Source: Pelagomonas calceolata | Taxonomy: Eukaryota | Length of the DNA stretch: 64,000 nucleotides | Direction: 5' to 3' | Assembly (NCBI GenBank): GCA_918797485.1 | Contig: CAKKNE010000004.1 | Coordinates: 1,302,001 to 1,366,000, forward strand | Part shown: one piece after another, positions 1-64,000 of the stretch | Layout: each line of letters begins with the position of its first letter | Numbering within the stretch: the first letter of the stretch is position 1 | Notes under the pieces: model-generated | The model's input: only the letters and a program-made list of their open reading frames with translations | Database searches by the model: none | What the model was told of the DNA's origin: nothing | Translations under genes and position numbers: made by a program

Positions 1-726
1 CGCCGCGAGCGCGCCGTCCGTGGCCACCATCATGCCGAGCCAGCCGGCCGACGCGCTGAGGATCGCGCCGAGGAAGAAGGCGAAGGTCGTCAGCACGCCG
101 TCGAGCTTCGTGTGCTGGTCCTCCACCGAAAAAAGGGCGCAGAGGATGCCTCCCAACAAGACCACGAAGACGCTCAGCCACTTGTACTCCTCCTTCAGAA
201 ACGCCATCGCGCCTTCCTTGATCATCGCGCCGTACTTGTCCACCAAAGGACGGCCGACGTCCTTGCCCGTGGGCTCGCCCTTGAGCGAGAAGAACGTGTA
301 CGTCGTGAAGGCTAGTGCTAAAACGCCGCTGCGAGGGGCGTGGCGTCATGTCGCTGCCGCGCGATGCGATCGAGTCTCTCTCTCCCTAGCGCGCCGCGGG
401 CCCGCACTCCGCATCGAGGAGTCCTCGCTGCGTGCTGTGCGTGGCGCGCCGCCGCGGTCCCGCGCCAGGGCGACGGGGGTGGCACGCGCGTATCGCGCCG
501 CCGCCGCGGCCGCAAGCCAGCTCTTCCTGGAAGAGCGCCGGCCGCGGCGACGCGCGCCGGCGGTCCTCTGAACTCCCATCGCCGCGGTGCGCGGCTCGGC
601 GCGCCGGCGCGCCGTCGGCGATGCGTCAACTAGGCGAGCTGCTCAAGAGACACCGGCATTGCACCCGACGAGCGCCGGCAGCGCGATCTCGAGGACCGTC
701 TTGTCGTTCCGGGCGAAGGGGGCCAT
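1..726 (-). CDS. H+-translocating inorganic pyrophosphatase (V-PPase), 5' part; exons 726-665 and 328-~13; continues beyond window start
   Basis: GT-AG intron 329-664 joins MAPFARNDKTVLEIALPALVG to GVLALAFTTYTFF...MIKEGAMAFLKEEYKWLSVFVV...FFLGAILSASAGWLGMMVATDG, matching the N-terminal V-PPase motifs EGAxAFLxxEY and SxxAGxxGMxVAT. Absent from the ORF track as a single ORF. Confidence 0.85.
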
Positions 727-1152
727 CGTCCCGGCGGGTTGCGCAGCACCTGCGGCTGCCCTACCACTCGCACGTACCAGTCGGTGCGCGCGCAAACGTG
801 GCCCTTTGGTTGTGCGTACCAGCCGTGCTAGTAGCCTCAACTTTGCGTCTGCGTCTCGTAGTAGGGCCTGCCGGAGGCGCACGGCCTCCCGGGGAGGCGC
901 TCGGCGGAGGTTTACTCCGGAGCTGGGGGCCGCGCGCGTGACACGCAAACGACCCCGTGGAGGTCCCGGAGACCGGCGGACGCTGACGCGTGCCCGGTGC
1001 ATGGTGCTCTCTCGCGCCCACTCGAACGACATCACGGCAGCCGCTTCCTAGTGTCTTACATGCCGCTAGCTCCAGCTCTCCGAGTTTTGGGGCTTTTTTG
1101 TGGCTGCCAGACGTCGTGCCGACGCGCCGAGGTCGTTGAGCGACGCCTCAGC

Positions 1153-2442
1153 ATGCCCTCGCCCGCCCGCCGCGGCGGCTCCCAACAGCATGCACCAGCA
1201 ATCACGGCAGCAGCCCTCGCCCTGCGCTTTGCATTGGTAGCCGTCGCGTCGATAATCGACGCCTACAAGCCCTTGGGGCTGCGCTACACGGACGTGGATT
1301 ATGACGTTTTGAAGGACGGCGCGCGCGCCATGGTGCAAGGCGGCAGTCCGTTCCAGCGAGCGACGTATCGGTATTCGCCACTTGTATCATACCCTTTACT
1401 GTTAGATGTAAAGACGGGGCTACCGCTGGCCAAGCTGCTGTTCTGTCTGATGGACGTGCTGCTAGGCGACGCCATGGGTCAACTCGCTTCCCATCGAGGC
1501 GCGTCGTCGCACGTGCGGTTGCTCTGGTTGTTCAACCCGATCTCTATCGTTCTGTGCACGCGCGGGTCCTGGGACGCCGTGAGCGTTTATCTTGTGCTGA
1601 AAGCGCTACTGAGCAAGCGGGCTCCCGTGCAAGCGGGTTTATTGCTGGGTCTGGCGACTCATTTACGGCTCTATCCAGTCATCTATGCTGCGCCCTTCTT
1701 GTACAACCTCTGCTTCGAAGCACGACGACGAATTACGTGGGGCAGGGCTCTGGCGTTTGGTCTGGCGTTCGCTTCTGGTCTCCTCGGACCGACGCTCTAC
1801 GCCTATCATACATATGGCAATGTATATGTGGAGGAGGCCCTGCTTTTTCATTTAAGGCGAGCGGACCACCGCCACTCGTTTAGTGTCTTCTGGCTGCCCA
1901 TTTATCTTAGTAGGGCGCTGCAAGATTCAAGGTTAAACCTCCTACTCAAACTAGCGCCCTTCGCGGCTCATGTGGTACTGCAGGCCGCGTCACTCGTAGC
2001 CTTGAAAGATGATATAGATAAATGCGCCCTCGCCCAGACTTTGCTCTTCGTGGCCGCCAATAAGGTCTGCACCGCGCAATATTTTTTGTGGTGGCTCCCG
2101 TTGTTGCTTGTCGTCGTCGACGACTGGAGACTTATTTTAAGACCCTTGAGGAACTGGGTCTTGAGTTGTGGCCTCTGGCTGGTTGTTGCCTATGGGCTCG
2201 AGTTCCGCGGCTTACCGGTGCATATGTTACTGTGGGGCTGCTCCCTACTGTTCTTCCGGGCGAATGTGGATCTCTTAATAAGCGCCGTGTCGTCTCCACC
2301 ACCGGAGGCGAAGGCGCCTCCCCAAGTCCGCGTCTCGTCAATTGTGGAGGAGACGGACTCCTGGACGGACGACGGCGATACCGATGAGGATGTCGATGAT
2401 GAGGACCCGGGCGAGGCGTCGGGCTTTAGCTTGAAACTGTAA
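1153..2442 (+). CDS. PIGM: GPI mannosyltransferase I (PIG-M/GPI14)
   Basis: Motifs RYTDVDY, PFQRATYRYSPL, WLFNP, RxDHRH, NKVCTAQYFLWW; multi-TM. Start set at ATG 1153 (an upstream in-frame ATG at 1060 lies inside an intergenic motif). Confidence 0.92.
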   Translation: MPSPARRGGSQQHAPAITAAALALRFALVAVASIIDAYKPLGLRYTDVDYDVLKDGARAMVQGGSPFQRATYRYSPLVSYPLLLDVKTGLPLAKLLFCLMDVLLGDAMGQLASHRGASSHVRLLWLFNPISIVLCTRGSWDAVSVYLVLKALLSKRAPVQAGLLLGLATHLRLYPVIYAAPFLYNLCFEARRRITWGRALAFGLAFASGLLGPTLYAYHTYGNVYVEEALLFHLRRADHRHSFSVFWLPIYLSRALQDSRLNLLLKLAPFAAHVVLQAASLVALKDDIDKCALAQTLLFVAANKVCTAQYFLWWLPLLLVVVDDWRLILRPLRNWVLSCGLWLVVAYGLEFRGLPVHMLLWGCSLLFFRANVDLLISAVSSPPPEAKAPPQVRVSSIVEETDSWTDDGDTDEDVDDEDPGEASGFSLKL

Positions 2443-2492
2443 ATAACGATTTTGATGTGTGCACAGAGAGTCTTAAAACAGGGGTCGGGCGC

Positions 2493-2810
2493 TCACGCGA
2501 CGCGGCGCTTCTTGGCGGGCGGCTCCGCGAAGACCTCCGCGAGGACCGGCGCCGGGTCGGGTCGCGCGGCGCGGTACACGTTTTCGAGGAACTGCTGCTC
2601 GGCGAGGATCGCGCACGCCTTGCGCTTGTCCCAGTGCGTGAGGATGCGCGCGAAGCTCTCCGTCTTGCCCAGCGGCGGGAACCGCAGCAGACTTTGCTTG
2701 CCGGGGCTCTTTTGGGGCTTGTGAAAATCCCACGGCAGGCGGAACGTGCGGCGCTTGCCCGCGGGGGCGGCGTCGGTCATCTGCTGGCAGGGGCTGCGCG
2801 GCGTTCCCAT
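2493..2810 (-). CDS. small hypothetical protein
   Basis: ATG-initiated ORF (MGTPRSPCQQMTD...) filling the gap between PIG-M and the next gene; ends in an NLS-like PPAKKRR; no recognisable domain. Confidence 0.45.
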   Translation of the reverse strand: MGTPRSPCQQMTDAAPAGKRRTFRLPWDFHKPQKSPGKQSLLRFPPLGKTESFARILTHWDKRKACAILAEQQFLENVYRAARPDPAPVLAEVFAEPPAKKRRVA

Positions 2811-3294
2811 TTTGTGCTCTTTTGGCACCGGATCAACGCGCTGGCCAAAAAGCTTGCGACCCGAAAAACACGGGTTTTTCTGGAACGATCAAAACGTACT
2901 TGGGGGCGTAACGAGGCGCGAGCATCATGCTGGACGGCCTGAGTGAGAGTTCGCAGCCCGAATTAGGGCGCCAGCGAGCGATGGGGCAGCTTTTCGGGCT
3001 TGAGCGCACATGGAGCAGCCCACGGCTGCCCCGCGGCCGGTAGCGGTCCTCTGGCGAGGCCCGAGGCGTCCAGCGGGGCTGTCATTTTTTCTTCGGGCCG
3101 TTGTTGCCGTAAAGTCCACTAGCTTTCGGGCGGCAGTCTCCGGGAAATGGAGCTACTCTCGTTGGTTACGCGCGCGCAGCTCGTCGCACAACGAACGTAC
3201 AAACGATGAATTGCGGCAGCAGGTAAAACGGGCCGAGGCAGCCCGCTGAGCGAAATTGGAGCCGCTTTCGCGACGCTGGGGCTGCCAAAGGGAG

Positions 3295-6200
3295 ATGGTG
3301 CCGGTAAGGGCAATCCTGTGGAGCATGCTCCTCGCCACGGCGGCCGCGGACGGCACGATCCGCCCCTACGGTGCGGCAAAGGCTGCCCCGCTGCCCCTGC
3401 GCAAGAACGCCGCCGAGGCGTCGACGCCGCACCCTATTCATGAAGAACGCCGCCTCAGCCACGGCGCGCCCCACTGCGTCCAGGACGGAGCCTTTGTGGA
3501 GGACGCCTGCGACTTATGTTATGGGGGCTGCGGCGCCTGCTGGGTCTACCTGAGCGATTCCAATGAAGTGGCTTGTGTCGACGAATCGGTCCACGCGTCC
3601 TGGGACGGCATGGCGACCTGTGTCAATGAAGATACCGTACCGAACCGCTCTACAAAATGGTGCGGCGCGACGCCGGCGCCGACCTACTTGTACTGCGAGG
3701 ACGGTTATGTGGAAGATTGCGAGGGAGGACACTGCTGCCCCGAGTCCTGGGTCGGGAACGGCGACTGCGACGACCACTACGAGTTCCTGCAGCATTGTGA
3801 TTTATCTTGCTACGAGGAGGACGGCGGCGACTGCGTCGAGACGCCGGAACCCACTTCTGTACCCTTCGAGGGCTGTTGTTTTTGGTCCTCGTCCGGCGAT
3901 AGTTGTGGAGACTGCGACCAGCCCGCTGCCAATGTGGACTGGTGCTCGTTCTCGCGGAGCAACTGCGAGAGTTGTAGTAATGCGGAGTGGTGCGGTTCCA
4001 GTGATATCGCGCCGCACGCGCCGGCGCCCTCCGTACGACCAACACCACAACCTTCGCCAAGACCTTCGCAACCGCAGCCGACGGACGCCCAGACCGTCGA
4101 CGGTCGAGTGGTCTTGCCCGACGGCGTGAGTTGCGGTGGAGGGACCTGGCACCTGCCGCAGAGCTGCGAGACCTGCTCTGGATATATTGACGGGCGCTTT
4201 AGTCCGCTGCAGAACTGCGTGTATGGCGTCGGGACGAACGGCCGGTGGAAATGCAAAAACGAAGGGTCGGGCGACATCCTGGAGCTGGACAATTCTTGTT
4301 TTGAGACGCCGGAGCCGTCGGCGGAGCCGACGTCGGGCCCGGCGCGCGAATCAAATTTTGCGTGGCGCCTCTCGACTCATCTCCACGCGACTCGCGCCGG
4401 TCGCGACGGCGTGTTGGGGGGGTCCAGGCTGCCTCGACGCCATCGATGCGATCCACGTAACGCAACTGATGGTCCATCGCACACAGGCCGGAGCCGTCCC
4501 CAGAACCGACGCCCGAGCCGACGACGAACAACGTCATGACCGATGCTAATATCCGGACGGCCGTGCACCACTGGCTCGACGATTCATCGAAGGCCGAACT
4601 TCTGTACGGCCACATAAGCGACTGGGACACGTCTACCGTGACGGACTTTTCATATTTATTCTGTGGAAATAGTCAGTGGTCCGGCTGCCATGGGAACGCG
4701 GGCGCCTTCGACGAACCGCTCAACGACTGGGACACGTCCGCCGTCACGTCGATGGACCGCATGTTCTATTTAGCATCATCATTTAACCAAGATCTAGATG
4801 GATGGGACACGTCTTCCGTACTGACGATGGAGGAGATGTTCGTCGCCGCGTCGGCCTTCGACGGCCGTGTCAATGGATGGGACGTCTCGTCGGTGCGAGA
4901 CATGTCTTCGTTGTTCGAGAAGGCCTCGTCGTTCAACCAAGAGCTTAGTGGGTGGAACCCCGAGACGGCGACGTCCCTCCAAGCCATGTTCTCTGGTGCT
5001 ACGTCCTTCGACCAGAACATCGAAGGGTGGGACGTCAGTTCCGTAACGACGACGCAAGAAATGTTCTACAATGCGGCAGCCTTCAACCGGCCTCTGAATG
5101 ACTGGTCCCTAAATCAAGTCACGAATATGATGGCCATGTTCACGGAAGCGACGTCCTTCAACCAGGATTTGAGTGATTGGAGTCTCGACGGCGTCGCGGA
5201 TGCATCGGACATGTTCTGGGGCGCTACTGCGTTCGACCAAGATCTGGGGTGGTGCATTCCCGCCTATACCGGTATTGGGGGGCTGTTCGGGCAGACGAAG
5301 TGCTACAGTTATGATTGCGGCATCGCGGGAATCGCGGGTGCCAACGGCGAGTGCGAGACGCCGGAGCCTTCAGCAGAACCGACGCCGGAACCGGGCGACC
5401 CGACCGCTTCTCCAGTCTTCGCGCCGACGCCGCGGCCTTCTTCAGAGCCCTCCTCCGAGCCGACGCCGCGGCCGTCCTTACGCCCTTCATCGAAGCCGAC
5501 GCCGCGGCCCACAAACAAACCGAGTCGGCGGCCCACGCCCGCACCGTCGCCGCGCCCTACGCCTAGACCGACGCTCCGGCCGAGCCGGCGCCCGACGCCG
5601 TCGCCCTCTCCACAGCCCGGCGACCCCACGGCCGCGCCGGTCCTCGCGCCCTCTCCGAGGCCCACGCCGGCGCCGTCGCGACGGCCAACGCCGCGCCCGA
5701 CGCGGAGGCCCACGCCTCGACCGTCGCCGTCGCCTTCGGCAAGACCGACGCGGCGCCCGACGCCCGCGCCGACGCCGGTGCCCGGCGACCCTACGGCGGC
5801 GCCCGTCTTCGCGCCGTCGCCGCGCCCGAGCGCTCGGCCGACGCCACGCCCTTCACCGGCCCCGACGCCGCGACCGAGCGTCCGGCCGACGCGCCGCCCG
5901 TCGCCGATGCCCACGCCGCGACCTTCATCAAAGCCGACGAGACGGCCAACACCGCGCCCGACGCCTGCGCCGACCTCGAAGCCCACGCCGCGCCCGTCGC
6001 CGCGCCCATCGCCCCGGCCGACGCCTGTGCCATCGCCGGCGCCGTCGCCAAAACCTACGTCGAGGCCTACCGCGAGCCCGACGCCGCGGCCCACCGCTCA
6101 CCCCACGCCGCGGCCGACGCCAATGCCGTCCAGCAAACCGACGCCGCGCCCGACGCCGACGCCGACCGCGACGCCCGGCAGCCCCACGGCCAGCCCGGTC

Positions 6201-8861
6201 TTCGCGCCGACGCCGCGGCCCACCTCGCGACCGACGCCGATGCCGACTCGGAGACCAACTCCGAAGCCCACGCCGCGGCCCACGCCAATTCCCACGCCTC
6301 TGCCGACGGCGAGGCCCAGCCGCCGGCCCACGCCGCTTCCATCAATGAGGCCGACCCCGGCGCCGAGTCCGCGGCCCACGCCGTCGCCGACGCCCGCGCC
6401 CACGCCGAGGCCGTCGCCGTCGCCCACCGCGACGCCCGGGAACCCGACGGCGGCGCCCGTCTTCGCGCCGACGCCGAAACCGACGCCCCGGCCGACGCCG
6501 GCGCCTTCATCAAAGCCCACACTTGGTCCTACGACAACACCCTTCGAGGGCTGCTGCTTCTGGAGCTCGACCGACGACGTCTGCGCCTCCTGCGACGCGC
6601 CGGCGTCACAAACGGACTGGTGCTCCTTTTCTCGCGATAACTGCGAGAGCTGCAGCAACGCTCAATGGTGCGGCGCCAACGATGTCGCCCCGCACGCTCC
6701 ACTACCAACCCCGCGGCCGACGCCCGTGCCGACGATCTCCGCCACGACCGTCGCGTCGTCGGCTTTGGTGCTCGAGGGCGTCTCCGCAGACGCTTTCACG
6801 GCCGCCGACGCGGCCGCCGTCAAGGCGGCGCTCGAGGCGGAACTAGTCGGTTCGAAAGTGACGGACGTGACCGCGGTGGCCGACGACACTGAAGCTTTAG
6901 AGGAAGCCATCTCCTCGAAGAGCATGCACCGGCGGCTGGCGGAGTCGTGCGTCGTTTCTTTTGTGGTCGAGGCGCCTGGCTCTGATGGAAACGCTTTATT
7001 AACCCGGTTGGCAGATGCGGTCGCCTGCGACGACTTCTCTGAAAGGTTAGCAAACGACCCGCTGTACGCGGCCGTGGATGTGGAAAGATCCCAGACCTAC
7101 ATCCGGGAGCGGTCCGAGGTGGCGGTCATCGTGCCCGTGAACGATGATTCTACAGCCGAGGACCAATCATCCAGTACAAGAGAACCCTTCGACGCCGCTG
7201 GAGCTTCCGGCGGCGCCGCCGCCCTCTTCACGTTAATCGTCGCCGCCGCCGTCGTCGTCCGACGGCGGCAACGCCAACGCAAGGTCTTCGCGCCCGCGAC
7301 GGTCACGACGCTGCTGGACGACGTCGAGGCCGCCGAGGACGTCGTCGAGATCAACATCGACGGGGAGACGGCGACCGTCCCGACGCCGCCCGTGCACGTC
7401 GCGTCGCCGGACCAGGAACAAAGGGTGCGGAGCCTGTCGAAGGAGCCGACGACGCCCTCTGCGGCGCGCGGCTTCCTCGACTCGGCGCGCGGCTTCCTGT
7501 TCGAGACCTTTGCTCGCAGGCGGAAGGTCGAGCGCCTCTTGACCTTCGAGGAGGGCACGGCGTCGGTTCGATGGCCGGGGTCGGAAGATTTGGTGTGGAA
7601 CGGTGGGCTCGCTTCTGCGTCGACGGGCTACTCCCTTGATTGTTCGCCGGCCCAGCAGATGGCGCTCGAGTTGGTGAAGGGGGCTCCCTTGGCACAACGG
7701 GCGTCGACGCTGCGGACGGCGCTCGACTCGCTACGAGTCTCTTGGGAGGTGGGACGCGTGCAATTCACGGTTAGAAGAGACAATTGTTTTGGGGACGCGA
7801 TTAGTGTGTTGGGGGAGCTACCTCCAGAAAAATGGCGCCAGCCCTTCTTCGTGACGTTTCGGGGCGAGCCTGGTTTGGACGCGGGCGGCGTCTCGCGCGA
7901 GTTCTTCTACAAGGCTATCAGTGAATTAATGGACCCGGCGAAGGGCGTCTTTCGCACTGTCGAAGGCAGTACCTATTATCCGAACGACGACTTCGTCGTG
8001 GCCGATGCGTTGCAGGGTTCGGAAGAGCGCGTCCTCACCTTCGCGGGCAGACTGCTCGGAAAAGCGTTACTGGAAGGCCACCACGTCCCTTCAGGATTCA
8101 ATGGTGTCTTGCTCAAGCACCTTCTCTCCTTACCGGTGTCGCTGACGGAGGATCTGCGGTTGCTCGACGCCGAGGTCGCGCGGTCCTTGGAGCTCATCAG
8201 TGCGATGAACGACTCTCAACTCGGCGACCTGGCGCTGACCTTTTCCGTCGCGCGACCTACGCTAAACGGCGTCCACGACATCAGTTTGAGGGGAGATGGT
8301 TGCGAGGAGGTCACGGAGGGCAACGTGAAAGAATTTGCGAGACTAAGAGCCACAGCTGACCTAGGGGGGCAGCAGACCTCGACTATCGGTGCCTTAGTAA
8401 GGGGCTTCCGCGACGTCGTGCCTGGAGCTGCGTTACTCCTCCTGGAGTCGCCCGAGGAATTACGGGAAGCGTTAGCTGGTGTAGAAAACATAGATGAAAA
8501 CGAGTGGCGCCGCGAGACGAGGTTGAGAGGAGCGTTCAAGGACGCGCCTTCTCATAAGGTCGTGGAGTGGTTCTGGGCGTACGTGGCTTCCCTCTCCCAC
8601 ACAAAGAAGGCGGAGCTGCTCCGGTGGGCCACGGGGTCCGCGCGATGCCCCTTAGGTGGGTTCGCGAAGTTGCACGGGCGGGACGGCGTGTTGAGGCCCT
8701 TCACGCTGACGTCGGTGGAGCTGGCGCAGTGCGCGTACCCGCGCGCGCATACGTGCTTCAACCGCATCGACCTGCCGCTGTTTTCGTGTCAGCGCGATTT
8801 GATCGACGCGTTCGCGGTCGCGCTGGACCCGCGGCACGCCGAGGCGTTTTCTATGGACTAA
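3295..8861 (+). CDS. Single-pass receptor-like HECT E3 ubiquitin ligase (signal peptide, Cys-rich modules, DUF285/BspA-like repeats, Pro/Thr stalk, TM, HECT); exons 3295-4331, 4487-8861
   Basis: GT-AG intron 4332-4486 joins ORFs 3256..4539 and 4536..8861 in frame ([18 protein letters not shown]). FNQDLxxWDxSxVxxMxxMF repeats; [17 protein letters not shown] followed by [12 protein letters not shown] motifs [31 protein letters not shown] and catalytic [13 protein letters not shown]. Confidence 0.9.
4340..4486. mobile_element. Degenerate introner element (intron 4332-4486)
   Basis: Ends CGGCGCGCGAATCAAATTT...CATCGCACACAG resemble the family TIR; flanks GTCGGGCC/GCCGGAGC match 5/8; internal CGCCATCGA motif shared with intact copies. 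Confidence 0.65.
5360..6540 (+). repeat. Coding Pro/Thr/Arg/Ser tetrapeptide repeat (PTPR/PSPR) punctuated by PGxPTAxPVFAP units
   Basis: Directly visible low-complexity 12-nt-period repeat within the HECT gene. Confidence 0.9.
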
Positions 8862-8936
8862 TGTATATATAAGCGTATTTTCGTGAGCGGTGGGTAACGT
8901 GTGGATGTGTGCGCACAATCAACATATAGCTTACAC

Positions 8937-9638
8937 TCAGTAGTAGCCCGCGTGGAGCCAGAAACTCACGACGTGTCGGACGAGTTCCTTCGGGAGCATC
9001 GGAAACTTCGGCTCGAAGCTGCGCGTAAGCGTAGCGAGATGGGCTTGCTCGTGTTTCTTCCAGCCGCCGGCGTTTCTGACTCGTTCGATGTACGGGTGCG
9101 TGTTGTTCGTGGGGATCTCAGCGCCCGCGCGGAGTAATAAAGGCCACACACGGAGAAGATTCTGGTCGAGTGTCATCTCGAAAGGTGTCCTCCCAGAGTC
9201 ACTTCTTACATCTATATCAGCACCTGCGGCCAGGAGCATTTTGACGCAATTGGTGCGCGCCTTAGCCTTAGAACTTCCGCTTGCTGCAAAGTGGAGCGCC
9301 GTCCAGTGGAAATCAGACACAGCGTTCACATCCAGGCCCGCTTCGAGTAGTAACGACACCATTTTAATGTTTGCGACGTTAGCTGCATAGTGGAGTAATG
9401 TGTACCCATTATAATCGACCGCTTCCAAACTTGCCCCAGCGTCGAGAAGGAGCCTGAAGCAGGCCGTGATGTCGTCACCCGTAGCGTGGTAGTGTTCGTG
9501 TAAAAAGCACAAGTTGTGAAGAGGCGTTCTACCACGATACTCATTATCATCGGTTGCATCTGGCGACACACCTTCCGCAAGCAATCGCCGGAGCGTCTCG
9601 ACGTCACCGTTGAATGCGGCATCGTGGATGGGTGCCAT
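8937..9638 (-). CDS. Ankyrin-repeat protein
   Basis: MAPIHDAAFNGD, GRTPLH, GYTLLHYAA, WTALHFAA, LLAAGADID, GRTP; conserved-looking tail LPKELVRHVVSFWLHAGYY. Confidence 0.88.
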   Translation of the reverse strand: MAPIHDAAFNGDVETLRRLLAEGVSPDATDDNEYRGRTPLHNLCFLHEHYHATGDDITACFRLLLDAGASLEAVDYNGYTLLHYAANVANIKMVSLLLEAGLDVNAVSDFHWTALHFAASGSSKAKARTNCVKMLLAAGADIDVRSDSGRTPFEMTLDQNLLRVWPLLLRAGAEIPTNNTHPYIERVRNAGGWKKHEQAHLATLTRSFEPKFPMLPKELVRHVVSFWLHAGYY

Positions 9639-10012
9639 TGGGTGAGCGCGAGAGCAGCAGCTCCTGGGCCAGACCAAGAGAGCAGCTTGAGGGCCAGACA
9701 AGAGAGGCTAAGATATGGACGGCCGAGCGAAAACACACAGCCAGGCGCCGCGCGAAGACGGTGCGCCGATAGTGGTCCGCGCAGAGGCGACAAGCTCTCC
9801 ACTGCCAAGGCGGCGTTAGCTAGCGACCGCTAAGACACTAGAAAGCACAGTGCCTCCACTTTGCAGGCCGATAACGGTGCAGCTCACGGTTCTCCGGGTA
9901 AGGTAGACTCGCACCGGTCATAAAAAACGCTGCACGCGTCGACACCGGCGAAAACCGCGCGACAGAGGGTCCCACAGCCACCCCAAAAGAGCGTTGACGC
10001 GCGACCGCACAA

Positions 10013-11071
10013 ATGACGACGCGCCCGGCCGAAGAAGGCGACTACGACTGCGCCATCTGCCTCAGCCCCCCCGACCACCAGGTCCACCAGTGCCGGAACG
10101 GACATCTGTTCTGCGCCGAGTGCCTCGAGGAGTGTTTGAGTAGAGGCAGCGCGAAATGTCCCACGTGTCGAGTGGCGTTACCTAGAGAACCGATCCGCAA
10201 CCTGGTTGCCGAACGAGCGCTAGCGCGGCGGCCCGCGCGCTGCCCGCACTGTTCGTTGGATCTCACGCGAGGAGAACTGCAGGCGCATCTCTTACGGTGT
10301 CCTTCTAGGGTCGTCAAGTGTCAAGGAGAGGGCTGCGACTGGAGCGGGCCCAACGCGCCCGGCGCCTTGAAGGAGCACGAGTCAAAGTGCCCGCGCGCGA
10401 TACTGGCCAAAACATTGATACCGCTCAAGGAACGTATAAACAAGCTGGAGGCGACGGTACGCTCCTTACGAGCTGAAAGAGCAGGTTTGGTCAGTCTGCA
10501 CCCTCCAGGAGCGCCGCTGCGACTCGCCCATGGTTTGTGGCGAGTACGGGAAGAAGACGACACTTTTACCACTGTAGCATTGCCGTCGTTACGACTCACA
10601 GCAGGAAGGTGGTGCTACGAGGTCACGATGTGCAGCGAAGAAATAGTGTTCCCGCAGATCGGATTTGCAAGAGAGGGCTTCCGGCCGGGAGCCGAGCTGG
10701 GGGTCGGCGACGACGAGTTTAGTTATGCGTACGACGGCGACCGGTGCAAGCTCTGGCACGGTAGTAGGCACGACGACTTCGGGCGGGCGTGGGAGGCGGG
10801 CGACGTTATTGGATGCTATTTGGATTTAGATGAAGGTATTATTCTGTTCACGGTGAACGGTGATCTCGTGCCTTTTGATGACGGCGACGAGGATGGCATG
10901 AGACCGGCCTTCGACGGCGTTGTGGGAGGGAGGTGGTTCCCCGCGCTCACGCTCAAGAGCGGGACGTGCCGCGTGAACTTCGGGGACCGGGATTTAGATC
11001 ACCCGGAGGCGCTCGAGGGCTACTCGCCGGTGGCGCTCGCGGCGGCGCTGCACGAGCCGCCGCTGGATTAA
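10013..11071 (+). CDS. RING + TRAF-type Zn finger + coiled coil + SPRY protein (putative E3 ligase)
   Basis: CAIC...CRNGHLFCAEC...CPTCR RING; CPHC...HLLRC and C..C..HESKC fingers; SPRY motifs GRWCYEV, QIGF, GVGDDEFSYAYDG, GDVIGCYLDLD, VNFG. Confidence 0.9.
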   Translation: MTTRPAEEGDYDCAICLSPPDHQVHQCRNGHLFCAECLEECLSRGSAKCPTCRVALPREPIRNLVAERALARRPARCPHCSLDLTRGELQAHLLRCPSRVVKCQGEGCDWSGPNAPGALKEHESKCPRAILAKTLIPLKERINKLEATVRSLRAERAGLVSLHPPGAPLRLAHGLWRVREEDDTFTTVALPSLRLTAGRWCYEVTMCSEEIVFPQIGFAREGFRPGAELGVGDDEFSYAYDGDRCKLWHGSRHDDFGRAWEAGDVIGCYLDLDEGIILFTVNGDLVPFDDGDEDGMRPAFDGVVGGRWFPALTLKSGTCRVNFGDRDLDHPEALEGYSPVALAAALHEPPLD

Positions 11072-11383
11072 AGACATAGTAGGGTGTACTTCGGGCGTAC
11101 CCGTTTGTGAGGACTGCCGGCGAACGTCGCGCATATAGATGGACGATTCCTAGTGTCTCTACGACGCTAGCTAATCGCAAAGCTGCACAACGTAGGGCAA
11201 CCAGCGCATTTGTGGACCTCGCGAGCGCTTGGAAATTGTGCAACCCCTGCATTCACTGCGATCTGAGCGCGGGACCCGCAGCGGACGCCCACCTCACTCG
11301 GCTGGCCAAGGCTGCAGCCTGCACAAAGCTTCAGCTTGGCGAGGCGAGGCCGCCGACGCGCGACCAAGCACGGGTAAACGACG

Positions 11384-30238: not shown

Positions 30239-33200
30239 ATGCTCCGGCGGCTCGCAATAGGCCTGGCCGCCGCCGGGGCGCTGCCCGAGCCGCCCTTCGT
30301 CTGCGACAACACGCAGTGCCGGGTCAAACCGCGAAACGCGAGTGCGGCGCCGATCTGCGCCGCGGGCTACTACACGTGCGCCAGCTGCTGCGACGAGGAC
30401 GCGGACTGCAACTGCGACGGCCACGGCGGCGACGCCTACGACCACGCCTGGCGCACGCCCAAGTGCCCCGAAGGCTACTACGAGTGCGGCGATTGCTGCG
30501 ACCGCGACGCGGACTGCGCCTGCGACGACCAGTGCGAACGCTTTCGAGCCCCGTCGTGCTTTCGTCGGGAACGTTGGAAAGGCGAGCGACAGTACCGACC
30601 GTGCAATTCAGATTTGCCTGCGAACGTGGACTGCAGCCTCGCGTACCACGAGAACGCGTCCAAGCCCCACGGTTGGTGCCCCGTCGGCTACCACGACTGC
30701 GGCCAGCACGACTGCTGCGACTGGAACAGCGACTGCGCGTGCGACGGCGCGTGGCGGACGGGCAACCTCGACGAGCACTGCGACGTCGGGCCGACGGGCC
30801 ACGACGGCGCGCTCTGGGGCTTCGAGTGCAGCGTGCACAAGGGCCTCGACGACCCGCCGGCCTCGGGCCTCAAAGGTTTGGGGGCCACCGAGGCCGGCGC
30901 CTGCTGCGCGGGGCCGAACGAGACCGCCGCGTGCGCGGACGGGTACACGGTCGTGGCGGGCGACGCGCCCTGCGTGTTCACGTGCTGCGAGGGCGCCGTC
31001 GACAACCTGACGACGGCCGCGGACGTGGACGCCGAAGGCTTCTGCTGGGAGGCCCATGCGAACGAGGGGCGGCGCCCGGTGGAGTGGGGCGACTGCTGCG
31101 AATCCGAGTGCGGACTCTTCGTCGCTGGGCCCCGGGGCCGCGGCTACGACGACGCGGTCGCCTACTGCTCACGCATAGGTGCCGAGATCGCGACCATCTA
31201 TAGCGCGACCGAAAACGAGCTGGCGCGCCACGCCTGCGGCGGCTCGTGCTGGATCGGCCTCGAAGAAGTCGGCGGCGACGCGTCGACGCCCAAGGCGAGC
31301 CAGACGTGGCGGTGGAGGGATGGATCGACGGCGAGTTACACGAACTGGGAGGATAGTTACACGAACTGGGAGGATTGGGAACCGAACAATTACGAGGGAA
31401 ACGACGAGAGGAACGCAATTATTCATGATGGCATGTGGTACGACGTGGCCGACGACCATCACATGAGGCCCCTCTGCCGCACCGGCGACGGCACCTCCGC
31501 GTGTCGGACGGTCTACCTTCCGGAAGGGCGGTCCCACGGGGAGTTTGCGGGGTTCCCTCCGCAGTACTGGGAGTATAACGGTATTGATGAAGTGCAGGAG
31601 TGGCGACGACGCGCGCGCGAGGAGTGGTTCCGCGAGGAGACCTGCCGGCCGAAAGCGGACGCGCCGGCGGCGTGCTTCGCGCCGCCGACGCGCCGCGCCG
31701 ACTGCGTCGACGGCGCGTGCCGCGCGCTCAAGCCCGGGGGCGCCGCCCTGGATCGTTTTGTCGATGATTACGGCGCGCTCGCGGTCACGGAGGACTGCCA
31801 CGGCATCACTTACGAATTTCAAGAATGGCGCTGGGGCTTAATTCGCCGCTTTGGGCCGCAGTCCCGGCACTGCGCCGACAACCACACGCTGGCGGGCGTG
31901 GATTACGTCGACGGCGTCGGCACCTGCTGCACGAACAGGAGTTCCGACGACGCGAAGTGCGTCGCGCCCGCGCCGGAATGCTTCCACCGCAGCGGTCCTC
32001 GGCGCTGCGATATCCTCCTGAAGTATTTTGGCAGCATGGACTACGACGGCGAGCACGCCCGCACCCCCCCCTGCGACTTTAGGGGAGAGCCCTACGCCTG
32101 CGACGACCTGCGGTGCGACCCGGCGTCCGGCGCGCTCTACTACGTCCGCGAGGATTCGTGGCGCTGGTGGGGCCGCCTCTGGAGCTGGAACATTAAGAGA
32201 ATCCTCGGCGACCACGCCTGCATGCGTAACTGGTGGCGGGCCGACCTGCGGAGGAACGACCCCTGGCCGGCCTCGCGGAAGAACCGGCGCATGGGCGAGC
32301 GCCAGCGCATCCAGGCCTGCGGCGTGGTCACCGAAGACGGCGACTTCTTCCACGCGCAGCTCGCGGGGGGGAGGGGCTGGGACGAGGCGTGGCTGTACAG
32401 GACCGGCTACGCCAACCACGAGCCGCACCGGGGCCACCCGTGGGACAACTTCTGGGCCTCGACGCGCGCGCCCCGCCGCTGGCGGGGCCTGGACGCGGCG
32501 CCGGCGACCGCGCCGGCCGACGCGTGCGCGCGGGCCGCGGCGCGCGAGTTCCACGGCGGCTGCCTCGGGACCTGCGGGAAGACGTGCGCCGAGCTCGGCC
32601 ACGACCCCGTCCTCTTCGAGAAGCTCAGGGCCGCCGTGAAGAAGTGGCCCGACAAGGGCGGCGGCGACGCGATTCCGGACGCCTGCGGCTTCGCGTCGCA
32701 GCCGGGCGTGGCGGAGATTTGGTATTGGTGGAGTTGGCACCGTATACTCTACAACCCCCACATCGTAACTTGGATCACGGCCAGACAGATCGTCGCGTGG
32801 CTGGGCCTCGGCCTCATCTACGTCGTCGGCGTCGCGGCGGCGTGCTGCGCCTCGCAGCCGGCGTGCCTTGGATACGCGCACCTCCAACGCCTACGGAACT
32901 GGGTCAATCGGCGGATAGAGGACGGGGGCGCGGCCCGCTACTGCTACTTCATCTGCTGCGGCGGCTGGCTCCTCGAGCTGGTCGCGCGCCTGGTGGCGCT
33001 GCTCTTCGCGGGCCTGGAGTTCTGTCGGCTGCTCCTTCGACCGGGCGAGGCGCGCGCGCGCTACGAGAAGTTCCGCGAGCGGCGCCCCTGGTTCAGGCGC
33101 TACGTCGCGCCGTGCCTGGATAAGCTCTCGGCCGGCGTCGCGTCATTTAGGAAGAAGCGGGCCGTCGCCGCGCTTCTGGCAAAGCTGTCCGTCGCCGCGC

Positions 33201-36200
33201 CGCTCGCGTGGAAGGGCCTGAAGAAGGCGTGGAAGGGCCTGAAGAAGGGGACGGCCCGCCTCGGCCGCTGCCTCTACTGTTGCTGCTGCGGCGACTTTTG
33301 GCGTCGACTCCTGGTCAAGCGGCCACCCGCGGCCGTCTACACCGCGGAGGACGGGACGGAGCAGACGGTCCCCTGGGTCGTGGCGCCGGGCCCGCCGGGC
33401 ACGATCGTGACCCGCCCCGACGGCATCAAGGTCAAGGTGCCGGAGGGCGTCCAAAGGGGCCAGCTCTTCTCGCTCGCGGAGGCGGCGCCCGCGGGCGACG
33501 ACGGCGCCGCGCCGAAACACGCCGCCGAGCCGCCGTCGCTCACGGAACGCACCGCGCTCCTCGTGCGCAAGGCGTGGATTATAAAAAAGCGCACGACGGG
33601 CGCCCTGGCCAAGCAAGTATTCGTCCCGCTCCTCGGCGTCGGCGTCCTGTGGTTACTGTACGACACCAGGGAACGAAATCGAAAAGAGCGGAGCACCAAA
33701 GCGAGCGCAGGCTTCGACACGATCCACGGCGACCTCGAGCTCGTCGTGTTCCAGTTCTTCTTCTTCCCGTGGGTCCAGGTCGTCGCCTCGGCGCTGGTGG
33801 GGGACGTTGCGCAAGGCACGCGCGAGGCGACGCGCGCGGCGGGCGGCGCCGACGCGGCCTACTGGCTCGCATCCTTTTTGGTCGAGGGCGTCGCCGTCGG
33901 CGGCGGCGTCGCCGTCGCGATCGCCGCGGGCGCCGCGCCGGGCCTCTTCCGGCGCGCCGGCAAGAGTTTCGAGGTCGCCGCGTTCTTCGAGCTCTTCGCC
34001 CTCCACTGGCTCTTTCTGCTAGCGCTCGTCCTCCAGACCTTTGTGGTGGTCACGTGCCTCCTTCGATCGCAGATCGCCGCGGCGGGGCTCCCGCCCCTGT
34101 TGCACGCGGCCCTGCACGGGTTCTACTTGCTCTGGAACCCGCTCCGGGCCTGGAACCGTCACCGTGGCGGCCGGCTCCGAACGCACTGGACCCTGACGAA
34201 TCGGCCGCGCGCGCACTTCGTCGGCGCGGCTTTCCTGCCGCAGTTCGCGTACGATTTGTTGGTGGACTCGTTCAGCCCGACGGGAAAGCGAGCGGGCTGG
34301 CGGTGCCGGCTCGTCGCCGACGGTTTTGTGGGGGAGCGCTACCCGTGCGGGAAGTGTAGAAAAGAGTGCTGGGAAAAGGCCCCAGGGCCGCGGCTCGGGG
34401 ATTTCGAGCAGTATCTGCAGAGCCGGTCGCTGACGGCGGCGCCCTGCGCCGACGAGCACCTCATGTGCGAGGACGTCTGGCCCTTCTGGTACGAGAAGAC
34501 TGAGGATCGGGGCTGGCGGCCCGAGTCCTCGTGGACGGCCGGGGTCTACTGCATGTTGATGGTGTCCGTGGTGTTTTGGGCGGCGGTCCTGTGGTACGTG
34601 ATCCAGGTCTCCACGTCGGCGGCGCGAGGCAAGGGCAAGGACCTGCTCTTTTGCATCCGGAAGGCGTACTGGCGACCGCCACCGCCGGACGAGGTCGTAG
34701 AGAAGGCGCCGCTCGTGGACCACGACGAGTGGTTCGAGAACGATGAAAGCGCCGACGCGCCGGTCCAGGTAAGAGGCCTCCGGAAGGTCTTCGGGAAGAA
34801 GGTCGCCGTATCCGACGCGACGTTCGCGATTCGCGACTCGGAGATCTTCTGCCTGCTGGGTCACAACGGCGCGGGCAAGACGACCACCATGTCGATGATG
34901 ACTGGAGCGATGGCTCCCGACGGCGGCAGCGCAAATTTCTTCGGGATACGAACGCTTGGCCCCTTAGCTGAAGCGGACGGCCTCGACCGGCTCCGCCAGC
35001 TCCTCGGCTTCTGCCCGCAGCACGACGCGATGTTCCCTCAGCTCACGCTCCGGGAGCACCTCATTTTCTACTCACGGCTCAAGGGCGTCGAGGAAGCTAG
35101 AGCGGAGAACGAGGCGTCTGGCCTGCTGCAGCTCTTCCGCCTCACGGAAATGGCCGAGGGGTTTCCGCTCAAGCTCTCGGGCGGCCAGAAGCGCAAGGTG
35201 ATGATGGCCGCGGCGCTGACCGGCGGGTCCAGGCTCGTGGTCCTCGACGAGCCGACGGCGGGGATGGACCCCGTGGCGCGGCGCGAGGTCTGGACCCTGC
35301 TGCGGGACGTCCGCGTCGACCGGTCGGTACTCCTCACGACGCACCACATGGAGGAGGCCGAAGCATTGGCGGACCGGGTGGCGATCATGGCGGCCGGGAG
35401 CGTGACGTGCTGCGGCACTATATCTTTCCTGAAGCGGCACTTCGGCGGGGGTGACGACGCAGAGGTCGCCGCTCGCCGCAAGGCGGCGGAGGAGGAGGCG
35501 AGGCGGAAGGAGGCGGAGGCCAAAGCGTTAGCGGAACGCATGGCCGCGGCCGGGGCCGAGGAGCGGGAACGATTAGCCGCGGAGAAGGCTCGTCTGGAGC
35601 GGGAGGCGGCCGAGGCTCGAGCCAAGGCCGAGGGCGGCGCGGACACGTCGACCGGCGGCCTTCATGTGGCGGTGACGACGGCTGTCGCGGCGCGCGATCG
35701 ACTCAAAGCGATTTTTGCGCAGCACGTGCCCGGAGCCAAGCTGGCGGCGGCCTCGAAGCTCGAGGAGGACCTCCGCCGGGCGACCGAAAAGGACGCCGCG
35801 AACCCGCTCCTCGGGTCGACGCCGAAGAGCTTTTCGTCATCATTTAAGAGTCCTCTCCTGAACGCGACCCGGGGCGCGAGCTTCTCCGCGTCGCGGAACT
35901 GGGCGGACGCCGAGGCCCCCCTCCTCGAGGACTCCGCGCGCGACGTCACGACGACGTACACCATTCACGCATCCAGGGCACGCGTCGCAGCTCTCTTCGA
36001 GGGGCTGGAGGCCGAGGCCGACGGCTTGGGCCTCGTCGACGTTTCGGTGACGGCGACGTCGCTCGAGGACGTGTTCATAGCCGTCGGCGAGCAGGTCGAG
36101 GGCGCTGCGGCGCCCGTGGAGGCAGAGACGTTGGTTGGCGGGGCCTTGCTGCCGTCGGCGCCGGGCGAGCCGGTGCCGGCGGGGAGGCTCGTCGCGGCCG

Positions 36201-39200
36201 TGGTCCAGTTTCGGCTCCCAGCAGTGCAGATAGATCAAAGTGACCTCGACTCACCTCTTGCTTTCCACACAGGCTCCAACAAATAAGAGACGACCTCGTG
36301 TGGATCAAAAAGTTCGTCCTCGGCGGCGCGGCGCTGCCGGGCGGGCTCAAGCAAGCGGTGGCGCGGGCGCGCGCGAGCAAAGACCACACGACCTTCACGG
36401 TACCCACGAAATTCGCCGTCCTGGTCGCGGCGCTGGCCGGGGCGCCGACCCTCGGCGTGGCCGTGGGCGTGCAGGGAGGCGGCTGGCTCGGCCTGGGTTT
36501 GTGGTTCGCGACCTCCGTCGCTTTTTCAGCTGTCGTTTTTTTGTTGGCGGCACTGGAATGCGGCGTGCGATACTACTGTTTCAAAAGTTCGGTGTCGGCG
36601 CCATGCGCGGTCGCCGGCGGTGTCGTAGGCGCCTTCGTGGGCATGATATGTGTCCTCGTGGGGTGGGAGGCCGTGGCGGGGCCGCTGACGTCGATGGTGG
36701 CCACGGCGATCGCCGTAGGCCTCGAGGCCGGGCTCCGGCCGTACTTTGGGTCTCCAACATCGGTCTTTGGTGCGATCGTGGGTATGGTAGCGGGGCTGAG
36801 TGCGGGGTGGGGTGTGGGCTGGCAAGTGTGCAAGGCGGCGTTGCGGAGATGGAAACCGCCGGGCCGCCGCGCGCGGGCGCGGACCGAAGGCGGCGTCGCC
36901 GGATTCTTTGTTGGCCTCGTCGTGGAAGTTTTGGGCTCCGTCTTCGCCTCGGCGTTTTGTTCCGCCGGGATACATGGATCGATCCTGGTGCTCCTCCAAG
37001 TGGCGGCGGCGGCAATGCCGCTGGTCGTGCGCGCGCAAATGCCCGGCAAAGGAAAGCGGGCGTTCGGTTTCAAAAGTAGATACGCGGAGTACTACAACAC
37101 CCTCGTCGCGGGGGTCCTGGTGGGCGCCTATTTTCTTGTGGCGGGCTTCGTGGTGGAGCCATACGTCCGCGAGCGCGCCAGAGGTCTGCGGAATCTGTTG
37201 GCCGTCTCGGGCCTCGACACTTTGACGTACTGGCTGGGAAACTGGCTCAGCGACGCGCTGGTACTCGTCGGCGGTGCCGTCTGCGTTGTTTTCATGTTAG
37301 CGGCGACGCGCATGGCCTACCGCAAACGGTTGTGCAGCAGCGCGCCGACTTACGCGCAGCTCCACGCTGCCGCTCGGAAGGGGGATCTCGACCTCGGGCC
37401 CTACAACGCGACCACCACGTCGCTAGCAACCGCCTTCCACGACCGGTACCCGGGGGGCTTTGAAGAAGACCAGAACGGTATTTGGAGCTCCGAGTCCTAC
37501 GATACCATCAAGCAGTGGTACTGCGGCAGCGTCTGGGACCGCAGCATCGGGGCCGGGGCCTGGCAGAACGCTACCAAGTACGTCGTACGCCGCTGGATGG
37601 AACGCTGGCCGTGGTTGTGGATTTTACTGCCGCTGTGTAGCGCGGGGATCGTGAGCTTCTCGCACTTCGCGACGACGACGTTCGACTCGCCGCTCATCGC
37701 GGTCGCGTCGACGCCCATTTTCATCGGTCTCCTGGGCGGGGCGGCACCGGCCGGGCTCGCAGGACTTTGGTGGGTCGCCACCACCAAACCCGACCAGCTC
37801 CTATACCAGGAATTCTTCTGTAAGATAGGGTGGCTCGCGTCAATCGCAACGCCGTTCGGCAACCTGGCGATCCAGGTCTGCAAGGTGGCCTTCCACCCGC
37901 AGCTGAAGCGCGGGGGATTTCTCGAGGCGTCGGGACCCGGACCTTTATCGAGGCAGCCCGCGGACCCGCCTTTACCAAGCGGCGGGGCGGCAGTTTTCTT
38001 CGCCCTTTTCCACATCATACTTTATGAAGGAATAGTCGTCTTTAAAGATCGACGGGCCCTGCGCCCGCTCGCCTGGGTGAAGACGCGGGTCTCCAAGGTG
38101 CGCGCGAACGCGATGCCCGACGACGTCGCCGCGGAGCGCGCGCGCGTCGCGGCACTCACCGGCGCGGGCGACGCCGCGAGCGCGGGCGACGCCCTGTCGA
38201 CGAACGAAGACGACTTCCAGATTGTGGTAGACGAGCCGGAGGAGGAAGCGCCGCCGTCGCGGCCGCCGCCGACGAGCCTTTCCACCGCCGTGCGCGACAC
38301 CGTCGCCATGCTGCGGAACGTGCCGCCGGGCGACGACCCGTACCCGCCGTCACTATCTCTAAACGCCGCACCGGCCGACCGCGACGGCCTCGTCGTCTCG
38401 GACCTGCGGAAGATCTACCCGCCGCGGTTCTTCGGCGGTGCGGCCGTCGAGTCCGTCCAGTGCGCGGCCTTCGGCGTCCCGACGGGCCAGGTCTTTGGTT
38501 TACTAGGCGCGAACGGCGCCGGCAAGACAACGACCGTGTCGATGGTCTGCCGCGCCGTCGAGCCGACGTCCGGGGACGCCAAGGTCGCGGGGAAGAGCGT
38601 GCTGGCCGACCGCCTGCGTGAAAAATCAGCACGTGAGTGAGGTTCTTCCACGCCATCGAGCAGACGCAATCACAGGGACAACGGCGCGTCGATGGCGGGG
38701 CGCCGTGAAATTTGATTACCACACAGGCCGACTTCGAGGACGCGGCGAAGGCGCTCGGCGTCGTCAACCAGAAGAACGTCCTCTGGGACCACCTGAGCTG
38801 TCGAGACCTGTGTGGAAATCAACCAGTGCGCCGGGTGCACCCAACAATTATTCACTAAGTCATTTCTCGGCAATGACGCGGCCGTCCTGGCTCGGTCGAG
38901 CGGTGAGGAACCGGCATCGCCACGCCATCGAGCAGGCGCCGCGTCGATGGCGTGGAGGTCGACGCGGCGATTCATTAGAACGCGCCGTAAAATTTTGATT
39001 TTCACACAGGTCGAGACCATCTCTGTCTCTTCGCGCGGCTCCGGGGCGTCGACATCGAAGGAGACGCGCGCCACGCCGCGGAGCAAGCGCTCGCCGTCGT
39101 CGGTCTGTCCGACCACGCCGACAAAGCGGCGGGCCGCCTGTCGGGGGGCATGAAGCGCAAGCTGGCCGTCGCGGTGGCGCTGGTCGGCGGCCCCTCGGTG

Positions 39201-40295
39201 GTGTTGCTGGACGAGCCGTCGTCGGGCCTGGATCCAGGAGCGCAAAGGAATCTCTGGGACCTCATCAAGGTCACGATGAAGGGCCGCGCCGTCGTCCTGA
39301 CGACGCACTCGATGGGCGAGGCCGATCTCCTCTGCGACCGCGTCGGCATCATGGTCAAGGGCACCATGCGCTGCATCGGGACGCCGCAGGAGCTCAAGGA
39401 GCGCTACGCGGCGGGCTACGAGATCTCGTGCCGCCTGGAAACGCGGGACGACGCGCACGTCGCGGACCTCGTGGCGTTCGCGCGCGAGGCCTTTTCGTCG
39501 CCGGACGTCGACGTCGCCGCCGCGGACGCGGACATTGCGACGCTCGAGCTCGCGGGCGTCGACCCGCGGCGGACGCCGGCGCTCGCGTTCCGCGCCTTCG
39601 ACGACGACGCGTGCGCGCGGCTCGGCGTGACGGACTTTTCGCTCTCGCGCGCGACGATGGAGAAGGTGTTTCTGCGCATCGCCGGCGGCGAGGAGGGTCT
39701 GGCGCAGTCGCGGCTCGGCCGGGAGATCGCCGAGATGCTCCAGGCCGAGGCCGACGACGACGCGCAGAGGGAACTCGATAAGGTGGTCTTCTCCGAGGCG
39801 ACGTGCTGCGGCTGCACGCGGTTCGCGTGGCTGCACCTGGGCCTCTACGCCTTATTTTGGCATGGGATCCTTTCTTTCTTCTGGTGGATGGGCGCCTATG
39901 CCCAGGATCGCTTCGAATGGTGCCTCTGGAGTCACAACCGTTCGAAGGGGTCCTTGAAGAGATGCGCCAGGCGGGAGTTCTGGATCAAGGCCGGCACGAT
40001 GTTCTACTCTGTGTGGAAATCAACCGGTGCGTCGGGTTCTCGGCGACGACGCGGCCATCCTGGCTCGGTCGAGCGGCGAGGAACCGGCATTGCCACGCCA
40101 TCGAGCAGGCGTCGCGTCGATGACTCGATGGCGACGCACGCGCCGTAAATTTGATTTCCACACAGGTTCTACTACGCGCCGTTGGGCATAATCGTGGTGG
40201 GTTCCTTGCTCTCCATCACGTGGTGCCTCTGCGCCCCGTGCGCGCTGTGGTGCCTGCGGGCGCCGAGCCGCACCGGCGCGATCGCGCCCGCGTAG
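30239..40295 (+). CDS. Full-size ABCA transporter with long Cys-rich/C-type lectin N-terminus; exons 30239-36213, 36273-38604, 38727-38799, 39010-40000, 40166-40295
   Basis: NBD1 LGHNGAGKTT/LSGGQKRK/LDEPTAGMDP; NBD2 LGANGAGKTT/LSGGMKRKL/LDEPSSGLDP. Four introns (2 GC-AG, 2 GT-AG) each restore the frame. C-lectin motifs CWIGL, WRWRDGS, YTNW, EPNN, WYD. Confidence 0.88.
36222..36272. mobile_element. Eroded introner (GC-AG intron 36214-36272)
   Basis: 3' end TTTCCACACAG; flanks GCTCCCAG/GCTCCAAC (6/8); splicing gives QFR|LQQIRDDLVWIKK in frame. Confidence 0.7.
38613..38726. mobile_element. Introner element (GC-AG intron 38605-38726)
   Basis: CTGCGTGAAAAATC...TTTGATTACCACACAG; flanks GCCGACCG/GCCGACTT (6/8). 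Confidence 0.85.
38808..39009. mobile_element. Introner element, 202 bp (intron 38800-39009)
   Basis: TIR CTGTGTGGAAATCAA...TTGATTTTCACACAG; perfect TSD GTCGAGAC. Confidence 0.95.
40009..40165. mobile_element. Introner element, 157 bp (intron 40001-40165)
   Basis: Perfect 15-bp TIR; perfect TSD GTTCTACT. Confidence 0.95.
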
Positions 40296-40415
40296 TAGCT
40301 TCGCCTCCCCCCGCCGCCGCGGCCCCTGTAGTGTCCCGGATAAGTGTTCCGTCGTCTCTAGTCTTCTGATTCAAATGTCTGTTACCCGGTACAAAACGTT
40401 GTCGCCGCGCGAAAT

Positions 40416-40907
40416 CTAGATCTGGCCCGTGAGGCGCTTGTACCGGAGCTTGGCGCCGCCGGTCAAGTAGGCCTCGCGGCCCTGCTCGATCTGGGTGCGC
40501 TCCAACTTCGTGAGACCGTCGTCGTAGACGTCGCCCTGGCCGTAGTTGCCCTTGTCCGGGCGCGCCTTGGCGAGGAACTCGTCGCTCCACTGCCACTTTT
40601 CGAGGCGCTCGGCGCGGCGCTCGGCGAGGATGTCCGGGCGGCCGAACGCGAAAGCGAAGCGCGCCGGCGTGGGGATCAATTGGGCCTCGGCCTCCGCCTT
40701 TTTGGCCTCAGCGCGAGCGGCTCGTTCTTGGAGGCGTCCGGGGTCGCCGAACGCCGTCGTGAAGATCTTGGGCACCTGGATGTTTGTGACGGTCTGACCG
40801 CCCTGTGCCACCTGGTTCCCGCCGCCGCGCGCCGGCGCCGGCGCGGCGGACTTGCCGAAGCCCCCGAAGGCGGTCGCGCCGACGGCGAGAGCGAGGATGA
40901 GCTTCAT
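40416..40907 (-). CDS. Hypothetical protein, probably plastid-targeted
   Basis: Signal peptide MKLILALAVGATA followed by F (ASAF-type bipartite targeting); strong GC3 codon bias. Confidence 0.75.
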   Translation of the reverse strand: MKLILALAVGATAFGGFGKSAAPAPARGGGNQVAQGGQTVTNIQVPKIFTTAFGDPGRLQERAARAEAKKAEAEAQLIPTPARFAFAFGRPDILAERRAERLEKWQWSDEFLAKARPDKGNYGQGDVYDDGLTKLERTQIEQGREAYLTGGAKLRYKRLTGQI

Positions 40908-41212
40908 CTTGTTAACCTGCGCAACGGCGATCCGTTCGATGTGACGTCGCGAGCGCCCACGAAAGCCAGGCTGACTCTGTCAGCAGTGAGTGGGGGCAGC
41001 TTCGCGCCGCGTGCCGCTGCCCCTGCAGATAAGAACAGGAGCGCGCGTCGCACCATGCTGCAAAATGGCTGGCAATCCGCATCTTTCTTACCTTGTGTTG
41101 CAGTTTTTGCAAGACTTCGTCAGCCTGAGTCTGGTCCCGCGAGCTCTGAGCGAAATCGCGACCCGAGCGAACTGCGATGACAGGTAACCAGACATTAACG
41201 ATACTAGAATCC

Positions 41213-42238
41213 TCAGCGGCGCCGATGCACCACGAGCGACGCCACGAACAACGCGGCGAGCGCGTAGGCCGCGTAGGGCGCCGCGCGCGGCTTCGTCTCG
41301 GGGCTCCGGCGGCGCTTGCGGCGCTTCGGCCGCCGCGGCTTCTTCTCGGTACTAGTCCCGCCGGGCGCGAAGGGGAAGAGCCGCTCGGCCTCGCCGAGCA
41401 CCTGGAGCTTCCGCTCGTCGATGGGCTTGCGGTGCCAGAGCAGCTTCTTCGTTCCGTGAACCTTGAGCGTCCCGTCGTAGAGCTGGTAGAGCTGCGTGCC
41501 CATGGTCGTCTCGTGCAGGTCGTAACGCGACGCGTCCGCCGGCACGAGGCCCCGCTCGACTAGTAAAGCGCGCGTCGCAGCGTCGGCGAAGACCGCGTTG
41601 AACAGCGTCGTCTCCACTAAAAAATAATCATAAGCTTCGCCCAGCGCACATAAAGCAGCTAACGACGCGCCGTGGCGCTGCGCGTCGGCCCGCGGTGGCA
41701 CATAGTGCAGGTCGTCGGGCATCGACGGGTTGAACTCTATTACTACCACCTTCGCCGCGCGGCCGGACTCAAGGAAGTCGCGCCAGAGCCAGTAGTCGAC
41801 GCCGTCCACGTCGATCGACAGCAGGTCCACACTCCACGGGCAGCTGTGCTTGCCCAATATGGCAGGGAGCTTCCTCGCGTCGTCCTCGCACGAGACAAAG
41901 GCCTCCACACAAACATTGCCGAGCGGCTCGTGGAGCGCGCGTAGCTTTTCGCACTTCGACGCATCGGCCTCGATCAGAAAGCCGCGCCAGGTCGAGGCGT
42001 CCGGCACTAATAATGAATGGGTGTTCGAGAGGTGCACGCCGTCCCAGGCGCCGACGTCGACCACCGTGCGCGGGCCGTCGCCGAGGCAATCATAGATGGC
42101 CTGCAAAATGCCGTCCTCGCCGCCCTGCGACGTGTTATCTTTCGCGAAGCGGATGAGGCCGTCCTTGCGGCGCCGCGAGGGCAGCGGTGCCTTCTTGATC
42201 TCGGCGGTGGCGTTGCGTGTTTGTGGTGGGGGGCACAT
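41213..42238 (-). CDS. FkbM-like methyltransferase with C-terminal TM anchor
   Basis: SQGGEDGIL, VDVGAWDGVHLSNT, GFLIEAD, DLLSIDVDGVDY, VVVIEFN, GASLAAL; hydrophobic C-terminus. Confidence 0.85.
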   Translation of the reverse strand: MCPPPQTRNATAEIKKAPLPSRRRKDGLIRFAKDNTSQGGEDGILQAIYDCLGDGPRTVVDVGAWDGVHLSNTHSLLVPDASTWRGFLIEADASKCEKLRALHEPLGNVCVEAFVSCEDDARKLPAILGKHSCPWSVDLLSIDVDGVDYWLWRDFLESGRAAKVVVIEFNPSMPDDLHYVPPRADAQRHGASLAALCALGEAYDYFLVETTLFNAVFADAATRALLVERGLVPADASRYDLHETTMGTQLYQLYDGTLKVHGTKKLLWHRKPIDERKLQVLGEAERLFPFAPGGTSTEKKPRRPKRRKRRRSPETKPRAAPYAAYALAALFVASLVVHRRR

Positions 42239-42581
42239 CGGTCGGTCGTGCTCGGAGATGAATTTTCCTTGCTAAAACCGATGTATGGTGGAGCAAAAGC
42301 AATCGCAAAAGCAGAGAGCAAGAGCTAGCGAGCTGTAAGACACTAGCAAGCACACAACCGTCCTTTGAGGTGTGCCTGCGCCCTCAGACACCTCTTCCAC
42401 AGTGGGCCGCAGGCGTGGCAAACGCAAGAACTCGCATCTAACCCCGCACGAGCTTCTTCTGAATCCCAGCGCTTCTCCCTTTTTTCTGCCTGACACGGGC
42501 TGCCTACGGCTGCCCGCGGTGCTCGTTAGACATCGCCGTGCACAGCTGTGAACGCTCAACGCGCTGCAGGCGACGCTGACA

Positions 42582-44582
42582 ATGGTGCGCTCGTCCCTCG
42601 GCCGGTCGGTCCTCCTCGACAGCGGCGGCCTCGCGGAGGAGTACCCCTTCTGCGCGATATCGGTCCCGGATTTCCTGGAAATGACGGAGTGGCAGCCGCA
42701 CCAGGACCTCAAGGCGAGCGGGAAGGTAAAAGAGATGGGCGACAAGGCGGAGGTCCTGTTCTGCTCCCATCAATGGTGCAGCTTCACGCACCCCGTCGCG
42801 CGCGGCGCCCGAAACTCATACGCCTCGCGTCACCAGTCGCTTGCCACACAGGACCCGAACGGCGACCAGCTCCGCGCGCTCCAGACGCAGATCCGGAACC
42901 TGATGAGGGGCAAGACGAAGACCAAGTCAAACTTCATGCTCGACGCCGTGTACTCGTACCCGATGCTCACCACCGGCAAGGAGTGGAAGGAGCGCCTGCC
43001 GAACATGTACATCTGGCTCGACTACTTGTCCATACCCCAGCCGGGCGCCGGCGCCGGCACGGAGAGCTCGGACCACCGCCAAGGCCAGGGGGACCTCGTC
43101 GCGCAGCTCACGGCGGCGGTCAATAGCATCCCGTCCTACATCGCGCGGTCGAGCATGATGTGGATTGTCGTGCCTCCAGTCAACCACGCGTCGCTCGATG
43201 GCGCTATCTGCGACTTTACGTCCTGGAGACGGCGCGGTTGGTGCCGTATGGAGTTCGCCGCGTCGAAGCTGTGCGCTGGAGATGATATGCCATTGATGAT
43301 CGTGAACTCGCCGACGGCGCCGCCGGAGTATTTCAACCCGTGCGACATTTTCAAGCTCTGCGCCGCGCGAGGCGATTTTACGGTAGACAGCGATCGGGAC
43401 GCGGTCAACGAGACACTCACAAAAATGCTGAAGGCCAAGGTCGAAGCGTACGGCAAGGAGGACATCACGGTGGCGCGGCTGCTGCAGGTCTTCTCGCCGC
43501 TCTTCGTGCCGCGCGAGGCCTACTACGGCAGCTCCAGTGGGTTGGATCACCTCAAATCGTTTCTCAAGTGGCGGAGCGACGACGAGGAGGCCGCGTGGGA
43601 GGCCGAGACGGGCTGGAACCTCCTGACGCTCGCCTGCGCGATGGACGACGGAGACGCTGTTGATGCGCTGCTCGCCCAGGACGCCGCGACGGTCAAACGC
43701 CTGGTCGAGGCCAAGGGCACGGACATGGTGGTCAAGGGGAATAGCAAGAAGGGAACGCGGCTCCGGCGCGAGCCGCTGGGCCAGAAGCTGCTGCAGTACG
43801 CGGTCAACATGACGCCCCTTGTCGCCGCCATGACGTTTGCGTCGCGGGCGGTGTGCGAGAAGCTGCTGGACGCGGGGGCGCCGGTCGAGCGCGACGGGCT
43901 AGCGCTCCTCGGCGATCGGCCTTGTACGTTCAAGGGCGCCGTGACCGCGGGCAAACACGAGAACGTCGACCTATTCCTCGAACGCTATCCGCAATACGCG
44001 AACGCCAAGCATCCGGACTCAGAAGCGTGCCCGCTTCATTTTGCGGCGTTGTCGTCGCAGTGCCGCGGGCAGAAGAAGGTAGTAGAGGCTCTGCTCAAAC
44101 ACGGCGCCGCGGAGTCGCTTGTCAGTCGTAATGGCATCTGGTACGGCTCGGTGCTCGCCACGTCGTGTAATACCTACGATCAGGACCATGACGCGGTCCG
44201 TCTGCTCATGAAGGCTGGCGCGGACCCCGCAAAGCCGGAGGTGCTGCACTCGCAAGCCAAGTTTCTCCGACGCCTCTCGGGCGTCTTCGGCTTCCTAGGC
44301 GTCCTCGAGATGGCTGCCTTCAACCGAATGCTGACGGCGCTTCCCCAGCGCTGGAAGCAGACACCGACGCACATTGCGGCGGCGCGCGGAGACGTCGCAC
44401 TTGTGAAAGTCCTCGCCGAGCACGAGAAGTTTCCGGTTGCCGCGAAGTCGACCGACACCAAGGGCCGAACGCCCGTCGCCGTCGTGGACGACGAGGCGCC
44501 CAAGGCCGCGATCGCGGACATCGTCGGGCCGGTCGCGGTCGCGACGCCCGTCCCGGGCAACAAGGTCGCCCCGGAGCAATGA
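42582..44582 (+). CDS. HET-like domain + ankyrin repeats; exons 42582-42794, 42852-44582
   Basis: FCSHQW, HP|DPNGDQL after removing the 57-nt in-frame GT-AG intron 42795-42851, YIWLDYLSIPQ, AVNSIPSYI, RGWCRME; ankyrin motifs TPLVAA, CPLHFAA, TPTHIAAARG. Confidence 0.8.
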   Translation: MVRSSLGRSVLLDSGGLAEEYPFCAISVPDFLEMTEWQPHQDLKASGKVKEMGDKAEVLFCSHQWCSFTHPVARGARNSYASRHQSLATQDPNGDQLRALQTQIRNLMRGKTKTKSNFMLDAVYSYPMLTTGKEWKERLPNMYIWLDYLSIPQPGAGAGTESSDHRQGQGDLVAQLTAAVNSIPSYIARSSMMWIVVPPVNHASLDGAICDFTSWRRRGWCRMEFAASKLCAGDDMPLMIVNSPTAPPEYFNPCDIFKLCAARGDFTVDSDRDAVNETLTKMLKAKVEAYGKEDITVARLLQVFSPLFVPREAYYGSSSGLDHLKSFLKWRSDDEEAAWEAETGWNLLTLACAMDDGDAVDALLAQDAATVKRLVEAKGTDMVVKGNSKKGTRLRREPLGQKLLQYAVNMTPLVAAMTFASRAVCEKLLDAGAPVERDGLALLGDRPCTFKGAVTAGKHENVDLFLERYPQYANAKHPDSEACPLHFAALSSQCRGQKKVVEALLKHGAAESLVSRNGIWYGSVLATSCNTYDQDHDAVRLLMKAGADPAKPEVLHSQAKFLRRLSGVFGFLGVLEMAAFNRMLTALPQRWKQTPTHIAAARGDVALVKVLAEHEKFPVAAKSTDTKGRTPVAVVDDEAPKAAIADIVGPVAVATPVPGNKVAPEQ

Positions 44583-44657
44583 CATTGCGAATTTCAGTGC
44601 TCCGTTCCCACCCTGCTTAATCACACTGCTACACCATTACACACCACACGATGATCG

Positions 44658-45236
44658 CTAGCCCGCCGCGCGCCGCCGCGCCGCGCCCAGCTCCGCGACG
44701 CGCCGCCGCTCGTCCGCCTGAGCGGGAGACACCGCGCCCAGCAGCCGGCACGGCGCGCCCGCCACGATGGAGAAGGGCGCCAGGACACTATGATCCGGCA
44801 CGACCGCGCCCGCCGCGACCACACAATAATCCTTGAGCACCGCTTGGGACCCAATGACCGCGCCCTTCCCAACAACGCACCCGACGCCTATTGTAGCGTC
44901 ATGTATGACCGCGTCCGCCTGGAGCAACGCGTGCGAGCCGACGCTCGCGCCGCCGTGTACCAAGACTCGCGGACCGACGTCCACGTACCTCCCAATACCC
45001 ACGGGCCCCGCGTCGCCCCTAATCTCCGCCGCGCCTCTTACCACAGCATCGCCGGCGACGCGCACGCGCTCGGCGCCCTGGACCTTTGCCGTCTTTGCGA
45101 CGAGCGTCGACCGCGCGGCCGTCCAATTGTCGGACGCGTAGTCGTCATCTTCTTCGTCGCAGATGCAGACGCTGGCGATGGCTTCGAGCGGCGTGCGCGG
45201 CGTCCACTGTGCGGCCGCGTCGACGGCGGCGCTCAT
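44658..45236 (-). CDS. DCTN5: Dynactin subunit 5 (p25)-like left-handed beta-helix protein
   Basis: EIRGD..IGRY, IGVGCVVGKGAVIG...LKDYC, VVPDHSVLAPFSIVAGAP match p25 hexapeptide repeats. Confidence 0.7.
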   Translation of the reverse strand: MSAAVDAAAQWTPRTPLEAIASVCICDEEDDDYASDNWTAARSTLVAKTAKVQGAERVRVAGDAVVRGAAEIRGDAGPVGIGRYVDVGPRVLVHGGASVGSHALLQADAVIHDATIGVGCVVGKGAVIGSQAVLKDYCVVAAGAVVPDHSVLAPFSIVAGAPCRLLGAVSPAQADERRRVAELGAARRRAAG

Positions 45237-45533
45237 CTCAGCCTCAGCGCTCGGCAGCGCTGCTGTCCAGCACTCGTGCTGCACTCGGCTGCTTGCGGCA
45301 CTGTTTTTTTGCAGCTATCTGAGCAATATGGCGGGGCGCGGCTGGAGCCGGCGCCTAATAAGGTATCGGTATAGTACCTTATACCTCGGTATGGTACCTC
45401 GCAGCGCCCCAGGCCTGGGCCGAGAGCCGAGAGCCGAGGCAGCCGCACGGCCGTCGCTCGTCGGGCAGCACAGCACGCCTGTCTGGGCAGCCCCTGAGCC
45501 GGGCTAGCCCGCTCGCGCCGTCGGGCAGCCAGG

Positions 45534-47579
45534 ATGGCCGCCGCACCCCCCGAGCAGCCTGGAGACGCCAAGCCGCAGGAGAGCGGCCCGCCGCCGCCGC
45601 CGGACATGGAGGAGCTTGTCGAGGACATCGAGTACGAGGCGCGCGTCGATAGAGACGTGTCCGGTGTTGTGGATGTCGTGCGCGACGCGCTCGAGGACCA
45701 CGGCAAAAACATCTTGGACGTGGCTGGTGCTTGTGCGGACAAAGCCGACGACGACGTCACCGCACTACAAGATGAGGATGGTGTTGTAGACCCCGAGGCC
45801 GTGGCGTCGAAGTGTAGAAAAGTACGATTACAATTGGGATATGACCTAGAGAAGGCCTGGCGCAAAGCTGTTAATGACTCCTGCGATTCTACAAGAGAGT
45901 TGGTCGATAACGCCTTGGAAGCGCACGCGACGAAGACCCATCGTAGATTAAGATGGCTCAAGGGCCGGTTCCTCGAGAGTCTCACGACCCAGAGGGGCGC
46001 CTCCAAGGCTAATGAGAGGAACCTGAGGACCCAGTATGCTGGTGAACAGAAACAAGCATTAACAAAACAAAGGGAATTACATCGGGCGGCCATCGCCGAA
46101 GTTCTAGATCGCATCAAGAAGCAAGAGCAAGAGTCCAAAGCTAGATACGATGCTCTCGAGAGAAGGTGCGCCTTGGCCGAAGGTAGGCTAGAACGATCTG
46201 GCATAGAATGCGAGAATCTGAAGAGTGAACTCTCGTTATACAAGATCGAGGACGACGAGAGCGATATCGATCCGATCGACCGGATATTTATCAACGGTGA
46301 GATGAACCTGAGGTCCACGGGAGTCGAGCGCTTGCAAGCCCTCGAGAAAGGTGATCTCTGCACGCAAGGCGAGAGTACGGGAGTAGGCCTGTCGCCGGAA
46401 AACTTCCGGAAAATCAAGGCTGAGTTAAGAAGGTTAAAAGGTACCATAAAGATGCTCGAGATATCACTGAAAGACACGCAACAGACTCTACAAAAAAGAG
46501 ACTGGATGATCACGGACCAGAAGAATTCGCTCGTCAAAGAAAAACAGCGCTGCGACAAGTTGCTCGACAAAAAGCAAAAACACGAGCGCGAGATCCGGAA
46601 CCTCCTGAAACGCATCGATGCGACGAACAAGGCGCTGGAGAAGGAGAAATCGGTAAGGAAGAAGCTCCAGACCGAGCTCGAGAAGCGGCCGTCTCCGGAA
46701 CCGGAGCGAAGCTCGCGGAGCTCCCGACCGTCGCAAATTCAAAGGAGAAGGTCCTCGCGCGAGTCGACCGCCGAGCTGTCCCTGCCCGCGTCGCCGCCGC
46801 CGTCGCGCGAGCCGCTGCGGCGGGCCGAGTCGGCCGCGCGCATGTCCGAGCCTCCTTCACCACAGCGACGCCCGGCGTCGCGCGACCGGCCCGCGTCGCG
46901 GGCGCGGACGCCCGCCGCGGAGTCCGAGGGGAGTCCCTACTTCCCCGACGCCGACCATGATCCTTTACTAAGAGTGTCGCGGCCGCCGTCCTACGACGAC
47001 TATGTAGATGAGGAGCCGCGTGTGATTATTCAGAGAGACGTCCGGGTGGAGGAAGCGTTGAAGAAGCAGGCCAAGGAGTACAAGGCCAAGTGTCGACGGG
47101 AGCGCGACGAGGCCGTCGCGATCATCACTGCGAGGGCCGACGGCGAGACGCGGAGGGCCAAGGTCGCTCACGAGAAGTGTCAGGGTTTAGAAAGGGACGT
47201 CTCCCGTAGCTTGGAGAGGATAGCGAGGTTGGAACTCGTCGTCAGCGAGAAGACGGCTTTAGTAGGTGAGCTCACTAGATTAGCTCGAGAACAACGCGCA
47301 CGGGCCGAGGCCGCGGAAAAACAACAAAAATTACATGTGACGTCCATCGGCGACGACATTTCGCGCTACCAGACGGGCCCGACGAAGCGGACGACGCCTT
47401 TGTTGGAGCCCGTGACGGGCCGCGTCGGCCACGTCGGCGCGCCCCTGCGCCAGCCGCCGCCGAACGCCGACCACGTACCGGGGCCGCCCCTCAAACAACG
47501 ATTGAGGGCCCAACTGCGGTTCCAAGTGAATAGGAGACGGATTATCGAAGAGGCGAAGCTCATGGCCGGGGCGGAGTAA
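45534..47579 (+). CDS. Long coiled-coil protein, unknown function
   Basis: 681-aa ATG ORF, E/K/R/L-rich heptads with a Ser/Pro/Arg linker. Confidence 0.8.
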   Translation: MAAAPPEQPGDAKPQESGPPPPPDMEELVEDIEYEARVDRDVSGVVDVVRDALEDHGKNILDVAGACADKADDDVTALQDEDGVVDPEAVASKCRKVRLQLGYDLEKAWRKAVNDSCDSTRELVDNALEAHATKTHRRLRWLKGRFLESLTTQRGASKANERNLRTQYAGEQKQALTKQRELHRAAIAEVLDRIKKQEQESKARYDALERRCALAEGRLERSGIECENLKSELSLYKIEDDESDIDPIDRIFINGEMNLRSTGVERLQALEKGDLCTQGESTGVGLSPENFRKIKAELRRLKGTIKMLEISLKDTQQTLQKRDWMITDQKNSLVKEKQRCDKLLDKKQKHEREIRNLLKRIDATNKALEKEKSVRKKLQTELEKRPSPEPERSSRSSRPSQIQRRRSSRESTAELSLPASPPPSREPLRRAESAARMSEPPSPQRRPASRDRPASRARTPAAESEGSPYFPDADHDPLLRVSRPPSYDDYVDEEPRVIIQRDVRVEEALKKQAKEYKAKCRRERDEAVAIITARADGETRRAKVAHEKCQGLERDVSRSLERIARLELVVSEKTALVGELTRLAREQRARAEAAEKQQKLHVTSIGDDISRYQTGPTKRTTPLLEPVTGRVGHVGAPLRQPPPNADHVPGPPLKQRLRAQLRFQVNRRRIIEEAKLMAGAE

Positions 47580-48019
47580 CTGGTGTTTCTTGGCTTCTTC
47601 TCTACTATTCCCTTCCTGTTGCGGTGCTAGGACTAGTGGCGACGCCCCTGGGGAGGACACCGCGGCCTTGTTTTCGCGCGCGCCTTTGAGCATAGGTCTC
47701 GATAGATACCCAAAGGCAAAGCGTCGCACCGTACCCATCCTAGAGCGAGTCCCAGGGCTCCCGCGCTTGGGAAATCCCGCGTGGGCTAGCGGCCTGTAAG
47801 ACACTAGCAAGCACGATCACCTGCCAAACCTTCACAGGTTTGCGCTACCAACGCGTCGTTTCACCTAGCTCGGACCGTTGGGACCAAGCCCGATATTGCG
47901 CTAACTGAATTAGCCGCAAACTCAGGCGCCAAAAGTCGCGCGCCGCCAAAATCATTGAGATATAGCCCAGAGGTCCTACACGTTGAGGATACGTCGACGC
48001 GGCGCGGTGCGCACAAAAA

Positions 48020-49333
48020 ATGGCAGACCCATTCGCTGACGCGGCGGACTACTTCGGCGACGACGCCGCGCCGACGCCGCCGCGGCCGGCCCTCTTCCCC
48101 GCGCCCAGCGCGGAGGAGGTCGCCGAGGCCAAGGCGCGCAAGGAGGCGGCCGCCGCGACGCCCGAGTCCTCTCCGCCGCCGCCGCCGGCGCGCAAGCGCC
48201 CGAAGCAGCGCGGCCTGCGCGTCGGCGCGTGGTCGGACGAGGAGGTCGCCTACGCCGAGCGCGTGTCGGACTTGTATCGGCAGGGCAAGCTCCCGAACTG
48301 CCCGGATGGGACAACATTAAGGAGCCTCCTCGCCACGCTGCTCAACTGTCAGCCGATGCGAATCAGTAAGAAGCTGTGTGGAAATCAACCAGTGAGTTAG
48401 GTTATCCCGAGAAATATTGCGTGGACCTTCGTGAGCCTCCACGCCATCGAGCCGACGTGGCCACGGGGACGTGGAATCTCCACGCCATCGAGCAGATGCA
48501 GTTACGGAGACGACGTCGCGTCGATGGCGTGGGGCGCCCGAAATTTGATTTCCACACAGGTAAGAAGTACTCGGGCGAGGCCTGGGCGCACCGCGGGAAG
48601 CGGCCCTACCGCCACGTGGGTCCGCCTGATGCGGCGACGGTCGACGGCCTGTTCCGCGTCGAGAACGCCTTCCACCGCGCGCTCCGGCCGGGCGCGACGC
48701 TCCACACGTCGCTCCTCGGCACGTCGGGACTTGTGTGGAAATCAACGCCATCGAGCCGACGTCGCGTGACTCGCGTACATCGAGTAGACGAAACTTGAGT
48801 TCCCATAGGTCGGGCCTAGCCACGCCCGCTGGCGCGGCGACGCGCGTGCGCGACGGCCTGCCCGCGACGGAGAGCCGGCTCTCCGTGATCGAGGCGCCGT
48901 CGCCCAAGAAGCCGCGCGGCGACGCCTACTGGGGCTCGCCCGAGTCCGCGCCCGTACCGGCCCCGCTCTTCGCGGAGCCGCCCACGCCGCCGCCGCCGCC
49001 GCCGGCCCCGCTCTGGGCGCCCTTCGAGCCGCAGCCGCTCCAACCGCCGCCGCCGGCGACGCCGCCGCCGCACGTCGCGGCCGCGGCCCAGCGCCTCATT
49101 GACTCCTTGCACGCGGCGCTCGCTGGCCCCTGTGTGGAAATCAAATTGAGGGCGCCCCACGCGATGTTGTCCCCGTGACCGCGTCGGCTCGATGGCGGAA
49201 CCTAACTCACTGGTTGATATCCACACAGGCGGGCCCGAGCCCGCCTTCTTTGGAAGACCTCCGCCTCCGCGCGCCGGCCCTCTACGCGCAGGCCGTGGCC
49301 GCGGCCGCGGCGGGCGCGAGCGCGCCGTTCTGA
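48020..49333 (+). CDS. Myb/HTH-like putative transcription factor, paralog 1; exons 48020-48365, 48560-48722, 48809-49121, 49229-49333
   Basis: LRVGAWSDEEVAYA...LPNCPDGTTLRSLLATLLNCQPMRISKKY; three introner introns restore the frame. Confidence 0.85.
48374..48559. mobile_element. Introner element, 186 bp (intron 48366-48559)
   Basis: Perfect 15-bp TIR; perfect TSD GTAAGAAG. Confidence 0.95.
48731..48808. mobile_element. Introner element, 78 bp (intron 48723-48808)
   Basis: TTGTGTGGAAATCAA...TTGAGTTCCCATAG; TSD GTCGGGAC/GTCGGGCC (7/8). Confidence 0.88.
49130..49228. mobile_element. Introner element, 99 bp, reverse orientation (GC-AG intron 49122-49228)
   Basis: TIR CTGTGTGGAAATCAA...TTGATATCCACACAG; TSD GCTGGCCC/GCGGGCCC (7/8). 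Confidence 0.92.
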
Positions 49334-49640
49334 GGACGGTGCGCGGACGACCTTGCCTCTCGGTCGTAAAACACGGTGCCCCACGAGCTCGCCACTCGCT
49401 CGCGAAACACGGCACAAGCACCCCGTGCGCGTCCGGCGTCCGCCTTCGACTCGCGGAGCTCGACTCACCTTGCGATGCCCGCGCAGACAACCCCCTCGAC
49501 GAGCCCGCCTCTCGCTCGGAAAACACGGCGCATTCCGCCCCCCTGGACATAGTATGACTAAATAATAGCAACCATCTTAATCCGGAGGACGGCGGGGAGA
49601 TGGGTCACTCGCGGCCCGCTCCTCGGCGGCGGCGAGTTTT

Positions 49641-51062
49641 TCACTCGCGGCGGGCGAGTCGGTCCGCCGCGGCGGCGAGCGCTTTCTGGTAGAGGTCGGG
49701 CGCGGTCCGCTGGAGGTCCTCCAGAGTCGGCGGCGTCGGCCCGGCGAGCGCCGCGTGGAGCGAGTCGATGAGGCGCTGGGCCTCGGTGCGGACTGCGGCT
49801 GACGGCGACGAGGACGACGACGAGGCGACGTTGAACGGGAACGCGGCCGCCGGGGCCGGCATGTCCTCTGCTAGCGGGGACGCGGCGACAGCCGCGGCGG
49901 CGGCCGCACGCAGCGCGGCCGCCGCGTCGGCAGCCGGTGGCGCCGACGGCGCAGGCGGCGCGGCGTAGGGCGCCGCTGGCGGCGGCGGCGCGTAGGCGTA
50001 GGGCGGCGGCGCCGGGGGCGCCGCCGCCGACGCGTAGGCGTAGGCCGGGTCCGCGAACGGGTCGTAAGAGGGCGCCTCGTCGCGCGGCCGCTTCGCGCCC
50101 GACGGCGCGGGCGGCGGCTCGACGCGCACCCACTGGCGCTCGCTCACGATCGTCGCGAGGCCGCTCGCGCCGAGGAGCGACGTCGTCAGGACCGAGCCCG
50201 GGCGGAGCGACCGGTGGAACGCGTGCTCGAGGAGCCAGAGCTCCTCGACGACGCGCTGGTCGGGCGCCGCGACGTGGCGGTAGGGTCGCTTGCCGTGGTG
50301 GCTCCAGGACTCGCCCGAGTACTTCTTCGACACCTGTGTGGAATCAAATTTGCGGCGCGTTCGCGCTGAATCGTCGGTTCGACCTCCACGCCATCGACGC
50401 GGCACCTGCTCGATGGCGTGGCGATGGCGGTTCCTCACCGCTCGACGGAGCCAGCGCGGCCACGTCATCGCCGAGAAATGAATTAGTGGAGAATTTTCGG
50501 TGCACCCGACGCACTGGTTGATTTCCACACAGGTCGACACGCGCATGGGCTGGCAGTTCAACAGCTTCGAGAGGAGGATGCGGAGCGTGATGCCGTCTGG
50601 GACCTGTGTGGAAATCATCGCGTCGTCCACGCCATCGTCGCGACGCCTGCTCGATGGCGTGGCGCTGCCGGTTCCTCGCCGCTCGACCCGGAGCACTGGC
50701 TGATTTCTACACAGGTCGGGCGTTCGGGAGGGAGCCCGCTCTATACAAGTCGGCGACGCGCGTGGCGTAGGCGACCTCCTGGGGCGTCCACGCGCCTACG
50801 CGGATATCGCGGCCCGGCGGCGGCCGGGGCGCCTGCGGCCGCGGCCAGGCATCGGGCGGCGGCGGCGGCGGCGGCGCGCCGTAGTTCGCGTACCTGTGCG
50901 CACCCATCCGCTGTCGCGCCGACGTCGACGCGATGACGACGCTACTTACGGCGTTTCGGTTGGTGGAGCGGTCCTGGGTTGCGGCGGGCGCGTCCCGACG
51001 GCCACGGGGGGTGCATCTTGCGCGTCGCCGCCTTGTTGCTCCTGTGTTGTCTCTTGCTGCAT
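49641..51062 (-). CDS. Myb/HTH-like putative transcription factor, paralog 2; exons 51062-50950, 50893-50722, 50603-50541, 50333-49641
   Basis: IRVGAWTPQEVAYA...LPN|VPDGITLRILLSKLLNCQPMR|VSKKY; first intron has a canonical GTAAGT donor. Confidence 0.82.
50334..50532. mobile_element. Introner element, 199 bp (207-nt in-frame intron 50334-50540 on - strand)
   Basis: TIRs present; TSD TTCGACAC/GTCGACAC (7/8). Confidence 0.93.
50604..50714. mobile_element. Introner element, 111 bp (GC-AG intron 50604-50721 on - strand)
   Basis: CTGTGTGGAAATCA...TGATTTCTACACAG; TSD eroded. Confidence 0.88.
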
Positions 51063-51489
51063 TCTTTTTCGGAAACGACGATGGCTTCGTGCGATCGATT
51101 CGACGCTAGCGGTGGGATCTAAACAACGGGCCAGAGCCCAATTTGTACGGGCGCGCGTTTTTTTGGCCACTGTCTAAGCGAGCAACACCCCTCACTTGTT
51201 ATTGAAGTCCTAGTGCCTTACTAAATGCAATAACAAAAGCTCCCTCAACCTCCCGTGGCCCGGTACGTTTCGCTGGCATATACGCACGGAGCTATCTCTC
51301 GCCATCGCCGGGTCGCGCGGTCGCGTTGGGGCCCTTGGGGGGGGGCGCGCTGACTCGGACGACTATATCGGTTACTATGTGCAGCATCACGAGTCGCGGG
51401 TGGCGGCAGTTGTGGGGGAGGGATAGGCCAGAGCTGGCGAGGCTTGAATTGATCCGTTTTTTTCGTTGGTGTGGATCCACCAGTCGCGG

Positions 51490-52844
51490 TCAGTCTTGCG
51501 GCGGCGCCGGCGGCGCCGGCTCCGGCGCCGCCGGCGCGGGCGCGAGCGACGCCTCCGCGGCGCGCGCGACGACGGAGTAGACCGCGGGCGCGCGCGCCCG
51601 GAGCTCGGCGAGCGTCGGCGGCCGGGGCCCGGCGAGCGCCTCGTGCAGCGTGGCGATCATGACCTGCGCCGCGGCCTCCGCCGCGGCCTCCGCCGCCGCG
51701 GGCGGCGCCGGCGCGGGCGCCGCCGGCGCGGGCGCCGCCGCGGCGCGCGGCCGCTTTGCGGCGCGGCCGTCGCCGCCGCCGCTCGTGTCGCTGTGCAGCC
51801 ACTGACGCGCGCCCACCTGTGTGGAAATCAAATTTCAGGCGCCGCACGCCCTCGACGCGATGGTGTCTCCGTAGCTGTGTCTGCTCGATGACCTAACTCA
51901 CTGGTTGATTTCCACACAGGCGCCCACGGGCGTCGGGAGGCCCGACGTCCCCAGCAGACTCGTCGTCAGCTGCGCGCCCGGCCGCAGCGAGCGGTGGAAG
52001 GCGCCCTCGAGGCGCCCGAGCTCCGCCGCGTCCGGTTGCGACGGCACGGCCTCGTAGCGCGCCGGCGTGTAGGGCCGCTTGCCGTGCGTGGCCCAGGCCT
52101 CACCGCTGTACTTCTTGCTGACACGCATCGGCTGGCAGTTCAGGAGCCGCGATAATAAAACGCGGAGCGTGATGCCCTCCTGCGTGGCATGTGTTAGTTC
52201 AAGGTCGGAAACGTTCAGAAATTGATACACTGCGTTGGCACCGGGCAGTTCGGGAGGACGCCCCGCCCGTACAAGTCCGAGACCTGCGTGGGAATCAAAA
52301 TTTTACAGTGCGTTCGTCCTGAATCGCCGCGTCGTCCTCCACGCCATCGACGCGACGCCTGCTCGATGGCGTGGCGATGCCGGTTCCTCACCGCCGGACC
52401 GAGCCAGGACGGCCGCGTCATCGCCGAGAAATGACTTAGTGAAGAATTGTCGGGTGCACCCGACGCACTGGTTGTTTCCACACAGTCCGAGACGCGCGCG
52501 GCGTAGGCGAGCTCCTCCGGCGTCCAGGCCTGCGTGATCGAGTCCTGTCGGTTTATCGTTTCCAGGAACCGATGGCGCGGCCCGCCCCGTGTAGGCGCGA
52601 CACACGAATAGCCTGGAGTTTCGCGGCGGTTTCATGCCGGGCGAGTGCGCATTGAGGACGCTGGGAAACGTGCGCCGACCCGAAGGCTGGTCGTCGGCGC
52701 CGGCGCCGCGGCCGCGGCCGCCGGCGCCGCCGGCGCCGGCGCCGCGGAGGTCGTGCGCGGCGACGCCGGCGCCGCCGCTTCGCGAGACGGTGCGTTCGCG
52801 GGCGCCGGGGCCGGGTGCGCAGCTTTTCGCGACGACGCGTCCAT
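51490..52844 (-). CDS. Myb/HTH-like putative transcription factor, paralog 3; exons 52844-52674, 52529-52494, 52283-52242, 52179-51928, 51816-51490
   Basis: LRVG|AWTPEELAYAAR|VSDLYGRGVLPNCP|EGITLRVLLSRLLNCQPMRVSKKY; all junctions in frame. Confidence 0.82.
51817..51919. mobile_element. Introner element, 103 bp (intron 51817-51927 on - strand)
   Basis: Perfect 15-bp TIR; perfect TSD GCGCCCAC. Confidence 0.95.
52284..52485. mobile_element. Introner element, 202 bp (intron 52284-52493 on - strand)
   Basis: TIR CTGCGTGGGAATC...GTTTCCACACAG; perfect TSD TCCGAGAC. Confidence 0.93.
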
Positions 52845-53540
52845 GGTCAATAGGGGTGACACGCCGGAGGCTTTAAAGGATGAGGCCGAGTTTACGAGGA
52901 GTTTGCCAGCTCGATTGTGGAAAGCAAGGACTGCAACGCGCCCTTCCTGAAGCAGCGCAACAGCCTCGTCGCGCTCGTCGCGCGCAATTGCTGTAATAGT
53001 TGATTTCAGGTGCTGGCGGGAACGCAGCGAAACCCGTATTGCATTTGCTTTCGCCTCTACCCGTCCCGATCATGCATGAGAGGGCTCCCTCGGCTGCGCT
53101 CGGTGCTTAACTCCAAGCTCAACCCACCTGCAACCTTCAACTATTTGAGCATATTAAGCTCCTCCACGCTCGGCTTCAACTTTTGGGTTCAAAAACGGTT
53201 TTTCTGGGCATCGTGGACGTACTGAAAGTCGCGGCCAGCCCGTGCACGTGGCTGCATGGCTGCCGCCCTGCCGCACCTCCCCTAAAAAGGCAGCCCCGCC
53301 GCAAAGGGTCCTCGACGGCCGCCCCGCGGCCCCGGGACGCCGCCATGGCCGGCCCCGGGCCCGAAGGCACCGCAGGGTCATCGTCCGGCCGCCGGGCGGG
53401 CGCCGACAAATGTGATTCTTTGCATAAGGCCGCGGCCGCCGCGGCCGCCGCCGCGCCAACTTATGTGCCAGCAGAGCTGCACGCGGGCGGACCTCTTACT
53501 TGACGAAGACGGTGCTCCGCGTCGTCGATCGACCGAGAGC

Positions 53541-53570
53541 GGGGAGAGAGACAGAGAGAGAGGGAGAGAG
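53541..53570. repeat. (GA)n-rich microsatellite
   Basis: ggggagagagacagagagagagggagagag. Confidence 0.7.
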
Positions 53571-54140
53571 CCCGGCCCGCCCCGCCGCCGCCGAGCGGCG
53601 GCCTCTCGCGCGATGGCGGTCTCTGCGAGGCGAGCTCCCCGGCGAACTGGATTCTGGCGTTTCCCGTGCTGCCGCGTCGGCGCGTCGTGCGGGCCGCACC
53701 CGTTTGGCGTTCGTTCCTCGCGCGCCCGGTGACGGGCGCGACGTCGCATAGTCCCCACACGCCCTCCGGCGACGGCTCGGTACGTGTAAACTGACGACGT
53801 GCCTCGGGTGATGTAGGCGCCGCGTCCTCGCGTTGGGGCGTCCGCAGGCAGGTCTTGTAAGCAAGTCGCGTGCGAGGCTCACGCGGACGGTCGCACGAGC
53901 ATCAAGAGAAGAATACACCCCCGCCTCCGTTGAGACGTACCGTCTCGATGCTGATAGACCCGTTTGGCTTTTTCGGGGCTGAATGATCTACTGTATAGTC
54001 CCACTAGCTCTGCAGCCCAGGCTAGCTGGCTGAGCTCAGCATAGCATCATCGCTTGCGTGCCAGTCAGCATCGTGGCCGCAATCGTGACGCATCGATCCC
54101 TACTGAACGCCTGTGTCATCAGTTGTGCCAGCACTGCGCC

Positions 54141-56105
54141 ATGCTTGTCCGACTGCTACTCTGGCTCAGCGCCACCGCTCACGCAATCGCGGTCTGCGGC
54201 CGGCATGGCGAGGTCGTCGGCGCGAGAGGCCGCATCGGCTCTCTATTATTGCGTGCCGGGGGCGGATCGCTGGCGGCGACGCCGCGCGGCGTCGCGCCCG
54301 GAACGCTGAGCCCGCCGGGCACGCCCATCCTCGTCGCGGCGCCGGCGTCGGCGGTGGAGGACGTGCTGCGCGCGACGCCGCCTTCACGACTGGAGGACGT
54401 CGTGCTGCTCTGCAACGGCGATGCGCGGGGCCGCGCGACCGAGGTCGTCGGCGCCGAAGCGGACGGCCTCACGTACGGTTGTCTCTTCTTCGGCGTGCTC
54501 TCCACGGGCGCGGCGCCGACGTTCGGGGCCGGCGCGCCGCCGACGGTCGTGACCGGCCGTCACGCCACGGCCGTCGCCGCGCTGATCGGGAGCTGCGGCC
54601 CGCGCTGCGACGTCGTCGACCGCGACGCGCTCGCGCGAGCCGTGCGACTGAAGCTCGTCTGGTCGGCGGCGCTCTGGCTGATCTGCGCGCGCCACGGCGG
54701 CGACGTCGTCGACGCGCACGCGGAACCGGACCTCGAGCTCCTCGTGGACGAGCTCGACCCGGCCGTCGACCGCGCCGCGCTCGAGGCCTACTCCCGAAGC
54801 ATGCCGGGCGCCGTGCCGTCGAAGGACCTCGCCCTCGCGGAGCTCGCCGACCGAAATGGCATGTTTTTGCGGAGCGGGCGCCCGCAACCGACGCACGAGC
54901 GGCTCCTGCGCAAGGTCGGCGTGGACCCGGCCGAGGTGATGACGACGGCGCCGGCGCCGTCCCAGTGGTGGCGGCACGCTGCGTCCGGCTTCGGCTTTCG
55001 CGCGCGCCGCGCCGCGCGGGCTGCCCCCAGATCCGCCGTCGTCGTCGGCGCCGGGGTCATGGGCTCCGCCGTCGCCCTGGAGCTCGCGACGCGCGGCGTG
55101 GCCGTCATCGTGCTCGACGCGCGCCCCGCGCCGGCGACGGCGTTGCAGGGCGCCGTCGTCTGCGAGGACGCGACCTCGGGCTCGTGGGCCTGGCTCAACG
55201 CCAACGGCAAGGACGCGAAGAGTCCGGAGTATGGTGGCCTGACGCGCACCAGCCTCGCCATGTGGCGCCGGCAGAAGCCCTACGCCGGCCTCGCGACCTG
55301 GTGCGGCGCCTTGCTGTACGCGGACGGCGAGCCCCAAAGCGCCGGCGGCGCCTACGCCGTCGATGTCTTGACCGCGGAAGCGGCCGCGGCGCGCGAGCCC
55401 GGCCTCCAAGCCAAGGACGGGCGCTGGCACTGGTATCCCGACGAGGGGCGCGCCGACCCGGCCGCGACCGTCGCGACGCTGCAAAAAGCGGCCGAGGCTG
55501 CCGGCGCGACGTTCCGCTGGGGCGCGAAAGTCGACGGGCTCCTGCCGGGCGGCAAAGGCGTGCGCATCGGCGGCGATGACGTGCGCGCGGACGCCGTGGT
55601 CCTGGCCGCCGGCGTCGGCATCCCGGCGCTCGGCGCGCCCGTGCCGATGAAGCGGTCGCCGGGCGTCCTCGCGCACACGCAACCAAAAACCGGAACAACG
55701 CGCATGCGGGGCCTCGTCGTCGACGCGGTGAGCGGTGTGCACTTTCTCCAGCGAAACGATGGGACGGCCGTCGTGGGCGGCGACCTGAAAGGATATGCTG
55801 TGGCTTCGAGCTCATCGATGGAGGACGCCGCGCCGTCGCTCGCCGAGGGCGCGCGGCTCGTCGACCGCGCGGCGGCCTGGCTGCCGCACGTCGCGGCGCC
55901 CGTGCAGGCGACGACGCTCGCGTACCGAGTCCTGCCGGAAGACGGGTACCCCGCCGTCGGCTTCACGCAGGCGGGCAGCTACGTCTGCGCGGCGCACAGC
56001 GCCATCACGCTCGCGCCGGTGCTCTCGGCGCTCGCGGTCGCGGAGCTCCTCGACGGCGTCGACGTGGACGTGCTGGAGCCGTGGCGGCCGGGGAGGTTTT
56101 GTTAA
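54141..56105 (+). CDS. Fusion of a ketopantoate-reductase-like domain and a DAO-family FAD oxidoreductase, with signal peptide
   Basis: VVGARGRIG, LLCNG, KLVWSAALWL (ApbA-like); VVVGAGVMGSAVALELA, ATSGSWAWLNA, VVLAAG, YRVLPEDGYPAVG, HSAITLAP (DAO). Confidence 0.82.
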   Translation: MLVRLLLWLSATAHAIAVCGRHGEVVGARGRIGSLLLRAGGGSLAATPRGVAPGTLSPPGTPILVAAPASAVEDVLRATPPSRLEDVVLLCNGDARGRATEVVGAEADGLTYGCLFFGVLSTGAAPTFGAGAPPTVVTGRHATAVAALIGSCGPRCDVVDRDALARAVRLKLVWSAALWLICARHGGDVVDAHAEPDLELLVDELDPAVDRAALEAYSRSMPGAVPSKDLALAELADRNGMFLRSGRPQPTHERLLRKVGVDPAEVMTTAPAPSQWWRHAASGFGFRARRAARAAPRSAVVVGAGVMGSAVALELATRGVAVIVLDARPAPATALQGAVVCEDATSGSWAWLNANGKDAKSPEYGGLTRTSLAMWRRQKPYAGLATWCGALLYADGEPQSAGGAYAVDVLTAEAAAAREPGLQAKDGRWHWYPDEGRADPAATVATLQKAAEAAGATFRWGAKVDGLLPGGKGVRIGGDDVRADAVVLAAGVGIPALGAPVPMKRSPGVLAHTQPKTGTTRMRGLVVDAVSGVHFLQRNDGTAVVGGDLKGYAVASSSSMEDAAPSLAEGARLVDRAAAWLPHVAAPVQATTLAYRVLPEDGYPAVGFTQAGSYVCAAHSAITLAPVLSALAVAELLDGVDVDVLEPWRPGRFC

Positions 56106-56413
56106 TTTGTGAGTGACGTACCCGCTGGTTATTGTTACGGTGCTAGGACTAGTGGGCGGAGCCCTGCCAAGGGCAGGGGGGGAGACACCGAAATGTATCC
56201 ACTGGTGCGCGCACGAGAGCGGCCAGTAGAGCGGCCCGCCGCGGCGAGTCGCCGGGTCGTCGCGAGGAGTAGTACGAAGCGTCCGCAAATGGGCAGAGAT
56301 CTCTCGAAGGGCCAGGAGCCGCGAAGCGCACCAGCCGTCGTTGGGCCCGTCGCGAAGCCCGGCGGCGCTGCACACAGCGCACTGCGCACCGACAGCCGCG
56401 GGCAGCCGCCGCC

Positions 56414-57202
56414 ATGCCCAAGTCCGCCGCCAAGTCCGCCAGCAAAAAGCCAAATGCCGCGCCGCCGCCCGTCACGCGCGACCAGGCCAAGGTCCAGCTC
56501 CTGACCACGATGGTAGCGCTCAAGGATGAGATCCTGCGGGCCTCCGACGAAAAAGTAAGGGCGCTGAAGTGGGCGGCCCTGAACGACTTCGACAAGGACG
56601 CGACGTCGCTGGAGGCGCTGCTCAGCCAGCTCGAGGAGCGCGTGAGCGGCTGGCGCGGCGACGCGCCGGAAGGGACGTCCATCGTGGCGCCTCTCGTACT
56701 GAAAAGGCGGGAGGCCGTCGAGGCGCGGTTCTCCGAGGGGACCGTCTCCGCTTCCGACTTCGCGGACAATCTGGCCGTCGTGCTGCCCGAGTTCCGGCGC
56801 GACTTCCTCGAGGCCGTGGCGCGCAACTTTGGAGAGAGCGTCGCCATCGACGCGTTCCTGGAGGCGTGCGAGCGCGCGGCCGGCGTCCCGGCGGTCGTGG
56901 AGCCCGAGGCCGCGGCCGCGGCGCCCGACGTCGTCGCGACGCCCGTGGCGGCGGATACTGCGGATGCCGCGGCGCCGCCGGCCGCCGCCGCCGCGACGCC
57001 GGCGCCGGCGCCCGAGCCGGAGCCGGAGGCCGCGCCGGCGACGCCGCCCGCCGCGACGCCGAAGCCGAGCCTCCTGAGCCGCATGTCGTCGGCGTTCGGC
57101 AGCTCGAGGAAGAAGAAGGCGGCCGACGCGGAGGAGGTAGCGGAGGACGTGGAGGAGGAAGTCGTGGCGGACGAGGCCGTCGCGGCGCCGGCGCCGGCCT
57201 AG
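56414..57202 (+). CDS. Hypothetical protein (helical N-terminus, Ala/Pro/Glu-rich tail)
   Basis: 262-aa ATG ORF with strong GC3 bias. Confidence 0.7.
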   Translation: MPKSAAKSASKKPNAAPPPVTRDQAKVQLLTTMVALKDEILRASDEKVRALKWAALNDFDKDATSLEALLSQLEERVSGWRGDAPEGTSIVAPLVLKRREAVEARFSEGTVSASDFADNLAVVLPEFRRDFLEAVARNFGESVAIDAFLEACERAAGVPAVVEPEAAAAAPDVVATPVAADTADAAAPPAAAAATPAPAPEPEPEAAPATPPAATPKPSLLSRMSSAFGSSRKKKAADAEEVAEDVEEEVVADEAVAAPAPA

Positions 57203-57628
57203 TAGGAGCCCTCCCCGCCGCGGAACTAAGACAAAGACCTATGGTTGAACGACGGCTCCCCTGAGCCGCTGGCCAATTCCCAGATCCACCTCCCAAATTC
57301 AGAATTCATCATAGTCGGTCGCCGCTACCAAATATTTCACAGTAACGGCCCGGGACGGCATCGTCAGCCGCGAATTGAAAAAATTCCTTTTTCGGCCCCA
57401 GTACGTGCCCCATTGATCTCTTTGGACCATTAGTGAACTGAAGGATACTCAGACGGCTGCATGCGCGTTCCTGGCTAGTGTCTTACCGGCCGCTAGCTCG
57501 CGATCACGTGCCCCTTGTTTTTTTTTGGCTGCTAGCAGCATTATTGCCCAGTAAAGCATTGAATCGCTGCACCGTAAACGCGCGAATCGCTGCAGCGCAA
57601 ACGCACGTGTTGTGTCCAAGATAGCTCG

Positions 57629-58819
57629 ATGGCTCGGTGCCTTGCTCTCCTGGGATGGCTGCACGCCGCCCAAGCCCTGCAGCAGGCGCCGATCACGCTC
57701 CTGAGCGGCTTCCTGGGTGCGGGCAAGACGACGCTCCTCGAACGCCTGTTAAAAAATGACGACGGTCTGAGGATCGGGTGCCTCGTGAACGACGTCGCGT
57801 CCCTGAATATTGACGGTGCCATAGCCGAGACCGCGTCGAATGACGATGCCTTCGTGGTAACAATGTCGAACGGCTGCGCGTGCTGCACGGCGCGCGACGG
57901 CCTCGTGGAGGGCGTGCGGCAATTAAGAAGGGCGGCGGCCTTCGACCACATCGTGGTCGAGGCGACGGGCGTGGCCGAGCCGGCGGCGATGCGCGACGCG
58001 CTCGCGGGTTGCGGCGGGCTGGACACGCTCGTGACGGTGGTGGACGCGTCGGTCTTCGCGCAAGGGTTGTGGGCCACGGGCGCGCGCGTGCTGGAGAGGC
58101 GGGATTTGGGTCTGGACGGCCTGGCCTCGGTGTACGACGTACTAAGCTCGGCGGGGTTGTGGCGCGGCGTCGCGGACCTGCTGGCGGAGCAGGTCGAGTG
58201 CGCGGACGTTGTGCTCCTCAACAAGGTCGACGCAGCGTCGGACGAGGACGTGGTTGTTGCTGAGAACATTTGTAAAGCGTTGAACCCCGACGCTATCATT
58301 CACAAAGTGACGCGCTGCGACGTGCCGCTGGACGAGGTCCTCGGCGTCATGCGCGGCGCCGGAAAGGCGGCCGACGTCGTCGCCGCGGCGCCCGCGGCAT
58401 TCTTCGCCCCGACGCTCGCGCGGCCGGCGCGCCTCGACGCCGCGACGCACGTCTACGAGCGCGGCCGGCCCTTCTCGCCGGCGCGCTTTGCCGAGGCGGT
58501 CGAGGCCGGGGCGCTCTCGGAGGCCTACCGCTCGAAGGGGTCGCTCTGGCTCGCGGCGGCCGCGGAGCGGGCCTACGCCTGGTCCCAGGCCGGCGGCGCG
58601 CGCGGCGCGTCGCCCGCGGGGCCGTGCGGCATCTGGGCCGGCGCGCCGCGGACGCAGCTGGCCTTCGTCGGGGCGCCGGGCACGGACTTTGAAGCCATCG
58701 ACGCGGCGCTCGACGCGTGCCTGCTGGGCGACCGCGAGCTCGCCTTATACGACATGACGCCCGACGACGAGCAGCGCGGATGGAACTTCCCCGTGCCCGA
58801 GTCGCTGTTAAGTGGATAG
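57629..58819 (+). CDS. CobW/COG0523 metallochaperone GTPase with signal peptide
   Basis: LSGFLGAGKTTLL, VND, NGCACC, VEATGVAEP, EQVECADVVLLNKVD, RPF, RSKG. Confidence 0.92.
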   Translation: MARCLALLGWLHAAQALQQAPITLLSGFLGAGKTTLLERLLKNDDGLRIGCLVNDVASLNIDGAIAETASNDDAFVVTMSNGCACCTARDGLVEGVRQLRRAAAFDHIVVEATGVAEPAAMRDALAGCGGLDTLVTVVDASVFAQGLWATGARVLERRDLGLDGLASVYDVLSSAGLWRGVADLLAEQVECADVVLLNKVDAASDEDVVVAENICKALNPDAIIHKVTRCDVPLDEVLGVMRGAGKAADVVAAAPAAFFAPTLARPARLDAATHVYERGRPFSPARFAEAVEAGALSEAYRSKGSLWLAAAAERAYAWSQAGGARGASPAGPCGIWAGAPRTQLAFVGAPGTDFEAIDAALDACLLGDRELALYDMTPDDEQRGWNFPVPESLLSG

Positions 58820-58861
58820 TCATAAAAAGAGTAGGCGGCGCGGACATGAGAGATAGGTAAA

Positions 58862-60412
58862 TTAGTAGCGAATTTGAGAGAAGGCCCACGAGAGCGCGAG
58901 CCCGAGCGCCGCGGGCAGGGCGCGGCCCGGCCCCGCCGCGAGGGCGCCGTTCGGGGCGACCGGGAGCCCGTTGTTGGAGAAGACGTCAAACGTGTCGCCG
59001 TCGGCGGGGACGTCCGACGTGCCGCCCGGGAAGATGACCGCCGCGCCAGAGTCGAGCGCGAACGCCCCGCCCTGCACCTTTCCGACGTCCACGAAAACGG
59101 GCTCGCCCGCGGGCGACAGCTGCAGGTTCACGATTGTCATGGATCCGACGCGGTCCTCGTACTTGTCGAGCGACACGGTGCCCGAGAAGCCCTCGAAGTC
59201 CCCCAGGTCCTCGATCGCGTCAAAGACCTCTTCGGGGTCCTGGCGGTCGGCGGCCTCCATCGTATCGAGCGCCTTTGCCAGCGTGTACACGGCGTCGACA
59301 ATCTGCGGGCCGTAGCCGCCCAGGGTCGCGGCGTCGCCGTCTCCGTCGCAGTAGCGGCCTTCCACCGGGTCGCCTTCACAGACTGTCGCGTCGAGGCCGG
59401 CCGCGCGCGCATCCAAAAACGTTTGGGCGACCGTTCCGGTCGTGTCGACCGTCTCCCGCGGCAGGAGTAGGCCCCGCGCGCCGGCGACGGCGTCGGCGCT
59501 CGCCGTCCCGTCGCTACCCAGGAAAAGGTCGTCCGAGAGCCACGCGGACAGGAGCCCGTAGCCGGCACCGCTGCACTTCCCGGTCTGCGCGATGCGCTCG
59601 TAGAGCGTGCGCTGGTCCGCCGGGCGCGCGGCGATGTAGATGATCCGGGCGCCGGTCGCCACGATCGCGTCGAGCACGCCGTCGGCGACGGCCGCGCTCA
59701 TACCCTCGAAGCGGACGCCCGGCCGGCCTCCTGCCGTGCACGCAGCCGCGGTCCCCGCTTCCTTCACGCACGCGTCTCCCAAAATCGTGCCGCCGTCGGC
59801 CTCGATGCCCTTGCCGAACTGTATCGCGGCGTCCGACGCCCACGCGTCCGAGGAGTCGTAGACGATAGCAACACGGGCCCAGCCGTAGTGCGACGCAACG
59901 GCCGCGAGAGCCTCGTTGCGCACCTTTTCGGGGCTCGAGAGGCGGACCAGATTCTGACAGTACACGTCCGTCCCCGTCGACGCCTCCGACATGACAACTG
60001 ACCCCGAGCCGATCGCATAAAAATGGATGAAAAGCTCTGCCTGCTCGACGCACTCATCGCTGCCCGGGCCGATCGACGCCACGGGGTGCACCGGCAGCGT
60101 CCCCCACGCCGTGCGCATCTCCTGGTCGCCTGGCCCGCAGCGCGAGGAGTTGTAGGACAAGGGATAGGGCACGAGCTGCGTGTCCGGCAGCAGGTTGTCG
60201 AACGCGCCGTCGCTCTTGTCGTTGATCGCGTCGATCGCCGCCCGCGCCGCGTCGCACTCCTCGCGCCGAACGTGATCGCCCCCGACATCGGGCCGATAAA
60301 GCAAAGAGTCCTCGCGTGTGCCCGTGTCACAGAAGAGCGCAACGGCTACGGTGTCGGCGGCGGACGGGGCCGCCGCGACCAGGAGAGGCAGCAGCAGAGA
60401 GCAGAAGGCCAT
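58862..60412 (-). CDS. Secreted/GPI-anchored Venus-flytrap (ANF-receptor/PBP type 1) protein
   Basis: Signal peptide; AAIDAIND...LLPDTQL, IGPGSD, HYGWARVAIVY, DAVYTLAKAL, FEGFSGTVSLD..DR; hydrophobic C-terminal tail; no 7TM. Confidence 0.82.
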   Translation of the reverse strand: MAFCSLLLPLLVAAAPSAADTVAVALFCDTGTREDSLLYRPDVGGDHVRREECDAARAAIDAINDKSDGAFDNLLPDTQLVPYPLSYNSSRCGPGDQEMRTAWGTLPVHPVASIGPGSDECVEQAELFIHFYAIGSGSVVMSEASTGTDVYCQNLVRLSSPEKVRNEALAAVASHYGWARVAIVYDSSDAWASDAAIQFGKGIEADGGTILGDACVKEAGTAAACTAGGRPGVRFEGMSAAVADGVLDAIVATGARIIYIAARPADQRTLYERIAQTGKCSGAGYGLLSAWLSDDLFLGSDGTASADAVAGARGLLLPRETVDTTGTVAQTFLDARAAGLDATVCEGDPVEGRYCDGDGDAATLGGYGPQIVDAVYTLAKALDTMEAADRQDPEEVFDAIEDLGDFEGFSGTVSLDKYEDRVGSMTIVNLQLSPAGEPVFVDVGKVQGGAFALDSGAAVIFPGGTSDVPADGDTFDVFSNNGLPVAPNGALAAGPGRALPAALGLALSWAFSQIRY

Positions 60413-60835
60413 GGCCAAAAAAGAATTACAGCCGGCTTCTTCTCCTGGCGTCCGCCAAGTCTGCTTTGCAGCTAAGATACCAGCCCGCCGCCGGCGTCCA
60501 CACGCGGCTGCGGCGGCCGCCGCGGGCAGCCTTTGGGCAGCTTTGCACGTGGGTCAGGCTGTTCTTGGTCGTTTTCCGAAATTCCCTAATTGATTCCATA
60601 TATCAATACATATGGTCCTCTGAGCGGCTCTGCCGCGCATCTGCGCGCACCGGCGGCAGCCCATGGGTCTAGTTGCGTGCAGCACAAGCATGCCATGTGA
60701 GAATCCGGCCAAATGGCCGCGTGCGCGCCGTCCTAACGCTAATTTCCATTGTCGATCTACTGCGGGCAGCTTCGAAGCACAGCACATCTACTGTCGGTGC
60801 TGCGCTTGCCTCTCTCCACATTGTTCCGCAGCTTC

Positions 60836-62389
60836 ATGAAAAGTATGCGCCTCGCCGCGCTCCTGCTCGCCGCCCGCGCGGCCTCGGTCGCCGGCCAGAT
60901 CCTCCCCGCGGCGGCCGCGTTCGGCGCTGACCTCGTCGCGTACTACGCGTTCGACGAGGGGTCGGGCTTCGACCTGAAGGAGGCAGTGTCCGGGCAACTC
61001 GACGGGAAGGTGCTGTACGAGGCGGAGGATCAGACGGTATATTCTCAGCCCAACTGGCAAACGGACGATCGCTTCGGCAATGTGATCTCGTGCGGCTCCG
61101 CAACCACGCTGCAGAAGGACACGCTCGAGCTCGCCGACGTCGACTACGGCAAAAACGGCAAGTTCGCGATAAACGTGTGGTTCCGCCACGACAAGGAGAA
61201 CTTCCCTGACTTGCACAAGGAGGTGCTTTTTGGCCACGGCGACCCGGAGTTATCCGCAGGGTGGAGTGCGAACCATGTGCATGTGTGGTTGGAGAAGGGG
61301 TACCTGGGTACCGACAGCGAGAAGTACGCAGCAATCTACGACAAGGACAACACCATCCGCACCCTCCTGGGCGACTCGAACGACCCTCCGTCGTACACCT
61401 GCCCGTACTGCGAAAGCCTCGGGCTCTCGGAGACCGATACCGAAGCGTCGGGTCTCACGTGCGGGTCGAACCCCAATTGCTGGAGTCATCGCGGGCAATA
61501 TCTCGACACGCTGCCCGGCGAGCACGCCGCCTTCGAGACAGGCGGCGCGTGGCACATGTACACGCTCACCACGCACCCGGAGGGCGGCAAGGGCTTCTCG
61601 GTGTACGTTGACGGCAATTTGGTCGCGTCGCAGCCCTACAACGGCAAGGGCGTCAACGCAATGGATCATCAAACGCGGGGCGGATTTGATTTCTGCTACG
61701 AGTGCCCCGAATTTGCTGACTATTGGAAGCCCGTATACCAAGACAAGACGACTAAGGATTCCTGCGTGGACGACGATGAAATGGTGCAACGGGGGATGGC
61801 TGACCATCAGGGAGTCGCGTTGCCGAATCCCGGGGCGTGCGCGACGCTCGCATTGATGCATGATACGAGTTCAGTGACGACGGCCTATTGCCTCAACCCC
61901 TCGATATATGCCGGCTGCTGCGCGAGCTGCTCAGGCCTCAATGGTTACGACAGCCAGTGGACCCCCGTACGCGGGGCCGCGGGGGCTTCGACGGCAGACG
62001 AGGAGCTGTTCGCCCGAGGTGGCGACCCGATCGACCCGATCGGGCCGATGCGCTTCTGCGGCCGGCTCGCCGCCTGGGGCGATGCCTATACGAAGGCGAC
62101 GCAAGGCTACTGGAAGGACACGACGACCGCGAGTGGAAACGACCTCGGGTGGCACAAGGACCGCTACTTCCTGGGCAAGCTGGCGCACGCGTCCTTCTAC
62201 TCGACGGCGATGTCGCAGACGCAGGTCCAAGCCCTGTACCAGAGCTACCTCGACCACGACTTCCTGGCGACGCCCGCGCCTTCGGCGAGGGCGACGCCCC
62301 CGCCGAAGCCCGCGTCCGACGGCGCGCGGGCGGTCGCCCTCGGCTCCCTGGCGGCGCTCGCCGCGGGCCTCGCCGCGCTCCTCCTCTAG
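60836..62389 (+). CDS. Secreted/GPI-anchored LamG/ConA-like protein with Cys-rich (ShK-like) insert
   Basis: LVAYYAFDEGSG, FAINVWF, WHMYTLT, VYVDG, FLGKLAHASFYSTAMS..VQALY; C-terminal hydrophobic tail. Confidence 0.8.
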   Translation: MKSMRLAALLLAARAASVAGQILPAAAAFGADLVAYYAFDEGSGFDLKEAVSGQLDGKVLYEAEDQTVYSQPNWQTDDRFGNVISCGSATTLQKDTLELADVDYGKNGKFAINVWFRHDKENFPDLHKEVLFGHGDPELSAGWSANHVHVWLEKGYLGTDSEKYAAIYDKDNTIRTLLGDSNDPPSYTCPYCESLGLSETDTEASGLTCGSNPNCWSHRGQYLDTLPGEHAAFETGGAWHMYTLTTHPEGGKGFSVYVDGNLVASQPYNGKGVNAMDHQTRGGFDFCYECPEFADYWKPVYQDKTTKDSCVDDDEMVQRGMADHQGVALPNPGACATLALMHDTSSVTTAYCLNPSIYAGCCASCSGLNGYDSQWTPVRGAAGASTADEELFARGGDPIDPIGPMRFCGRLAAWGDAYTKATQGYWKDTTTASGNDLGWHKDRYFLGKLAHASFYSTAMSQTQVQALYQSYLDHDFLATPAPSARATPPPKPASDGARAVALGSLAALAAGLAALLL

Positions 62390-62526
62390 GAGGGAACCTC
62401 GCCCGCAATTTGACCCGCGGCTCCGTCCGACCAAGTCCCAGGACGTCGAGCTGCCCTCGTCCGAACTGACCCCCGCTGCACGAATAATTTAAGTAACAAC
62501 TTGAACATTAAGGACACACACCACGC

Positions 62527-63591
62527 CTAGCGCGTGGCATTCCCCTGGCGGCACCACGCCCTCCCGAGCTCTCCGTCGACGGCGCTCGGCTCGAAGGCGT
62601 GCTCGCCGCGCTTCGGGTAGACCGTCACCTCGCCGAGGAAGAATGATGCGCCCGCGTCGAAGAGGTCGATTCGCGCGAAGTCGAGCCCCCGCGCGAGGCC
62701 GTCGCACACATCCCTGGCCTGACGGACGCGCGCCGGCGCGAGGCCGGCGCCCGCGGGCTGGCGGTCCACGGCCACGGGGAGGCGGCGCCCCGAGCGCGGG
62801 TCGTGGAACGTGTCCCGCTTCCGCGCCCCCCGCGGCCGGCCGCTCGCCGCGTCGAAGCGGTGCGTCACGTGCTGGACGAGCGCCGTGCGGCCGCGGAAGG
62901 CGAAGCACTTGACGTCGTCCGCCGGCGTCGCGCCGTCCGTCCGATAGACCAGCCGCTCCGCGACGACGCCGGGCGTCAGCTTGGAGTATGCCCACTGCGT
63001 CACGTCGTACATGGTCCGCGTCCAGCGCGCGCACAGCGTCGCGAGGAGCTCGGGCGTGACGCGCGACCCCGGCGCGAGCCGCCGCTCGCCGCAGGGCTTG
63101 TGGCCGACGACGCGGCCGCCCTCGACGAGGACGAGGCAGCCCGTCGTGTGGGTCGCCTTGAAGGCGTAGGCGTCCGCGCCGATCTCCGGCACGGCGCACG
63201 TCTTCGAGGCGAACAGGACTTCGGGCGTCCGGACGCCGCGCAGCTCCGCCCAGCGCTTGACCAGTTGTTTGTCCGTGAGCGCCGCGAGGACGGGCCGCCG
63301 GTCGCGGGCCATGCGCGCCTTGACCAGCTCATTAAACGACGGCGGCCCCGCGGCGCACGCGGGCGCCAGGAACGCGGGCTCGTCGGCGCCCGCCGTCGCC
63401 GCGCGCGCGAGGTGCGCCAGCAGCTTCGTGTCGTTGTTGCTCCTGTAGAGGTAGGCCGGCATGCGGTTCGCCGCCAGGGCCCCGACGGCGGGCGAGCGGA
63501 CCGCCAGGTCCTTCACGCAGCAGCGCAGGTAGTAGGCGAGGTAGAGGAGCGCCGCGACCAGTGTTGTACTGCGCGGGCAGCCCATGGTCAT
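62527..63591 (-). CDS. TupA-like ATP-grasp protein with N-terminal TM
   Basis: LTDKQLVK, FKATHTTG, VVAERL, DVKCFAFRG, LARGLDFARIDLF, FLGEVTVYP. Confidence 0.82.
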   Translation of the reverse strand: MTMGCPRSTTLVAALLYLAYYLRCCVKDLAVRSPAVGALAANRMPAYLYRSNNDTKLLAHLARAATAGADEPAFLAPACAAGPPSFNELVKARMARDRRPVLAALTDKQLVKRWAELRGVRTPEVLFASKTCAVPEIGADAYAFKATHTTGCLVLVEGGRVVGHKPCGERRLAPGSRVTPELLATLCARWTRTMYDVTQWAYSKLTPGVVAERLVYRTDGATPADDVKCFAFRGRTALVQHVTHRFDAASGRPRGARKRDTFHDPRSGRRLPVAVDRQPAGAGLAPARVRQARDVCDGLARGLDFARIDLFDAGASFFLGEVTVYPKRGEHAFEPSAVDGELGRAWCRQGNATR

Positions 63592-63841
63592 TTTACGCGG
63601 CGTCGCAGTGCCACTTTTGCTCTGCACTCTGAGCTGGGCCAGACAGGTCAGGACAAGACAGAGAATTGCTCTGCAGAGCGAAGTCTCCGAGCGAGCCACT
63701 CGGGGACGCGATACGCAATCCCAGGCTGGTCCCGCAGTTGAACCCGCACGCAAGGAGCCCTGAGCTGGATGGCTCTCCACTCACTCAGTGTGCGAACAGC
63801 AAAGTGCCGGCTCACCGGTCGCGAACAAAAAAAAAGGAAGG

Positions 63842-64000
63842 ATGCGCCCCGCGACGCTGCTCCTCTGGGCAGCCTTCGCCACGCGCCCCGCGCCGGTGCG
63901 AGGCGTGGGCAGCGCCCCCAACCCGGCCCCGGCGCCCCAGCCGCGCCCGACGCCGCGGCCCGTGCCCCGGCCCACGCCCCGGCCCGTGCCCCGGCCCACG
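63842..64000 (+). CDS. Secreted Pro/Thr-repeat protein, 5' part (runs off window)
   Basis: MRPATLLLWAAFA signal peptide followed by PRPT/PRPV repeats. Confidence 0.65.
   Translation, partial: MRPATLLLWAAFATRPAPVRGVGSAPNPAPAPQPRPTPRPVPRPTPRPVPRPT

Follow-up and report, generated by a model that had tools for sequence, protein, structure and literature searches.

A HECT ubiquitin ligase gene of Pelagomonas calceolata with a predicted ectodomain and transmembrane helix

One spliced gene joins the ectodomain to the HECT domain

The window analysed here is a 64,000-nucleotide stretch of Pelagomonas calceolata DNA (GCA_918797485.1, contig CAKKNE010000004.1, positions 1,302,001-1,366,000, forward strand), and the gene under study lies at 3295..8861. 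Its spliced coding sequence, which runs from the ATG at 3295 through an intron bounded by GT (4332) and AG (4486) to the stop at 8859-8861, translates into 1803 aa with no internal stops (Table 1).

Table 1. Features of the gene, in window coordinates
Feature	Position	Strand	Basis or remark
Coding exon 1	3295..4331	+	transcript contigs start at ~3150-3164
Predicted signal peptide, aa 1-18	3295..3348	+	read by eye; N-termini of P0001 and L020 similar
Prodomain, 36 aa, ending RRL (aa 52-54)	3349..3456	+	motif; putative cleavage
Four extracellular Cys-rich modules with Pro/Thr linkers between	3472..4302	+	sequence inspection
GT-AG intron, 155 nt	4332..4486	+	spliced reads and contigs
Coding exon 2 including stop	4487..8861	+	transcript contigs stop at 8876-8877
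DUF285/PARCEL repeat domain, 8 repeats and caps, aa 362-635	4533..5354	+	Pfam, NCBIfam, motifs
Pro/Thr/Ser/Arg mucin-like stalk, aa 636-1030 (395 aa)	5355..6539	+	composition
6-Cys module, second copy, aa 1031-1078	6540..6683	+	absent in L020, present in paralogue L032/P0077
Predicted SEA-like ferredoxin-fold domain, aa 1098-1228	6741..7133	+	AlphaFold model, fold searches
Second RRL motif, aa 1161-1163, loop between strands 2 and 3 of the SEA-like domain	6930-6938	+	motif
Predicted TM helix, aa 1252-1270, and basic stop-transfer, aa 1271-1278	7203..7283	+	hydropathy, AlphaFold, charge
Small beta-rich pre-HECT module, aa 1356-1410, no Pfam family	7515..7679	+	clade conservation, AlphaFold
HECT E3 domain, aa 1411-1803	7680..8858	+	Pfam, fold match
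Catalytic Cys1769	8754-8756	+	HTCFN motif
-4 Phe1800	8847-8849	+	four residues from the C-terminus

We found the splice 4331>4487 in 47 raw RNA reads (11, 3, 5 and 28) from four of four raw runs, all of one sample, and in RNA contigs from all four of the other runs, which bears out the proposal of an earlier note on this DNA that one intron joins the ectodomain to the HECT domain. The intron is missing from the orthologue L020, and an introner check revealed no second copy of it in the window or in 97 fetched loci. The gene is expressed in all four raw runs.

Among the runs examined, no single RNA contig spans the whole gene; raw-read depth drops to 0.07-0.9 across 5858-6351, in the stalk, and RNA depth steps up 1.7- to 3.3-fold around 7587. 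For these reasons, an additional shorter HECT-only RNA may exist. Two X1 contigs (3164-6216 and 6187-7281) overlap by 30 nt with zero differences and are of like depth (360 and 325), although X1 also shows contig depths of 325 against 727; in both X4 and X6, a single contig covers 6187-8780. Furthermore, the same layout is found in P0001, a complete transcript ORF of 1753 aa, and in L020, an intronless syntenic genomic ORF of 1585 aa with conserved neighbours (L020/L021). A split gene or mis-assembly is rejected on the strength of the tiling contigs and these two single ORFs. Transcription and splicing yield a single protein that joins ectodomain to HECT domain; the splitting of the two in transcripts, which the earlier note had considered, is not what the transcripts and the intronless orthologue show.

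Domains on the two sides of the membrane

The signal peptide candidate has, by eye, an n/h/c pattern and an A-x-A end, with a hydropathy of only 1.32. No aromatic residue follows the predicted cut; we take such a residue to be the mark of a plastid-type signal, and the signal peptide here is therefore presumably not plastid-type. This call and that of the TM helix are based on hydropathy, the positive-inside pattern, the AlphaFold helix and conservation in relatives. The following prodomain with its RRL resembles the RXL domain of the diatom Silicanin-1, and RXL domains of diatom proteins are described as proteolytically removed (PMC5525289).

None of the four Cys-rich modules has a Pfam family, and a second copy of the one at aa 190-236 lies below the stalk. 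The module at aa 130-182 may resemble a Notch LNR, but neither Notch/LNR nor any other Pfam family matches it, even with the E limit raised to 5. In longer proteins, the N-terminal Cys modules gave only three matches among 1163 candidates, all orthologue-like. The repeat domain matches DUF285 in Pfam (E 3e-81) and the PARCEL repeat models in NCBIfam (PF03382/TIGR02167), with eight W-D/N repeat motifs within aa 392-577, the last seven at 25-aa spacing; a comparison with PDB sequences gave 0 matches. Of the roughly eight DUF285/BspA-like repeats described earlier, the number and the DUF285 identity stand, while the Pfam BspA-type LRR family is unmatched. The Pro/Thr stalk has close to the 400 aa estimated earlier.

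A SEA-like fold is predicted for the juxtamembrane domain. Its best seven fold matches of 48,161 chains are animal surface-protein ectodomains, with Z 7.5-8.0 (9.0 in another search), and the matches include PCDH15 MAD12, the dystroglycan complex, MUC16-type SEA, CELSR1 and Gpr126; an unrelated transposase scores Z 7.4, and Z under 8 may reflect a common fold. The ESM Atlas places the module in a SEA cluster at 0.77, which serves as a lead only. Pfam SEA has no match in this domain, and Pfam on six small modules returned nothing significant. Like the SEA/MAD proteins (PCDH15, MUC16, dystroglycan, GPR126, CELSR1), the window protein has a predicted ferredoxin-like juxtamembrane domain with a mucin-like stalk above it, and the loop that connects strands 2 and 3 is a candidate cleavage site; however, it is only 6-15% identical to them and its loop has the basic RRL. 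The autoproteolytic G-S motif, presumably carried by the MUC1 SEA loop, is absent here. An RRL-like motif lies 79-142 aa N-terminal to the TM in 16 of the 21 members of the clade described below that are of sufficient length, with none in the sub-branch P0050/P0079/P0080/P0082. The SEA-like domain and both RRL motifs were absent from the layout given earlier.

The predicted TM helix is the top hydrophobic 19-mer of the protein (Kyte-Doolittle 2.21; runner-up 1.33), is a helix in the AlphaFold model and is followed by RRRQRQRK, the basic stop-transfer already noticed. Its flanks carry a net charge of -3 before and +6 after, and it is Ala/Val-rich and only moderately hydrophobic. We predict a type I single-pass membrane protein with an ectodomain of about 1250 aa.

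The HECT domain is intact, as had been reported: the match to PF00632 (E 2.8e-52) covers positions 3-298 of the 306 in the profile, the motif [10 protein letters not shown] begins at aa 1767, and both the catalytic Cys and the -4 Phe, which has a role in HECT ligases, are present. Among solved structures, SMURF1/2, Rsp5 and Itch are nearest in sequence (E 1e-49), and the best fold match is Rsp5 (Z 30.1, rmsd 4.0, 367 aligned). With dN/dS of 0.057 against L018, 0.084 against L020 and 0.101 against L022, the domain is under strong purifying selection. A Phe-Gly of SMURF1, whose Phe we take to be an E2 contact, aligns with Asn-Gly here; because of this replacement and the long stem of the sub-branch (0.77), E2 use may differ. 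An in-frame Met1404 lies directly N-terminal to the domain. C2, WW, PA, RING and zinc-finger families have no Pfam match in the window protein, and a zinc-finger motif is likewise absent. The profile of the pre-HECT module matches all 20 long-ectodomain rows besides the window, whose spliced protein was outside the search set; because oomycete and diatom rows give weak or no matches, the module is not established family-wide.

A pelagophyte family and its wider group

The window HECT falls in a clade of 32 rows (FastTree 99), whose named members are all pelagophytes, and 17 receptor-like rows group at 100/99 (IQ-TREE). A TM lies N-terminal to the HECT domain in 25 of the 32, the other seven beginning within the cytoplasmic part, so that the TM prediction, on which the earlier note had made its receptor depend, is conserved in 25 of 25 informative members; in 21 of these the flank that follows the TM carries more positive charge than the one preceding it. 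Across the clade the distal ectodomain is swapped, and the stalk, SEA-like domain, TM, pre-HECT module and HECT domain are largely kept. The search for TM-HECT architectures with varying ectodomains, suggested earlier, thus finds a family and not a one-off. For instance, the paralogue L022 has a 78% identical HECT domain and an unrelated ectodomain, and identity to L020 is 49% in DUF285 versus 82% in HECT. DUF285 occurs in the window gene's orthologues only (a scan of 13 other clusters of the family, some of which lack their N-terminal part, gave 0 with it), and the sister lineage P0212 combines a signal peptide, a MAM domain (E 1.2e-16), a TM and a HECT domain. The pairing with a receptor-PARP 5 kb away, to which the earlier note drew attention, finds no support at the syntenic locus L021, where the receptor-PARP has no match and no room and five other neighbours are kept in order.

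A 54-row clade (100/99) contains zf-RanBP HECTs of Saprolegnia, Pythium, Lagenidium and Aphanomyces, and in the oomycete relatives a TM and a RanBP2-type zinc finger go with an outer part of no more than 5-60 residues. The wider group also contains soluble, HECT-only diatom proteins, and fungal Rsp5-like (WW-HECT P0018) and HUWE1-like controls fall outside it. The unconstrained tree does not unite the pelagophyte TM clade with the oomycete-type one, but a common origin of the two is not rejected either (AU p 0.112). The wider group is likely HECTHe4, an assignment from a tree with four outgroups whose rows do not include the survey's own HECTHe4 sequences. In Grau-Bove et al. 2013 (PMC3673628), HECTHe4 is a class VI family of heterokont HECT ligases, with a domain content given there as zf-RanBP (P. 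infestans members) or bare HECT only. The window protein shares the heterokont range and groups with the oomycete zf-RanBP and diatom HECT-only proteins; in contrast, it has no zinc finger and carries a predicted signal peptide, ectodomain and TM.

The ectodomain-TM-HECT family of pelagophytes is apparently undescribed. The words "transmembrane" and "Aureococcus" have 0 matches each in the main text of this pan-eukaryote survey, in which we found no pelagophyte name and which records no transmembrane HECT, and HECTHe4, transmembrane, TMHMM and RanBP have 0 matches in the supplementary text files searched (one file and the figures lay outside the search, and protein layouts drawn in them might make the family less new). 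In the literature searched, mostly open papers, we met neither an account of transmembrane HECT receptors nor the phrase "transmembrane HECT", and the receptor-like E3 ligases were all RING-based. Characterised HECT ligases are mostly soluble, and well-known transmembrane E3s are mainly RING-type. Human AREL1/KIAA0317 is a further HECT ligase that may be membrane-anchored, by a segment predicted at its N-terminus, for which the literature search returned no paper; unlike the window protein, it belongs to the Filamin-HECT family of animals and choanoflagellates and has no large ectodomain.

Proposed function and alternatives

We propose, with a probability of roughly 0.55, that the protein is a receptor-type ubiquitin ligase with an RNF43/ZNRF3-like layout in which a HECT is the enzyme, and that it uses ubiquitin to bring about uptake and degradation. 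The prodomain would be released by cleavage at RRL52-54, and cleavage at RRL1161-1163 within the SEA-like domain would give a non-covalent two-chain receptor able to shed or to respond to pull. The long stalk would raise the DUF285 and Cys head far above the membrane, favouring binding in trans to a ligand, or the ectodomain would bind a neighbouring membrane protein. Ubiquitin would then pass from a charged E2 to Cys1769 and on to membrane-proximal lysines of the bound protein or of the ligase's own chain, leading to endocytosis and degradation. HECT ligases, unlike RING ligases, form their own ubiquitin thioester and set the chain type.

Known receptor-like RING ligases are RNF43/ZNRF3 and the complexes MEGF8-MGRN1, ATRN-MGRN1 and GDU1-LOG2 (10.1101/2020.05.25.113944). 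The window protein shares with the RNF43/ZNRF3 type an extracellular domain, a single predicted TM and a cytoplasmic E3, with down-regulation of membrane proteins as a likely common role; the PA ectodomain and RING are missing, and the likeness is in layout only, a sequence relation not being evident. It further differs from the RING ligases and complexes by a HECT fused in one chain and by a much larger ectodomain swapped among paralogues. Nedd4, Rsp5, SMURF and Itch, its closest solved HECT sequences and folds, also target membrane proteins, but they are soluble and reach the membrane via C2 and PY-motif adaptors, whereas the window protein is a predicted integral membrane protein. The result would be Nedd4/Rsp5-like down-regulation without C2-WW domains or adaptor, and this suggests how stramenopiles, which have no C2-WW Nedd4 ligases (PMC3673628), may turn over surface proteins.

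Two alternatives appear unlikely, to a similar degree. In the first, the DUF285 head would bind a particle of a giant virus or a microbe, the HECT would be activated through clustering or cleavage, and the ubiquitin chains would be a defence or phagocytosis signal and not a simple disposal tag. The faster divergence of the distal ectodomain than of the enzyme and the domain exchange in L022 fit such a sensor, as do the described flux of DUF285 genes linking Aureococcus with the giant virus that infects it (10.1101/2024.10.30.620910) and the variable surface nature of PARCEL repeats (PMC2996958). However, ectodomain dN/dS stays near 0.23-0.24, and positive selection is not seen at the level of whole domains (dS is near saturation), expression is found in every raw run, DUF285 is missing from the other clusters scanned, and the DUF285 relatives at 17 viral loci are only 34-44% identical. 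That the DUF285 block came from a virus or is mimicked by one was rejected, as none of these loci is close in sequence, and the earlier suggestion of microbe or virus recognition thus gains no direct support.

In the second, a quality-control ligase of the secretory pathway or cell covering would reside in Golgi, endosome or theca-forming vesicles, its stalk and Cys modules binding wall material or lumenal cargo constitutively and its HECT sorting membrane proteins with no ligand gating. The prodomain layout resembles that of Silicanin-1 of silica deposition vesicles (PMC5525289), the oomycete relatives with their short outer part and zinc finger fit a simple membrane tether, and many RING-TM ligases work in ER quality control (PMC4971459). 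Against this, a large ectodomain with mucin stalk, DUF285 and SEA-like domain (MAM in the sister lineage) is typical of cell-surface proteins, and distal-domain swapping among paralogues suggests different specificities. Finally, it is very improbable that the protein is an adhesin whose HECT is a passenger or has little activity, or that the gene model is an artefact (a mis-assembled fusion of two genes, or mainly soluble HECT from an internal start): the stalk trough, the depth step, the unequal X1 depths, Met1404 and the altered putative E2 contact would fit this, but the overlapping contigs, the independent single ORFs, the TM of all informative relatives and the purifying selection on HECT argue against it.

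A bolder and rather doubtful reading is that pelagophytes have diversified "receptor ubiquitin ligases", a HECT counterpart of receptor kinases. Swappable ectodomains (DUF285, MAM, Cys modules) on the stalk would sense particles, viruses or neighbour cells, the RRL-cleaved SEA-like domain would relay binding or pull as in Notch and adhesion GPCRs, and the HECT would be switched on, with ubiquitin chains as the primary signal; the origin would lie in an overlooked stramenopile-wide lineage of membrane-anchored HECTs.

Single-chain ectodomain-TM-HECT proteins whose ectodomains are swapped would provide a new route from signals outside the cell to ubiquitin. The family occurs in Aureococcus, Aureoumbra and Pelagomonas, picoalgae that form blooms and are abundant worldwide. 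The family is directly testable, with soluble HECT for chain type and several natural ectodomains for ligands. Multi-pass HECTs are present in other ochrophytes, and these, together with the oomycete TM-zinc-finger HECTs, also appear unremarked.

Transcript support for the HECT gene

We found two long plus-strand open frames, 3250-4539 and 4470-8861, that are fused in frame into a protein of 1803 aa by excision of a 155-nt GT..AG intron (4332-4486). In four stranded polyA runs from one sample, the exact joint is crossed by 47 reads, and read orientation along the gene agrees with plus-strand RNA. The joint also appears in contigs of this organism from three additional studies, whose RNA status is presumed, and in contigs from one marine metatranscriptome. 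These reads and independent contigs show that the intron is spliced and that the ectodomain frame is joined to the HECT frame, bearing out the one-intron model of the earlier note. An alternative joint, also in frame, lies 24 nt earlier (6 reads, 2 runs); as 12 letters are ambiguous, it reflects either minor use of a GC donor or the loss of a repeat unit.

Raw read depth is near zero across a GC-rich repeat (5858-6351), and no single contig covers the whole gene among the RNA contigs examined. In X1, a contig set from other runs, a spliced contig (3164-6216) and a second contig (6187-7281) overlap by 30 nt with zero mismatches and at like depth; one contig in each of two further sets, X4 and X6, covers 6187-8780. 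Independent support for the gene model comes from P0001, the complete transcript ORF of an orthologue (1753 aa, with DUF285 and HECT), and metagenome contigs L020 and L021 carry the syntenic orthologue with the same layout in one intronless ORF of 1585 aa, between the same flanking genes.

RNA depth steps up 1.7- to 3.3-fold at ~7587 (region 7300-7660), just upstream of the in-frame Met1404, and climbs on toward the 3′ end. This rise is consistent with polyA (3′) bias; alternatively, it may reflect a shorter HECT-only RNA encoding a soluble HECT.

Protein layout and a candidate SEA-like domain

Features of the HECT gene, its protein and the neighbouring genes (window positions unless marked aa)
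Feature	Position	Details
Upstream ORF in 5′ leader	3206-3226	6 codons, out of frame with the HECT gene
Signal-like peptide	aa 1-18	N-terminus
36-aa piece ending RRL	directly after signal-like peptide	
Four Cys-rich modules	after RRL piece	no Pfam family
DUF285/PARCEL repeats	after the four Cys-rich modules	
Pro/Thr/Arg stalk	after DUF285/PARCEL repeats	395 aa
Second copy of one Cys module	between stalk and folded domain	
Folded domain	N-terminal to hydrophobic segment	130 aa
Hydrophobic segment, then RRRQRQRK	aa 1252-1270	sole strong hydrophobic segment
Disordered linker, small beta module, HECT	in that order after RRRQRQRK	
Ankyrin-repeat gene	8940-9638 (-)	expressed; convergent with HECT gene; reads with paralogous loose ends
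RING-SPRY gene	9998-11068 (+)	within 5 kb of HECT gene; kept in L021
Putative hydrolase gene	12685-13728 (-)	within 5 kb of HECT gene; kept in L021
Receptor-PARP	13973-18461 (-)	NMT1-like binding domain, CUB domains, TM-like segment, WWE, PARP (split across two frames)
Open frame	30065-36283 (+)	2073 aa, signal-like peptide at start
ABC-transporter-like frames	following the 2073-aa frame, to ~40145	

For the 130-aa domain, AlphaFold with family alignments predicts a ferredoxin-like fold (mean pLDDT 84.8). In a fold search of 48,161 chains, the best seven matches are ectodomains of animal surface proteins (Z 7.5-8.0, rmsd 2.7-4.4, 93-108 aligned residues). The top matches include PCDH15 MAD12 and a MUC16-type SEA, so named in structure titles, and the matched ranges of dystroglycan, CELSR1 and Gpr126 are ones that we take to be SEA domains. 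Because a transposase reaches Z 7.4 in the same search, the modelled fold makes SEA-like identity a lead of middling strength.

The HECT domain retains Cys1769 and the -4 Phe, and among solved sequences SMURF1/2, Rsp5 and Itch are nearest to it. Purifying selection acts on the domain: dN/dS is 0.057-0.101 in three pairwise comparisons, values that are rough because dS is high. A Phe to Asn change, common to P0001, the homologue P0003 and L020, lies at a position that is presumably an E2 contact.

At the N-terminus, the signal peptide and RRL-ending piece follow the layout of the RXL domain of diatom Silicanin-1, described in the available text of PMC5525289 as a signal peptide and then ~30 residues ending RRL; the same text reports RXL removal by a protease for silaffins. 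From this layout and the silaffin precedent, we can reasonably infer that both RRL sites of the window protein would be proteolytically processed. The second site, at aa 1161, falls in the loop that connects strands 2 and 3 in the AlphaFold model of the 130-aa domain, where confidence is low.

Family membership and ectodomain variation

A first homologue search returned 21 proteins, including P0001 and one fragment: nine pelagophyte-type proteins have stalk, TM and HECT; in three oomycete models, the HECT comes with a TM and a zinc-finger-like motif; and several diatom-type proteins are without a TM. When 1.84 billion representatives were searched with a profile, the best 150 matches were kept, some of them to the Pro/Thr stalk only. 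From 211 collected proteins plus the window protein we drew a 143-row tree, splitting two fused models beforehand and leaving out 42 cluster mates (P0022-P0064 except P0050), P0002, P0011 and proteins without a HECT match or with <300 profile positions covered.

The window protein falls in a 32-row clade (support 99). A TM lies upstream of the HECT in 25 of the 32 rows (hydropathy scan for 24, visual inspection for P0074) and the remaining seven start within the cytoplasmic part, counts that describe what was found and are no census, because the profile held stalk and TM columns and favoured TM-bearing proteins. The positive-inside rule is obeyed by 21 of the 25, an RRL-like motif occurs in 16/21 members with enough upstream sequence, and the catalytic motif is present in 29/32, the other three having truncated or garbled ends. 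The gene that the earlier note read as a receptor-like HECT is real, expressed and conserved; we consider the architecture itself very likely, and that the locus is an artefact or a passenger highly improbable. All named clade members are pelagophytes: Aureococcus anophagefferens (AURANDRAFT_71870, KAK7231392.1), Aureoumbra lagunensis (three members), Chrysophaeum taylorii and Pelagomonas calceolata (CAH0369136.1).

Ectodomains differ widely within the clade, with DUF285 found, among the family clusters scanned, only in orthologues of the window gene, and the paralogous locus L022 has a HECT 78% identical to that of the window and an unrelated ectodomain. Reads from a second HECT cross-map at 8734-8781 (T8750C, with loose ends at 8734 and 8781). 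Translated by eye, the loose ends match the C-terminus of P0050, another receptor-like member, and therefore the window organism expresses at least one further member with a different ectodomain and is probably Pelagomonas or a near relative.

In an IQ-TREE analysis (LG+G4) of 58 rows hand-picked from the 143, 17 receptor-like rows are supported at 100/99 and joined by a sister pair (100/96), one of whose rows has a full-length cluster mate with signal peptide, MAM domain, TM and HECT. A separate 14-row clade (100/99), including Saprolegnia and Pythium proteins, has a TM in 13 of 14 and mostly a RanBP2-type zinc finger. Both TM clades, the TM-less diatom-type proteins and two multi-pass HECTs make up a 54-row clade (100/99), outside which Rsp5-like and HUWE1-like controls fall. 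A single origin of the two TM clades does not appear in the unconstrained tree, and the AU test does not reject it (p 0.112).

Among wider-clade HECTs, P0199 and P0211 (Phaeomonas parva) have ~10-11 predicted TM segments and P0180, a P0199 relative, has three; no Pfam family was found for the membrane part of these proteins. Five HECTs (P0148, P0207, P0161, P0164, P0114) have a small Cys-rich outer domain (weak PSI match in P0207, E 0.024), a TM and a RanBP2-type zinc finger, by sequence a putative second receptor-like arrangement, found outside the pelagophyte clade. At L034:2498-6319, the stretch immediately following a family member holds a 1274-aa ORF whose predicted start, carrying a signal-like peptide and RRQL, resembles that of another secreted or surface protein.

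Candidate role and genomic neighbours

Because the stalk, candidate SEA-like domain, TM and HECT are kept while the distal ectodomain is swapped, a receptor-type ligase appears the simplest reading of the window protein, at a probability of about 0.55. In this scheme, specificity would lie with the ectodomain; membrane proteins that are bound or close by, or the receptor's own chain, would receive ubiquitin from the HECT and be taken up. Such a receptor-ligase job has parallels in RNF43/ZNRF3 and MEGF8-MGRN1 (available text of 10.1101/2020.05.25.113944) and in the job of Nedd4-like HECTs, which the available text of PMC3673628 places in apusozoans and opisthokonts only. Pathogen or particle sensing, of the kind that the earlier note raised as microbe or virus recognition, is unlikely, and a role in internal quality control is likewise doubtful.

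The wider clade probably corresponds to HECTHe4 (Grau-Bove et al. 2013), a family that the available text confines to heterokonts and describes as carrying zf-RanBP or the HECT alone; architecture figures aside, 'transmembrane' is absent from that main text as available (PMC3673628). Database labels of members read only 'HECT-type E3 ubiquitin transferase', 'ubiquitin protein ligase' or hypothetical, and the available portions of the literature searched gave no account of ectodomain-TM-HECT proteins. The available text of PMC4971459 surveys human TM ligases solely among RING types. PARCEL repeats are described in PMC2996958 as variable domains of surface proteins, and the available text of a pelagophyte pangenome preprint describes DUF285 as being in flux between the virus and its host Aureococcus, with no mention of HECT. 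The window gene would represent a new type of receptor-like ubiquitin ligase, based on a different catalytic class, HECT.

A pairing with the receptor-PARP, whose nearness the earlier note pointed out, is not supported: the receptor-PARP is absent at the syntenic position in L021, was therefore gained or lost between these relatives, and is no conserved partner. The ankyrin-repeat gene is absent from L020 and L021. A motif in the putative hydrolase gene resembles, we assume, ubiquitin C-terminal hydrolases; with the HECT and RING-SPRY genes, this gives three ubiquitin-system genes in ~10 kb.
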